Source: Candidatus Marinacidobacterales bacterium (GTDB lineage Bacteria > Acidobacteriota > Vicinamibacteria > Marinacidobacterales > DATDRI01). Taken from it: a stretch of 64,000 bases of DNA. A model generated the notes under the pieces. The model saw only the letters and a program-made list of their open reading frames with translations. It searched no databases and was not told where the DNA came from. The stretch covers positions 5,760,001-5,824,000 of the forward strand of contig OZ245365.1 in the NCBI GenBank assembly GCA_965226495.1, written 5' to 3'. Position 1 is the first letter of the stretch. Every line of letters starts with the position of its first letter. Position numbers and translations under genes: made by a program. Shown here one piece after another: positions 1 through 64,000 of the stretch.

Positions 1-118
1 ATGACTTTGTTACCCTCCGTCCGGCTTAGGCACTCTTAATGGGGATGCAACTGCGGGCGTTTAATATTTATACAGGAAAGTCCCACGGAGTGCAAGCGCC
101 GTTCCTCTAACCCATAGA

Positions 119-140
119 GAAAAAAAGGCCAAGACCCCCC
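119..140 (-). terminator. possible intrinsic terminator after recR
   Basis: Minus strand GGGGGG-TCTTGG-CCTTTTTTT directly after the recR stop; weak G-U-rich stem plus U tract. Confidence 0.35.
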
Positions 141-814
141 TCAGTACTCCCGACGTCCCTCTAGGGCCTTTAGAATCGTGACCTCGTCCGCGTAGTCTAA
201 CTCACTGCCCACCGGGATTCCCATGGCGATTCGGGTGACCCGGATCCCGAACGGTTTGATGAGTTTCGAGAGGTAAATGGCGGTAGCCTCACCCTCGACG
301 TTGGGGTTGGTGGCCAGGATGACCTCCTCGAACTCTCCGGCCCGTAGCCGTTCCAGGAGCCCTGAGATCTTAAGACTTGACCCTCAGTACTCCCGACGTC
401 CCTCTAGGGCCTTTAGAATCGTGAGCTGTTCCGGGCCAACATCTTGAGCTGTTCCGGGCCAACACCTTGGAGGGGCGAAAGGGCTCCCATCAGTACGTGG
501 TAGCGCCCCTTGAACTCGTGGGTCTTCTCGATGGCCACGACGTTGGGGGGCTCCTCAACCACGCAGAGGAGTTTGGAGCTACGATCGGCTCTGGTGCAGA
601 AGTTACACGGGTCGACATCGGTGACGTTGTTGCAGATCTGGCACGTGGTGATCTTGTCCTTCAGGTCGCGGATGGCCTGAGAGAGGACCTGTGACTCCTC
701 CTTATTACCACGGAGAAGGTGGAAAGCGATCCGCTGGGCGGACTTCAACCCCACGCCCGGAAGACGCTTTAGCTCCGCGATCAATTTCGATACGGGCTCC
801 GGATAATCTTTCAC
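141..814 (-). CDS. recR: recombination mediator RecR, interrupted by a 74-bp insertion (372-445)
   Basis: N-part has HhH ([11 protein letters not shown]), C4 zinc finger (CQIC..CNFC) and Toprim start. C-part 141-371 reads [56 protein letters not shown]. Removing 372-445 gives 600 nt = 199 aa. Confidence 0.93.
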
Positions 815-1120
815 TTAGAAGAGGCCCGGGATTTTGAGTCCGCCCGCCATGTCGCCTAGCTGGCGCTGCGTCTCCTCATCGACCTTGCGCGCGGTCTCGT
901 TGACAGCGGCGGTAATAAGGTCCTGCAACATCTCCACGTCGTCTTTGTTGACCACTTCCGGGTCGATGGTGAAGCTGGTGATGACCTTGTTGCCGTTCAT
1001 CTGAACCGTGACCATGCCGCCGCCCGAACTTCCTTCTACTGACATGTCACCGAGCTGCTGCTTGAGTTTCTCCTGCATGACCTGTGCTTGTTTGAGTATT
1101 TGATCCATGTTCTTGAACAT
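815..1120 (-). CDS. ybaB: YbaB/EbfC nucleoid-associated protein
   Basis: GSSGGGMVTV..EMLQDLITAAVN motif; canonical dnaX-ybaB-recR order. Confidence 0.95.
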   Translation of the reverse strand: MFKNMDQILKQAQVMQEKLKQQLGDMSVEGSSGGGMVTVQMNGNKVITSFTIDPEVVNKDDVEMLQDLITAAVNETARKVDEETQRQLGDMAGGLKIPGLF

Positions 1121-1125
1121 CGGCT

Positions 1126-2952
1126 TTACCTCTTATTAGTGCGATCGGACCGTCGGTCGTTTCCTTCCGGCTCGGAAGGCGCTCGGCCGAGCGGTTTGAT
1201 CTCTTCGACCTCGCCCTGGAACGTCTCCAAGAAAGAGCGGACCAGTGGCTCCTTGAGCACCTTTTCTCGAAGTGCCTCCTCGGACGGCGGGGGTGGCTCG
1301 GGCGGAGACTCCTTCTTCCGATCCAATAGAGCGACCTCGACCCGCAGCGGTCGCCCAGCGCATGCGGACGCTGTTTTCTCGAGCACTTGCCTCAGCTCCT
1401 CGCTCTCGAGCTGTTCCTTGAAGAACTTCTGGTCCCCTTCGAAGCCGATATGGAGGCATTCGTCGTCTAGGCTTACGCCGTTGTGATGGGAGAGGAGCGC
1501 AGCAAGCTTTGGGTTAGCGGAACGGATGCTCTCCATAACGCGGTCGACGAGCTCGTGCGGTGCATCCTTTGGTGGGGTTGGGGGCCCTGCAGGACTGGTA
1601 GGCGCCGGGGTCGGCGGAATGTCTGCCTTCGGAGCCTCCGGCGTTGCCGCCTCCGGAACCGTTGAGGGTGAGGCCAGGGACTTCGACTGCGGCTTAGGCA
1701 CGGTGGTCCCTGTGGTCGACGTCGGTCGCGATGATGCCCGTGCAGAAGCCTTCTTTGGTATAGGGCTCGGTGCCGCGCGCTTGGGAGCACCACCCGTTCC
1801 CGGGGGGGGTGTGCCCCCCGTTGCCAGCGCTTCGAAGCGGGCTAGTAAATCCTCGAAAGAAACGAGCTCTCGAAGTTGCGCCAACTTCAAGAGCGCGACT
1901 TCCAGATGAAAGCGTGGCTCGGGAGCCCAGCGCAGTGCACCTTCGACTTGCGTGAGAAGATCGATGCTACGAATCAAATCATCTTCGGAAAGCCGACTCG
2001 AGAGCTCGGCGAGCTCCTGCGGATCCCCGGCCAGCTCGACGAGCTCTGGCGAATCCGGTGCGGCGCGAACTACCAAGAGGTCACGGAAGTATTGAATGAG
2101 CCCTCGCGCGAAACTCCTGAGATCTCGTCCCCCGCGAACCAGTTCATCGACGATGGAAAGGATGGCACCAGTCTGGCGGTCCATGATGGCCCGAGCGGTG
2201 TCGGCCAGGACCTGGTGATCGATGAGTCCCAGCAGTTCGGCTACATCTTTCTCTTCGATCTTCGTTCCCACCGCGGCGAGAACCTGATCGAGCGCCGAGA
2301 GAGCATCCCGTAGGCTGCCTTCCGCCGCCCGAGCAATTTGAGCAACTGCGGCGTCTCCGATCTCTATCCCCTCATGCTGAGCAATTTTGCGCAGCTGATC
2401 GGAGATAATTGCGCTGGGCACGGTGCGGAATTCGAATTGCTGGCACCGCGACAAAATCGTGTCCGGAATCTTGTGATACTCGGTGGTGGCGAAAATAAAC
2501 TTCACTCGGGGTGGCGGTTCCTCGAGCGTTTTGAGCAAGGCGTTGAACGCGGGCGTCGTCAACATGTGGACTTCATCGATGATGTAGATCTTGAAGCGGT
2601 CACGCGATGGAGCGTAGCGGGAGGCTTCGATGATCTCTCGCACCTGTTCGACACCATTGTTGGAGGCGCCATCGATCTCCAAGACGTCGAGACTCGTGCT
2701 GGAGGCGATCTCCAAACAAGCCGGACACTCGCCGCAGGGATTGGCGGTGGGGCCGGTGGCGCAGTTCAGTGCTTTGGCGAGAATTCTTGCGGTCGTCGTC
2801 TTGCCCACGCCGCGAACACCCGAGAAAAGGAAGGCGTGGGCCGCGCGGTCTTGCTCGATAGCGTTTCGAAGCGTGCGTGTGACGATATCTTGGCCTACGA
2901 CCTCGTTGAAAACCTTGGGGCGCCACTTGAGGGCCAGCACTTGATAGGACAT
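1126..2952 (-). CDS. dnaX: DNA polymerase III subunit gamma/tau
   Basis: YQVLALKWRP, Walker A GVRGVGKTT, CGECPAC, DEVHML, SRC motifs; Pro-rich linker. Confidence 0.97.
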   Translation of the reverse strand: MSYQVLALKWRPKVFNEVVGQDIVTRTLRNAIEQDRAAHAFLFSGVRGVGKTTTARILAKALNCATGPTANPCGECPACLEIASSTSLDVLEIDGASNNGVEQVREIIEASRYAPSRDRFKIYIIDEVHMLTTPAFNALLKTLEEPPPRVKFIFATTEYHKIPDTILSRCQQFEFRTVPSAIISDQLRKIAQHEGIEIGDAAVAQIARAAEGSLRDALSALDQVLAAVGTKIEEKDVAELLGLIDHQVLADTARAIMDRQTGAILSIVDELVRGGRDLRSFARGLIQYFRDLLVVRAAPDSPELVELAGDPQELAELSSRLSEDDLIRSIDLLTQVEGALRWAPEPRFHLEVALLKLAQLRELVSFEDLLARFEALATGGTPPPGTGGAPKRAAPSPIPKKASARASSRPTSTTGTTVPKPQSKSLASPSTVPEAATPEAPKADIPPTPAPTSPAGPPTPPKDAPHELVDRVMESIRSANPKLAALLSHHNGVSLDDECLHIGFEGDQKFFKEQLESEELRQVLEKTASACAGRPLRVEVALLDRKKESPPEPPPPSEEALREKVLKEPLVRSFLETFQGEVEEIKPLGRAPSEPEGNDRRSDRTNKR

Positions 2953-2988
2953 TTTGTCTTCGCTCGCTCTTACGGTGTTCGTTATAAA

Positions 2989-3101
2989 GCCCTGCGGTCC
3001 AGGTTCTCCTGCGGCACAGTCGAGGATCTGCTTACCGCTGCTCCCTTCCGGGTCTGACGGGGTTCACAGGTTCGGCTCGCACAGGACCTGAACCGCAGGG
3101 C
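2989..3101 (-). ncRNA. ffs: small SRP RNA (4.5S)
   Basis: Minus strand has the domain IV signature TCAGACCCGGAAGGGAGCAGCGG in a long hairpin with paired ends (GCCCTGCGG/CCGCAGGGC); typical position upstream of dnaX. Confidence 0.93.
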
Positions 3102-3149
3102 AGCTCAACGTCCGTTCAAAATCTTTAAAGCGCAAAAGTTCAGCGCGCA

Positions 3150-3239
3150 TGGCGGAGGGGGTGGGATTCGAACCCACGGTACGGTTGCCCGTACACGAGC
3201 TTTCCGGGCTCGCCAGATAAGCCACTCTTGCACCCCTCC
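3150..3239 (-). tRNA. tRNA-Ser(GGA)
   Basis: GGAGGGG/CCCCTCC acceptor, G73, CCA, long variable arm, GGTTCGAATCC; anticodon loop CCGGAAA. Confidence 0.92.
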
Positions 3240-3509
3240 GTTTTCCCTAGATCTTCCCCCTCATCACTTTGCCAGCGCCGCCTCGGGCCGCCTGGGCCCG
3301 GGGAAGAAGAGCAGCATCTAACTATTGAGGAGCGACTTCGCAGGGCCGGCCGCCATTCTAGAAGCCGCACCCGGCGCTCCGACCCCGGCCAACGAGGCTA
3401 CTCTCGTCTTAACGATGGACCCGGGTTGTCGGAGGAGTGAATTATAGCCGGCGCAACGAGGGCCATCAATAGCTACCCGTCGACCCCCGTAGTTTCGCGC
3501 TTTTCGGTG

Positions 3510-6500
3510 CTAAGCTCCTCGTCGGCCGGGCGATTTGCGGGAATTCCGCCACCGGTCCGGTAGTCGCTGCATCGAGCCAGAAAACTCTTCCAAGGTGTGG
3601 TACGTGACCGGCACGACGATCAGGGTCAACGCGGTCGCGATGGTCAGACCGAAGATGACGGCGACCCCCATTGAGCTCCACCATTGAGAGGACTCACCGC
3701 CCATCGTGATAGTCCACTCGAAGAAATCGATGTTCAAGCCGACAGTTAGCGGAATGAGTCCTAGCACTGTCGTCACCGCGGTCAGGAGTACCGGCCGCAG
3801 GCGGATGACGCCCGCCTCGATGACTGCCTCCGTCCTCGGGAGGCCGGTCTTTTCGAGCTGACGAATGAAGTCGCATAGAACGATGGCGTTGTTAACCACG
3901 ACGCCTGCCAACGAGATGACACCGATGCCGGTCATGATGATTCCGAAGGGTGTCGCAGTGACGATGAGCCCCCACAACACGCCGATGAGAGACAAGACAA
4001 CCGATACCATGATGGTCAGCGGCAGTACCAAGCTGTCGAACTGAGTGACGAGAACGAGCATGATGAGCAAGACTGCAATCACAAAGGCCTTCTGAAGGAA
4101 TGCACGGGACTCCTGCTCGTCCTCATTCGATCCTGCGAATTCCCAACGGTAGCCAACCGGCCAGTTCATCGTCTGAAGGCGGTCCGCGACGTCTTGTCTT
4201 ACCGAATCCTCGGTGCGGTCTGATGCACGGACGACATCGCCATCCACGGTGACCACCCTCTTGAGATCGACGCGACGAATCGAAGCCGGGCCAACACCGG
4301 GCTCGATGCTTGCCACGGTGCGAATGGGAATGGGAATGCCGTCTTCATCGGGAACGGTGAGCTCGGCAAGATCATCGAGTGAGGCGCGGGCTTCCGGCGA
4401 TAGCCGCACGACGATGTCGTACTCGTCTTCTCCGATCCGGTACTTGGAAGCCTCGGTCCCCATGATCGCGGTCTGCACGGTGGTCGCGATGTCGCGCGTG
4501 TTCAATCCGGCAAGAGCCGCCTCGACTCGGTCGACCTTGATTCGTATTTCGGGCTTACCACGATCGAGATCGTCATCCAGATTGACTAGACCTTGCACAT
4601 CGCGGATCGTGTCTTGGACCTCGCGGGCAAGCCGCTCCAAAACCAGAAAGTCGTTTCCCGAGAGCCGGATTGTTACCGGCTTGCCCGTTTGTACTCCTTC
4701 TTGAGGCTTATCGACCTTGATGTCGGCACCGTCGATTTCGCCGAGCGCTTGTCGGGTCTCCTCCATCGTTAGAAGGGAATTTTTCCACTGGCGATCTTCG
4801 CGGTCGGGAAGATCGAGGGTCACCCGGCTCAAGTTGGAGACTGAGCTGCCCGAACCGAAGTCCTGAAGGCTCACACCGGTAGAACCCACGTTGGCGATGC
4901 GGTAGCGCAGGTCCTTGGTGCCTTTCGTGAGCTCTTCGATGCGTCTCACGATGGAATCCGAAGTCTCGAGGGTGGCGCCGCTCGGTGACTCTACGTCGAT
5001 GAGAATCTGCCGCGGCTCGATTTCGGGAAAGAATTCGAGTCCTTTCCCAAGGACGCCATAGGCAACCATCGTGCCCGCGAGGATCGCCCCCACGCTCCAA
5101 ATGACTCCGGAGCGACGATCGGTCACATAGGGTGGCCAATCTCGCAGGCGGCGGAAGAGGCTCCATCCCAGCCAGATGATCCCTTGGACGATGAAGGCAA
5201 CACCTCCCGCTGCGAAGAGCAACATCGTGAGGGGGAAGAGCAGCGGGGCCAGGGCTTCCACGACGAAGCTCACAAGAACGAAACCCGCGGCAACAACGAC
5301 GCATGCGACGAAGATCAGCAGGAGAGCCCAATTGCGATAGAACCATCCACGTTCGGTGGTGTCCGTAGCCTCGAGCACCCAGCCCAGCAATTGCCGGTAG
5401 CGAGTGAGAACCACTCCCTGCTTCCAGGATCCGCCCTGGTTCGAGGATGGCGGTTTCATGAAATAGGCAGTGAGCGTGGGGTTGAAGATCAAGGCCACGA
5501 CGAGTGAAGCGGTGAGGCCGATGATGAGTGTCACCGGCAGATAAGACATGAAGTCGCCCACGATCCCAGGCCAGAACAACATAGGCCCGAACGCGCAGAG
5601 AGTTGTGATGGTGGAAGCGATGACAGGGATCGCAACCTCATCGGTTCCCACGGAAGCCGCGGTCGGTCCGTCTTTTCCCTCCTCGCGGTGACGATAGATG
5701 TTCTCCACGATGACGACGGCGTTATCGACCAGCATTCCGAGGACAAGGATCAGGCTGAACAGGACAATCATGTTCAGCGTATAGCCCAGCATCTGGATGA
5801 CCGAGAACGACAACAGCATGGAAAGTGGGATTGCCACCGCGACGAAGACGGAGTTTCGGAACCCAAGGAAAGCCATGAGTACCAGTACGACCAGAATGAG
5901 GCCGGAAATAATGTTGTTCTCGAGCTCCGATACCATCATGCGGATGTCATGCGACACGTCGCCCACCACCGTGACCTCTGTGCCGGGAGGCCACGTCGCC
6001 TCTACCCGTTCCAGCTCCTCTTTGACGGTGTCCGCGACTTCAATGATGTTCGCACCGGTTCGCTTTTCGATGGTCAGGGTGACCGAGGGCGTGCCGTCGA
6101 GACGAGAGCGCGTCGTTTCGTCTTCGAACCCGAAGACGACACGAGCCACGTCTCGCACGTAGATGGGGCCACCGTCCCGCACCTCCACAACGAAGTCCTC
6201 GATCTCGGCGGGGCGCTCCACCTCGGCGGGGAGCCGCACCAAATACTTCAAACTGCCCACGTCGATTTCGCCGCCGGGCACGGTCAGGTTATCTTGGGAA
6301 ACCGCCGTCACGAGATCCACCAAGCTGAGCTCGTAGAAGCTCAACCGCCGGGGATCCGCGTATACATGAACCTCTCGCTCGCGTCCGCCGATGACTTGAA
6401 CTCGATTGACACCCGGGATCGCTTCCAACTCGTCCTTCAGGTCGTCGGCGATTTCCTTCAGTTGGGCCAGTCCCACCTGACCGGAGAGGCTCACCACGAG

Positions 6501-6914
6501 GATCGGGAACTGAGAGACGTCGACGTCTTGGATTCTGGAGTCTTCCGCCTCCTGGGGAAGCTCTGGCTTAGCGAGGTCTACTTTCTCGCGGACTTTCTGT
6601 ATGGCGGTGTCGAGATCGACCTCGGGGTTGAACTCCACCTCTATGACCGAAATGCCTTCACTGCTCGTTGAGCGGATTTCCTTGATCCCGGAAATGGCTT
6701 TGAGCTCGGTCTCGATGGGGCGGGTGAGGAGCGTCTCGATGTCCTCGGGACTCACCCCTCCGTAAATCGTGTACACCAAGATGAGAGGGATCTTCACTTC
6801 AGGAAAGGACTCTCGAGGAAGGGAGATGTAGGAGCCCATTCCGGCCACGACGATGAGGGCGATGAGCACGTAGACCGTCAGGCGTCGGCGGATTGCGATG
6901 TTGGTGATGCGCAT
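3510..6914 (-). CDS. RND efflux permease (AcrB/AcrD/AcrF family)
   Basis: ESFPEV, GMLVDNAVVIVENI, GVVVNNAIVL, RLRPVLLT motifs; follows TolC and MFP genes. Confidence 0.95.
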   Translation of the reverse strand: MRITNIAIRRRLTVYVLIALIVVAGMGSYISLPRESFPEVKIPLILVYTIYGGVSPEDIETLLTRPIETELKAISGIKEIRSTSSEGISVIEVEFNPEVDLDTAIQKVREKVDLAKPELPQEAEDSRIQDVDVSQFPILVVSLSGQVGLAQLKEIADDLKDELEAIPGVNRVQVIGGREREVHVYADPRRLSFYELSLVDLVTAVSQDNLTVPGGEIDVGSLKYLVRLPAEVERPAEIEDFVVEVRDGGPIYVRDVARVVFGFEDETTRSRLDGTPSVTLTIEKRTGANIIEVADTVKEELERVEATWPPGTEVTVVGDVSHDIRMMVSELENNIISGLILVVLVLMAFLGFRNSVFVAVAIPLSMLLSFSVIQMLGYTLNMIVLFSLILVLGMLVDNAVVIVENIYRHREEGKDGPTAASVGTDEVAIPVIASTITTLCAFGPMLFWPGIVGDFMSYLPVTLIIGLTASLVVALIFNPTLTAYFMKPPSSNQGGSWKQGVVLTRYRQLLGWVLEATDTTERGWFYRNWALLLIFVACVVVAAGFVLVSFVVEALAPLLFPLTMLLFAAGGVAFIVQGIIWLGWSLFRRLRDWPPYVTDRRSGVIWSVGAILAGTMVAYGVLGKGLEFFPEIEPRQILIDVESPSGATLETSDSIVRRIEELTKGTKDLRYRIANVGSTGVSLQDFGSGSSVSNLSRVTLDLPDREDRQWKNSLLTMEETRQALGEIDGADIKVDKPQEGVQTGKPVTIRLSGNDFLVLERLAREVQDTIRDVQGLVNLDDDLDRGKPEIRIKVDRVEAALAGLNTRDIATTVQTAIMGTEASKYRIGEDEYDIVVRLSPEARASLDDLAELTVPDEDGIPIPIRTVASIEPGVGPASIRRVDLKRVVTVDGDVVRASDRTEDSVRQDVADRLQTMNWPVGYRWEFAGSNEDEQESRAFLQKAFVIAVLLIMLVLVTQFDSLVLPLTIMVSVVLSLIGVLWGLIVTATPFGIIMTGIGVISLAGVVVNNAIVLCDFIRQLEKTGLPRTEAVIEAGVIRLRPVLLTAVTTVLGLIPLTVGLNIDFFEWTITMGGESSQWWSSMGVAVIFGLTIATALTLIVVPVTYHTLEEFSGSMQRLPDRWRNSRKSPGRRGA

Positions 6915-6920
6915 GATTAG

Positions 6921-7379
6921 TTAATGCTCGCGAGCTTTTGGCTCGCACGCTGGCCCTCGGACATTATTAGTGCGACGGGGCCCCACCCCCGTCGCGGGCC
7001 CTCGCTCTTCAATAACGGCGTTGGGGCCCCACCCCCAACGCTTGATGCTCCGTCGCCTTCGCGACTGCGCATCGGCTCATGGCTGTGCTCGGGCCTAAAA
7101 CCACGGCCAGGTTCCCTTGAGCACCGCTATTCACTTGCTCAATTCCTCCTGGCCGACGGGCCTGACGGCCCGTTAATGCGCGTGGGGCCCCACCCCCGTC
7201 GCTGGCCCTCGCTCTTCAATAACGGCGTTGGGGCCCCACCCCCAACGCTTGATGCTCCGTCGCCTTCGCGACTGCGCATCGGCTCATGGCTGTGCTCGGG
7301 CCTAAAACCACGGCCGCTTCCCTTGCGCACTTCGTTTCGTTGTCGCAATTCCTCGCGGCCGGCGGCCCTGACGGGCCGC
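6921..7379. repeat. tandem ~207-bp mosaic REP/BIME-like units (2 copies plus a degenerate partial)
   Basis: 6977-7108 is nearly identical to 7184-7315; four GGGGCCCCACCCCC cores; same modules recur inverted at ~31090-31430. Confidence 0.9.
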
Positions 7380-7391
7380 AGTCGTCCGGGC

Positions 7392-8447
7392 TCAGTTCCT
7401 TTGGACGACCTTTACGGGTTGGCCGTCTACCAAACGACGCTGCCCGGTGACGATAAGCCAATCACCCGCGGCCAAACCTTCTTTCACCACGACGTAATCT
7501 GCCTCGCTCGGTCCCAAGACGACGGGCTTCGCTCGAGCCCTATCATCTTGGAGAACGAAGGCAACACTCCCCTCATCTCGTTCCAGGAGCGCGTCGCGGG
7601 GCACAACCAGCGCATCCGGGTAACGCTCCTTAACGAGGGAGACGCGCCCGATCATGCCAGGGCGAAGTTCCGCGTCGGTGTTAATCAGCTCGATCTCAGC
7701 CGGGAAGGTACGGTTCTTGCTTGATGCGGCCCACCCCACGTAGTGGATGCGACCTTCGAAGTCTCGGTCGGGATAGGCGTCGACCTGGATGGTAGCCTCA
7801 CCACCGACCGAAAAGTAGGGAATGTCGTTGTCCGGGATACCGACCGCCACCTTGAGGCGATCCAATTGGTGCAACGTGGTGATGGGTGCTCCCGGCGGCA
7901 AAACCTCTCCAGGCTCGACGTGACGATCGAGGGCCACACCGGTGATCGGTGCCTTGATGATCGACCGTTCCAGAAGGATCTGGGTCTGTTGTTGACGTGC
8001 CTGGGCCATTTTGTGGCGGGACGTCGCCGCAATCAGCTCTTGGCGGGGCACCGCTTGGCGTTCCAGAAGCTTGCTGGTCTTTTGGTAATGCGCCTCGGCG
8101 GCAAGAAGCTCGGCATCCGCCCCATCGAGCTCCGCGGCACGCAGGTCGGAGCCAATTCGAGTGAGGACACGTCCCTTTCGGACGCGTTGTCCTTTTTGGA
8201 AACTCACCTCCTCAACGGTGCCTCCAAGCTCCGTGGAGACTTGGACCTCCACCCACGGCTCGAAGCGGCCAGTCAAAACGACTCGTTCGGTGAGGTCCGT
8301 AGGCTTGAGCTCGAGAACCGATACGTTTATTGACGGCAGCTCGGCGGCATTTTCGCCGGGCGGCTCTTCGACGGACGGGCTCGACCCACATCCAGCGGTC
8401 ACGACGACAGACACGGCCAGCAGAAGTTTGATAAAGAATGTTTTCAC
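7392..8447 (-). CDS. RND periplasmic adaptor (MFP), lipoprotein
   Basis: Lipobox TAGC; IKAPITG, LRPGMIGRV, LVVPRDAL, GLAAGDWLIVTG motifs. Confidence 0.93.
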   Translation of the reverse strand: MKTFFIKLLLAVSVVVTAGCGSSPSVEEPPGENAAELPSINVSVLELKPTDLTERVVLTGRFEPWVEVQVSTELGGTVEEVSFQKGQRVRKGRVLTRIGSDLRAAELDGADAELLAAEAHYQKTSKLLERQAVPRQELIAATSRHKMAQARQQQTQILLERSIIKAPITGVALDRHVEPGEVLPPGAPITTLHQLDRLKVAVGIPDNDIPYFSVGGEATIQVDAYPDRDFEGRIHYVGWAASSKNRTFPAEIELINTDAELRPGMIGRVSLVKERYPDALVVPRDALLERDEGSVAFVLQDDRARAKPVVLGPSEADYVVVKEGLAAGDWLIVTGQRRLVDGQPVKVVQRN

Positions 8448-9886
8448 CGGGCGTCTCCAGCAGGTCCAGCAGGTCCATCAGATTGCGCGGTCGCGGCCGA
8501 TGTTGCCAACACCGAATCGGGAGCATCGGCCCGGAACCCGATGAGATATTTCATTTCTGCCAACGTTACGAGCGCCTCGTGCGCAGCGAGAGCTTGGTTG
8601 AGCTCGGCATCTCGCAGCGAGCGCGTCGACTCGAGAACGTCGAGCGTGGTGGCCGCTCCCCATCGAAAAGACTCCTCGGCGACGCGTTCCGCTTCCCGTG
8701 CTTGCTCAACGGCAAACTCCCCGACCTCGACCGCCTCGAGAGCCCGCTTCCACGTGCCGGTCGTGCGCTCCAGCTCAAGAGCGACCGTTGAGCGAAAGGT
8801 CGACTCCTCGTACTGTTTCTGGTTGATCTGAGACCGGAGCACGTTCATGGCTGCCGAGGTGCCCATGCCGTCGAAGATCGTCCAGTTCATGGAGACACCG
8901 ACCGCCCAGGAGCGGAATCCGGTATTCGCAAACTGTTCCAGGCCGAACGTGTTGACGCCGATCGTTGCGTTGGCGTCGAACTGAGGCAGCGTATCGGAGC
9001 GAACGACACCCACCCGGTTTTCGAGTACCCGACGATCCACGGCGAAGCGAATGAGCGCCGGCCGATTTGCGGTCGCCACATGGATCAGCTCCTGAGCACT
9101 CGGCACTTTCGGCAATGGATCCGGGAGCTCGAGGACGGCATCTATTTCGATGGGTGCCATCACCGGCCTGCCCAGAGTGTCGTTGATCAAAGTCAGGGCG
9201 ATCCGGCGTTCGTTGTCTGCGGCGAGGATCTCGGGACCCAAGTTAGCGAGGGCCACGCGGGCCCTAAGAAGGTCGAGTCGTGTAGCATCTTCGAGCTCGT
9301 AGTGGGCCTCGACCTGTTCCAGCTGTCGCTCTCGGGCTTTCCGTTCCGACTTCAGCACTTCCAGCCGCTGCCCGGCCAACAAGAACGCGTAGCAAGCGCG
9401 GGCCACGTCGCGCGAAATACGGTTTTCCTCTTCTCGCACGTCCTCGTGGATGCCCCCGAGCTCGTGATCCGCCGCCTTGATCGCGTTTTGCACCTTTCCG
9501 AAGGAGTAGATCGGTTGGCGGACACTGAAGTTCCATATGAAGTTCTCGAATCGCAGAGGCTCCGTGGCCTCGGGCGGAAGCGGATCGGGTCCTTCGAGAA
9601 GTTGAGAGAAGAAAGGACTGTTGAGTAGCCCGGGGTCTCGGTTCGCAACAAGCGAGACGAGGGCCTCGACCTGGGGCAAGGCTTCGCTCCGGGCTTGTCG
9701 GACCAGTTGATCGAACTCGTTGATTTGCTCGCGTGCCTCCAAGACCTGCGGATTCACGCCCAGAGCGAACTCGATGGCCTGATTCACATTGAAGCGAACC
9801 GCCGGCTCATTTTGGCGAGCCAACGAGAAGGCAGGCAATGCCAGGCAAGTCAGAATCGCTAGGAATCTATTCGTCATTGAGCTCAT
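8444..9886 (-). CDS. TolC-family outer membrane efflux protein
   Basis: Signal peptide, two OEP helical repeats (ALGVNP, ANRP, GAATTLDVLE); overlaps the MFP start. Confidence 0.92.
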   Translation of the reverse strand: MSSMTNRFLAILTCLALPAFSLARQNEPAVRFNVNQAIEFALGVNPQVLEAREQINEFDQLVRQARSEALPQVEALVSLVANRDPGLLNSPFFSQLLEGPDPLPPEATEPLRFENFIWNFSVRQPIYSFGKVQNAIKAADHELGGIHEDVREEENRISRDVARACYAFLLAGQRLEVLKSERKARERQLEQVEAHYELEDATRLDLLRARVALANLGPEILAADNERRIALTLINDTLGRPVMAPIEIDAVLELPDPLPKVPSAQELIHVATANRPALIRFAVDRRVLENRVGVVRSDTLPQFDANATIGVNTFGLEQFANTGFRSWAVGVSMNWTIFDGMGTSAAMNVLRSQINQKQYEESTFRSTVALELERTTGTWKRALEAVEVGEFAVEQAREAERVAEESFRWGAATTLDVLESTRSLRDAELNQALAAHEALVTLAEMKYLIGFRADAPDSVLATSAATAQSDGPAGPAGDAR

Positions 9887-10164
9887 GTCCGATCCCTATT
9901 TGGAGTAGCGGAAACATTTTCGCCTCTTCGCCTGTCCGCGTGTTGCCAGCCATACTCGGCGATGGGGCCTACCCCGCGCACGGCAACTTACTGAGGGATT
10001 TCCCTGGTCGGAAACCTGCACTCGACACGAGGGAGGAACGTCCCAACGCGGAGTCAAACCGCTCTGAAGGGGAGCTGACGACCGACCATTTTATCACGGA
10101 TGAAGTTGGTGCGAGCGGGCCAAAACCGTTAGACTTAGAGCCCGGCCGCTGGCCGGATGTTGCT

Positions 10165-11259
10165 ATGAGTAAAGACCCTACGTTTAGGCTCCTTGGAGAA
10201 GCTCCCACTCGCAGCCAGCGTTACAAGGAGTACCGCGGGGAATGGGATCGTCGGGGCGAAGAGCTCGACGAGTCCGACCACCCCGTTCACGTGGACCTGG
10301 AGTCGGTGGCGGTCTGTGACCTCCGCTGCGGGAGCTCCGAGGAGGACCCACAGGGTTTTTGCCAGATCTGGACTCATGAGCATATCCGGACCCAGGGGTT
10401 CGAAGATCACACCTACATGCGCGGCTATATGGACCCGCACCTGTACAACGACTTGCTTCGTCAATGCGCGGACATCGGAGTGAGCTCCGTCAAGCTGAAC
10501 TACCGGGGTGAACCATCGCTACACCCCGAGATCGCCGACTTCGTGGCGCGCGCCGCCGAGCTGGAGTTTCCGGACATTATGATGAACTCCAACGGAAACG
10601 GCCTCGGTCGCAAGAACCCGGATCTATTCGCCGAGATCGTCGAAGCGGGGATTACGGATCTGATGTTCTCGGTGGACGCCTGTGATGAAGAAACCTACCG
10701 TCTTCAGAGGGTAGGCGGGGACTGGGAAGTTCTACTGAACTCGGTACGCCGGGCGGTCGAGACGCGTGCAAGCGGCAAGGCCGCGCCGGATTGTCGGATC
10801 CGCGCCTCTGTCGTCCGGACTCACTTGAACGCGCAAGCCGTGGATAGCGGACGCATGGAAGAATTCTGGAAGGACAAGATGGGGGTCGACTGGATGTCGA
10901 TCAGCGAGTGCTACTTCCCGGCCGGCTCTGAGCATCATTGGAAAGCGGCGCATTGGCGTCAGCTGACCGCCGAAGAGTTCCAATGTACGGATTCCTTTCG
11001 CCGGATGGTGGTGACCTGGGACGGCAAGCACACGATGCCTTGCTGTCAGGGATTCACCCTGGAGATCGACGGTGGCCCAGTGGTCGAAGGAGCCGCGAGC
11101 CCTCATCTAAGCGTCCGCGAAGCCTGGGCGAGTCAGAATTTCGATCGCATGCGCACGGCGCATAGGGAGCGAACATGGGATAAGCCTGGTGCCGAGGGCG
11201 AGTCCATCTGTCGCTCCTGCGCGGTTACCAAAGTCCCGACTCCGATCGAGCTCGATTAA
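10165..11259 (+). CDS. radical SAM protein with C-terminal SPASM/twitch-like domain
   Basis: CDLRC..FC cluster motif, YRGEPSLHP, NSNG, FSVD; C-terminal C..WDG..PCC..CRSC. ATG 10165 chosen because the longer ORF overlaps tolC. Confidence 0.85.
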   Translation: MSKDPTFRLLGEAPTRSQRYKEYRGEWDRRGEELDESDHPVHVDLESVAVCDLRCGSSEEDPQGFCQIWTHEHIRTQGFEDHTYMRGYMDPHLYNDLLRQCADIGVSSVKLNYRGEPSLHPEIADFVARAAELEFPDIMMNSNGNGLGRKNPDLFAEIVEAGITDLMFSVDACDEETYRLQRVGGDWEVLLNSVRRAVETRASGKAAPDCRIRASVVRTHLNAQAVDSGRMEEFWKDKMGVDWMSISECYFPAGSEHHWKAAHWRQLTAEEFQCTDSFRRMVVTWDGKHTMPCCQGFTLEIDGGPVVEGAASPHLSVREAWASQNFDRMRTAHRERTWDKPGAEGESICRSCAVTKVPTPIELD

Positions 11260-11316
11260 AACCTCGGCCAAACTTCCCGCCGCTCCACACCTCATCGTGA
11301 AGAGGAGTAAATAAAC

Positions 11317-12579
11317 ATGAAACTGCGTTTATCGATGCTGTTGGTTTTTCTGTTCCTTGTCGGATCTGTCTACGCGCAAGCCCCATCGGGCGTCACCGTC
11401 TTGCGAGCGGCCCGAATGTTGGACGTCGTCGCGGGCGAGATCGTGACAGATGCCGTTATCGTGATCGAGGGGGAGAGGATTGTCTCCGTCAATCCCTCTT
11501 CGCCACCGACAGGAGCGAAGCTCGTCGACCTTGGTGACGTGACGCTTCTTCCGGGGCTGATGGATTTGCACACCCACCTTGGATATGGCCTCGAGCCGGG
11601 TTTTTGGATGCTCGAAGTTATCGAGGGGCCGGCCGACGTGGCGTACCGAAGTATCGGCAATGCGCGCAAGACGTTGATGGCGGGATTCACCACGGTGCGG
11701 GACTTCGGTGGACAGGTCACGGTGGCTTTGAGCCGGGCGGAAGAAAAAGGCTGGGTCGAGAGTCCTCGGGTCATTCCCTCGCGGAACTCTCTCGGAATTA
11801 CCGGTGGGCATTGCGATGCCACCGGCTTTGCGCCGGGGATTCGCGAGCTGGGACCCGAGGAAGGGATCGCCGACGGTGTCGACGAGGTGGTCGAGGCGGT
11901 TCGCTATCAGATCAAGCACGGAGCGAAGTGGATCAAGACGTGTGCAACGGCGGGCGTCTTGTCCTTCGAGGGACCGGTGGGTGCCCAACAATATTCCTAC
12001 GAGGAGCTCCGGGCGATGGTGGAGGAAGCCGGACGCCACGGGGTCAAAGTGGCAGCGCACGCGCACGGAACGGAAGGCATCATCGCCGCCGTCCGAGCCG
12101 GCGTGGCCTCCATCGAACATGGGTCGATGCTCGACGATGAGGCGATCCTGTTGATGAAGGAGAACGGAACCTACCTCGTGCCGACGACCTACTTGGCCGA
12201 TTCCATCGATCTGGATGCGCTGCCACCCCCCATTCGCGCCAAAGCGGAATATGTGATGCCCATCGCCAAGGAAAGCGTCAGGCGGGCGATTCGATCCGGC
12301 GTCAAAATCGCCTTCGGAACCGACTCAGCAGTCTATCCACACGGCGAGAACCCCCGGGAGTTCATCTCCTTGGTCGATCGCGGGATGAGTCCGCTGGAGG
12401 CGCTCCGCACAGCCACACTCTATGCTGCCGATCTTCTGGGCCTCGAGGACCGAGGTGTCATCGAGGCCGGACGCCTGGCGGATCTGGTGGCGGTGCCTGG
12501 CGACCCCACGCAGCGGATCGAGGTGATGGAAGACGTGCGGTTCGTGATGAAGGGTGGCGAGGTTCATAAGAGCCCCTGA
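11317..12579 (+). CDS. secreted amidohydrolase (Xaa-Pro dipeptidase/prolidase-like)
   Basis: Signal peptide, PGLMDLHTH, AAHAHG, SIEHG, FGTD, GRLADLVAV; RBS GAGGAG. Confidence 0.92.
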   Translation: MKLRLSMLLVFLFLVGSVYAQAPSGVTVLRAARMLDVVAGEIVTDAVIVIEGERIVSVNPSSPPTGAKLVDLGDVTLLPGLMDLHTHLGYGLEPGFWMLEVIEGPADVAYRSIGNARKTLMAGFTTVRDFGGQVTVALSRAEEKGWVESPRVIPSRNSLGITGGHCDATGFAPGIRELGPEEGIADGVDEVVEAVRYQIKHGAKWIKTCATAGVLSFEGPVGAQQYSYEELRAMVEEAGRHGVKVAAHAHGTEGIIAAVRAGVASIEHGSMLDDEAILLMKENGTYLVPTTYLADSIDLDALPPPIRAKAEYVMPIAKESVRRAIRSGVKIAFGTDSAVYPHGENPREFISLVDRGMSPLEALRTATLYAADLLGLEDRGVIEAGRLADLVAVPGDPTQRIEVMEDVRFVMKGGEVHKSP

Positions 12580-12884
12580 GCGAGGCCCCAACTTTATTCG
12601 ACCGGACGGCGATTTTGCCTGAGAAGCAGCCGCTCTACGGCCCGTATTTTCCACATATCCTAATCTGGGCCCATCCGGCAAAGTTCAATCCAGACAGGCA
12701 CTTGCCCGGTCAAATCGGAACCCCCTAAAGTTTTCCACAGAGATTTCCACAGGGCGCTGGAACCACGCAATTTTGGAGGGTTTAGCGCCTCTGGTGGCCC
12801 CGGAAGCAATATGGTATAGCAGGTGACAGGACGGGCTTCACGAGCTGTAGGGCAGTAGGCGGTGAGGTGAGGAGGCAACGGCAA

Positions 12885-15032
12885 ATGAAACCAGCGGTAC
12901 TTTTCGCAGCCGTGCTTTATGTTTCTGGCGCTAGTGGTATAGCGTTCGCACAATCTTCGACACTTATTGACGACCGGTCGTTCAAGGCGCTCATCGACGA
13001 GAGTTCGGGCGAGATGGGGCTGGTTCACTTCGGGAAATTGCTCGCGTTTTCGGGTTACGCCCCGTCGCGAGGAGCCGAACAAATCGCGGAATACCTGGCT
13101 GAGCAGGCAAGAGCCTCCGGGCTATCCAACGTCCACATCGAGAAGTTTCCGTCAGATGGGAAGCTCTTCTATTGGGCGTTTCGGTCGGAACCATGGTGGG
13201 AAGCCAAGAGGGCAGAGCTTTGGCTCGTCGAGCCGGAACGAAAGAGGGTCGCGAGCTTCGATGCATATCGGGGCTACTTAGCCCGGTTTAGTCGCAGTGC
13301 GGACGTCACCACCGAGCTCGTGGATGTGGGAGCCGGCACCTCCTCGTCGGACTACGAGGGCAAGGCGGTGGCAGGCAGAATTGTTCTCGCCTCTGGCAGC
13401 GCCGGCGAGGTTCACCGCCGCGCGGTTTGGGAGAACAAAGCGGCGGGCGTTTTGGTTTACCGCGTTCAGAACCACTACGATGAGCCGGACCTGATCCGCT
13501 CGGCCTCTCTCGATCACCGGGATGGACCGAACGGCGAGCCTCCCGCTTTCGCGTTCTCCATTTCTTATCGTGCCGGCCGGGGGCTTTCCGAGCGGCTACG
13601 AGCAGGAGAACGGCTCGTCGTGCGCGCCGAGGTGGACACCGAGACGCGACTAGACGGTTACTACCCGCAGGTCCACGCGACGATTCCAGGCACCGAGCCA
13701 GGTCTACCCGCGGTTTGGATCCAAGCTCACAACAACTATCGAAGCTCAGCGGGAGGCAACAACCTGACCGGCGTGGGGGCGACGGTAGATTTGGCCCGGA
13801 CTCTCGCTTCTCTCATTGCCGATGGCAAACTCCCGAGGCCTCGCCGCAACATCCATTTCATTTGGGGTGCGGAGCACAAGGCCATCATCTATTACTTTTA
13901 TCAGAACCCGGATGCGATTCCGTCGGTGCTAGCGCTTCTCAACTTAGACATGGTGGGTGACCACCAGGAGCTCAGCAAGTCGATACTCCGACTCTACCGG
14001 ACCCCTTATTCCACGCCTTCGTTCGTCAACGATGTCGTCCAGGAGATGTTCGAAACCGTGGCGGCTGGCAATACGACCTCACTCCCGCATCGGGGAGTCC
14101 AGTTCCTTCTGCCAATACTGGAACCATCCGGGAGTCGCGATCAGTTTTTCTACAAGATCGAAGAGTTCTGGGGACCGAGCGATCACGAGGACGTCACGCC
14201 ACTCGGTATTCATGCGGTGTTGCTCAACACCTGGCCCGATCCGTACATCGGGACGAATAAGGATACGAAAGAGCGCGCCGACGCAACGCAAATGAAGCGC
14301 GCCACCGTTATCGCCGGTGCGTCTGCGTACATTCTCGCCAACGCGGGCCCCCGGGAAATACCCGTGCTTGTTCAAAACGCACTGGGCAAAGCCCGGACGC
14401 GCCTCGCGGAGGAGGAACGCCGTGCCATGGATCTCCTGTGGCAATCGTCCTCTAAGGATCCCCAAGAGGATCTCCGGGAGGCGGCCAACATTGTCGCTCG
14501 AGGCTACGAGCGCGAGGTCAAGGCGCTCGAGAGTCTCGACGCCTTCGCTGTCGGAGACGAACGTGCCCGCGACTACATTAACGACAACCTGAACGAGCTA
14601 TCGGGAGGGGAGCCGGCTGCGCAGGATCGGCTCCAGAGACATGGCCGCGCGGTTGCTCGTTCCCGGGGAGTCGTTTTCCAAGAGCCCGGGACGCGCCATG
14701 TTCAAGGGGTGGCACTTCTCGTCCCGGTTCGAAATCCCGAAATCAAAGGGCCGGTAAGCGTCACCAGCGCGCAATACGGGCGAGATTGGCTAGCTGAGAA
14801 GCTCTCCGATCCTACGGTCTTGGACGAAGTGCAGTTGGCAGAACGAGGGCGCTACTACGCCTTCGAGACCCTCAACTTGGCCGACGGGAAAAGGAATCTT
14901 CAGGAGATTCGGGACGCGGTGGCGGCAGAGTACGGGCCGGCTCCTCTGGACGAAGTGGAGCAGTATTTTCGCGTGCTCGAACAGGCAGGCGTTGTCGAGC
15001 TTCGGGAGCCTGGTCGAGGAACTTCGAGATAG
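12885..15032 (+). CDS. secreted M28-like peptidase with PA domain (DUF4910-like C-terminus)
   Basis: RBS AGGAGG, signal peptide, PA domain (VDVGAG..DYEGKAVAGRIVL), LNLDMVG, SDH. Confidence 0.75.
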   Translation: MKPAVLFAAVLYVSGASGIAFAQSSTLIDDRSFKALIDESSGEMGLVHFGKLLAFSGYAPSRGAEQIAEYLAEQARASGLSNVHIEKFPSDGKLFYWAFRSEPWWEAKRAELWLVEPERKRVASFDAYRGYLARFSRSADVTTELVDVGAGTSSSDYEGKAVAGRIVLASGSAGEVHRRAVWENKAAGVLVYRVQNHYDEPDLIRSASLDHRDGPNGEPPAFAFSISYRAGRGLSERLRAGERLVVRAEVDTETRLDGYYPQVHATIPGTEPGLPAVWIQAHNNYRSSAGGNNLTGVGATVDLARTLASLIADGKLPRPRRNIHFIWGAEHKAIIYYFYQNPDAIPSVLALLNLDMVGDHQELSKSILRLYRTPYSTPSFVNDVVQEMFETVAAGNTTSLPHRGVQFLLPILEPSGSRDQFFYKIEEFWGPSDHEDVTPLGIHAVLLNTWPDPYIGTNKDTKERADATQMKRATVIAGASAYILANAGPREIPVLVQNALGKARTRLAEEERRAMDLLWQSSSKDPQEDLREAANIVARGYEREVKALESLDAFAVGDERARDYINDNLNELSGGEPAAQDRLQRHGRAVARSRGVVFQEPGTRHVQGVALLVPVRNPEIKGPVSVTSAQYGRDWLAEKLSDPTVLDEVQLAERGRYYAFETLNLADGKRNLQEIRDAVAAEYGPAPLDEVEQYFRVLEQAGVVELREPGRGTSR

Positions 15033-15040
15033 GCGTGTGC

Positions 15041-16102
15041 CTAGAGCCGGATTCCCAAGAGCGAAACGACGTTCGAGATCTTGTTGGCGATGGTGACACC
15101 GTCGCCGCCAGCGAAGAGTAGCCCTCCCATCACATTGTCTTCGGTCACGATCGCCGAGCCGGAATCGCCTCCAGCGGAAAAATCTCCGGTATCGGCTCTG
15201 ATGACAAGCTGATCGTTGAAAGTGGCGTTGCCCTTTCCCGCACCGTAATTGACGATACTCTCCGCTCCCACCACCTCCACCATGCCGGTGGTGTGCTCCG
15301 TGGTTCGCCCCGTCTTCTGGACGCGGTCGCCGAGCTGCAAGTCTGCGATCCCCTGGATCTCGCCGATAACCGGCATGTCGAGGTCCACGTTGCTCTCTAG
15401 CATGACCTGAGCAATTGCCGCGTCGACCAAATTGGGGTGAGGCTGGTCGATCAGATTCGGTCGTGCCACCACCAAGCGGTAAGGACAATCCATCAAACGT
15501 GCCAGGAAGTTGGCGGGCCACTTCCATGCCCTCCACGCGAACGAAGAGCTCGACTTTTTACCGCCGTTTCCGTTCCCTTCGTCGTCGAAGCGGATCCGGA
15601 CGTACTCAGTCAACCGAGCGATGCGATCGTCATCGGTACCACCGTCGGCGCGGCCCGGCTGTCGGATGAGGACGCCGAGGGTCGTGTCATTCGAATTGGC
15701 GATAACGTGGTTGTTGGAAAGAATGTAGTGCTCGTCACCGGTGCCGCGTTTGACCCATGCACCCAGCGTGCCTGCGGTCACCTCGGGGTGTCCGACGGAA
15801 TAACCGGGAGGGCAAGGACGCCGCCTTTGGGTAAGCGACAACGTCGTTTGGTGCGGTTTTAGCTCGCCGTATTCGATGACGTCGGTGGCGACACCGTTCA
15901 CGGACTCCGGGACCAATTGCCCAGCCGGGACTTCCTCCGCGGAGAGCTTCTTCCTCACCCCAACGACAATGCAAACCTCGTCGGTGCGCTTACCGCTGCG
16001 GTAGCGATAGCCGACCCCAACCGAGACGACTCCCGGATTTCCCTTGAGTGCTTTCTGTGCGGTATCGCACGCTTCTTTTTGATGCTTCGTGATCTGTGGC
16101 AT
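15041..16102 (-). CDS. trypsin-like (S1, NAL1-like) serine protease
   Basis: Catalytic motifs SNNHV, VDAAIA, GDSGS; KTGRTTEHT; N-terminal NPGVVSVGVG..TDVIE domain. Confidence 0.85.
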   Translation of the reverse strand: MPQITKHQKEACDTAQKALKGNPGVVSVGVGYRYRSGKRTDEVCIVVGVRKKLSAEEVPAGQLVPESVNGVATDVIEYGELKPHQTTLSLTQRRRPCPPGYSVGHPEVTAGTLGAWVKRGTGDEHYILSNNHVIANSNDTTLGVLIRQPGRADGGTDDDRIARLTEYVRIRFDDEGNGNGGKKSSSSFAWRAWKWPANFLARLMDCPYRLVVARPNLIDQPHPNLVDAAIAQVMLESNVDLDMPVIGEIQGIADLQLGDRVQKTGRTTEHTTGMVEVVGAESIVNYGAGKGNATFNDQLVIRADTGDFSAGGDSGSAIVTEDNVMGGLLFAGGDGVTIANKISNVVSLLGIRL

Positions 16103-16220
16103 TCCTACCTCCCTTGGCGCACGGGCATGCCTTCAGCAAGAACGATCGGGCAGTGGACTAACCTACTCGAAGGTCCGCGTTCACAGATAGGATAAGGATC
16201 ACACTTAGTCGTCACCCGTT

Positions 16221-16820
16221 CTATTTCAAAGACTTGATGTAGTCCTTGGTGGCGTCGGCGTTGGTGGTTTGGCCGCTTGTTTTCAGCTTGGACATCGCGT
16301 CGTCGCTCATGTCGAGGCCTAGGTAGTTGATCTGGTTCTTCAAGTCGGTGAGAAATTTATTGTAATGTTCACCGGCTTTGCCGGCGGCGGCGGTAATCTC
16401 GCCGAAACGGGAACGGGTCTTATCGAGGTTCTCTTTCGCAGCGGCTTGCAACTGAGGGTCCGTGATCCTCGCAAGACCCGTCGACCACTCGCTGAAGAAC
16501 TTGCTCGCTTCCTTCCGCATCTCGTCGTTGCGCCTGCTGAGCTCGCCAACGTTCTTTTCTGTTTTTTTCAGCTCATCGTTAAGCTTCTTGTATTCTTTTT
16601 GACGGTCCTTGACGTTCTTCTTTTTGAGGAGGTCGTTGTACTTCTTAACCGTTTTGTCCAGCTGCTTTTCCGTTTTTTTGATCTCTTCGACTGTCTTTTC
16701 TGCTCGCTTGATGAGATTCTTGCTGATCTTCTGTGCTTTGGCCTGAGCCCAGAGCGCCTGCGGCTGGGATGCTAGCGCGAACGGTAGCACTAGGACGAAT
16801 GCCAATTGCCGTGCGGTCAT
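16221..16820 (-). CDS. secreted Lys-rich coiled-coil protein (DUF2959-like)
   Basis: Signal peptide; helical pattern FFSEW..ITDPQL..FLTDLKNQINYLGLD; RBS GGAG. Confidence 0.6.
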   Translation of the reverse strand: MTARQLAFVLVLPFALASQPQALWAQAKAQKISKNLIKRAEKTVEEIKKTEKQLDKTVKKYNDLLKKKNVKDRQKEYKKLNDELKKTEKNVGELSRRNDEMRKEASKFFSEWSTGLARITDPQLQAAAKENLDKTRSRFGEITAAAGKAGEHYNKFLTDLKNQINYLGLDMSDDAMSKLKTSGQTTNADATKDYIKSLK

Positions 16821-16959
16821 AATTATCTCCATGTCTTGTTAGCCGGGGAGGAACGATCCCCGAGAAGATCCCCAAGCTAATACCAACGAAAGACGGGGAA
16901 AACAAGTGAGAGCGTGGTGTCCTCTCCAGGGTGGCACGGATCCGGCGGCGGGAGTAAGA

Positions 16960-18534
16960 ATGGTCGGGAACGTGAAGCCGTCAAAGCTAGATCCACGAAT
17001 CGACGACACCAAGGAGTCAGAAGCATATCTCTCCCGACCGGTCGACAAGCGGGATGCTCTGATCATCTTTGCCTTGTTGGGTTTGTCGATACTCGCCACG
17101 CTTAGCGTCGGCGACAAGACTTACGATGACGCCTTCATCACCTTTCGTTACGCAAGAAACCTGGCCTCGGGTGAGGGTTTCGTTTACAACCCCGGCGAGG
17201 GCTTCCTAGGCACGACCACCCCTCTTTTCACCATGGCGTTGGCGCTATCCGGGCGCCTACTTCCGGGAGTGGCCATTCCACAGATGGGGCAGTGGCTGAG
17301 TGGAGCATCACTCTTTTTCTGCGGCTTGTTCGTTTATCTACTAGGGCGGGACGACGGCATTCCAGCGGCCGGTTCGGTGGCGGCGTTGTTGACTGTGACC
17401 CATCCCCTTTTTCTCGACGTTTGGGGAGGCGAGGCGCTTCTTCTCCTCGCCGCTGTGTTGGCGGGGTTTTTCTTCTATTTTCGAGAACAGCAAGTGCTTT
17501 GCGGTGCGGTGCTCGGGCTGGCCTTCCTGACGCGGGGAGAAGGCGTGCTTCCGGCCCTTGTGCTTTCCACGCACTTCTTCATCGTAAACAAGAGATTCCC
17601 TTGGCGGGCCGCGCTTGCTTGGGGAGCGATCGTTATCCCTTGGGTCGCGTTCTCGATCGTTTCCTTCGGCTCTCCCCTTCCCGCTACTTTACAAGCAAAG
17701 CTGGCCCAAATGGACTCCGGCTACTTCGCACCTTTTCTGACCACATCACTGCGGTGGCTTTTGGCATACGCTATCCCCAATCCCGATCTGCCTCTGAGCT
17801 CGAGCCATACCAATCTGGTCGTTTTCGTGTTCGCCGCATTGGGTGGTATATACCTGATGGTCCATCCCCGGTTTCGATGGTGGGGCATCATGGCCTGGCT
17901 GGGGTCGTATGTGGTTGGGTATTCGTTGCTAGGGGTTCCCTTCTATCACTGGTACGCAGCACCCTTGGCGCTCGGGGGGGCGATTCTGGCAGGGCTGGGC
18001 GCTCAGCTGCTTCTCGATTTGATAGAGCGGTTCCTGCGTCCCTTGGGACGCGGAATCGGAGTGACAGCACGAGTCCTCTTCGTTCTCATATTGGCCCTAC
18101 CTGTGGCGAGTGCAATGATGCGTCTCAGGGATTACCGCATTCGTCCCATTTCCCAGGTGCAACGCTTATACACGAACGCCGGACTTTGGCTGCAGGAACA
18201 TACCCCACCCACGACGACGGTCGGTTACTTCGAAATTGGGTTCGTTGGGTACTATTCCCAGCGGCCGTTGGTTGACGCGGTTGGCCTGATTAACCGAGGC
18301 GTCCCAGAACGAGTAGCCGACGGTAACTTCAAGTGGGCGTATCTGCATTATCGGCCCGATTACCTCATCATCAATCCCGTGCGTTGGTACGATCGTATCG
18401 GGAACATCCGGGATGAGGCGTGGTTCGCTGACGCTTACCGCCAAGTAGCAACCATCGAGGAACCAGGTTATTTCGACGCTCCCCTAACGATTTATGAAAA
18501 GGTGAACGACACAGCCATTCCTCATGCCCGCTAA
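16960..18534 (+). CDS. GT-C type multi-pass membrane glycosyltransferase
   Basis: DDAFITFRYARNLASGEGFVYNPGE motif, TRGEG, many TM segments, IGFVGYYS..DAVGL. Start uncertain. Confidence 0.75.
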   Translation: MVGNVKPSKLDPRIDDTKESEAYLSRPVDKRDALIIFALLGLSILATLSVGDKTYDDAFITFRYARNLASGEGFVYNPGEGFLGTTTPLFTMALALSGRLLPGVAIPQMGQWLSGASLFFCGLFVYLLGRDDGIPAAGSVAALLTVTHPLFLDVWGGEALLLLAAVLAGFFFYFREQQVLCGAVLGLAFLTRGEGVLPALVLSTHFFIVNKRFPWRAALAWGAIVIPWVAFSIVSFGSPLPATLQAKLAQMDSGYFAPFLTTSLRWLLAYAIPNPDLPLSSSHTNLVVFVFAALGGIYLMVHPRFRWWGIMAWLGSYVVGYSLLGVPFYHWYAAPLALGGAILAGLGAQLLLDLIERFLRPLGRGIGVTARVLFVLILALPVASAMMRLRDYRIRPISQVQRLYTNAGLWLQEHTPPTTTVGYFEIGFVGYYSQRPLVDAVGLINRGVPERVADGNFKWAYLHYRPDYLIINPVRWYDRIGNIRDEAWFADAYRQVATIEEPGYFDAPLTIYEKVNDTAIPHAR

Positions 18535-18699
18535 CAAACTCCGCTATTCGTCCTGCCAGCGCGGGACCTCCGCTTCGCAAATGGAGCTTTTTGCATCTGA
18601 GCAATAGTATATGGAGAGCAGATTCGCATGACGAGGAGTGGCTGAAGGAAGTAGGACCGGCGACTTTGCCGAGTCCAGATGAGAACAGGAGATCGCACG

Positions 18700-20274
18700 A
18701 TGCAAGAACTGAGATGGCGGACGGCTAGAAGTTTACCTTTTCTGTGGGTCTTGGCCAGTGGCCTCTTTCTGCCCGCCGGGCTCAGCGCGCAAACGGCGAG
18801 CCAACCTGGCGTCGCGTTGGGTCCTCAGGAGCCGCCCTTTAGACCCGAACGACCGATCGTCATCCAGGGAGGGATGCTCATCGACGCTACCGGCGCCCCT
18901 CCCAAGCTGGACCATGCTGTTGTCATCGAGGGCGAGCGCATCTCCTGGGTGGGACCGATGGATGAAGCCAAAATCCCCGATGGAGCCCAGGTGATCGACG
19001 CCCAAGGCATGACCATCATGCCCGGCCTCATCAACTCCAATCAGCACATCCAGCTCAACCCCATTTACCCCGCGCCCACCGCCGATCTGCCGATGAACGA
19101 GCTCCGAGCTCGTTGGGAAGAGACCTTCGCGCGAATGCCCCAACGAGCGTTCGTTTACCTCATGCAGGGCGTGACCAGCCAACGGCAGACGAGCGGGCCG
19201 TCGAAGAGATTACTACCCGTCAAACAGGCCATCGACCGCGGAGAGATCCCGGGTCCCCGGATCTTCCTGGGAGGAGCCCTTCTCATGAGCCCCGAGCATT
19301 TCGAGTCGTACACCAAGGGCGCCCGCACGCCGGCTGACGCCATCGACTGGATGAGGACGGACTTTGCCTACCACGTGATCGACGATCTCGAGAAAGATAC
19401 CGACCGGCTTCTCGGTCCCGAGTTCAACTACTGGAAGCTCTACATGTCGCGTGAGATCTACGATGGTCAGAACGATTTCAGCGACGAGGACCTCCGGTTC
19501 ATCATCGACAAGGCGCACAAGAACGGAAAGATCATCGACGTCCACTGCGGAGGCCACAACGACGGACTGCGCCGAATGCTCGCGTTCGACGTCGATACCT
19601 TGGAGCACCCGTTCCTCCGGCACCAGATCGTCGAAGAGGACATCATCGAGGGCTACGTCAAGAAAGGCGTCATCGTCGATTCGCTGCTCGTGCAGTCGAC
19701 GTCGTTAGCCAACCGAGCGGCCGATCCGCATCGTTTCGACGAGACGATTTACGTGATGTCAATGGAGCCTAAAGAGTACCGGATTCTGATGCGCTATCGA
19801 GATAAGATGCTCTACAACCAGAGGAATCCCGATAAAGGCGGTCTCGCTATTTATGAGCCCCGGAACCGGCCCTCCCTAGGGCCGCGGGGGGGCGACAGCT
19901 TTGGCCTTCTGGGCCCTTCTTACAACGAGCTCATGAAGCGACGTGAGACGTCTCGCGAGAACATGCGGCGGTTCATCCGAGCCGGAGCCAAGTTCTCGAC
20001 TGGAACCGACACACCAGCCTTCGTCAACTTCCAACAAGAAAACGCCAACGCCGTTGAGATGCGCTACATGGTGGAGCTGGGCATGAGTCCCATGCAGGCG
20101 ATCGAAGCGTCGACCCGGATCGGCGCCGAGGCGCTCGGGCTGACCGATGAGCTCGGAACCATCGAGGTAGGGAAGCTCGCCGACGTCATCGTGGTGGCCG
20201 GAAATCCTCTTCTCGATATGAAGACCATGGAGAGAGTCTACGCCGTCATCAAGGGCGGGGTTCGGTACAAGTAA
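18700..20274 (+). CDS. secreted amidohydrolase family protein
   Basis: RBS AGGAG; TIMPGLI, DVHC, LEHP, GTD, GKLADVIVVAGNPL. Confidence 0.88.
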   Translation: MQELRWRTARSLPFLWVLASGLFLPAGLSAQTASQPGVALGPQEPPFRPERPIVIQGGMLIDATGAPPKLDHAVVIEGERISWVGPMDEAKIPDGAQVIDAQGMTIMPGLINSNQHIQLNPIYPAPTADLPMNELRARWEETFARMPQRAFVYLMQGVTSQRQTSGPSKRLLPVKQAIDRGEIPGPRIFLGGALLMSPEHFESYTKGARTPADAIDWMRTDFAYHVIDDLEKDTDRLLGPEFNYWKLYMSREIYDGQNDFSDEDLRFIIDKAHKNGKIIDVHCGGHNDGLRRMLAFDVDTLEHPFLRHQIVEEDIIEGYVKKGVIVDSLLVQSTSLANRAADPHRFDETIYVMSMEPKEYRILMRYRDKMLYNQRNPDKGGLAIYEPRNRPSLGPRGGDSFGLLGPSYNELMKRRETSRENMRRFIRAGAKFSTGTDTPAFVNFQQENANAVEMRYMVELGMSPMQAIEASTRIGAEALGLTDELGTIEVGKLADVIVVAGNPLLDMKTMERVYAVIKGGVRYK

Positions 20275-20358
20275 AGGCCGGCTTTTGGAGGACTGGTAGC
20301 GAAACGGTAACAGCGGAAGAAGCGCCGCCAAAGGAAACGGCGGAAGTGCGGATCCGTT

Positions 20359-20434
<76 letters not shown>

Positions 20435-20449
20435 ACCGCTTTGAAGGGG

Positions 20450-20548
20450 GACGACATCCCCCTCACCCAATCCCTCTCCCCAGGGGGGAGAGGGGTAATT
20501 CGTGCGACGAGGAACTGCGGTTCGTTTCCTCGTCGGTCCATTAGTAGT
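20450..20548. repeat. structured ~100-bp tRNA-Arg 3' trailer, copy 1
   Basis: CCCTCACCCAATCCCTCTCCCC..GGGGAGAGGG hairpin plus CGACGAGGA..TCCTCGTCG hairpin; matches 31616-31714. Confidence 0.85.
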
Positions 20549-20625
20549 TGGTACGCCTGAGAGGATTCGAACCTCTGGCCTTCTGCTCCGGAGGCAGACG
20601 CTCTATCCAGCTGAGCTACAGGCGC
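20549..20625 (-). tRNA. tRNA-Arg(CCG)
   Basis: Anticodon arm TCTGC-CTCCGGA-GCAGA, GGTTCGAATCC, CCA. Confidence 0.96.
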
Positions 20626-20757
20626 CCATCACGCTGGAAACGACACGCTCGGTAGGCGAACCGAAGTTCATCCCAGGAGCACCGACAAGGATACTCGACG
20701 GGAGAGACGCTCGCAAGTAGCGGGAGAGACGGAAGTCGCGGCGATGGAGCCGCGGGC

Positions 20758-21315
20758 TTACCAGAGCGCCGAAATGCGTTTGGTGATGGTATCGACGACG
20801 TAGGAGTCGAGCTTTTCCATGGCCGCTTGAGGGAAGTCCACGAATTGGATGCCCATCCCGCGAGGAAGATCGGCCTCCGGGACGCCTCGCTTGGTGCACC
20901 AGACGACCTCTCCCGTGGCTTCGAGGAGGTCTTCATCGTCGCTGCCGATTCCGGCTAGGTAGAGCGTGAGCAAGGAACCGGTATCCACCAGAATCTCTGA
21001 GGCCACGAACACGCCGCCGCGGCTCAGATTGACGACTCGTGCGGTATGGAAGCGATTCTGGTGCTCGAAAACGATCGGCGTTTCTACCGGCACCCGGATC
21101 CGTTCCCGATTACCCAACCGTTCTCGGACCTCGCCGGCCGAGAAGCGCGGGGTTTCCTGAGGGAGAGGGAGCCCTTCTCGAGACATCATGAGCTCGTAAA
21201 AGGTCTTGAGCTCTGTCCAACGTCCCTCGTCTTTGGGTGGTAGGCTTCCACCGGAGCGAAGTTTGGAGTCGTTAAGCGCTCCAAACTCGCTGATAAGATC
21301 GAGAACCGTCTTCAT
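20758..21315 (-). CDS. PilZ-domain protein (c-di-GMP receptor)
   Basis: RERIR (RxxxR) and NLSRGG motifs; GEVVW..GMGIQF. Confidence 0.85.
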   Translation of the reverse strand: MKTVLDLISEFGALNDSKLRSGGSLPPKDEGRWTELKTFYELMMSREGLPLPQETPRFSAGEVRERLGNRERIRVPVETPIVFEHQNRFHTARVVNLSRGGVFVASEILVDTGSLLTLYLAGIGSDDEDLLEATGEVVWCTKRGVPEADLPRGMGIQFVDFPQAAMEKLDSYVVDTITKRISALW

Positions 21316-21383
21316 GGGTGCTCCCTTTCCCTCTTTCAACTCTGCCAGGGTTCGGGGGCCCGGCTTCGTTTTACCGTTCTAAC

Positions 21384-23378
21384 TCAAACTCGATTTTCCG
21401 AGACCGATGTCGGTCGGTCTTGGAAAAGAAAAGATGCGAGTGCTTCGTCCGTCATCGAATAGGACCCGCTCACCGCGGTCGCGTTCTCGAACATCGTCCG
21501 GGCTCGCAATCGGAGACCTTCGCGTTCGTAAAGTGTTCCGAGGGAGCTCAAGTATTCCGGGTTGCCGGGGTCGAGAACGGTCGCCATCTTGAGATTCTGC
21601 TCGGCCTCGAGTCGCCATTTGCGATTGTGGGCAAGAGCCAGACCGAGCACGTGGTAATACTCGGCCTGATCGCTAGCGAGATCGATTGCCTCCCGGCAGA
21701 GCACGATCGCTTGCCAATAATCCTCTGCGCCGAATGCGTCACAGGCACTCTCGAAGATGGACTTCGCCCGCGCCCTGTCATGGGCGTCGCTCGAGGTGGA
21801 CGCTGTCTTCTCCGCAGGCACGCTCTTTTCGTTGGCGTGAATTTGAGTCGAAAGTGTGGCAAACGCTTCGCTTACTCGAGTGAAAAGGAAAGATAGCTTC
21901 TTGTGAAACTGGGGGTCGTCGCTGCCGGAATAGCGGTCCGGGTGAAATTGAAACGTTTTCCTTTGAAACGCTTTCTTGATTTCGGCGGGCGTCGCTCCCT
22001 GGTCCACCCCCAGCACCTGCCAGTCATCTTGTTGCTGAAACAGCTGAAAGAGCTGCTCGACTTCTTGGCGGACCGGCTCGGCAGCTTCGGCAGGCTGTGT
22101 TTCTTTGTCAGTCTTCTTGGTGGTCGGCTCCCCATCGAGCTCGGTGATTCCGGCGCGAAGCAGGCCTAGGAGCGTGCGTGCGGTGTCCTTCTCGGAAAGT
22201 GCGCTCACCTTGAAGACGTCACGCGGCGTCACCGTGCCGTCGATTCGCGAAAGGATGAAAGCCTCTTGCGGAGTCAGGTTCACGTTGTGGAAGTGAAGCA
22301 ATGGGGACGAAACGAGACGCAGCCGGCGATCTTCCCTGAGGAGGACACGAAGGTGCGGCTCGATTTGCGTGGTCCGTCGTGCTTCTTTCATCAGGCTGTC
22401 GGCCACCGAGTCGTCGAGGGTTGGCGTCGTTTCCTTGGTCGAGAGCTTTCTCTCGGATTCTTCCGCGCTCTCCAAATCGAAGAAGACCTTGCCCGGCTCG
22501 GCTGACTCGATTCCGGGGATCGACCGTAGAGCTAGTCCGAACTCGCGTCCAGAAGCGAATCGCTTCAGGGGATCTTTGGCTAGAGCGTTTTTCAAGACCG
22601 CCTGAACGGCTATCGGCAATCCTAGCTTCTCGCAGTCGAGAGGTTCGGGCTCCTCGTTGACGATCTGGAGGAGCACGCCGGTCAAGCTGTCGCCCCGGAA
22701 CGGTTTCCTGCCCGACAAACATTCGTAAAGGATGCAGCCGAGTGAGAAGAGGTCCGATCGACCGTCCATGTGACCGGCCCGCGCTTGCTCGGGCGACATG
22801 TAGTCGGGCGTTCCAAGTATGCTTCCGCTGGCGGTGAGGTTGGTGGAAGTCTCGGTTTTAGCGATTCCGAAATCTGTTACCTTTACGTCGCCAGAGCGAG
22901 AAACCATCACGTTGGCCGGCTTCACATCACGGTGAACAACCTTGTGCTGGTGGGCGTGATCTAAAGCTCCCGCCACTTGAGACAAGATCTTGACGGTGTC
23001 TCGAAGGCCAAGGCGACCGTGCTTCTCGAGAATCGCCTCCAGGGTTACTCCATCGACGAACTCCATGACAATGACGCACCGCTCGTCGGTCAAGATGATG
23101 TCGTGTGTGGTTACGATATTGGCGTGGTGCAGCTGGGCTGCCACCTGTGCCTCCCTCAAGATCCGCTTCTTGAGGTCCTCTATCTTGCTGGGATAGGCGA
23201 AGCTGTCGAGACGAAACTGCTTGATGGCTACCGTGCGGTCCAAGACGGCGTCGTGAGCTTCGTAGACGTCGGCGAAGGCACCGGTGCCTACCTTGGACTG
23301 AATGTGATAGCGGCTTCCGACTGCAGCCACTACAGCATGACGGCCGGTCTTCGGGTCAGTTGCTCCAGAATCGCTCAT
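21384..23378 (-). CDS. Hanks-type Ser/Thr kinase fused to a DnaJ (HPD) domain and TPRs
   Basis: GTGAFA, VAIK, HRDVKPAN, DFG, GTPDYMSPE; WQVLGV..EIKKAF..FHPDRY; C-terminal TPR helices. Confidence 0.9.
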   Translation of the reverse strand: MSDSGATDPKTGRHAVVAAVGSRYHIQSKVGTGAFADVYEAHDAVLDRTVAIKQFRLDSFAYPSKIEDLKKRILREAQVAAQLHHANIVTTHDIILTDERCVIVMEFVDGVTLEAILEKHGRLGLRDTVKILSQVAGALDHAHQHKVVHRDVKPANVMVSRSGDVKVTDFGIAKTETSTNLTASGSILGTPDYMSPEQARAGHMDGRSDLFSLGCILYECLSGRKPFRGDSLTGVLLQIVNEEPEPLDCEKLGLPIAVQAVLKNALAKDPLKRFASGREFGLALRSIPGIESAEPGKVFFDLESAEESERKLSTKETTPTLDDSVADSLMKEARRTTQIEPHLRVLLREDRRLRLVSSPLLHFHNVNLTPQEAFILSRIDGTVTPRDVFKVSALSEKDTARTLLGLLRAGITELDGEPTTKKTDKETQPAEAAEPVRQEVEQLFQLFQQQDDWQVLGVDQGATPAEIKKAFQRKTFQFHPDRYSGSDDPQFHKKLSFLFTRVSEAFATLSTQIHANEKSVPAEKTASTSSDAHDRARAKSIFESACDAFGAEDYWQAIVLCREAIDLASDQAEYYHVLGLALAHNRKWRLEAEQNLKMATVLDPGNPEYLSSLGTLYEREGLRLRARTMFENATAVSGSYSMTDEALASFLFQDRPTSVSENRV

Positions 23379-23681
23379 GGTTCCTTTGTCTTCTGGAGGC
23401 ACGAGGCTGGGGGAACGACGCCTCAACCGGTACTTAGAGCAAAAACTGTGCCCACCCCTTGGGGACTTTCCCGGTCCCTAGAACTGACTTCTCTCGCGTG
23501 GGTTAGAGGAAAAGCACCTGGGTCCGCATTGCAAAAAAGAGAGGGTAAACGGCAACGAGCCTGTGGGGAAACTCCCGTAACAAGAAACTAAAGTCGACGG
23601 GGTGTTGCCCTACGTTCGGCTTCGAAAACACGACTAGAGAGGTGTATCTCTTTGTGGAGCACGTGGTTGGCGGGACGAAGC

Positions 23682-25412
23682 CTATTTCGTCGAGAGCCTT
23701 CTCCCGGTCCGCAATTTCGCGGTGGCGGCGAGGTCGAGACCGCGTTCGTCGATAGCGACCTTGTAGACTTCGCGGGCCGCCTTCCGTGAAACGTAGCCAT
23801 CGAGGACATCGGTCAAAACCTTTTCTGGATCGCGTTCGGCGGGTTTGCCGAATCCTCCACCACCGGCCGTGATGCTGCGGATCCGGTCTCCGGTAGAGAC
23901 CTTCAGACGATAGGTGCCCACCCGCTTTTCACGCGATGTTCCGGGAAACAGAATCATCCCGTGGGGCTCTGGCTCGGTGCCGCCCGCAAGCGCCCAAGGG
24001 CGGGTCTTGGACTTCTTCGTCACCGATAGAAAATCGCCGTCAAAAAGGAAACGGGCGTCCAGCCCGATGCCGAGCCCTCCTCGGAACTTGCCGGCGCCGC
24101 CGCTATCATCCCTGAGCTCGAAACGCTCGATGAACATCCCGGTTTTGGTTTCGAGAACCTCGACCGGCGTATTGCGCACCACGCTCTGAAGGGGGTGGCT
24201 GAGGCCATTCGGGCCATCATGGTCGATCGTCGCACCCCAACCCATCGGATCATTATTGCTGACCGCGAACAACTGTTTCGTGTCCGGGTGAATCCCAACC
24301 ATCATGAAACCGACGACGTCGCCTCCAGAAGAAGCAGGCACGCGGTCCGGCATCCCCTGAGCTAGTGCTTTGGCGACCAGCTCCATGGCGACGGTTACGG
24401 TCCACAGCGTGAACGTCGCGGCGGGGTAAACGGCGTGGAAGATATTGCCGGGGGGAGCGACCACCTCGAGAGGCCGGAAGTTCCCGGCGTTGGCCGGTGA
24501 GTGAGGAGTGGTCAGCGCCTTGAAGAGCGCTCTGCAGAGCGTCACGGTCGCTCCAAACGGAACGTTCACCGGTCCCGGAACCGCTCCTGAAGACTCGGTG
24601 AAATCCACCTTGAAGCGCTCGCCGTCGATGGTCACGGTGACCCGTATGGGTAACATCTCGTCCGTCACGCCGTCGTCGTCGAGGAAGCCCTCGGCACTCC
24701 AAGAGCCCTGAGGAAGTTCCTTCAAAGCCTTGCGAGAAAGTTGTTCTCCATGATCTAGTAGCTGGGCCACCGCGGTGTCGAGAGTTTCTCGACCGAATTT
24801 CTCCAGGATCTCGACGAGTCTTCGCTCGCCGGTTCGTACGGACGCGACCTGAGCGTGCAGATCTCCCAACACCAAGTCCGGCATGCGTGAGTTGAAACGG
24901 ATGAGATCGATAATTTGCGGATCGGGTTTACCCTTCTTATAGACCTTGGTTCCCGGAAAAATGAGTCCTTCCTGATGCATGTCGGTGGAGTCGAGGACGT
25001 AACCTGCATCTTTCGCGCCGAGGTCCATCCAATGCGCGCGTATGCAAGTGTAGGCGAAGGGTCGATCGGCGCCCGGGAGGAACACTGGGGCGAAGAGGGT
25101 GACGTCCGAGGCGTGAGCGGAGTTCCAGTAGGGGTAGTTCAGGATGACGATGTCGCCGGCGTCGAGGTTCTCCTCACCGATGTACTCAACACCTTTGCGG
25201 ATCGCGTAGTCGTTGCTGCCCAGAAACGTGAGCATGCTGGGAGCTTCGGCGATGGGCTCGAGCTGGCTATCGTAGATGGAAATACCGAAATCGAGGATTT
25301 CGTAGATGACAGGGTTGAACGCGGTTCGTATGAGAGTGCGCCGCATCTCATTGGCGGCGGAAAAAAGATAGCTTCGGATGACCTCGACGGTAGCGCCGTC
25401 CAGTTGCTTCAT
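23682..25412 (-). CDS. hydantoinase B/oxoprolinase family protein
   Basis: RTAFNPVIYE..DF, HASD, AHWMDLG, QEGL, NTPVEVLE, SGGAGKFRGG, GGGGFGKP, DVLDGYVS. Confidence 0.93.
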   Translation of the reverse strand: MKQLDGATVEVIRSYLFSAANEMRRTLIRTAFNPVIYEILDFGISIYDSQLEPIAEAPSMLTFLGSNDYAIRKGVEYIGEENLDAGDIVILNYPYWNSAHASDVTLFAPVFLPGADRPFAYTCIRAHWMDLGAKDAGYVLDSTDMHQEGLIFPGTKVYKKGKPDPQIIDLIRFNSRMPDLVLGDLHAQVASVRTGERRLVEILEKFGRETLDTAVAQLLDHGEQLSRKALKELPQGSWSAEGFLDDDGVTDEMLPIRVTVTIDGERFKVDFTESSGAVPGPVNVPFGATVTLCRALFKALTTPHSPANAGNFRPLEVVAPPGNIFHAVYPAATFTLWTVTVAMELVAKALAQGMPDRVPASSGGDVVGFMMVGIHPDTKQLFAVSNNDPMGWGATIDHDGPNGLSHPLQSVVRNTPVEVLETKTGMFIERFELRDDSGGAGKFRGGLGIGLDARFLFDGDFLSVTKKSKTRPWALAGGTEPEPHGMILFPGTSREKRVGTYRLKVSTGDRIRSITAGGGGFGKPAERDPEKVLTDVLDGYVSRKAAREVYKVAIDERGLDLAATAKLRTGRRLSTK

Positions 25413-25436
25413 ACTCCGCGATCTATCAGCGGCGCG

Positions 25437-26213
25437 CTATTTTCTGGCGCGAAAGTTGACGCCCAGGGTACCGAAGTTTTGTGCGCTCGACTTCTGCGGT
25501 GCGTCCTCATAGATGGGAGCCCGCCATGTCACCTCGAAGTCTTTGAATCCGGCCGCCAAGACCGTGGCCTCGAGCTCTGCTTCCAGCAGAGCGCCGGCAA
25601 TTCAGCCGGTCCAGAGATCGATGCTCTCCTTGGCATTTTCGGAGACCGCTTTTTGGACCACGATGTCGGCGATCTGCAATCGGCCTTCTGGTTTGAGGAC
25701 ACGCGCCATTTCCGAAAGGGCCGTGAGCTTGTCCGGCATCAGGTTGAGTACCCCGTTCGAGATCACGACATCCGCCCAACCATCGTCGACGGGCAGTTTC
25801 TCGCCATAGCCCTGCCGGAACTCCGCGTTCTTGACTCCGGCTTCGCCCGCGCTGTTTCGTGCCTTCTTCACCATGCCTTCGGTAATGTCGATGCCAATCA
25901 CTTGTCCTTCGACACCGACCATCCGTGCAGCGATGAGGCTGTCGATGCCGGCTCCGCAACCGACGTCTACGACTTGCTCTCCCGGCCGAAGCTCGCCGAG
26001 GCTGAATGGGTTTCCCGTTCCCGCGAAAGATGCGATCGACCCCTCGGGAACGCCCTTCAGCCAGTCCTCGTTGTACCCGACACGCTGGGTGTGAGAGTGG
26101 CCGGTATGAAAGTGAAAGCCCTTTTGGGGCTCGCTCGCGACCGTTTCGTACTCCTCTTGAATAGCGTCTCGAAGCGCGTCGATATCAACTGCTGGTTTGC
26201 TCGGTACTTTCAT
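25437..26213 (-). CDS. arsenite-methyltransferase-like SAM methyltransferase, probable selenoprotein (UGA at 25602-25604)
   Basis: VDVGCGAGID, DVVISNGVLNL.PDK..RVLKPEG. The frame continues past UGA: IDLWTG-U-IAGALLEAELEATVLAAGFKDFEV..NFRARK* (TAG 25437-25439), 258 aa. Confidence 0.85.
25574..25592 (-). promoter_or_regulatory. putative bacterial SECIS hairpin
   Basis: GCTCTGC-TGGAA-GCAGAGC perfect 7-bp stem starting at +10 after the UGA; G at the second loop position. Confidence 0.7.
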
Positions 26214-26342
26214 GTATTCGCTCCTCGGATATTCTGCCCTTGGGGGAGCACGAACGCAACAGCGGTGGAAGCCTGCGGATCGAGGCGGAACGAACTATTG
26301 CCCGCCTCGTCGGCAGGATTTCGTCGACTAGACCGGCGCTCG

Positions 26343-27467
26343 TTAGGACTCCGGCGCCTCCCACACCGCCTCTTGGTGCGTCAGAATCAGAGAGAAATAA
26401 GGTAGGACTCTAGTCTCCATCCACTCACGCACCATCTCGCCATGAAAGGCACTATCCTGCTCGAACTCGTGAGGAATTCCGGCCTTGGTTAGCGCCTGCG
26501 AGAAGGCCCGGTTTCCCGCCGGGATGTGCTGCAGGTGGTCGGACATACCGGTAGCGAAACGGATCCCTTTCAGCTTTAGAAGGTTCGAACGATATTTGTC
26601 GATCATGTGGACCGGAAAATTCTCTAACCATTTGTTGTAAGCGCTTTCATTGCGCTGGACCTTCCCATTCACGATCTCGAAAGGATAATCGACGAAAAGG
26701 GGAGGTTTGTCGGGGTTGGGAGACAGGCCTGCCGCCAATGCGGTGAGTGCGTGGGGGTAGTTTCCGTGGGTCGCGGTGGTCAAATGAGTTTGGACCAGGC
26801 CTTTCCTGTCTTTGGCTTCTATGGTAGGAATCCACTCCGGATTACCCGCTTCGACGTCTTTCACTATATCCAAACAGCAGGCACTGAGCCCGTAAACGGC
26901 GCTAAAGACGTCCGCATTTCTGATCGCGATATAGAGAGCGGAATATCCTCCCATCGATTGACCAACAATAGCGCGGCTACTTGCGTCGGGGAGCGTTCGA
27001 TACGTTTCATCGACGTACTTGACCAGGTCGCGGGCAACAAAGTCCTCCCAATTGCCGATGACCGGCGAGTTGACGAAATAGGAGCCGCCGTAGCCATTGC
27101 GGCCGTCTGGCACGACCACGATCATCTCTTGGATCCTACCCTCGCCGATGAGCTGGTTCATGGCGGTTTGAATATTGAAGCCCTGATAGCTCCCATCTCG
27201 CCATGAGGTATTGGTTCCGTTATACCCGTGAAGGAGATAAACGGCTGGGTAGCGCTTGTCGGAGTTGGTGTAGCTGGGAGGCAAGTAGACCATGACCTGT
27301 CGGTTCGCCGAGTCCCCGAGGAGGTTCCCTTCCAGCCCAGGGCTGTGGACCGTCTGATAGGTCAGGAAACCTTGAGCCATGGCCGCCGAGGGCGCCGTTA
27401 CCAGCATGACTAGCGTCACAACGAGACACGCGTCTACTAGTACTCTCATCGATTGATTCTTGAGCAT
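26343..27467 (-). CDS. secreted alpha/beta-hydrolase (putative esterase family)
   Basis: VYLPPSY, YLLHG, GQSMGG nucleophile elbow; signal peptide. Confidence 0.9.
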   Translation of the reverse strand: MLKNQSMRVLVDACLVVTLVMLVTAPSAAMAQGFLTYQTVHSPGLEGNLLGDSANRQVMVYLPPSYTNSDKRYPAVYLLHGYNGTNTSWRDGSYQGFNIQTAMNQLIGEGRIQEMIVVVPDGRNGYGGSYFVNSPVIGNWEDFVARDLVKYVDETYRTLPDASSRAIVGQSMGGYSALYIAIRNADVFSAVYGLSACCLDIVKDVEAGNPEWIPTIEAKDRKGLVQTHLTTATHGNYPHALTALAAGLSPNPDKPPLFVDYPFEIVNGKVQRNESAYNKWLENFPVHMIDKYRSNLLKLKGIRFATGMSDHLQHIPAGNRAFSQALTKAGIPHEFEQDSAFHGEMVREWMETRVLPYFSLILTHQEAVWEAPES

Positions 27468-27580
27468 GACTTCTTCCTCCAGAGGGTATGATCGCCAGTG
27501 CTTTCAGAAGAAACAGGAGTCTTCTATAGGGTATTTTGAAGTCGGAGTCAACGACACACATTGAGCATTGGAGGAGAACA

Positions 27581-28962
27581 ATGATCCTTCGCAGCCCGCT
27601 CGGCCTGATTGGAATGGCCCACGTTTCGCTACTCGGCCTCATCCTCTGGTCGTCACCGGTCGAAGCAAAGTCCAGTGAGGAATCTCCAAAGCTCCTCTCC
27701 TGGACCGAGCAGATCGCGGTTCGCGAGGCTTGGCTACCGAAGCGCTACGAGATGCTCTTGACCATGATGCGCAGGCATGAAATCGACATGTGGATCGTTG
27801 TCAATGAAGAGTTTCACGATGATCCGTTGACCGAGTACGTGGCACCCCCGAGACCGTACGCGGGAAACAGGGACACGTTCGTCTTCGTCGATGCCGGCGA
27901 AGAGGGTCTGCGGAAAATAGTCCTAGCCGGGTATGAAGAGGAGCATCTCACACGTTTTTTCGAACTACCCCAGTTTGCTCCGGACCCGGACCAACCCCGG
28001 CCTGCGGAGGAAGTTCTGGCTGAGCTCTATGAAACTCACAAGCCGGAGAAGATAGGTCTCGGAATCGGCGGCGGCCGGGGCATGACTCGTAGCCTCACTC
28101 ACGACGGCTACTTGTTTCTGAGTGAGGCCATGGGAAAGGAAGCGACGGCGCGATTTGTCAGCGCGCAAGACTTGATCGAAGAGTTCCTGGATACCCGTAT
28201 TCCGGAGGAGCTTCCCCATTACGAGAACCTCGTGCATCTCACAGAAGTCATAGCTAGACGCGCCCTATCGAACGAGGTCATTACGCCAGGGGTAACAACG
28301 GTGGGGGACATTCGACGGTGGCTCTATGGCGCGCTATGGGAAAACAGTGTCACGACTTGGTTTCAACCCGACTTACGTGTGCAACGAATGGGACTCGAGG
28401 AAAAACGTCTCGGGGGTTTCTGGCGGTGGCCGAGGAAAGTGTCGTGATTCGACGGGGTGACGTCGTTCACCTGGATTTCGGAATCAGCTACATGGGTTTC
28501 GATAGCGACTGGCAGAAACACGTTTACGTCTTACGAGACGGCGAACAGGACGTTCCCCTGGGGCTCAAGAGGGCGATGGCCAACACCAACGCTCTTCAGG
28601 ACGCTCTTACCTTGCGGGCCTCGAGGCCTGGGCGCACCGCGGGTGAAGTGCACGACGCCACGATGGCGGAAATGGCTGAGAAGGGCATTGAGGCACAGAT
28701 CTACTCTCACCCTTTGGGCAACCACGGTCACGGGCTCGGTGCTGGTATCACTTTCTGGGCGGCTCGAGGTGATCAAGATGAGCTGCTCTCAAAGCGCCTC
28801 CGCGAAGGCTCCTACATCTCCATCGAGCTGAATACCCGCACGGCGGTTCCGGAGTGGGGCGGTGAGAAGGTCTACATCATGATGGAGGACCCGGCCTACC
28901 TTACCGACGAAGGTTGGAGATTCTTCCGGCCGAGGCAGGAAGAATTCTACTTGGTTGAGTGA
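27581..28962 (+). CDS. secreted M24 Xaa-Pro aminopeptidase-like protein, frameshifted at ~28401-28405
   Basis: Two overlapping ORFs join if one A is added to an A5 run (..[42 protein letters not shown]). Either pseudogene or sequencing error. Confidence 0.8.
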
Positions 28963-29087
28963 GCCGGACGGTGGCCGAAAGCGTTTATCGGTTGGCGGCC
29001 TGCGTGGGGAGCCAGCGTGGATTGCCAAGATCGCGAGTTGGGCTGCGAGGGTAACAACCACGTGGGCAAGGCGTATGATAGGCGAAG

Positions 29088-30932
29088 ATGCATCGTTTTC
29101 GATTCACCCTCTTGGCCCTCACCTTCGTCTCCTGCGCCTCGGAGAAGGCCGGGACGCTATCGCCGGATGCGAAGACTTCGACACACGAAGCACTACGCGA
29201 GGACCTCGAGAGGGTGCGTCATGAGTCGGACGGCGGGGGCCGGGCGTATCTCGCCGAAGAGCTGTCCGGACCCATCGTGGTGGGGAGCCGGCAGCGTTTC
29301 GAGATCGTCTACGAAGCCGGCCCCCACGGGATCGCGGAAGGAGGCACGCTTTTCCTTCAGCCTTCGCCGTTTTGGGGCTGGGATCTGCCGCAGAACCGAG
29401 CCAGCGATGCGCCCGGCTACACCGAGGTCGAGACCGACGCTACCGGGGTCGAGCTCGAGTCCACGGCGTCGGGCGGTGATCTTCTCGCAATAGCGATTCG
29501 CGGGCGAGCTCTCGCAGAAGGCGAGCGCGTCCGGATGGTTTACGGCGCGGGACCCGCCGGTGCTCGAGTGGATCGCTACGCGGAGTCGAGCGCCCCCATC
29601 TGGCTTGCCGTGGACGGCGACGGTGATGGAGTGCGTTCATTAATAAGGGAATTCCCGTCGGTGGATGTCTCGGCGGGACCGGCGGCGCAACTCGTGCTCA
29701 CGTTGCCGAGCACGGCGCGTCCAGGTGGTCGAGTCCGATTGACTATCGCCATCCTCGACGGACTCGGAAACGCCGGGGTCGCCTTCGAAGGGCAGGTGGA
29801 GCTGGCCGGTCCATCCACCCTTGAGTTGCCGGGGCCGCTCGCGCTCTCCGATCGGGGAGTGACTCACGTGGACTTCACGGTCGAAGAGCCGGGAGTGTAT
29901 CGCGTCATCGGTGCAGCGGGTGAAATGGTTTCCGAGAGCAATCCGTTGGTTGTGCGCGAAGGCATTCCCCGTATCTTGTGGGGAGATCTTCACGGGCACT
30001 CACAGCTTTCGGACGGCACCGGAACTCCAGACGACTACTTCTGGTATGCCCGCGACGTTGCTGCGCTCGACGTCGTCTCCCTCACCGACCACGATCATTG
30101 GGGGATGCGGTTTCTCGATCAAAACCCGGACTTGTGGGAAGCGATCCGTGAGGTGGGACGCCGTTACGACGAGCCGGGCCGTCTCATTGTGATCGAGGGC
30201 TACGAATGGACCAACTGGCTTCACGGCCATCGCCACGTGCTCTATTTCGAGGAGGGTGGGGAGATCCTGAGCTCGCTCGATCCCGCCTACGAGACGCCGG
30301 CCCAGCTATGGGAGGCCCTTTCAGGAAGTGCGGCGATTACCATCGCGCACCACTCGGCGGGCGGTCCGGTCTCAACCAATTGGGATTTCGTACCGGATCC
30401 GGAGTTGGAGCCGGTGACCGAAGTCGTGTCGGTGCACGGAAGCAGCGAAGCGTCGGACTCTCCGGGAAAGATCTACGGCGCTGTTCCGGGGAATTTCGTA
30501 CGGGACGTTCTCGACCGGGGCGTTCAGTTCGGCTTTATCGGTAGCGGCGACAGCCACGACGGTCATCCCGGGCTCGCTCATCTCGCTTCACCGAGTGGCG
30601 GCCTTGCCGCTATCTTCTCCGAGGACCTCACGCGCGAAAGTGTTCTCGAAGCGCTGCGAGCGCGACGCGTCTATGCGACGAACGGGCCCCGCATCTGGCT
30701 TCGCTTCTGGCTCGACGAAACACCTCGCTTTGCCGTCGCCGGCACCGCGCCCATCGAACGCGTGGATGTGATTCGGAGCGGTGCAGTCGTCCAAAGCCTG
30801 CCCGGTGAAGGACGGCGCGATTGGGGTGAGCCTCTGGTACTCGAGGGGCTCAGGCCGGGCGAGTACGTCTACGTGCGCGTCATTCAAGAAGACGGGGGCG
30901 TCGCCTGGTCGAGCCCGGCCTTCGTGGAGTAG
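29088..30932 (+). CDS. lipoprotein, CehA/McbA (DUF3604/PHP-like) metallohydrolase
   Basis: Lipobox FVSC; WGDLHGHSQLSDG, LTDHD, GYEWT..GHRHV, GSGDSH, YATNG, AWSSP. Confidence 0.85.
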   Translation: MHRFRFTLLALTFVSCASEKAGTLSPDAKTSTHEALREDLERVRHESDGGGRAYLAEELSGPIVVGSRQRFEIVYEAGPHGIAEGGTLFLQPSPFWGWDLPQNRASDAPGYTEVETDATGVELESTASGGDLLAIAIRGRALAEGERVRMVYGAGPAGARVDRYAESSAPIWLAVDGDGDGVRSLIREFPSVDVSAGPAAQLVLTLPSTARPGGRVRLTIAILDGLGNAGVAFEGQVELAGPSTLELPGPLALSDRGVTHVDFTVEEPGVYRVIGAAGEMVSESNPLVVREGIPRILWGDLHGHSQLSDGTGTPDDYFWYARDVAALDVVSLTDHDHWGMRFLDQNPDLWEAIREVGRRYDEPGRLIVIEGYEWTNWLHGHRHVLYFEEGGEILSSLDPAYETPAQLWEALSGSAAITIAHHSAGGPVSTNWDFVPDPELEPVTEVVSVHGSSEASDSPGKIYGAVPGNFVRDVLDRGVQFGFIGSGDSHDGHPGLAHLASPSGGLAAIFSEDLTRESVLEALRARRVYATNGPRIWLRFWLDETPRFAVAGTAPIERVDVIRSGAVVQSLPGEGRRDWGEPLVLEGLRPGEYVYVRVIQEDGGVAWSSPAFVE

Positions 30933-30969
30933 TTGGATGCGTGTGGTGGGGCTCGCCGGGGAAAAATTT

Positions 30970-31046
30970 TGGTACGCCCGGTAGGATTCGAACCTACGAC
31001 CCACTGATTCGAAGTCAGTTACTCTATCCAGCTGAGCTACGGGCGC
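30970..31046 (-). tRNA. tRNA-Arg(TCG)
   Basis: Anticodon arm ACTGA-CTTCGAA-TCAGT, GGATA D-loop, CCA. Confidence 0.93.
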
Positions 31047-31089
31047 ACCTAGGGGAAACTATATGCCGGCCCGCGCTGCCGGGCAACTA

Positions 31090-31430
31090 TCCAAGCGGGG
31101 CGGAGGCCCGCCGGCCCGGAGGAATTGAGCCAGGGGGAGTAGCTTCGAAGTGATACTGGCTCATCTGATTCCTTCGAAGGAGCCCCAAAGCGGACGATTC
31201 GACGGAGCATCAAGGCTTGGGGGTGGGGCCCCGCGCGCACTATCAAAGTTCGAGGGCCAGCGCGTGGGGGTGGGCCCCCGCGCGACCTAGTCATACGACC
31301 CGAGAGGGTCGTCGGCCGGGAGGAATTGGCTCATGAAGTGCGGACGCCAAGGGAACCCGGCCGTGCTTTTAGGCCCGAGCGAAGAGCGAGGGCCAGCGCG
31401 TGGGGGTGGGGCCCCGCGCGCACTAATAAA
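31090..31430. repeat. mosaic REP/BIME-like array (same family as 6921-7379, inverted)
   Basis: Three GGGGGTGGG(G/C)CCCC cores plus shared TTTTAGGCCCGAGC, GACGGAGCATCAAG and GGAGGAATTG modules. Confidence 0.85.
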
Positions 31431-31507
31431 TGGGGTGAGTGACGGGGCTCGAACCCGCGACCACCGGAACCACAATCCGGTGCTCTACCAACTGAGCTAC
31501 ACTCACC
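31431..31507 (-). tRNA. tRNA-His(GTG)
   Basis: G-1:C73, anticodon arm CCGGA-TTGTGGT-TCCGG, CCA. Confidence 0.96.
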
Positions 31508-31615
31508 ACAAGACCCTTCAGCTATCCCCCTCACCGGCGTCTGGCCACGTACCGGGGGGCACGTCCTTTTTTGACGCCCGCCACCTCCCCGGAGGGGAGA
31601 GGGAACAAAAGAAAT

Positions 31616-31714
31616 GACGTCATCCCCCTCACCCAATCCCTCTCCCCGAAGGGGAGAGGGGTAGTTCGAGCGACGAGGAACTGTGGTTCGTTCCCTCGTC
31701 GCTCCATTAAATAG
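31616..31714. repeat. structured ~100-bp tRNA-Arg 3' trailer, copy 2
   Basis: Gapless match to 20450-20548; a related CCCCTCACC..GGGGAGAGGG element lies at ~31525-31603. Confidence 0.85.
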
Positions 31715-31791
31715 TGGCACGCCTGAGAGGACTCGAACCTCTGACCCGCGGCTTAGAAGGCCGCTGCTCTATCCAGCTGAGCTACAGGCGC
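31715..31791 (-). tRNA. tRNA-Arg(TCT)
   Basis: Anticodon arm GCGGC-CTTCTAA-GCCGC, CCA. Confidence 0.96.
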
Positions 31792-31853
31792 AACACGTGG
31801 TCCGCGGGCTTCCTCTCCTGTTGCTTTTTGCCTGGGCGCCCGCGCGGAATACA

Positions 31854-31931
<78 letters not shown>

Positions 31932-31944
31932 CGCAAACCAGTCA

Positions 31945-32547
31945 TTATAGGGCCGGTTCGCTCGATCGGTCAAGGTACTCGCAGACGCGGGCCATGGTCT
32001 TCCCGCGGTGATCATAGAGGCGCTTTTCCTCGAGGCTGAGCTCGGCGAAGCACTTACGAATGGGCGGATAGTAGAAGATAGGGTCGTACCCAAAGCCACC
32101 AGCGCCCCGGGGGGCTTCGGCGATGAGTCCTTCGACGCTCTCTACGGTCTTGAAGAGGATCGTCTCTCGATCCGCGATGGCGGCGGTGCTCACGAAGCGA
32201 GCCCTACGCTGGGTCGCAGGGAGACCGGCGAGCGCTTCGATCAGTTTGGCATTCTTGATCTCGTAGGAGGTTTTCTCCCCCATCCAGCGCGCCGAATGGA
32301 GACCCGGCTCACCCCCCAGTGCTTCGACCTCGAGCCCGGAGTCTTCCCCGAGCGCGGCCAAGCCCGTGGCTCGGTGGTAGTACATCGCCTTGGCGACCGC
32401 GTTGTCTAGAAAGGTAGGACCTGGTTCGGCGGGTGAGGCGAGGTCGGGCCAGTCGTCCAAGCCAACGACTTCTACTCCACAAACGGCGAGTGCCGCTCCT
32501 TGTTCTCGGATCTTTCCCGGGTTTTGAGTGGCGAGAAGAAGTTTCAA
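31945..32547 (-). CDS. rdgB: non-canonical purine NTP pyrophosphatase (Ham1/RdgB)
   Basis: [27 protein letters not shown]; directly downstream of rph. Confidence 0.93.
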
Positions 32548-33293
32548 CTCTCGGCGGTCGGGGGAAGGAAGCTCAATGGTCCAAGGACCTCGCTCTGGTG
32601 CTGGACGATTCCATCGATCCCCTGTTGGGCAATCTTCAAAAGCTCCGAGAGCTGGTCCTGATCAAAAGGATCGGACTCGGCGGTGCCCTGCAGCTCGACG
32701 AAACGACCGTTCCCGGTCTTGACGACGTTCATGTCGACTTCGGCGTTCGAGTCCTCCGGGTAATTGAGATCCAGTAGCAATTCTCCTTCGACCACGCCGA
32801 CACTAGTAGCGGCAACGAAGTCACGGGCCGGGAAGACCTTGAGCGGGCCCTCTTCGACGGCCTTGTTGAGAACGAGGGCCAAAGCGACGAACGCGCCGGA
32901 AATGGAAGCGGTGCGGGTTCCGCCGTCGGCTTGGATTACGTCGCAGTCGATCCAGATTGTTCTTTCCCCGAGACGCTTCAAGTCAACGACCGCTCGTAGT
33001 GAGCGCCCGATGAGACGCTGGATCTCCTGAGTGCGTCCGGAAACTCTTCCACGGCTCGATTCACGGGAGATGCGCTTGGCAGACGAACGGGGGATCATGC
33101 CGTACTCTGCCGTGATCCAACCCTTCCCCGATCCCTTGAGGAAAGGCGGTACTTTCTCTTCGAGAGTCGCCGAGCAGATGACTTTCGTTTCACCGACCTG
33201 AATGAGCGCCGATCCCTCGGCGTGGCGGAGGTAATGAGGGCTGATGGAAATAAGGCGCATCTCGTCTACGCGCCGGCCGTCTACTCGTTTCAT
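32544..33293 (-). CDS. rph: ribonuclease PH
   Basis: [47 protein letters not shown]. Confidence 0.97.
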
Positions 33294-33309
33294 GTCTTTG
33301 TCTTTTACC

Positions 33310-33960
33310 TCAGGGACCAGATGGTTGCTCCTGTTCCAGCCGTCGCGGTCCTCGCCCGTAGGCAATCGTAAGATCGAGGTGGCCCGCCAAGGTGTGGACT
33401 TCGCGACCCTCCACCAAGAACTGGACGCTTTTCACGGCAGGAAAATTCACAATCAAAGTGTTGGAGAGACTGTACACGGTAAGTTCCTCGGCGACAGTGC
33501 CTCCCACGTGGTTCGCGATGAGCTCCTGCGACAAATCTACGAAGGCCAAACCTTGGGGTGTTATGAAGAGCTCCCGCAGTTCGACTCCTGTCGGAAGCGC
33601 GGATACAAGGCCCTGGTGTGAGCCCGCAAGAAGCTCACGGATGACTTGCTTTGCCTGATCTTGCACCGAGTCTGCTAAGGCGATTTCTCTGTCCTCGAGG
33701 GCGAGCGTCTTCCCTGAACGGGAAACAAGGTAGAGGGTGATTTGAATGCGTCGCTCGGTGGAGACATTCGGCTCTCCCCTACTCTCGGGGCTTCCAGGAC
33801 TGTCGGAGGAGAGAGGGATTTCCAGGCGCTCGTCGCTTAGCACCTCGGCGGCGTCGGGTTCGGTGGCGGGCTCGTCGAAGAGCCACAAAGTCAATGTGAC
33901 GATCGTCGCGATCAGAAAAACTGCGATCGATACCGCGGCGATGAGACCTTTCCTGGTCAC
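33310..33960 (-). CDS. GerMN domain membrane protein
   Basis: N-terminal TM; [37 protein letters not shown]. Confidence 0.85.
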
Positions 33961-35643
33961 TTAAGGCCTCTGTCCGGAAGGCGAGCCGCCCACACTTAGC
34001 GTACGTTCGTAGCGCTCTTTGTATTTCACGACGCCGCGAAAGATGGCTTGCGCGAGTTGCTCCTGGTACTCGACAGAACCGAGTCGTCTTTCTTCTTCGG
34101 GGTTAGTAACGAACCCGATCTCGATCAGCGCCGATGGCATAGTGGCGCCCATGAGGACACGAAACGGTGCCTGCTTGATACCTCGGTTCTTGTCGTCATT
34201 GCGGTTAGCTTGCAACTCGTCTTGCAGCAACTCGGCCAAGGTCGCCGATTCGTTCAAGTGAGCGGCCTGCGCCATGTCCCAAAGGATGAACTCGAGATCG
34301 TCATCGCCTCGGGCGACCGTGCGCTCGGGGCCGGCATTCTCCGTGGCGGCGAGCCGGCGAGAATCTTCATCGCTCGCTTTATAAGCAAGGTAGTAGACTT
34401 CGCTACCGCGCGCCGTCTGTCGAGGTGACGCGTTGGCGTGGATGCTGAGAAATAAGTCAGATTTGTTGTTATTGGCGAGAGTGGTTCTGTCGTCCAGAGA
34501 AAGAAACAAATCAGAGTCTCTGGTCAACAAAACGCGAACCCCCAAGCGATCCTCTAACAATCGGTGTAACCGTCTCGCCACCGCCAGCGCTACATCTTTT
34601 TCCTGCAAGCCGTTTCGGCCGGTAGCGCCGGACTCCGAGCCGCCGTGGCCGGGATCGAGAGTTATCGTGGTCAAGACACCGGGCCGCCGGTCGGGCCGCG
34701 GAGTACGGTCAGGAACGGTCGGCCGCGGGGGCGGTCCTGAAGTACCGGTGTTGTTGGTTGGCAACTCCGGCCCTGGAGCCGGCGGAGAAATGATCTCAGG
34801 ATCGTTAGGAACCCGGCTCCGGAAAAGATCGAGCACAATCCGCGAAGGACTGTCCAGCTCGAACGCCTTGAGCGTCCCGAATCTCTCTCCGAGGTTCACG
34901 AGAAGCAAATAGCCATCCCCCTGTCGGGCAAGCGTCATGCTATCCACAACACCGTCCTGAAGCTCATCGCTCGAGAAGTCGGACTCCAGATAGCCGATCG
35001 GCATGGAGACACGGACTTGGTCTCCTGCTTGGGTTACCTGAAAGTCGACTTCAGAAGTAGCTTCGAGCACGATCCGCGTGTAGGCCGGGTAGGGGAAACT
35101 GCGAACACTGAGTTGTGGGAAGCCCTCCCCGAACACGAGCAGGCGGGAGTCCTCTTCGTAAGTGATCTTCTGTTGAGTAACTTCCGGGAGAACCTTCTCG
35201 AGGAAATCGAGCGGTACGAACCATCGTCCTGCCCGGGCCGTGATCGGCGCGGAGAGTAAGATGAGTTTCCCTTCAACCCGCACCAGTGAACGGCCAGAGG
35301 AAATCTTTGCCGAGCGGTTGCCTACGACGAAGGTCGCCGATGCGGCGTCGGGGTCGGTGTGGACCGAGCTCCCAACAAAACGGTTGAGGTCGTCGAGAGG
35401 GACCATCGCGATCCCGGCAAGCTCGCTAATAGGGATGGCCTGGCGACCACGGGGACCCACTACCGTTACCCGCTCCATTTGTCTCTGAGCCAACCCGTAA
35501 ACCTGGATGGGCGTGATGGACAGCACCAGGAGCGTGAGGATGGACAAAAAGAAAAGGCGGTTATTGCTGGCCTGAACGGACTTGCCTCCCCGCGGCGCGG
35601 TCGGGCCGCCCTTAGTAAAACGGGTGAAACGGAAGGGCATCAT
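33961..35643 (-). CDS. N-acetylmuramoyl-L-alanine amidase (Amidase_3, AMIN-like N-terminus)
   Basis: LDPGHGG, EKDV, LTRD, SIHANA, LIEIGFVTN. Start uncertain. Confidence 0.92.
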   Translation of the reverse strand: MMPFRFTRFTKGGPTAPRGGKSVQASNNRLFFLSILTLLVLSITPIQVYGLAQRQMERVTVVGPRGRQAIPISELAGIAMVPLDDLNRFVGSSVHTDPDAASATFVVGNRSAKISSGRSLVRVEGKLILLSAPITARAGRWFVPLDFLEKVLPEVTQQKITYEEDSRLLVFGEGFPQLSVRSFPYPAYTRIVLEATSEVDFQVTQAGDQVRVSMPIGYLESDFSSDELQDGVVDSMTLARQGDGYLLLVNLGERFGTLKAFELDSPSRIVLDLFRSRVPNDPEIISPPAPGPELPTNNTGTSGPPPRPTVPDRTPRPDRRPGVLTTITLDPGHGGSESGATGRNGLQEKDVALAVARRLHRLLEDRLGVRVLLTRDSDLFLSLDDRTTLANNNKSDLFLSIHANASPRQTARGSEVYYLAYKASDEDSRRLAATENAGPERTVARGDDDLEFILWDMAQAAHLNESATLAELLQDELQANRNDDKNRGIKQAPFRVLMGATMPSALIEIGFVTNPEEERRLGSVEYQEQLAQAIFRGVVKYKERYERTLSVGGSPSGQRP

Positions 35644-35722
35644 CGTGTAAGATCCTTTTTTACCAATAGATAGGCCTAAACGCAAGTCCGACCCGGAGCC
35701 CTCGGATAGGACGACCCTCGGT

Positions 35723-35751
35723 TTGATGGAGGCCCCACCGCGTGCTATCTT
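35723..35751 (+). promoter_or_regulatory. sigma70-like promoter of GWxTD gene 1
   Basis: TTGATG-17 nt-TATCTT with extended TG; conserved in the duplicate at 36558-36586. Confidence 0.55.
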
Positions 35752-35797
35752 GTGTTCCAGAGGAGACTTAGGAAGAACTGGAGGCTTTGTACCTGCC

Positions 35798-36499
35798 ATG
35801 AAAACACCCTTTTCCGACCGACTCGATATGGATCATCGACGCCCCTACGGGCTGGTATACGCGCTAGTGGTGGTGGGAATTCTCGCCACGAGTCTCTTCG
35901 TCCCGGCGGCGGCCGACGAGACGGACGAGCTCGACGAAAAGTACAAAACGTTCCTGAATAAGGATGCGATCTACATCATGCTACCCAAGGAGAGGGAGAA
36001 GTTCCTCGAGTTGAGGACCGACCGGGGACGAGACGTCTTCGTGGAGAATTTCTGGCAGGTTCGGGATCCGATTCCGGAGACCTTGGCCAACGAGTTTAGG
36101 GACGAGCACTACAAGAGGATGAAGGAAGCGGATCAGAAGTTTCGCGAGGCGCGTCCAGGATGGCGGACCGAGCGGGGTCAGATGTACATCTCGCTCGGGC
36201 CCCCTCACGACATTAACAGTTACCCGAACACCCAACGTCTCGTCCCTCTCGAGGTCTGGCAGTACCAAGGACTCCAAATTCGCGGAGTGCCTCCGGCTCC
36301 TCGCTTCATGTTTTTCAAGCGACACGGGGTCGGTGAGTACCGGCTCTACAGCCCCGTCTTCGATGGCATGAAGGGGCTGATCGGCGACAAGGCGATCGCG
36401 GCACAGATCGGCTTTGGCAACGACATACCGCCGCATTATAGCAAGTGGGAATGGGACCTTCTCTTGGATGAAGATCCAAGGAAACGCGACTTACTGTGA
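35798..36499 (+). CDS. GWxTD domain protein, short or possibly truncated paralog
   Basis: YIM..E..FL..FW..RDP.P.T..NEF..EHY.R..A..GWRTERGQMYI.LGPP; ends soon after the domain. Confidence 0.82.
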   Translation: MKTPFSDRLDMDHRRPYGLVYALVVVGILATSLFVPAAADETDELDEKYKTFLNKDAIYIMLPKEREKFLELRTDRGRDVFVENFWQVRDPIPETLANEFRDEHYKRMKEADQKFREARPGWRTERGQMYISLGPPHDINSYPNTQRLVPLEVWQYQGLQIRGVPPAPRFMFFKRHGVGEYRLYSPVFDGMKGLIGDKAIAAQIGFGNDIPPHYSKWEWDLLLDEDPRKRDLL

Positions 36500-36557
36500 C
36501 GCTCTATGAGTTCAGCACAATCGACTTGACAACGGTCGGACTGCGAAATCGGCTGGT

Positions 36558-36586
36558 TTGTGAGAGGCCCGACCCCGTGCTATCTT
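36558..36586 (+). promoter_or_regulatory. sigma70-like promoter of GWxTD gene 2
   Basis: TTGTGA-17 nt-TATCTT with extended TG. Confidence 0.55.
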
Positions 36587-36632
36587 GTGTTCCAGAGAAG
36601 ACTTAAGGAGAACTAGAGGCTTTGTACCTGCC

Positions 36633-38741
36633 ATGAAAACACCCATTTCGGTCCGACTAGAATCCAATCAACGACGTTGGGTCATGATGATCGGCCTGAG
36701 CCTAGTCTGCCTCTTGGCGACCCAGGTTCTCGCCCAGGACAGCGGTGCGGCGAGCCTTTCGTCGAAGCACCGCCGGTGGCTCGAGGAAGAAGTCGTTTAC
36801 ATCATCACCGATCGAGAGCGGGAAATCTTTCTTATTCTCAACACCATCGAAGAAAGGGAACGGTTTATCGAGTCCTTCTGGAGAAGGCGCGATCCCGAAA
36901 GCGCCACCCCCGAGAACGAGTTCAAGGACGAACACTACCGTCGCTTGAAGCACGCGAACACCACCTTTAACAGGCACACTAAGCGTCCGGGGTGGAAGAC
37001 CGATCAGGGACGCATGTACATCATTCTCGGTAAGCCCAACGAGATACAACGCTACGAGGGTCAGAGGGATCTTGCAGCCAGTCAGCTGTGGTTTTACGGT
37101 GGCGATCTCACCAAGGGGCTACCCAACTTCTTTGTTCTATTGTTTTTCAAGCCAATCAACGTGGGCGAGTTCCGGCTGTACAGCCCCGGGATGGACGGTC
37201 CGGCATCCCTCCTCCAGGGAAAGGAATTCGATTTCAGCAACGCGGACGCGATGCAAAGGCTTATGGAGCTGTCACCGGACCTAGCCAGGGCGTCTCTCAC
37301 CATCGACATGGGGGACAACCCGGATCTCCGAACGGGAACTCCCACCCTCGGCGCCGATATGGTCATTGGAAACATCGAGGAGTCTCCCAAGCGCCGCATA
37401 CGCACCGACTATGCCGAGGGCTGGCTCCGCTACGGCGACAAGGTTTCCGCCGAGTATTCCTTCAACTTTTTTCCAAGCCGCAGCTTCTTCGCAGTTCTGG
37501 CGGGACCGGGCGGGGTTCCCTTCGTTCACTATTCCATCGAGGTGGATCCTCAGAATCTCACTCTCGCGACACAGGACAAGACGAAGTACTACACGACTCT
37601 CGATGTCACTTTGGAGGTGACGGACTCCGAGGGGAAGATCGTGGTCGGGACCGACAAAGCGGTATACGTCGAGCTTTCGCCTGGACAGATCCAGCAATTC
37701 GATACCTCCCCGTTTGCCTTCCAGAACAATTTTCCGCTGATTCCCGGCGACTACAAGATCAGTGTGTTCCTTAAGAATCGGGTCGGCGAGCAGTTCACGG
37801 TGGCAGAGCAAGATTTGAAGGTTGTCGCGCCTCCGCCTGACAAGCCGGTCTTGAGCAATATCGTCCTAGGATACAAGAGTGAGCGCACGCTGGATGGCGC
37901 GACGGCGGGAGAGCTCCGCACGTTCCAGATCGGAACACACCGCATCCACCCCGCAGCAGGGAACGTCATCACCTTGGGAGAGGAGGCACACGTATTCCTT
38001 CAAGCCTTGGGGGTCGGGTCCGACTATGGCCTTCGACTGGAGATTCTCGATGGCACGAAAGTGCTCCAGGAGTTCTCTGGCCGGGTGGGCGATTATCTCG
38101 GCGGGCCGGTAGAGCACAGTTTCGCGTTGACCGACATGGTCGGAGGCCGCTACGTGATTCGTGCTCGTCTCCTGGACCCCTCGGGGACCGTGGTTGAGGA
38201 AACAACGGCTCCGCTCATCGTTTCCCCACGTGCGAGCCTACCCCGCCCCTGGGTTCACCGGCGCAGCTTCAATGTCGGCGCGCCGGGCCTCTTGCCACTG
38301 ACCTTGGGTGAGCAGCTCCAGGCTATCGGACGCTACGAGGAAGCGGCGCGCGCGCTGGAGGCGGCGGTAGCCGCGAACAATCCCGAGCTGGTGTCGGCCC
38401 GCTGGAGGCTGGCGGGGCTCTACCTAGGATGGCGCGAGGCCGATCGGGCGCTCGAGCTTCTTCTGCCCTTGGCCGAAACCCACCCGAATCAGTACGAGGT
38501 GGTCGTCGGCCTTGGATTCGCCTATTTCATGAAGGGAGACGCCGCGAACGCACGGGACTATCTCGAGCGAGCGAGAACGCTACGCCCTCCCGGCACCTCT
38601 TTGCTGAACGCGTTGGGCGAGTGCTACGAGCGGCTCGGCGAGCCCGCCAAGGCCAGGCAAGTCTTTCAGAGCTCTCTCGAAATGGATCCAGAACAGACAT
38701 CCATCCAGGAGCGGGTGGCTTCCTTCCCGGAGGGTAGCTAG
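36633..38741 (+). CDS. GWxTD domain protein with C-terminal TPRs
   Basis: WLEEEVVYII..FWRRRDP..NEFKDEHYRR..GWKTDQGRMYIILGKP; TPR repeats at C-terminus. Confidence 0.9.
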   Translation: MKTPISVRLESNQRRWVMMIGLSLVCLLATQVLAQDSGAASLSSKHRRWLEEEVVYIITDREREIFLILNTIEERERFIESFWRRRDPESATPENEFKDEHYRRLKHANTTFNRHTKRPGWKTDQGRMYIILGKPNEIQRYEGQRDLAASQLWFYGGDLTKGLPNFFVLLFFKPINVGEFRLYSPGMDGPASLLQGKEFDFSNADAMQRLMELSPDLARASLTIDMGDNPDLRTGTPTLGADMVIGNIEESPKRRIRTDYAEGWLRYGDKVSAEYSFNFFPSRSFFAVLAGPGGVPFVHYSIEVDPQNLTLATQDKTKYYTTLDVTLEVTDSEGKIVVGTDKAVYVELSPGQIQQFDTSPFAFQNNFPLIPGDYKISVFLKNRVGEQFTVAEQDLKVVAPPPDKPVLSNIVLGYKSERTLDGATAGELRTFQIGTHRIHPAAGNVITLGEEAHVFLQALGVGSDYGLRLEILDGTKVLQEFSGRVGDYLGGPVEHSFALTDMVGGRYVIRARLLDPSGTVVEETTAPLIVSPRASLPRPWVHRRSFNVGAPGLLPLTLGEQLQAIGRYEEAARALEAAVAANNPELVSARWRLAGLYLGWREADRALELLLPLAETHPNQYEVVVGLGFAYFMKGDAANARDYLERARTLRPPGTSLLNALGECYERLGEPAKARQVFQSSLEMDPEQTSIQERVASFPEGS

Positions 38742-39703
38742 CCGGGGTCTTCGGGCGTCTGCTTCTTGAGGGTCTCCACGATTCCGCGAGCCGCCGCCGC
38801 TTGAGCGCCTTCCGGATCGAGCTCCAGATACTTCTCCAAGTGGGTGACGGCCTCTTCGTTCTTGGTCTCACTCACTGAGATCATACCCAGCTGGAAGTGG
38901 GCGAGCGCCCAGCCGGGATCGAGCTCCAACACTTTTTCGAAGGCCGCTCGCGCCGACGTCATGTCGCCCATGTTCATCATCACAGCGCCATAGTTGTACT
39001 GTGCCGGGACTTCGTCGGGCCGCCCCTCCGTTGCCTTCTTCAGGTATTCGGCGGCCTGCGACCAGTCCTGCTGATTGATGTAGTGGTCTCCCATTGCCTG
39101 ATTGGCTTCGAAGTACCCGGGCTTCAGCTCCAGGGCCGCCTGAAAGTGTTCTCGGGCCTTGTCCGCGTTCCCGAGCTTCTCGTTGACGAACCCAAGGTTG
39201 TAGTGGACTTCCGGAAAACCCGGCGCCAGCTCGACCACTTTCTCTAATCCGGCGAGCGCGGCTTGGTAGTCTTCGGCTCGGACGTCATCCATTGCTTTGT
39301 TGAAGTGTGCCTGCGCACCGGGATCCACCCAATCGTCCGGAAGCTTGGGGACGACGATCTCACCCAAGCGGTTGGACTCCCCCATGCTGACGTCCACCTC
39401 CTGTTGGGCCTCCTTGTAGCCTTCCTTCTTGAAGGTCAGCATGTACCTCCCGGAGTGTAGGTTGGCGAGCGTGAACTCTCCATTATCCTTCGTCTTCCCC
39501 TTTCGGGGCCGCCTACTCCCGCCTCTCTCTGTGGGCTCGGCGAGAATCTCCATGTCCGCGATGGTCTGACCATCGTCATCTACTACCGTGCCCCTCAGCG
39601 CCCCCGACGTTTGAGCGTCAGCCGTCGGGGTGCTGAAGAGGGCACAGAGAAGGACGGCCAGCGAGCAGGTCGTAAGCCACGCAAGCTTCGGGTGGTTATT
39701 CAT
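38738..39703 (-). CDS. secreted carboxypeptidase-regulatory-like domain plus TPR protein
   Basis: Signal peptide, GALRGTVVDDDG..GEF..L..GRY..KEGY, multiple TPRs. Confidence 0.85.
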   Translation of the reverse strand: MNNHPKLAWLTTCSLAVLLCALFSTPTADAQTSGALRGTVVDDDGQTIADMEILAEPTERGGSRRPRKGKTKDNGEFTLANLHSGRYMLTFKKEGYKEAQQEVDVSMGESNRLGEIVVPKLPDDWVDPGAQAHFNKAMDDVRAEDYQAALAGLEKVVELAPGFPEVHYNLGFVNEKLGNADKAREHFQAALELKPGYFEANQAMGDHYINQQDWSQAAEYLKKATEGRPDEVPAQYNYGAVMMNMGDMTSARAAFEKVLELDPGWALAHFQLGMISVSETKNEEAVTHLEKYLELDPEGAQAAAARGIVETLKKQTPEDPG

Positions 39704-40305
39704 TATTTCTTGGGCGCCACCTTGGTTAGTCGAATAGGCTCGGTCGTGTACTTTCCGAACTTGATTTGCCCTGTCTTCTCGTCCCATAGCACTTGCACTG
39801 CGATGTTCAGGGTTCCGCTGCCTTTTCCTTCCTTGTCGAGATCAAGAACGATGACCGATATCGGATAATTCGACACTGCGGCGCCGGACATCGCCTGCGA
39901 GCCGCTAATGGGACGATCGGTAGCCAAGACGATGGTCTTTCCTCCTTCTTTATTTGGAAACTCGCGCGCGTAGTGCAGCCGTGTGCTCGGGAACCCCGAC
40001 GATTGGGCGGCGGCACCATGGAATTGGACATTGCCTACATCCGTAGACGCTTGGAGCGCCTTGGTCAGCTCTTCCTGACCCCTCTTTTCGTTCGCATACT
40101 CCGTCACCACTCCCATGAGCTTATTGCGCTCCTCATCGGTGGTCCACCGATCGATAGTGATCTGCAGTGAGGTCGACGCGCCCGCGCCCATCGTGCCCAT
40201 GTTCACCGCACGTGCGTAGTACTTCTCTCCTGCCCCGGCCAACGTGGCGCTCACAGCAAAGGCCAACCCCACGATGACCGCCATCATAACCATACGTCGC
40301 AACAT
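39703..40305 (-). CDS. conserved secreted hypothetical protein
   Basis: RBS AAGGAGG, signal peptide, IDRWTTDEER..LATDRP; stop overlaps the next start. Confidence 0.75.
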   Translation of the reverse strand: MLRRMVMMAVIVGLAFAVSATLAGAGEKYYARAVNMGTMGAGASTSLQITIDRWTTDEERNKLMGVVTEYANEKRGQEELTKALQASTDVGNVQFHGAAAQSSGFPSTRLHYAREFPNKEGGKTIVLATDRPISGSQAMSGAAVSNYPISVIVLDLDKEGKGSGTLNIAVQVLWDEKTGQIKFGKYTTEPIRLTKVAPKK

Positions 40306-40372
40306 AGCTAGCTCCTCCTTGGGGCCAAACGGCCCGTAATTCCGCGGGGCGGATGCCCCATATCCATTGCGC

Positions 40373-40397
40373 AGAGAGAGAGAGAGAGAGAGAGAGA
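40373..40397. repeat. (AG)12A dinucleotide tract
   Basis: Perfect 25-nt AG run in an intergenic region. Confidence 0.95.
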
Positions 40398-40535
40398 TAC
40401 CAGGAAATTCGAATGGATGCAACCGTGAAACCGCCGGATTTTGGTCCCCGGCCTGCGGATGGAATTCACCGTAAAAAACTACCATAAAAGGAGTTAGGGC
40501 TGTGAGCCCCCGGCTCGGAAAGCGCGGGTGATCCC

Positions 40536-41543
40536 TTACTTTGCCCTCAGGCGTTCGAGCTCCTCGGTGAGGGCCTGGATCCGCGGGTCGCCGGGGAGAA
40601 GCTCTTGAAGCACCGCCAAGTGAGGCAAAGCGGCGCGCACCCTACGCGCATCGAGGAGAAGGCGAACCAATTGGATTCGCGACTCGGTGTCGTCCTTGTC
40701 GAGACTCACTGCGGCTTGAAGGACGCGCAACTCCTCTTCGCGGGCGTTTTGCTTCATGAAGCGGGCCAGGGCGGCGCGACCGGCTTCCGTGTCACCGCTG
40801 CGAAGGAGAGCTTGAGCAAGCAAGTACAAGACGTCGTTTCGATCGGGTGCCGCCTTGAGGACTTCACGCAAGACCGGCACCGCTTCCGATGCTCGACCGG
40901 CCTCGAAGAGGACCCGACCGAGCAACATCTTCGCCTCCAAGGCTTGGGGCCCGGTGTTTACGATCGGTCGCAACAAAGCCTCTGCCTTTTCGAAATCGCC
41001 GTCGGCCAGCGCGACCTCGGCAAGAGCGGATTGGGCCAGCGGCTCGCCGGGTGAGAGAGCCCGCGCTCGCTCGATGTCGGCCCGCGCCTCCGCGGCCCGG
41101 CCCAGCTTGAGCAATGAAAGCCCGCGGTAGGTAAACGGGTAGGGGTTCTGCGGCGCCAGATGTTGGGCACGCTTCAAGGCCTCGGCCGCTTCGAAGTAGC
41201 GTGCTTGTTGGTAGAGCACCAAGCCCAAGAAGAAAGCGGCCTGGCCGTTTTGAGGATCCGCTTCGAGCGCTTTCTCGAAGTGGCCCTTGGCAGGTCGTAG
41301 CAGGCCGGCCATGAGACAGCTTTGCCCTAAGAGAAACTGCACGTCGCGGTACCCTGGGTTTACGGCTGCGACCGAGCTCAGAAGCTCCAGTGCCTCATAG
41401 TGCTGGCCGCGCTGAAGGGCCTCCACACCCGCGCCGTAGAGCGCTTCGATGTTTCTCGGCTGGCCGCTCGCGACCGTCGCTTGGAGAAGGAAGAGCGCCA
41501 AGCCGAACGAGCCTGGTAAGCCTCGTAATATTGTCCGGCTCAC
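40536..41543 (-). CDS. secreted TPR repeat protein
   Basis: GTG start overlapping the upstream stop, signal peptide, serial TPRs. Confidence 0.85.
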   Translation of the reverse strand: MSRTILRGLPGSFGLALFLLQATVASGQPRNIEALYGAGVEALQRGQHYEALELLSSVAAVNPGYRDVQFLLGQSCLMAGLLRPAKGHFEKALEADPQNGQAAFFLGLVLYQQARYFEAAEALKRAQHLAPQNPYPFTYRGLSLLKLGRAAEARADIERARALSPGEPLAQSALAEVALADGDFEKAEALLRPIVNTGPQALEAKMLLGRVLFEAGRASEAVPVLREVLKAAPDRNDVLYLLAQALLRSGDTEAGRAALARFMKQNAREEELRVLQAAVSLDKDDTESRIQLVRLLLDARRVRAALPHLAVLQELLPGDPRIQALTEELERLRAK

Positions 41544-43330
41544 TGGCCGGTCCCCTCCAAGGCTCGACGCGAAGCGATCCCTTCGCCCTGCCGCCAGACC
41601 ACCAACTGACCGCCCGTGAGGTTCGTCTGTTTCTCCACGCTGCCGTCGGGCCACCGTACTTCGATCTCGTCGATTTGGTCGGCGTCGTCGAGCCCGAGGT
41701 GGACCCGCGTGTCGCTATGGGAGGCATAGCTCCCACCGTCGGCCACCTCACGCCGCAGCTCGCGAGAGCCGATCCGAGCGATCACGCGGCTTCCGTAGGC
41801 GTGGGTGTTCGGCGCCTGCCCGACGAGCTCCAGAAGCAGGAAACGCTCGGGCCGTCCCGCATCGTTGCGCCACACCCGCGCCCGCCCCCCGCAGCTCGCG
41901 ATCACCAGGTCGCGGTCGCCGTCGCCGTCGATGTCACCCGTGGCTAGGCCTCGGGAGGAAAGCGCCTCACCGGGGAACTCCTTCATCTCGAAGCGGCCCT
42001 GCCCATCGTTGAGGAACAGCTGATCCGGCATGAAGTAACTACTGCCGGGGATGAACTCGGAGGCGTTCTCGAACACGTGGCCGTTTCCCACCGCGAGATC
42101 GAGATCCCCGTCGCCCTCGACATCCAGCGCGCCGATCCCCCAGCTCACCATCTCCAAAGAGGGCAAGCCCAGGCCGCTCGGAAAGCTATCGTCGTTGAAG
42201 AATCCCCTACCGGCATCGACGTAGAAGCGGTTCGGCTCCTTCTGGAAGTTGGTCAGGAAGATCGTCATCTTCCCCTTCCCGGTGAAGTCCCCCGCGGCGG
42301 CACCCATGCCCCCCTCGACCCCCCCGGTCATACCAAAACCGACCCCGGACTCCGCCGCTACCTCTCGGAGGCGCTTGCCCTCATTGAAGTAGAGAAGGTT
42401 TTGAGAGCGGTCGTTGGCGACATAGATATCTTGGTCTCCATCGTCATCGAGATCGCTGACCGCGATTCCCATTCCCCGCCCCGTGGGCACGACTCCCGCT
42501 TCGCTAGAGACGTCCACGAAACGACCGTCCTCGTTCCGGTAGAGCCTATCTGGGGCGGGAGGATACTGCTCAGGGCTGCAGTAAATCTCGAGAGTACCGG
42601 CCTTGCAATGTTTCTCCTTAGAGACGTCGTATTGGAGGTAATTGACGACATAGATGTCCTGATCTCCGTCGAGGTCGTAGTCCAGGAAAGCGGCGGCGTT
42701 ACTCCAGGACGGGTCCTCGGCTCCCACCTCCACGCGTTGGAAGCGCCCTTCACCATTGTTGCGGTAGAGAGCATTGGGTCCGTAGTTGAGGACGTAGAGA
42801 TCCAAGTCGCCGTCGCCGTCGTAATCGCCCACGGCGCAGCCACTGCCGTAGCCAGTGTCCCCGGTACCGGAGAGCTCGGTCACGTCTTCGAACGTACCGT
42901 CGCCGCGATTGCGGAAGAGACGATTGCGGGGGGTCGTGCCGGGAGGCGCACCAGGAAGGGGGGATCCATTTACTAGATAAAGATCCAGGTCTCCGTCCCC
43001 GTCGGCGTCGAAGAGCGCCACACCAGGACTCATCGTCTCGACGTAGTAGTGGCGGCCCGCGGCGCCACTGTAGTGTACGAAGTCCATGCCCGATGCTTTC
43101 GTGACGTCGGTGAAAGGGAAAGAGGATCCCGTGGGCACGTCTTTTCTCTCGGGACCGCTCTCCACCGGGACATCTGCTTTCTTCTCGGTCAGGTCGGTCA
43201 GGTCCGTATTGCCCGCGGGATCCTCCTTGGGCGGGTTCGAGCAGCCGCCGAAAGAAAACGCTGCCATCAGTAGGACAGAAAAAAGGAAGGCGAGCATATT
43301 TTTCTTTGTTGAGTGCGCTGGGGCTGCCAT
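41540..43330 (-). CDS. CRTAC1-family FG-GAP repeat / ASPIC-UnbV lipoprotein
   Basis: Lipobox FGGC; repeated DxDGDGDxDL motifs; C-terminal GGSYASHS..VHLGL..EVRWPDG. Confidence 0.92.
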   Translation of the reverse strand: MAAPAHSTKKNMLAFLFSVLLMAAFSFGGCSNPPKEDPAGNTDLTDLTEKKADVPVESGPERKDVPTGSSFPFTDVTKASGMDFVHYSGAAGRHYYVETMSPGVALFDADGDGDLDLYLVNGSPLPGAPPGTTPRNRLFRNRGDGTFEDVTELSGTGDTGYGSGCAVGDYDGDGDLDLYVLNYGPNALYRNNGEGRFQRVEVGAEDPSWSNAAAFLDYDLDGDQDIYVVNYLQYDVSKEKHCKAGTLEIYCSPEQYPPAPDRLYRNEDGRFVDVSSEAGVVPTGRGMGIAVSDLDDDGDQDIYVANDRSQNLLYFNEGKRLREVAAESGVGFGMTGGVEGGMGAAAGDFTGKGKMTIFLTNFQKEPNRFYVDAGRGFFNDDSFPSGLGLPSLEMVSWGIGALDVEGDGDLDLAVGNGHVFENASEFIPGSSYFMPDQLFLNDGQGRFEMKEFPGEALSSRGLATGDIDGDGDRDLVIASCGGRARVWRNDAGRPERFLLLELVGQAPNTHAYGSRVIARIGSRELRREVADGGSYASHSDTRVHLGLDDADQIDEIEVRWPDGSVEKQTNLTGGQLVVWRQGEGIASRRALEGTGQ

Positions 43331-43478
43331 GTGGCTCCAGGGTGTCTTTAGTTATGTCGTTGGCGCCAAGCCGTCTCATGAGCCGGTAGCAGCAGAAATA
43401 ACTATATCAGCTTTGGCGGTGGTCAGAAGCAGGGCTGGAGTTCGGTGGGAACTTCGGCGTCCCATGCCGCTGCGAGCG

Positions 43479-43506
43479 AAAAAAAGGGGGCCCGGAGGCC
43501 CCCTTT
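43479..43506 (-). terminator. intrinsic terminator after the TonB-dependent receptor gene
   Basis: Minus strand AAAGGGGGCC-TCCG-GGCCCCCTTTTTTT, ~25 nt after the stop. Confidence 0.85.
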
Positions 43507-43531
43507 CGGCTTACGCCTTTTGGCTGTCCTG

Positions 43532-46518
43532 TTAGAAGTTCAAGCGAGCGCCAAGGAACAGACTGCGAGGCACACTGAACAAGACGCCTTCGCCGAAGGC
43601 GACACCACCCTCGCCCGACTCCAGGTCCTGGTTCCGTGTGGCGTCCTGGTTGTCGAAGACGTTGAAGATGTCGGCGAAGAGCTGCACGTTCCACCTTCCG
43701 CCCTGGTTGACGTAGTACTGAATCCGCATGTCGAAAATGCCGAACGAGGGGTTCGTGAGGGCGCCCACCGCGCCCGGCCTAATCCAGCGTTGATTGGTGA
43801 TGCCGGCGAACTCGAACGGTTCGGATACGCGGGACGGTAGGTTCCGCCTGAAGGCCCGGAAGGTGCTGCTGGCGTGCGTTCCCGAGTTCCAGCGGTAGAA
43901 ACCGCCGAGCTCGAGTCCCATGTCGAACCGGTAGGTCCCGGCGAACTTCAACAAGTGGTTGATCAGGCCGGGCTGGGTTGCCTCCTGGTTCGGCGACCGG
44001 GGATCCAGCCACAGCACCCTGGAAGTCCGCGTTGGAGTCCGAGTTGGAGTTCCCCGTCGCATCGCTATAGGTATACCCTGGAAGCCAAGTCGCCTACGAA
44101 GCCAAGGCCTGCCAGCCATCGGAGAAGCGCTTCCGGTAGACGAACTCGAGGTGGTCGGACGTGCGCTCGCCACCCGCCAGGGTGGCGATGACGAAGTTGG
44201 ATGCCGGGAATTCACTATAGCCGAAGTAATCCAGCCCCAGGTACAGAGAGTCGGGATGATCGATCGGCCCCGGATAGCAGTCGCCGGCATACAGACACAT
44301 GTCGTAGTCCTCGAGGATGTCGTCCGTCTTCCGGTGGGTGTAGAGAGCTTGGAAGCTCATCAACGGAGCTACCTCGATCTCGTAGGTGACCTGGAGGTCG
44401 GTGGTGACCGGCGTTTTGGTCGTGGGAGCGAACAGAGCGTCCTGGACCTGCGCCCCGCCGCGGACACGGTAGGTCGTCCACTCCTCGAGGTCCGAGGTAT
44501 AGACCTGCTCGTGCGTAATGGCGCCGGTTAGCGAACCGGCGAAATCCGTCATGTTGAGCCGAATGGGGTCATAGTACTGGCCCCAGAAAACCGACACCTT
44601 CTGCAACCCTTGGCCGCCGATGTCATAGATGGCGCTGAGCCGGGGAGCCCAGGTCGTGTCGAAGAAGCTGATCGACGTGTCGTCCGTCGCAAAGTGATCG
44701 TAATTCTCGGCGCGAAGACCGACGTTGAAGACGAAGTTGTTCACGGAAAAGGTGTCCTGGACGAAGAAGGCGAGGTCCCGCACCCTGAAATCCTTTGGAC
44801 CCTCCTGCACCTGGATGCGCCGCTCGTAGTTGGTTTTGTCATGGGGATTGCCCGCCGTGCTGTTGTAGCGAAGACTGGCGCCGAGCTCCTCTCCAGTGAT
44901 GGTCCCATCCCTGTTGGTGTCGTAGGCGTTCAGGTACTCCTGCTTGCGGGGGCTGGCGTTGACGGTGTCGTTGAATCCGTTGACGTCACTTGGGTTCGTG
45001 GGGTCGAAGCGGCTGTTGCTGAAGTCCCCGGCTACGATCTCGCTCGCGAGGACGCCGGAATGCTGGTTGGCGACCGAGGTCCACTCCCCCGCCGAGATCT
45101 CGTTTTCAAAGCGGGACCTTTCACCCCACTCGAAGCCGCCCCTGACGTCGTGCTGCTCGATGTTCCAATTCGCGCTGACGTTGAAACCCTGGCCATCGCG
45201 TTGGTCAATAATTTCTCGTCCCCATGCGCCGAGCTGCTCGTCCTCGAGGGTGCGAACATCATTGGTGCGGAAGGTGATGTCGTTAGCCGGCCCGGAGTCG
45301 GCGGCTAGGTCGGTGACCTCTCCGTTGTGTTTGCTCCAGTTGGCGTCCATAAGCACGTCGGTGCCAAACAGATGCGACCAAGCGAGACGGAAATTGTTCC
45401 CACCTTGCACCCGGGCGCGGTTACGGGTGTTCAAGATGTTCCGCTCCAGGCGGCCGTCGCGGTCGAACGGATCGCTAAAGAAGGTGAACGAGAAGGTGTC
45501 GCTGGCGCCCGGCGATGCCGTTCCCCTCGCGTACCACTGGTTTTCGACGGTACCCACAGTTCGGAGGAACTCCGCCGTGTCTAGGGTAGCGATGTCGTTA
45601 TCTCTCTCCACCCGGCGGTAGCTAAAGAAGCCCCAGGCTTTGTCCATCACGATCGGTCCGCCCAGAGTGAAGGCGGTGTCGAATCGCGAGAAGTTTTGCG
45701 ACTCGGCGTTCGTGTCCGACGCCTGTAAGCTGTCGTTCTGGAAGAAGTAGTTCGCGGAGCCGTGGAGGAGTGTTGGTTCCCGACTTGGTGACCACGCTCG
45801 AGATTAGTCCGGGGGCCCCCACGTACTGGGCGGGGATACCACCGGTGAGCACCTTCTGCTCCTGGATGATCTCGGTGTTCAGGTTGGATCCGAAGGTTCC
45901 TTGCAACCCGTCCGTGGTGTTCACACCGTCGATGTAGTAGAAGTTGTCTCTGGAGACACCGTTGTCTCCGAAGATGTCCCGGTAGTTCAATCCGGTCTTG
46001 GAGGCCGGGTTGCCCTGCGCCCTGGGATCGTCGGGGAAGACGCCAGGAACGAGCTGGAGATAGTCCTGGTAGGTACGGCCTGTCGGCAGAGATTCCGTCA
46101 GCTCGAGGGTGATGTCCTGGCCGGTCAAGGCGCTGGTGGTGTCCACCAATGGCGTAACCGAAGTGACGGTTACCGTCTCCGCCACGCCCGCCACGGCTAG
46201 GCTCACCTGAAGCGACGCGGTGTGACCGGAACGCACCAAGACGTTTTCGTTCCTGGATGGAGCAAAGCCAGCCATCTTCACCTCGACGACGTACATAGCC
46301 GACGGTGAGAGAGCCTGAAGGGTGGCTTCACCTTGGCTATTGGTCACAACCTCTCTCGGTGTGGTGGAGTCCGAGGCGGATGCGGAGACGACTGCTCCGG
46401 GTAGTCGACCGCCTTGCGCGTCAGACACGATCACCTGGAGAGTGCCTGTGAGGACCTGCGCTGACGCCATGCTTGCGACAAGCACAATCGCCAGGAAGGC
46501 CACAAGTTTAAGTTTCAT
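43532..46518 (-). CDS. Oar-like TonB-dependent receptor with N-terminal carboxypeptidase-like domain, split by frame breaks
   Basis: Three ORF pieces form one protein: signal and CarboxypepD domain, plug (LPTGRTYQDYLQLVPGV, VVTKSGTN), barrel (FFVQDTF..NVGLR, APRLS), terminal PRSLFLGARLNF. Breaks at ~45768, ~44077-44096 and ~44015. Confidence 0.85.
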
Positions 46519-46935
46519 GATTCCTCCTTGAATCGTAGGTGCGATTGGAAGCAAATGCTCCCTATCTTGAAGCAATAGCACTAGACATATCCTGGTGATT
46601 GTGCAAGAAATATACCCGAAATCAAAAACGGGCTAGTCATCTGAAAGTGTTTATTTTGCAAGGATAAGGCCAAATCAGTATACAGTCCACCCCCGGTCAG
46701 TGAACCACGTTATCCAAAACATTGGATCTTCGTTCACCTTGCCGGATCGTCTACAAAGCGATTGAACTTCTCGCTCAAGGAATTGAGTAATTTTGCCCTA
46801 ACCGCTCGAGCGCGGAAGGGGCAGTGCGGCCTAGAAGTGCAGTCTGGACGTGGTTCGGAAGCGGAGATTACCCAGGAAAGTGCCCGCGAGAAGGAGTTTT
46901 TCTTTCCGGAGGTCGAGAAACGTGCCGACGATCCT

Positions 46936-48288
46936 CTACTCGGAGTCCAGCGATGGGCGGCGACTCGGATCGAGCTCGAAAACGTAGTCGCCCAGATGGG
47001 TGATTTGCTCTTCCCCCATCATGTACCGCAGCGTGTTCTTGAGCTTGGTGAGCTGAATGAACAGGTCGTGCTCGGGGTACACACCCTGAGGAGACATTGG
47101 GCTCTTGAAATAAAATGACAACCACTCTTGGATGCCCTTGAACTTGGCCCGCTGCGCCAAGTCGAAAAAGAGAGCCAGATCCAACACGAGGGGTGCGGCC
47201 AGGATGGAATCTCGGCAAAGGAAGTCCACCTTGATCTGCATCGGGTAGCCCAGCCAGCCGAAGATATCGATGTTGTCCCAACCTTCTTTATTGTCACCCC
47301 GGGGTGGGTAATAGTTGATGCGGACCTTGTGGTAGAAGTCGCCGTAGAGATCGGGGTATAGCTGCGGCTGGAGAATATGTTCGAGCACCGATAATTTGCT
47401 CTCCTCTTTGGTCTTGAAGGAGCCGGGATCGTCCAGGACTTCACCGTCTCGGTTTCCCAGGATGTTGGTGGAGAACCAACCGCTGAGCCCCAGCATGCGA
47501 GCCTTGAGGCCGGGGGCGATGATGGACTTCATTAAGGTCTGCCCGGTCTTGAAGTCTTTGCCCCCGATGGGGACGCCGTTTTGGTAGGCCAGCATCTCGA
47601 GTGCCGGAATGTCTACGGTCAGGTTCGGCGCTCCGTTCGCATAGGGCACGCCGCTCTTCAATGCCGCGTACGCATAGATCATGCTGGGCGCGATCTCGGG
47701 TGAGTTCTCCTTGAGACCCCGCTCGAAGGCCCCGAGGTCCTTGTGCACGTCCCCGGGCGTCAGGTAGGACTCGGTCGACGCGCACCAAACCATGACCGCT
47801 CGCTTCGCGCCGGTCTGGTTCTTGATGGCCTCGATGTCCTCCATGACCTGCTCCGCGAGATCCATCTTGTTCTTGCCCTGCTTGACGTGGGTGCCGTTCA
47901 GACGCTTGACGAAGTTCTGGTCGAAGACTGCCTTAAAGGGCTTGATGGACTCGAGGTCACCTCGAAGTTGTTCGAGCTGAGAACTCTCGAGAACTCCCGC
48001 TTTGGTAGAAGCCTGGAAGGCGTCTTCCTCGAAGATGTCCCACGCCGCGAAGGCGAGGTCTTCGAGTCTTGCCAAGGGGACGAAGTCTTTGATGGCGGGA
48101 ACACGGTTCTCGGTACGCTTTCCGAGCCGGATGGTGCCCATTTGGCTAAGCGAGCCGATCGGCTTGGCGATGCCTTTGAGCACCGCCTGCACGCCCGCGA
48201 TGAACGTGGTGCTTACGGCGCCGAGGCCAGGGAGCATTACGGCGAGCTTCCCATCTGCGCTGTCGATTTGAAATTGTTTCTTGGCCAT
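46936..48288 (-). CDS. ino1: myo-inositol-1-phosphate synthase
   Basis: GLGAVSTT, WCASTE, NGAPN, GKDFKTGQT, NILGNRDG, GDNKE, RDSILAAP. Confidence 0.95.
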   Translation of the reverse strand: MAKKQFQIDSADGKLAVMLPGLGAVSTTFIAGVQAVLKGIAKPIGSLSQMGTIRLGKRTENRVPAIKDFVPLARLEDLAFAAWDIFEEDAFQASTKAGVLESSQLEQLRGDLESIKPFKAVFDQNFVKRLNGTHVKQGKNKMDLAEQVMEDIEAIKNQTGAKRAVMVWCASTESYLTPGDVHKDLGAFERGLKENSPEIAPSMIYAYAALKSGVPYANGAPNLTVDIPALEMLAYQNGVPIGGKDFKTGQTLMKSIIAPGLKARMLGLSGWFSTNILGNRDGEVLDDPGSFKTKEESKLSVLEHILQPQLYPDLYGDFYHKVRINYYPPRGDNKEGWDNIDIFGWLGYPMQIKVDFLCRDSILAAPLVLDLALFFDLAQRAKFKGIQEWLSFYFKSPMSPQGVYPEHDLFIQLTKLKNTLRYMMGEEQITHLGDYVFELDPSRRPSLDSE

Positions 48289-48463
48289 GGCTGATTCTCC
48301 GGGCCCCGATGGGGCAGTTTTGGTCTTCCGTCGTGAGAGAAGGCGTCCTTTTTACTCCATTCTGGTCGATCGGTTCAACTCTTAGGAGCTTGGCGGAAAC
48401 GGTGACAGCACGCTGAAGCGTGCGCTTCGTTTTATTCGGAGCTTGGTATAGAAAGGATTGAAT

Positions 48464-49618
48464 CTAACGGCCGCGGAGCAAATCCAAGTTCTCTCGCGCA
48501 ACTTGCGACCACTCCGAGCTAGGATCTTGGGTCAAGTACGCGAGCCAATACTGGGCCGCCAAGTTGCCCGATCCGACCTCCTGGTAAAAGACTGCGAGGT
48601 TGTAGAGCACCATGGGATTCTCCGGCTCGATGCCGCGCGCGCGCTGCAGCAAGCCGAGCCCCTCCCGCATCATCGCAGCGGATTGGTCCGGTTCTCGGAG
48701 CGCTTTCTCGAAATAGAGAACCGCCATCCCATTGAGGACGGCGACGGCGACGGCGACCGACTCCGGTGCAAGCTCCGAAGCTTCTCGTAGCTCGGTCTCG
48801 GCTTCTTTGAGCCGCCCCGCATCGAGTAAGAAAAGGCCCAGCGCCAGCTTGGCCGTTACTTCGTTGGGGGCAAGAGCGACGGCTCGCCGGAATCTAAGTT
48901 CGATCTCCGCTTCGATCGCTTCTTGCTCGGGATCCGTGACGTCGAACCCGCTTCGGGTTACCCGGGCGCGCACGAAGCCTGGAATATAGCGAAGCGGCAC
49001 TCGACCCGTTCCTTGCCGGATGTTGATGAGTGCGTCGGTCGCCTGCGCCACGAGCCGGCGGCTACTCATGGGAGCGATGACGTAGCTTTGAATGACAAAG
49101 AAGAGAACTGCGAACCCGGCGACGGCCGCTGCGACTGGAAGGGTCGTTCTCAATTGACTCCATGGGAGCTTTCGTTGTGAGCTCGGGCTTGTCTCGATGA
49201 TGCGCGATCTGAGCCGGGCTAGGAGCTCCGCCGGGGTGGGGTGAGGGTGCTCGTTCAACACGGCCTCCTCGTTCGCCGAAGGAGGCTTCTCGGAACCGAG
49301 CGCGGCGGCCACATCCCTCAGACAATCCACGCAGCTATCTAAGTGGTCTTCTATTTCGGCTCGCTGCGAGCGAGACAAAGTTCCTTCGATGAAGTGATAC
49401 ACCTCTTCCGGGCTGAGGTGGCCCTCAGTTGGAGGATCCGAATTCATTGCGTTGCCCTCTTTCGTGAAGGCCGAGGGCTCTCTAAGTAACAACACCGCGA
49501 GCTGACATCGCTCGCAGGTAGCGAGGTGGGTTTCCACCCCGCTCAAAATCGCCGGATCCAGCTTACCCCGTGCGTGTGCGGCGAGCACACTGGGAGAGGG
49601 GCAGTCACCCGGACTCAC
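48464..49618 (-). CDS. anti-sigma factor with two zf-HC2 motifs, TM helix and periplasmic TPRs
   Basis: HLATCERC and HLDSCVDC; hydrophobic segment; C-terminal TPR; directly downstream of the ECF sigma gene. Confidence 0.82.
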   Translation of the reverse strand: MSPGDCPSPSVLAAHARGKLDPAILSGVETHLATCERCQLAVLLLREPSAFTKEGNAMNSDPPTEGHLSPEEVYHFIEGTLSRSQRAEIEDHLDSCVDCLRDVAAALGSEKPPSANEEAVLNEHPHPTPAELLARLRSRIIETSPSSQRKLPWSQLRTTLPVAAAVAGFAVLFFVIQSYVIAPMSSRRLVAQATDALINIRQGTGRVPLRYIPGFVRARVTRSGFDVTDPEQEAIEAEIELRFRRAVALAPNEVTAKLALGLFLLDAGRLKEAETELREASELAPESVAVAVAVLNGMAVLYFEKALREPDQSAAMMREGLGLLQRARGIEPENPMVLYNLAVFYQEVGSGNLAAQYWLAYLTQDPSSEWSQVARENLDLLRGR

Positions 49619-49682
49619 GCCGACCCCTCCCCACTCAGATGAGACGAATTTTCCATCTGCAGTCCTCCCTCCGTGTAGGACA

Positions 49683-50360
49683 CTAGGTCTCCTTGGTCAA
49701 CTCCTTTTGAACCGCAAGCCGAAGCCTCCGGACGCATTTCTCGACGCCGCTCCGCGAGAGCCCGACCGCCTTACAGGAAGCGAGCTCTGCGATGGTCCGC
49801 CCTTCCAAGAAATAAAAGCGGAACACCAAACGGTCGCGCTTCGGAAAACCGAGTCGCTGTATCACCGCCCCGATCCGTCGCCGGAGCTCATAGGCCTCTG
49901 CGGTGTGCTCGGGACCCGGGCGGGTGCTGGCGACGTTCTCGCCGACGCTCGGCCCTTGCTCACCATCGCTCGTTGGGTATTTCTCGTCGAGTGATGTCGC
50001 CGCCGGCGGCGTCTTTTGAGCACGGAGCTTCTTGAAATGATCGTGCACGAGATTGCAGGCGATGGCACTCAAATAGGTATAGACGGAGTTCTCGTTTCGG
50101 CCCTTGAATTGAGCGAGAGGTTTTCTCTCTGCATCGAGAAGTCGCAGGAATACGTCCTGGGTAAGATCTCGCACCATCTCGCCTGTCCAATCGACATCCG
50201 AGGCTCGATTGTGCACCGCCTCGACTCGAAACCGGCGATAGATCGTAAGCCGGATGCGGCGCTCGAAGCGAGACACGAACTCTAGCCAAGCGGGGTCATC
50301 GGGTCCTGCACCGGCGAGGTGGGCGATGAGCTCCCGGTTGGAAAGCCGCGTGACGTTCAC
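49683..50360 (-). CDS. ECF-type sigma-70 factor
   Basis: AWLEFV, DLTQDVFLRL, YLSAIACNLVHDHF (region 2); RLVFRFYFLEGRTIAELA (region 4). Confidence 0.9.
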   Translation of the reverse strand: MNVTRLSNRELIAHLAGAGPDDPAWLEFVSRFERRIRLTIYRRFRVEAVHNRASDVDWTGEMVRDLTQDVFLRLLDAERKPLAQFKGRNENSVYTYLSAIACNLVHDHFKKLRAQKTPPAATSLDEKYPTSDGEQGPSVGENVASTRPGPEHTAEAYELRRRIGAVIQRLGFPKRDRLVFRFYFLEGRTIAELASCKAVGLSRSGVEKCVRRLRLAVQKELTKET

Positions 50361-50467
50361 GGTAGTGGCTATATCCGCTCGACGCCCTCCAGGTCAAGGG
50401 CCAGGGGGTGCGGAGAAAGAACGCGTCAGACTCGACAAACTCTCTAGGCGCTACAATGGGAGACGTC

Positions 50468-51244
50468 ATGGGTATCATTGGTCTCGTTCTCGCGCTCGCG
50501 TTGCAGGCGTCGAGCGAAGAGGGATTCCGGGCGCGGCTTCTTGTCGAGGAAGGCGGGGCGAAGGCGAGCTACGTGGTCGATTTCAAACCGGGAATGATCC
50601 GTATCGAGCCGCCCGACACCGACGTCTATTTGATCTTGGACATATCTGCGTCTCGCCTGACGCTCGTAAACCCCGAACACAAATACTCCGTTCGTATTGA
50701 TTCGAAGACCCTGCCACTGGTCGTTGAAGCCGAGCTCGTGGGGCCCAATTGGTTTCCGTGGGTTTCGATGGTAAGCCCCGATCTCATAGAGGGCGTTTCA
50801 TTGGAGGGACGGGGCCGTGCACCCCTCCCCGATGGAAGGCGGGGCCTCCACTATGTTGGCGATAGCCCGGAGTACGATCGACCGGTCGCCGAGTACCGGT
50901 TGGATCCGAAGGCCTCACCTGATCTGTTCTTCCAATGGACCGAGGTTTATGAGGAATTCTGGGGAGAACCGACGCCCGAGGCGGAGGCCGCTCAAAAGAA
51001 GCGGCTCGAGCTTTATGCTAGCCTTCCTCGACTCCCGCTCGTCTCCGAGGAACGTTTCGTTTTTTTGAGCCGTCCGCGGATCATTCGAATTGAAGAACGG
51101 CTGAAGATCCCCGAAGGTGCGTTCACCATCCCGGAAGATTACGAAGAGAAGTCCGTCGTCGACTTGCTTCGCGAAACGCTCACCGAGCGTTTGCTCCAGC
51201 GCTTCGGTATAAAGGGAAGCGGTTCAGCCTTTTGCGCCGGCTAA
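50468..51244 (+). CDS. secreted hypothetical protein (weak DUF4412-like)
   Basis: Signal-like N-terminus, beta-rich sequence, C-terminal [12 protein letters not shown]. Confidence 0.6.
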
Positions 51245-51269
51245 CCACATTGAGTATACTTTTTTCGTG

Positions 51270-51818
51270 ATGCACGGGAGGAGCTCGCCACGACCCCACG
51301 GAACGACGGTTATCGCCGTCCGACGTGACGACAAGACCGCCATTGCCGCCGACGGACAGGTGACATTGGGCGACACGGTGGTGAAGCATGGGGCTAAGAA
51401 ACTGAGACGGCTTTCTAGCGGCCAAGTCCTCGCCGGATTCGCCGGCACCACCGCCGATGCTCAGGCGCTCTTCACGAAGTTCGAAATCAAGCTTCAAGAA
51501 TACCGTGGAAACCTCGAGCGAGCGGCGGTAGAGCTTGCGAAGGACTGGCGAACCGATCGCGTGCTTCGGCGTTTGGATGCGCTGCTGATCGTTGCCGATT
51601 CGCAACACGTCTTCTTGCTTTCTGGCAACGGCGATCTGATCGAGCCGGACGACGGCGTCATCGCCATCGGTTCCGGTGGGCCCTACGCACTCGCGGCGGC
51701 TCGGGCATTGTTGTCACACACCGAGCTGCCCGCTGCTCAGGTCGCGACCGAGGCGATGCAGATCGCGGCAGAGATTTGCGTTTATACGAATTCGCAAATC
51801 ATGCTCGAGGAAATCTAA
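51270..51818 (+). CDS. hslV: ATP-dependent protease peptidase subunit
   Basis: [37 protein letters not shown]. Confidence 0.97.
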
Positions 51819-51840
51819 TAGAAGGACGGCACGGCAAACG

Positions 51841-53241
51841 ATGGTCTTTTTCCTTCCCGAAACCGCTGGCACCAGCCAATCGCTGGATCAACTCACCCCA
51901 CGCCAGATTGTAGAGGAGCTGGACAAGTACGTGATCGGCCAGCACGCCGCAAAGCGATCGGTGGCGATCGCACTTCGCAATCGAATGCGGCGGTTGAAGC
52001 TCCCACCCGAGATGGCTGACGAAGTGGCGCCGAAGAACATCATCATGATCGGACCCACCGGCGTGGGCAAGACCGAGATCGCGCGGCGACTGGCTCGCCT
52101 GTCGGGCTCGCCGTTCACCAAAGTCGAGGCTTCGAAGTTCACCGAGGTTGGTTACGTCGGCCGGGACGTGGAATCGATGGTGCGCGATTTGGTCGAGATC
52201 GCCGTAGATATGGTCCGGGAGGAGAAGATCTACGAAGTCCAGGACAAAGCGGAAGAAAACGCCGAGGAGCGCTTGTTGGATCTGCTGCTGCCTCCTCTGA
52301 AGCCCGTATACCGCACCGATCAGGAGGAAGCGGCGCAACAACACGCCGCCCAAGACGAGTTTCAGACCACCCGCTCGAAGCTAAGGGCTCAGCTGCGTGG
52401 TGGCAAGCTGGATAACCGCAGCGTAGAGCTGGATGTACGGGATCGGTCGTTCCCCTCCTTCGAAGTCATTACCAGCGGAGGAGTCGAGGAGATGGACATC
52501 AACTTGAAAGATATGCTCCCTGGCCTTTTCGGTGGCAAGACGCGGAAGCGGAAGATGAAAGTGCCGGAGGCGCTCGAGTACTTGATCCAGGAAGAGGAAC
52601 AGAAGCTGGTCGACATGGATCAAGTGGCGCGCCTCGCGGTGGAGCGTACCGAGCAGGCGGGGATAATCTTCGTGGACGAGCTGGACAAGATCGCGGGGAG
52701 AGAAGGGGGCCACGGTCCCGATGTTTCTAGAGAAGGGGTTCAGCGTGATCTACTTCCGATCGTGGAAGGGACCTCGGTCTCGACGAAGTATGGAATGGTG
52801 CGAACCGACCACCTCCTGTTCATTGCCGCGGGGGCCTTTCACGTTTCCAAACCTTCCGATCTCATCCCCGAGCTGCAGGGACGGTTTCCGATCCGCGTGG
52901 AGCTTTCGTCTTTGACGAAGGAGGATTTCGTACGGATCTTAAAGGAGCCGAAGAACGCCCTGCTCAAACAGTACAAAGCGTTACTGGCTACCGAAGGCAT
53001 CGATCTGGACTTCACCGAAGACGCGGTCGATTCGGTGGCTTCCTACTCGATGCGAGTCAACGAGGCGACTGAGAACATCGGCGCGCGGCGCCTCCATACG
53101 ATCATGGAAAAAGTCCTCGACGAGCTTTCCTTCGACGCGCCCGACTTGACGCAAAAGAAGTGGGTTATCGACGCCGCCTACGTAGGTAAGATGGTGGACG
53201 AGGTGGCCAAGGACGACGATCTTTCGCGTTACATTCTCTAA
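51841..53241 (+). CDS. hslU: ATP-dependent protease ATPase subunit
   Basis: [50 protein letters not shown]. Confidence 0.98.
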
Positions 53242-53246
53242 CCCGG

Positions 53247-54929
53247 ATGCCTGGCGTTAGGCTACCGCACCTGAGCTCCCGCGCGACCCTACTTGCGCTC
53301 CTGGCCCTGCTGGTACTGACCGCGGGCTCGAGCGCCTGTGGGAAGAGGGGAAATCCGCTGCCTCCTTTTCAACACATTCCTTCCCCAGTACCCAAGGCTC
53401 GAGTCTCTCAGCGTGGGTCAGTTATCCTTATCGAGTGGGCGGCTCCGACGAAGACGACCGATGGCTCCGAGCTCCGGCTGACGCAGGTAGAAGTGCTTCG
53501 ACGTATCGTCGAGCCGCCGCCACCTGTGCCAGAAGCCCCGCTGACCCCGGAGATCTTGGACACCGAGGGGATGCCTGGCATCACCGACACGGAAGGAGAG
53601 ACGACCCCGGGTGCGGGGACCGCGGGCGAGCGCGAAGCATCCGCGGTAGCCCCCGCGGGCTCGACCCCCGCTTTGCCTATCACAGAGGACGCCGCTCAAC
53701 CGGATTCAGCCCCGCCAGCCCCACCGGCCCCGACGGCTCCTAAAGGGGAACCAACCGAAACGCCAAAGGAGACTGCGAGCCCCTCCCAGGAGACTGCCGA
53801 AGAGACGACGGAGTCCCCACCTGAAGGGCAGACTGAAGGAGACGCGGAGGGTGAGGAGCCGTTGGTCATGGCGGTGCCCCCGTCCATAGTGCAAATGACA
53901 CTCAAGCCCAAGAGGTTCGGCGAGGAAGCGAGGATCATCGCGAAGCTAGAGGTGGACCCGTCCGGGAGCCCGCTTTTTTTCGAAGACGAGTGGAAGCCCC
54001 GGTGGCAGGGTAAGAAACTCGAGTACGCGGTTCGGTACGTCAATCCAAAGGGGCTGAAGGGTGCCCATTCCGGTCCAAGCTCGATACACCCACGGCCACC
54101 ACTTCCCGCGCCGTCTGCGCTTTCGGCAACGGCAGACGATGGCTACGTGAAGATTACTTGGGAGGAGTCGGCTGGACTTGCGGAATGGCAAGAGGCCGTC
54201 AAAGCTCTAATCCCCGAAGGCGTGAAATTGGACTTCGGCTTCAACGTGTACCGGAGGCCTCGGGATGGCGTCTACCGTTCTGCAACGCCGGTGAACCGTA
54301 AGCCAGTGGAAGAGACATTGTTCGAGGATCGGAACGTGAGATTCGGCAGCGCCTCGTGTTACGTCGTTCGTAGCGTTGTGGTTCCGATTATTCTGGAGCC
54401 CTCCCCCGTGGCGCCCGACGACGGAGGCGCAGTCTCCGATCTGAAAGTGCCGTCAGAAGGAGAAATCGATGCGCTGGCGGCAGCAGTTGAGGAGGTTCCG
54501 CCAGGCGTCGCGGCAGGTCTACAAGGCACCGCCGCGGCAACACTTGAAACGGCCAAACAACTCCAGCCACCCGAACCCCAAGCCCTCGTCGAAAGCGAGA
54601 GCACCGACGAAGTTTGTCTGAAGCCCATCGACACATTTCCGCCCGCCGCCCCGTCCCGACTGGTCGCCCTAGAGACGCCGGACGGCATCATGATTTCCTG
54701 GGGCGAGTCCGACGCGCGGGATCTAAAAGGATTCTTGATTTATCGAGCCGATAAAAAGAGAGGACCCTTCGAGCTCCTGACCAAGGAGCCGATTCCCTTG
54801 CCGAGCTTTACCGACAGTGACGTGAGTCCAGGTGAGACTTACTTTTACGCGGTGAGCGCGGTAGATTCCGCCGAGCCGCCCAACGAAAGCGAGCCGAGTT
54901 CCCCGATCGCAGCTACGGCACTCAAGTAG
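53247..54929 (+). CDS. lipoprotein with fibronectin type III-like domains and Pro/Glu-rich linkers
   Basis: Lipobox SSAC-GKRGNP.PP; FNVYR, DTFPPAAP, YFYAVSAVD..NES. Confidence 0.82.
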   Translation: MPGVRLPHLSSRATLLALLALLVLTAGSSACGKRGNPLPPFQHIPSPVPKARVSQRGSVILIEWAAPTKTTDGSELRLTQVEVLRRIVEPPPPVPEAPLTPEILDTEGMPGITDTEGETTPGAGTAGEREASAVAPAGSTPALPITEDAAQPDSAPPAPPAPTAPKGEPTETPKETASPSQETAEETTESPPEGQTEGDAEGEEPLVMAVPPSIVQMTLKPKRFGEEARIIAKLEVDPSGSPLFFEDEWKPRWQGKKLEYAVRYVNPKGLKGAHSGPSSIHPRPPLPAPSALSATADDGYVKITWEESAGLAEWQEAVKALIPEGVKLDFGFNVYRRPRDGVYRSATPVNRKPVEETLFEDRNVRFGSASCYVVRSVVVPIILEPSPVAPDDGGAVSDLKVPSEGEIDALAAAVEEVPPGVAAGLQGTAAATLETAKQLQPPEPQALVESESTDEVCLKPIDTFPPAAPSRLVALETPDGIMISWGESDARDLKGFLIYRADKKRGPFELLTKEPIPLPSFTDSDVSPGETYFYAVSAVDSAEPPNESEPSSPIAATALK

Positions 54930-54934
54930 GTTCC

Positions 54935-54963
54935 AGGTTCATCGCGGGTTACCCGATGAACCT
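54935..54963. other. 10-bp inverted repeat after the lipoprotein gene
   Basis: AGGTTCATCG..CGATGAACCT; no U tract, role unclear. Confidence 0.45.
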
Positions 54964-55033
54964 AACTTCCAACTATAATGAGTCACCGCCTCGCCGGCGG
55001 GTAGGTCAGTGCCGACTAGGTGGAGGAGGTTAG

Positions 55034-55678
55034 ATGAAAATCTTTCTCGACACAGCCAACGTAGAGGAGATTCGGACGGCCGCGGAGCTAGGTCTCCTCG
55101 ACGGCATCACCACCAACCCCACTCTACTTTCCAGGGAATCGGCTCCTTATCGGAAGCTGCTCGAGCAAATCTGCGAAATGGTCCCGGGCCCGGTCTCGGC
55201 AGAGGTGGTGTCGGAAGATCATCAGGGCATGGTTCGCGAGGGGAAAGAACTGTCCACCATCGCCGAGAACATCGTCGTGAAATGCCCGCTCACGCCGGAA
55301 GGACTCAAGGCGGTCCGGAAGCTCAAGGACGACGGGATCCGTTGCAACGTTACTTTGTGTTTTTCGGTCCCGCAAGCCATCTTCGCCGCCAAGGCCGGAG
55401 CTTACATCGTAAGCCCGTTCGTGGGCCGGCTTGACGACATCGGAAGCGACGGGATGGCTCTCATTCGGGACATTGTCCAGGTATACCGGAACTACCAGTT
55501 CGAGACTCAGGTGCTGGTGGCCAGCATTCGTAACCCTTTGCATGTCATCGAGGCGGCTCGGGTGGCGGCCGATATCTCGACGATGCCGGCCAAGGTTTTC
55601 CACTCTCTGTTCAAGCACCCACTCACCGATATTGGGATCGAGCGATTCCTCAAGGATTGGGAAAAGGCCCAGAAGTAA
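55034..55678 (+). CDS. tal: transaldolase (FSA/TalC type)
   Basis: IFLDTAN, GITTNP, VSAEV, NIVVKCP, NVTLCFS, SPFVGRLDD; RBS GGAGG. Confidence 0.93.
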   Translation: MKIFLDTANVEEIRTAAELGLLDGITTNPTLLSRESAPYRKLLEQICEMVPGPVSAEVVSEDHQGMVREGKELSTIAENIVVKCPLTPEGLKAVRKLKDDGIRCNVTLCFSVPQAIFAAKAGAYIVSPFVGRLDDIGSDGMALIRDIVQVYRNYQFETQVLVASIRNPLHVIEAARVAADISTMPAKVFHSLFKHPLTDIGIERFLKDWEKAQK

Positions 55679-55681
55679 ATC

Positions 55682-57232
55682 ATGCCCCCAGGCGACCGGT
55701 CGGCCGAGCTTAACGAGCGAAATCGTCGATCCAGCGAAGCCGGAGGTGCCGAGCGCATCGAGCGACAGCACGCCGCCGGGAAGCTCACCGCAAGAGAGAG
55801 AATAGAAGTCCTCGTCGATCCAGGAACCTTCGAGGAGCTCGATCGCTTGGTGACCCATCGGGCTCGGGATTTCGGAATGGATCAGACCGTTATCCCCGGC
55901 GATGGAGTGATTACCGGCTACGGGCGCATCGAGGACCGTCTCGTTTATCTCTTCGCCCAGGATTTCACCGTCTTCGGTGGCTCGCTCTCCGAGGCGTACG
56001 CCGAAAAGATCTGCAAGGTGATGGATCTGGCGATGAAGATCGGTGCACCTATTTTGGGGCTCAATGACTCTGGCGGCGCTCGAATCCAAGAAGGAGTCGT
56101 CTCGCTCGCGGGCTACGCAGATATTTTCCTCCGCAACACCCTGGCGTCAGGGGTGGTTCCGCAGATTTCTGCCATTATGGGGCCTTGTGCGGGGGGAGCC
56201 GTCTACTCGCCGGCCATTACCGATTTCACTTTCATGGTGCGGGACACGAGTTACATGTTCGTGACCGGTCCGGATGTCATCAAGACCGTGACCCACGAGC
56301 GGGTGACGATGGAGGAATTGGGCGGAGCGGCGACGCACAACGAAGTCTCCGGGGTCGCCCACGTCATGGCGGAGGACGATCGGGACTGCCTGCAGACGAT
56401 TCGAAGGCTGCTATCGTTTCTACCGAGCAACAACTTGGACGAAGCGCCCACTCTGGAATGCACCGATCCACTGGATCGCGAAGACGACGCGATCGACAGC
56501 TTGATCCCCGAAGAGCCTGATCGTCCCTACGATATGAAGGAGCTCATTCGCTCGGTTGTCGACGATGGTGAGTTCCTCGAAATGCACGAGCATTTCGCAC
56601 AGAATATCGTGGTCGGGTTTTCCCGATTGGGAGGAAGATCAGTAGGCATCGTCGCCAACCAACCCGCCGTGCTCGCTGGCGTGCTGGACATCAACGCGTC
56701 GGTCAAAGGGGCTCGTTTCGTCCGTTTCTGCGATGCCTTCAACATCCCTTTGGTGACCTTCGAGGATGTGCCGGGGTTCCTCCCTGGCACCGATCAGGAA
56801 TGGGGCGGCATCATTCGGCATGGCGCCAAGCTCTTGTTTGCCTTTGCCGAGGCCACGGTTCCCAAATTGACGGTGGTAACACGAAAGGCATACGGCGGGG
56901 CTTACTGCGTGATGGCCAGTAAACACATCCGCACCGACGTCAACTATGCGTATCCGACGGCGGAGATCGCGGTCATGGGCCCCGAAGGTGCGGTGAACAT
57001 TCTTTACCGCAAAGAGCTCGCGGCAGCTTCCGACGCCGAGGCTCTGCGGAAGGAAAAAGTGGCGGAGTTTCGAGCCAAGCTGGCCAATCCGTATGTGGCC
57101 GCGGAGCGAGGCTACATCGATGAGGTTATCGAGCCTCGGAAGACTCGCCGAAAACTAACCACCGCCTTGGCTGCCCTCGCTACCAAGAAAGACCGGAACC
57201 CACCGAAAAAACACGGCAACATTCCGCTTTAA
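55682..57232 (+). CDS. pccB: acyl-CoA (propionyl-CoA) carboxylase beta subunit
   Basis: [47 protein letters not shown]. Confidence 0.93.
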
Positions 57233-57249
57233 TCTCATCGAGGCCAAGG

Positions 57250-58767
57250 ATGCCAATCTTTCGCAAGCTACTTGTCGCCAATCGGGGCGAGATCGCGGTT
57301 CGTATTCTGAGGACTTGTCGCGAGCTCGGGATAGCCACGGTGGCGGTCTATTCGGATGCGGACCGCGACAGTTTGCATGTGCGCTACGCCGACGAAGCGC
57401 GGCGGATCGGACCGGCACCGTCGGCCGAAAGTTACCTCGACATGGATGCGGTGCTCCAGGCGGCTCGGGAAACAGGTGCGGACTCGCTGCATCCCGGCTA
57501 CGGTTTCTTGGCCGAGAACCCGGAGTTCGCGAAGCGCTGTGAGGAAGTGGGGCTGGTTTTCATCGGACCGACTCCCGAAGCGGTTGCCCTCATGGGCGAC
57601 AAGGTCGAGGCTCGCCGCGTTGCTCGAAAGGCCGGAGTCCCCACCGTTCCGGGAAGCGAGCTGCTGTCGAGCGATGTCGATGCGCTCAGCGAAGCGAAAC
57701 GGATCGGGTTTCCGCTACTCGTCAAAGCGGTTGCCGGCGGCGGCGGAAAGGGAATGCGGATCGTAAGCTCTGAGTCCGAACTAGAAACTGCGCTCCAGCA
57801 AGCGGCTTCGGAGGCGAGCTCGAGTTTCGGCAATCCCTCGGTCTATCTCGAACACTATCTTCATCGACCTCGTCACATCGAGTTTCAGATTGTGGCCGAC
57901 GATGCGGGTTCGGTCGTCCACCTGCTCGAACGTGAATGCTCGATTCAAAGAAGGCATCAGAAACTCATCGAGGAGTGTCCATCACCGCGCTTGGACTCCG
58001 AGCTCCGGCAACGTATGGGTGAAGCGGCGGTGGCGTTGGCGAGGAAAGCCGACTACCGGAACGTGGGTACCGTCGAGTTCCTATTGGACGGCAATGGGGA
58101 GTTCTATTTTCTCGAAATGAATGCTCGACTACAGGTGGAGCATCCCGTTACCGAAATGGTGGTCGGTCTGGATCTCGTTCGGCTGCAGCTCGCCCTGGCT
58201 GCCGGAGAAGCACTTCCTTTCACGCAAGCCGACATACGCCCGCATGGTTGGGCGATGGAATTCCGCATTGTGGCGGAGGATCCGTATCAGGATTTTCTGC
58301 CGTCGCCGGGAAGAATCGACTTTCTGAGGCCGGCGGGTGGGCCTGGGGTCCGGGACGATAGCGGCGTCTTTTCCGGCTGGGAAGTTCAGCCCCATTACGA
58401 TCCGTTGCTCGCGAAGCTCATCGTCTGGGGTCGAGACCGGCGAGACTGTCTCGCACGGGCGAAGCGTGCGCTCGAGGAGTATCGGGTCGACGGGATCTCG
58501 ACGACTCTGCCGTTCTTCCAGAAAGTACTCCAGGATCCTCAGTTTCTCGCTGGGGAGATCGATGTCGGTTACATCGATCGAAATTGGGAAGGATCGGCGT
58601 CGACCCCTGTATCGATCGCTGTCGATCGCGACCGAGCGGCCCTCATCGCCGCCGCGGTGGCTGTTTATCGTTCGGCTGTCCGACCGCGACGGCGCACAAC
58701 CGCGGTGGCGGCGCCGTCGGTATGGAAGCGAACCGGTATTCGCGAGCAGCATGGGAGCCGCCTGTGA
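57250..58767 (+). CDS. accC: biotin carboxylase subunit
   Basis: ANRGEIA, HPGYGFLAEN, GGGGKGMR, RECSIQRRHQK, EMNARLQVEHPVTE. Confidence 0.95.
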   Translation: MPIFRKLLVANRGEIAVRILRTCRELGIATVAVYSDADRDSLHVRYADEARRIGPAPSAESYLDMDAVLQAARETGADSLHPGYGFLAENPEFAKRCEEVGLVFIGPTPEAVALMGDKVEARRVARKAGVPTVPGSELLSSDVDALSEAKRIGFPLLVKAVAGGGGKGMRIVSSESELETALQQAASEASSSFGNPSVYLEHYLHRPRHIEFQIVADDAGSVVHLLERECSIQRRHQKLIEECPSPRLDSELRQRMGEAAVALARKADYRNVGTVEFLLDGNGEFYFLEMNARLQVEHPVTEMVVGLDLVRLQLALAAGEALPFTQADIRPHGWAMEFRIVAEDPYQDFLPSPGRIDFLRPAGGPGVRDDSGVFSGWEVQPHYDPLLAKLIVWGRDRRDCLARAKRALEEYRVDGISTTLPFFQKVLQDPQFLAGEIDVGYIDRNWEGSASTPVSIAVDRDRAALIAAAVAVYRSAVRPRRRTTAVAAPSVWKRTGIREQHGSRL

Positions 58768-59300
58768 AGCCTGTGAAGCCTGTGAAGAATGCGAAGAGGC
58801 TGACGCTGCTCGCAGGCGAAGAGTCCTTCCCGATGGAGGTCGGTGAAGGCGAAGGGCGGTTGCAGGTAACTCTTTCCGGTAAACCCTTGGAGTTCGACCT
58901 AGGCGATCAGCGAGGGGGAGGACTATCCATCATTGTCGAAGGGCGATCCTATGAGGCTCGAGTGACGATCGATGGCAATCGCATCGCCGTTGAAATAGAC
59001 GGAGAGCGACGGGTCTTCGAGTTGGACGATGCTCCCGAGAAAGACGTTCGGCCCGGGGGCAGGAAGCGGCAGGGTTCCGCGCAAGTCGTGGCCCCGATGC
59101 CCGGTAAGGTGGTCAAGCTGCTCGCCGAGCCGGGAGAGCAGGTGCAAGCGGACCAAGGGGTGCTGCTATTCGAGGCCATGAAGATGCAGAACGAGATCCG
59201 AAGTCCCGTGGCCGGGACTCTAGTGGCGATCGACGTTCGAGAGGGCGCAGTGGTCGAGTCGCGGGACCGGCTGTTTACGGTGAAGGTCGGCGCGAAGTAG
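58764..59300 (+). CDS. biotin carboxyl carrier protein
   Basis: APMPGKVV, EAMKMQNEI; GTG start overlaps the accC stop. Confidence 0.92.
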   Translation: MKPVKPVKNAKRLTLLAGEESFPMEVGEGEGRLQVTLSGKPLEFDLGDQRGGGLSIIVEGRSYEARVTIDGNRIAVEIDGERRVFELDDAPEKDVRPGGRKRQGSAQVVAPMPGKVVKLLAEPGEQVQADQGVLLFEAMKMQNEIRSPVAGTLVAIDVREGAVVESRDRLFTVKVGAK

Positions 59301-59422
59301 CCATCCCGGTGCCGCGCCGAGCGCTCAATAGCGCTACAATGGAACGCAGCTCCCGTAAAGGCACACCAGGTCGGGCGAACCGTGCTGCGGAACCCCCGAA
59401 AACATTATTAGGTAGATAGACC

Positions 59423-62400
59423 TTGAAGAGCCGCCGCTGGACACGCATCCTAACCGGCATTCTAGGTTGGGTGATCGGAGTCGCCGCCTCAGTCACAGCG
59501 ACAACCCTCCTTTTTTTAGCAGTTTTCATCCTATTCTTCGACTATCCCGATTACCTGCGGCAATGGATCGAGGATGAGGCGACCCGGGTCCTGGACACTT
59601 CGGTTTCAATCGACAGTATTTCGGTTGATCTACCTAATTATAGTTTCGTTATTGCGGGCGTTCGGGTCGAAGCCCGAACGGATGGGCCGGCCCCACTCGA
59701 GATCGAGAGCGTACGTGGTCAGCTCAACTTGACCGGGGTCTTCGACCGAGAGCTCCATCTTTCGCTTCTGGAAGTAAGCGGTCTCAAGTTTCGCGTGCAG
59801 GACTACGGGGGAGGTCGGATCGAGGCGCCCGGGCGCTTGCGCACACCGGGGGGACCCGCAAATTCAGAAGCCAGCGGAATGGCCCTTCTGGCGGATCGGA
59901 TTCGAATCGAGAACGCGTTCTTCGTTTACAACAACACGAATATCCCCTGGCGGCTGGAAGCGGACGAGCTCGCCGCGAACTTGGAGAGGGAGAGCTCCGG
60001 CCGGTTTCGGGGCACGGTCGAATACGAGCGCGGCTCGGTTCGAGTCAAGGGGCGTCAGCCGATCGAGGCCGCAGTCGACGCTCGCTTCAGGCTCAGCGGG
60101 CGAGAGTTGGAACTAGAAGAGCTCAACGCTCGGGGATCTTTCTATGAGCTCTCGTCCAAAGGGAGCATAACGCTTGGGACGGACCCACAAGTCGAGCTCT
60201 CGATTGACGTCGAGAGCGAGGTCGGGCCGGCGGCTACGCGTCTACTTGGTCTCACCCTGCTTTCGAGCGGACGGGGAAATCAGAAGGGAAGTTTTGAGGG
60301 CAGTCTCCTAATGGGGCGGGGCTGGCACCTCTTGCGAGGCGTCGCGCGGATCCCGGAGGCACGATTCGCCGGAATCCCTCTACGCGATTTCGAGGGGAAC
60401 GTACTTTGGGATCGCAACATCGTCGAGTTGCAGTCCGCCGAGGCAGTTTTTGCTGGCGGGACGGCGTCGTTCGATTTCAAACAGCCAGCTCCGATAGCTA
60501 CAAGAACTGCCGAGCTCGACTTGAAGTTCGAAGACGTTCGCTTGTCACAACTCATGGAGTCATCCGGCGATGACCTGGAGCGTTTTGCTTCTCGCGTGTC
60601 GGGTGGTGCGAACCTCAACTTCCCTTTGGCCGACCCGACTTTTGCCACCGGAGACTTCGAGCTCGTAGGTGTCGCCCCCGATGAGCCCGATGAGCCTGAC
60701 GAGTCCGAGCTTCCCGGACTCGACTTTTCGGTAGGCGGCGTCTTGGAAAGTGGGGAACTGGAACTGCGCCCGAGTCGTTTCGAGAGCGACGGCGTTGTCG
60801 CGACCCTAGCGGGCGCGTACCCACGAACTGCGCCGGCGAGTCTGAGCTTCGAAGCCGTCGCCCAAGATCTTGCCCGTGCCGACCGACTGCAGCGAGGACT
60901 GCGCGCTCTCGTGAATCCCGAACGTCAGCCGCAGTTACTCGGCGTCACCGGAAGCGGTCGCGCCAAGGGCCGTTTGGAAGGACGGCTTCCCGGGCTGACA
61001 TTCAAAGGTACGTTCAGCGGTCGCGACGTTACTTACTACGGGATTCGATGGGGAGATGTGGAGGCGGATGGAAGCCTTAGCGCTAAAGAAGTGCACTTCG
61101 ATTCTTTCCAATCCAAAGCGGGTGACGATGAGCTCGCCGGTCGCGGCACTCTGGCATTAGGCTCCAGTCCCCTAGCCGAGTCGACCAGAGATTTCGCCGT
61201 GGCGGTGGAGCTCCGCGGCTGGCCTGCCTCGTCGCTCGAGATCCTTTTGGGGATCCCGCTCGATCTGCAGGGACGGCTCACCGGGAAGGGGAGGTTTTCA
61301 TCCGCCGCCGGCGAGCGCAGTGGAGAAGCCAGAGGATCGTTGGTGTCGGGATCCTTCCAAGGCCAAGACTTCGACCGCGCATCATCCCGCATAAGGCTTC
61401 ACGGACGAGAGCTGTCTTTAGACGATCTTTCAATCTCTCGCGGACCTGCCGAGCTCAGCGGCACGTTCAGGCTGGATATCGACTCGCGCGAGGTGAAGAG
61501 CGACCTCCGAGGTCGACGCCTGCCGGTATCGGCACTCGGATCGATGGCCGCGAAGATCCAGGGTGAGCTTGATGGATCTGTCTCGGTCGCGGGAAGAGTC
61601 TCCGCGCCCGACATTGATGTCGAAGCCGAGGTCTCGGGCTTGGCGGTCGCCGGAGCAGAGCTTGGCAGCGGACGGGTCGAGTTACACGTACGCGGTGAGT
61701 CTTTACGCGGGGGCCTGACCGTCACCGGGCGATCCCTCGAGCTAGAGACCCAGGTGCAAGTCCGTATCGCGCCCGGTTTTCCCGTCGAGGGGCAGGTGCG
61801 CTTTCGCGGTGCCGATCTCGCCCCCATGCTGCGCTCCATGCGCGATGAGCTGCCCGAATCTTTGCGCCTGATCTCGGACGGCCAGGCCTCTTTTGAAGGA
61901 CGACTCGAATCCATCGAGACCTTTTCCGGGGAAGGTAGGTTGTCCAGTCTTACCACCGATGTTTCCAACTATCGTCTCGTTTCGTCCGCGCCGGTCCAAC
62001 TGAAGCTTCGGCGAGGGACCCTCGAGGTGAGCACGATGGAGCTCGTCGGCGACGATACCCGCATTCGATTGGGCGGCAGCTTGGGCCTCGATGGAACGGA
62101 GATGGATTTGGATGCCGACGGCATGGTCAATCTCCACCTGCTGAGCTCACTCTTCCCTTCCACGACATGGTCTGGAAAGGCCGAGGTGGCGGCGAACTTC
62201 AAAGGTGGTTGGGCACATCCCTCCGTTTCCGGCCACGTCGATCTCAACCAGGGAGCCTTGAGCTTCAGGGAGTTTCCGCACGCGTTCGGGGATATTCATG
62301 GCCGCGTCCTCTTCGATAACCGGACCGTGCGACTGCAAGGTCTGGAAGCTCGTTTCGGGGGAGCACCGGTCAGCTTGACGGGCTCTTTATCGTTGACCGG

Positions 62401-63382
62401 GCTCCGTCCCGATTCCTTCGAGTTGAGGGCAAGTGGCAGCGGGCTCCGTCTTCGCTACCCGCAAGGGCTGGCCGCGACAGTGGATGCGGACCTGTCCCTC
62501 ACCGGCACGGCGAGCGCACAGATCCTCGCGGGACGAGTCGAGATTCAGGAAGCGACCTGGACGAGGGAGTACGACATTGCAGCAGGAATCCTCGGTACTC
62601 GTGACGTCATCGATTTGGTGGAGCCGACCGTAGAATCACGTTTTCCCGATCTCCGTTTGGACGTGAGCGTTGTCGCGCCCGACAGCTTGAGGGTTCGCAA
62701 TTCGCTGGCGACGATCGATGGAGGCGCGGAGTTCCAGCTTCGCGGGACGTTTGACCGCCCGGCTCTGCTTGGACGCGCCGAGGCCGCGCGAGGCGAAGTA
62801 TTTCTGCTTGGGCAGCGGTACATCATCGTTTCCGGGAAAGTGGAGTTCGTCGACCCTAGTTCCATCAAACCGTTCTTCGATCTAGCGGCCGAGGCCCGTG
62901 TAAGGAGCTACCAGGTTCAGCTCCGTCTTACCGGAACACCCGATCGCTTTTTTCCCGAATTGAGCTCCGACCCACCCCTCCGACCGGTCGAGATCTTGAG
63001 GCTCCTCGCCGGCGCTACCGAAAGCGAGCTCAGAACCGTTGGTACCGCGGAAGAGGAGTTGGCCAGTGTGACCGTCGCCAGCCTCCTCACCGAGAGACTC
63101 AACCAGCAGTTGAGCCGACGCGCCGAGCGGCTCTTCGGTCTCGATCGCTTTAGTGTCAATCCCTCCTTGGTAGGGCAATTCGCGAACCCGGTCGCTCGCG
63201 TCAGTGTGGGGAAACAAGTCTCCCGTGACGTGGCCATCAATTACTCGACCGCCTTCGGTGAGACCACGGAGTCGATCGTGGTCGTCATCGAGTACACACC
63301 CAAGGGACCGGTGTCTTGGATTTTCTCTCGGGACGAGACCGGCGCCCTCGCGGTGGACATGAAGTTCCGAAAGAGCTTTTGA
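59423..63382 (+). CDS. translocation/assembly module TamB-domain (AsmA-like) protein
   Basis: N-terminal TM, long beta-rich body, C-terminal DUF490-like region (LRLTGT..LSSDPPL..VGKQVS..KFRKSF). Confidence 0.88.
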   Translation: MKSRRWTRILTGILGWVIGVAASVTATTLLFLAVFILFFDYPDYLRQWIEDEATRVLDTSVSIDSISVDLPNYSFVIAGVRVEARTDGPAPLEIESVRGQLNLTGVFDRELHLSLLEVSGLKFRVQDYGGGRIEAPGRLRTPGGPANSEASGMALLADRIRIENAFFVYNNTNIPWRLEADELAANLERESSGRFRGTVEYERGSVRVKGRQPIEAAVDARFRLSGRELELEELNARGSFYELSSKGSITLGTDPQVELSIDVESEVGPAATRLLGLTLLSSGRGNQKGSFEGSLLMGRGWHLLRGVARIPEARFAGIPLRDFEGNVLWDRNIVELQSAEAVFAGGTASFDFKQPAPIATRTAELDLKFEDVRLSQLMESSGDDLERFASRVSGGANLNFPLADPTFATGDFELVGVAPDEPDEPDESELPGLDFSVGGVLESGELELRPSRFESDGVVATLAGAYPRTAPASLSFEAVAQDLARADRLQRGLRALVNPERQPQLLGVTGSGRAKGRLEGRLPGLTFKGTFSGRDVTYYGIRWGDVEADGSLSAKEVHFDSFQSKAGDDELAGRGTLALGSSPLAESTRDFAVAVELRGWPASSLEILLGIPLDLQGRLTGKGRFSSAAGERSGEARGSLVSGSFQGQDFDRASSRIRLHGRELSLDDLSISRGPAELSGTFRLDIDSREVKSDLRGRRLPVSALGSMAAKIQGELDGSVSVAGRVSAPDIDVEAEVSGLAVAGAELGSGRVELHVRGESLRGGLTVTGRSLELETQVQVRIAPGFPVEGQVRFRGADLAPMLRSMRDELPESLRLISDGQASFEGRLESIETFSGEGRLSSLTTDVSNYRLVSSAPVQLKLRRGTLEVSTMELVGDDTRIRLGGSLGLDGTEMDLDADGMVNLHLLSSLFPSTTWSGKAEVAANFKGGWAHPSVSGHVDLNQGALSFREFPHAFGDIHGRVLFDNRTVRLQGLEARFGGAPVSLTGSLSLTGLRPDSFELRASGSGLRLRYPQGLAATVDADLSLTGTASAQILAGRVEIQEATWTREYDIAAGILGTRDVIDLVEPTVESRFPDLRLDVSVVAPDSLRVRNSLATIDGGAEFQLRGTFDRPALLGRAEAARGEVFLLGQRYIIVSGKVEFVDPSSIKPFFDLAAEARVRSYQVQLRLTGTPDRFFPELSSDPPLRPVEILRLLAGATESELRTVGTAEEELASVTVASLLTERLNQQLSRRAERLFGLDRFSVNPSLVGQFANPVARVSVGKQVSRDVAINYSTAFGETTESIVVVIEYTPKGPVSWIFSRDETGALAVDMKFRKSF

Positions 63383-63386
63383 AGCG

Positions 63387-64000
63387 ATGCTCTTTACGTC
63401 GATGCTCGCTGGAGTGGCCTTAGCACTCGCTTTACCTAGCGGAAACGCCTCGGAGCGATTCACCGGAATGGTGGTGAACGACGTCCAAATGGAGTCTTCG
63501 CGTGGGCCGCTTCCCGAGCGGGCGAGGGAATTGGTCGATGTTCAAGCCGGCGATGCCTACGACCCGGCGGCGGTGCGTCGCTCGATCAAACGCCTCTATG
63601 CTCTGGGGCGCTTTAGTGACATCAAGGTGGACGCTAGACCCGAGGGAGATGGCGTCGCGCTTACTTTTCACCTCTACCCCCGCTTGACCGTCGGTGAGGT
63701 CTTGCTTTCGGAACCCACCGCGAGCTCGAAGGAAGTTCTTTCGATGAGAGAGAGGCTGCTCGAAGAGGGAGCCATTTCTCCCGGGGAGCCGTTCGACGCG
63801 ACGCGGGTCGAAGAAGCGGCGGCGCGAATGGCTGTCCTGCTACAAACGAAGGGTTTTCTTTGGGCTCGAGTCGATCCAGAGGCTCGGATCCAAGAGGCGG
63901 AAGCGCAGGTGATTTTTCACGTCGAGCTCGGTCCACGAGCAAGGATTCACGAGATCCGCATTCAAGGAGTGCCGGAGCACACGAAGGAAGACCTGAGACG
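63387..64000 (+). CDS. BamA/TamA-family POTRA protein, partial (runs off the window)
   Basis: MLFTSMLAGVALALAL signal; POTRA motif GDAYDPAAVRRSIKRLYALGRFSDIKVD; directly follows the TamB-like gene. Confidence 0.85.
   Translation, partial: MLFTSMLAGVALALALPSGNASERFTGMVVNDVQMESSRGPLPERARELVDVQAGDAYDPAAVRRSIKRLYALGRFSDIKVDARPEGDGVALTFHLYPRLTVGEVLLSEPTASSKEVLSMRERLLEEGAISPGEPFDATRVEEAAARMAVLLQTKGFLWARVDPEARIQEAEAQVIFHVELGPRARIHEIRIQGVPEHTKEDLR

Follow-up and report, generated by a model that had tools for sequence, protein, structure and literature searches.

Arsenite methyltransferases possess four conserved cysteine residues, Cys44, Cys72, Cys174 and Cys224, and, according to the work describing them (PMC6138428), conversion of As(III) to MAs(III) depends on all four, the MAs(III) step requires Cys174/Cys224, and the latter two residues constitute the metalloid site, DMAs(III) being weakly held by Cys224 alone. 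A phylogenomic study (PMC5552862) recognized only those proteins as ArsM that retain at least three of the four cysteines. A selenoprotein family called 'arsenite S-adenosylmethyltransferase' (PRK11873/NF008823) has been known since 2007–2008. It is entered as 'Arsenite methyltransferase, NF008823, UxxG, WP_011987699.1' in a table contained in PMC13188914, which credits Fomenko et al. 2007 Science, and is also listed in PMC9312934; eight sequences of the family were reported from the GOS data in 2008 (PMC2398784) and 41 proteins from 39 organisms in 2016 (PMC5029168). The gene described here is an unannotated new member of this family.

The gene is found in a 64,000-nucleotide stretch of the genome of a Candidatus Marinacidobacterales bacterium (contig OZ245365.1, positions 5,760,001 to 5,824,000), which is referred to below as the window and to which all coordinates relate. 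The features discussed are the following.

25437..26213, minus strand: full selenoprotein coding sequence, 258 codons plus TAG with Sec at codon 204, as translated with TGA read as U.
25602..25604, minus strand: UGA codon 204, in the motif W-T-G-U-I-A-G; the column is Cys in full-length homologues.
25574..25592, minus strand: predicted bacterial SECIS hairpin with the stem GCUCUGCU/AGCAGAGC, based on folding energy, covariation and frozen synonymous sites.
25437..25601, minus strand: the last 54 codons with the stop, which gene callers miss and which are conserved in 89 orthologues.
26221..26226, minus strand: Shine-Dalgarno-like GAGGAG, from reading of the sequence.

The GAGGAG is positioned 7 nt 5' of the ATG (26213-26211). 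In the list of open reading frames the gene extends from 26213 to 25605 on the minus strand, giving 203 codons with the last residues ..IDLWTG. Past the TGA at 25604-25602, this frame contains no stop for another 54 codons (IAGALLEAELEATVLAAGFKDFEVTW...NFRARK) until a TAG at 25439-25437. There is a single UGA in the frame of 26213..25437, and when it is read as U the read-through product comprises 258 residues, the C-terminal 54 codons of which contain the conserved motifs AGF, ITW, APQ.SSA and FGT.G. Direct reading of the sequence thus confirmed all that the preliminary description had said of the frame: the ORF stop at ..IDLWTG, the UGA at 25602-25604 and the 54 further codons. Its view that gene callers shorten the protein holds as well, since 203 residues is the length in the ORF list as well as in the public protein database. 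In a search of 5.8 billion proteins, the closest relatives (78–100% identity) were entries that stop early like the ORF list, namely P0001-P0004 and P0041 (203 aa), P0010 (202 aa) and P0040 (185 aa). The NCBI name obtained by cluster look-up was only 'methyltransferase domain-containing protein'.

The same search retrieved full-length homologues that share 58–71% identity with the read-through query and cover 96–100% of it. Column 204 is occupied by Cys in these proteins (LWTGCIAGALLE), resulting in the motif LWTG[C/U]IAGAL, and their sequences are well conserved up to the C-terminus (..FGTLGINFRARK). In some of the Cys-form homologues, a TusA domain is fused to the C-terminus. At the level of the genes, exactly one TGA was present in each of the 14 orthologues with at least 65% identity found in the genomes of 41 relatives (G000 included); the 20 weaker matches in these genomes (38–52% identity) represent paralogues, of which 18 lack stops. 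Similarly, when 201 genomes were sampled evenly across the phylum, all 13 matches at E ≤1e-70 contained one TGA. Beyond these, we considered the 80 best-scoring of 576 relatives of the Sec-form query in contigs representing one genome per species, all from other species. The codon was TGA in 75 and TGC in four, and one locus was unmatched by the pattern; since the 80 loci were picked with a Sec-form query, 75/80 is too high an estimate for the frequency of Sec in the family as a whole. According to record titles, the 80 loci belong to Chloroflexota, Gemmatimonadota, Acidobacteriota, Rubrobacter-like Actinomycetota, Myxococcota, Desulfuromonadales, Nitrospirae and Betaproteobacteria.

These comparisons bear on the alternative that translation really terminates at the UGA, the gene encodes a 203-residue methyltransferase, and the reading frame beyond it is a remnant in decay. 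The 203-residue form is indeed the one given by gene callers and public databases. However, the 54 codons past the UGA are conserved as protein across 89 orthologues belonging to several phyla, with amino-acid conservation of 0.9–1.0 at many positions and third-codon positions free to vary, the Cys-form homologues extend across this region as well, and AF2 builds residues 205–258 into the fold with pLDDT of about 83–98. A true stop is therefore very improbable. The Cys/Sec pairs at column 204 and the strong conservation downstream of the UGA are also what the preliminary description had expected an alignment of homologues to reveal.

The hairpin downstream of the UGA, GCUCUGC-UGGAA-GCAGAGC, is 19 nt long (25592-25574), begins 9 nt past the UGA and is located inside the coding sequence; the previously given start at +10 and loop G at +18 are both exact. 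As folded with ViennaRNA, the isolated hairpin has 8 bp and a GGA loop, with an energy of -11.7 kcal/mol; it can alternatively be described as 7 bp with the loop UGGAA, ViennaRNA adding the U-A pair. The stem also forms in a 66-nt context, which is only modestly more stable than its shuffles (z -2.2, 6/200). The model of bacterial SECIS elements given in PMC13188914 specifies a loop of 3–9 nt with G as its first or second nucleotide (N1-G-[G/U]-N-N2), a stem of 4–16 bp, a distance of 16–37 nt from the UGA and an MFE of -7.5 kcal/mol or lower. The present hairpin agrees with all four constraints, with its loop U-G-G-A-A of 3–5 nt and G in the first or second position, stem of 8 or 7 bp, spacing of 17 or 16 nt and -11.7 kcal/mol.

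Conservation of the hairpin was analysed in 89 Sec-form genes (14 from the window's order and 75 from other species). Third-codon entropy is 0–0.36 bits at codons +4, +5, +6, +8 and +9 (GCU CUG CUG .. GCA GAG), as compared with 0.8–2.0 bits at almost every other codon, those for invariant Gly and Ala among them. The stem codons GCU (100%) and GCA (89%) are fixed and A/U-ending, and GCC/GCG predominate among the remaining Ala codons of this stretch. In a MAFFT alignment of 82 distinct sequences, standard pairs account for 98.6% of 656 cells, and compensatory changes were found in the form of three stem pairs with both partners altered (7 cells). Out of 500 column shuffles, not one equalled the observed values on any of five measures, and pairing falls to 29–51% when the pairing partner is slid along the alignment. 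Cys-form genes use other codons and are devoid of the hairpin in 4/4 cases (-1.3 to -2.8 kcal/mol), these four genes being the entire contrast set. By the evidence of comparative sequence analysis, the hairpin is a selected RNA element, predicted to act as a bacterial SECIS. Together with the UGA it makes up a stretch of ∼35 nt that is nearly identical across phyla at the nucleotide level and, for this reason, represents a practical probe for such genes in metagenomes. The peptide ALLEAE encoded at the hairpin is itself conserved and accounts for part of the nucleotide conservation there.

The genome, which consists of one contig of 6.34 Mb, encodes the complete machinery for selenocysteine insertion. 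Profile searches identified selA (570 bits), selB (378 bits) and selD (333 bits), and the tRNA-Sec was recognized both by Rfam (70.9 bits) and by ARAGORN (tRNA-SeC, anticodon tca); all four are above the curated cut-offs. The lack of these genes had been named beforehand as a possible refutation of the selenoprotein reading, and every one of them was found. The selD gene has one in-frame TGA, at the ..SAG-U-ASK.. motif, implying at least one further selenoprotein in this organism. The presence of the machinery and of a conserved, covarying hairpin after the UGA further argues against termination at this codon.

Another possibility is that the TGA represents a sequencing or assembly error for TGC, TGT or TGG, or else that it is read as Trp. 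Two JGI proteins, P0005 and P0006, do have W at column 204, but we suspect that the gene caller translated TGA as Trp in these cases, and full-length homologues have Cys, not Trp, at the column. The contigs assembled from runs X1, X2 and X12 (Logan, three studies) read TGA at 25602-25604, with no other letter at these positions and thus without the TGC, TGT or TGG that a check of the sequencing could have brought to light, although one of the runs may be the source sample. The respective records on this stretch, 857, 502 and 814 nt in length, differ from the window at 0, 0 and 1 positions, the single difference being at 26126. Furthermore, TGA occupies the same column in 89 independent assemblies, the anticodon tca in this genome belongs to tRNA-Sec, and selD terminates with a TGA stop codon. 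An error or decoding as Trp is accordingly extremely improbable.

In the Logan data, summed depth reaches 512–3027 in the bin 25559-25595 and 201–1455 in the bin 25596-25632, compared with ∼3–46 in the flanking bins, and contig ends are frequent at the UGA and SECIS bins (25559-25632). A depth peak of this kind is expected if many members of the community share the near-identical UGA and SECIS stretch. In the metatranscriptome X18, four short contigs with 90–95% identity cover the conserved SECIS stretch only and derive from other organisms, and one exact contig of 203 nt is located at the 5' end of the gene (26174-26376), where DNA carry-over could account for it. The X18 contigs do not establish expression of this copy.

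An open frame of 54 codons would on its own be weak proof of read-through. That 89 orthologues have kept the TGA together with the hairpin and the protein sequence encoded after it exceeds what chance would produce, and we conclude with high confidence that 26213..25437 is a genuine selenoprotein gene in which Sec is predicted at UGA204. The annotation of this gene and of its closest database relatives therefore needs to be changed from the 203-residue form to the read-through selenoprotein.

The read-through product contains class I SAM methyltransferase domains (Pfam Methyltransf_31, E 3.2e-32). It scores below the curated cut-offs of all four ArsM-type NCBIfam models, with 239 bits for NF041537 (cut-off 510), 228.3 bits for NF008823 (263), 223 bits for NF041536 (575) and 220 bits for NF047649 (460). 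The match to NF008823 is highly significant (E 1e-67) despite being under the cut-off, meaning that the protein is a relative that falls outside the NCBI naming threshold; the five other members of the Sec branch that were scored also lie under this cut-off (207–237 bits, cut-off 263). The AF2 model (pLDDT 90.5, pTM 0.89) includes the region encoded past the UGA as part of the fold, and the nearest structures identified with Foldseek were those of CrArsM (5evj), CmArsM (4fr0/4fs8/6cx6) and human AS3MT (8xt7), at TM of ∼0.7 and 27–30% identity.

The protein was aligned to CmArsM and CrArsM using HMMER. Sec204 aligned with the Cys of ..ECLGGAL.., that is, C224 of CmArsM (C206 of human AS3MT), so that the UxxG motif (U204-I-A-G207) is situated at the C224-equivalent position. 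G154 aligned with the Cys of ..SNC.. (CmArsM C174) and T66 with the Cys of ..GCGNP.. (CmArsM C72). GTGNP and SNG are found in 89/89 Sec-form orthologues, which consequently have no equivalents of C72 and C174; among the Cys forms, SNG is present in 4/4 and GTGNP in three, the motif being unmatched by the pattern in the fourth. The N-terminal Cys is likewise absent, the C44 region reading HFH as part of an invariant HFHTG that stands opposite the CC of the canonical paralogue, a correspondence based on ungapped spacing from the GY motif and hence positional only. The only Cys of the protein is C86, in a variable GxGxG motif. The observation made in the preliminary description that GTGNP replaces GCGNP is therefore correct (residues 65–69), and its idea that Sec may be the sole catalytic thiol or selenol of the protein is supported by T66, G154, the positionally matched HFH and the location of C86 in the GxGxG motif. 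With one of the four defining Cys positions retained, and that one filled by Sec, the protein fails the rule of at least three out of four cysteines applied in PMC5552862. By homology, we infer that Sec204 faces the SAM methyl group in the active site; a metal site composed of His34, His36 and Sec204 was considered as a candidate. Overall, it is highly likely that the whole explanation of the gene is a 258-residue ArsM-like SAM-dependent methyltransferase belonging to a catalogued family, with a SECIS-directed Sec204 and with three of the cysteines lost.

The same genome encodes a canonical ArsM paralogue (G000:C1:2339136-2340038), which displays CC, GCGNP, SNC and SCLSGAL and passes the cut-off of NF008823 (285.7 versus 263 bits). 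It is directly followed by a gene for ArsN2 (139.9 bits, cut-off 125).

The Sec gene is followed, after 24 nt, by a gene for hydantoinase B/oxoprolinase (23682-25412) and preceded by one for an esterase (26343-27467), with a Ser/Thr kinase further on. A scan of 23400-27700 for promoters and terminators returned nothing above shuffle expectation, and no terminator was found between the Sec gene and the hydantoinase B gene in this region. The arrangement seen in the window is kept within the genus only (3 loci), and its neighbours (hydantoinase B, esterase and Ser/Thr kinase) carry no functional hint. In a broader set of 94 loci, ORFs within about 3 kb were clustered. Recurrent neighbours were an ArsR-type HTH domain fused to rhodanese (25), an MFS transporter (17), OsmC (16), DsrE (12 and 5), an MBL-fold hydrolase (11) and an FCSD-like flavoprotein (4). 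Of the 80 loci outside the window's order, 46 have one or more of the four gene types rhodanese, OsmC, DsrE and MBL as neighbours; of the 14 loci within it, none does. Neither arsC, acr3/arsB nor arsH or similar genes occurred among the neighbour clusters present in at least three of the 94 loci. Thus, outside the order the gene is accompanied by sulfur-carrier and thiol-redox proteins rather than by arsenic resistance genes. Neither ArsR nor rhodanese is confined to sulfur metabolism; both are also found in arsenic systems.

Does the protein nevertheless act on arsenic? It could be a genuine arsenite methyltransferase in which Sec204 binds As(III), with glutathione, another small thiol or partner proteins substituting for the missing thiols. 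Its closest structures (CmArsM, CrArsM and AS3MT) and best NCBIfam models are of the ArsM type, reviews name the family 'arsenite methyltransferase, UxxG', and the retention of DMAs(III) by Cys224 alone, as described in PMC6138428, means that a late step requiring one ligand, from DMAs(III) to TMAs, is conceivable. The absence of sulfur-type neighbours from all 14 loci of the window's own order and the occurrence of ArsR-family regulators and rhodanese domains in arsenic systems are compatible with such a function too. These considerations have to be weighed against the presence of only one of the four defining cysteines, all of which are required for the step from As(III) to MAs(III) according to PMC6138428, the failure of the three-out-of-four rule of PMC5552862, the score below the NF008823 cut-off, the canonical arsM-arsN2 pair elsewhere in the genome, and the want of ars neighbours among the clusters occurring in at least three of the 94 loci. 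We regard this interpretation as possible but rather doubtful. Since the cysteines are missing, the score is below the ArsM cut-off, a canonical arsM-arsN2 pair exists in the genome and the neighbours elsewhere are of the sulfur type, we lean towards a substrate other than inorganic arsenite. For this branch, the family name 'arsenite methyltransferase' is probably a misnomer.

A tentative alternative is that the Sec-dominated branch, characterized by HFHTG, GTGNP, SNG and WTGU, comprises single-selenol methyltransferases that would act on sulfur or selenium carried by proteins of the rhodanese/DsrE/TusA type and would release methanethiol or methaneselenol. UGA204 is predicted to be decoded by SelB and tRNA-Sec under the direction of the 19-nt in-ORF hairpin, placing Sec204 at the position of CmArsM Cys224, next to the SAM methyl group. 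In the tentative scheme, the lone selenolate may capture a soft nucleophile as a covalent adduct. The likeliest substrates would be sulfane sulfur or selenium delivered from a carrier protein and bound as a Se-S or Se-Se adduct; an arsenical needing one ligand, such as DMAs(III), would be less likely. SAM would methylate the terminal atom of the adduct, and a partner thiol would free the methylated product and reset the selenol. It can be speculated that thiol proteins acting in trans (rhodanese, DsrE, TusA, OsmC or AhpD-type) deliver the substrate or reset the selenol.

If the single-selenol scheme is true, the branch would provide a new selenium-dependent route for detoxification of sulfide/persulfide or selenide in soil Chloroflexota, Gemmatimonadota, Acidobacteriota and their relatives, and would inflate the counts of arsM in environmental surveys. 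Given that a single one of the four cysteines of ArsM is kept in the Sec-dominated branch, the function of the branch has probably been mis-assigned, which matters for surveys that take arsM-like genes as a measure of arsenic methylation potential. The branch also represents a clean case for the role of a lone active-site selenol in a methyltransferase.

As to known systems, MddH, MddM1 and MddM2, the H2S/methanethiol S-methyltransferases of the UbiE/UbiG type, are SAM enzymes of small size that act in the cytosol to detoxify reduced sulfur (PMC11445057, PMC12904073). These were compared by description, as a possible functional analogy only, and neither of the two reports contains a link of MddH/MddM to ArsM or selenocysteine.

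The PRK11873/NF008823 family shares with the present protein the fold family, the U-x-x-G motif, the in-ORF bacterial SECIS and the shortening by gene callers; the present protein differs in scoring 228 bits against the cut-off of 263 bits. The loss of the ArsM cysteines and the company of sulfur genes were not found described in the literature on selenoprotein arsenite methyltransferases that was compared, a set lying outside of which are Fomenko 2007 and Haft and Tolstoy 2025, and we do not claim that the loss of three cysteines or the sulfur context lacks an earlier description.

More distant are the fusion selenoproteins NF041537 (ArsM/AhpD, UU), NF041536 (ArsM/DUF2284, UU) and NF047649 (methyltransferase/UXPK-star), the methyltransferase halves of which match residues 9–230 of the present protein with 220–239 bits, far below the cut-offs of 460–575. 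Unlike these proteins, the present one has neither AhpD nor DUF2284, contains no second Sec and ends at ..NFRARK-TAG. The fusion forms reportedly stem from Haft and Tolstoy 2025 (mSystems).

Finally, with ArsM/AS3MT (CmArsM 4FS8/4FR0, CrArsM 5EVJ and human AS3MT 8XT7) the present protein has in common the Rossmann-type SAM domain and the substrate-binding domain, and the As-binding Cys224/C206 of these enzymes aligns with Sec204. It is shorter than the canonical enzymes (258 versus 320–400 residues), its gene is not embedded in an ars operon, and it differs from them in having HFH, T66 and G154 in place of the equivalents of C44, C72 and C174, and Sec in place of the remaining Cys.

The genome holding the window carries a further gene with an in-frame TGA:
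L011 (G000:C1:5697778-5698710, ∼62 kb ahead of the window start), selD.
The TGA lies at the TSAG-U-ASKL motif and is followed on its 3' side by a predicted stem-loop; selD is a selenoprotein gene as well.

The ∼70 nt at window 25559-25632, which include the UGA and the SECIS hairpin of the methyltransferase gene, stand out in the contigs of four sequencing runs (metagenomes or metatranscriptomes): summed depth was raised about 14- to 320-fold there, and numerous contig ends fell within the same interval. The UGA and SECIS stretch is near-identical among many community members, and assemblies seem to be broken by it. Two homologous proteins from JGI metagenomes, P0005 and P0006, display Trp at the Sec column (LWTGWIAGALLE), probably because the TGA was translated with a genetic code in which it specifies Trp; some Sec forms may therefore sit unnoticed in the databases as 'W' variants.

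One Anaerolineales genome contains two copies of the Sec-form gene (L048 and L073, contig JABTUW010000003.1, ∼10 kb apart), both with the TGA and the hairpin. Two orthologues from the same order as the window, L038 (genome G001) and L039 (genome G018), are apparently damaged on the N-terminal side: the open frame that leads up to the TGA spans only 157 codons in L038 and 128 in L039, and L038 has a deletion inside the gene after GCGAGID. Both retain the TGA and SECIS; they could be pseudogenes or assembly errors.

Other features of the window are as follows:
21384-23426 (-), 680-residue protein with Ser/Thr kinase, DnaJ (J) and C-terminal TPR domains, an unusual set for one protein
30970-31931 (-), tRNA cluster Arg-His-Arg-Pro
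20359-20625 (-), tRNA cluster Lys-Arg
A weak match to the tRNA-Sec model at window 3150-3239 was rejected, being an ordinary tRNA-Ser(gga).

The same genome also encodes a canonical, four-cysteine ArsM:
L126:5001-5903 (G000:C1:2339136-2340038), arsM, 285.7 bits to NF008823 (NCBIfam 'arsenite methyltransferase', cut-off 263 bits)
L126:5900-6382, arsN2, directly after arsM, 139.9 bits
The upstream neighbour of this arsM is a gene for a MarR-type regulator. It is likely that the canonical arsM and arsN2 constitute the real arsenic methylation locus of this bacterium.
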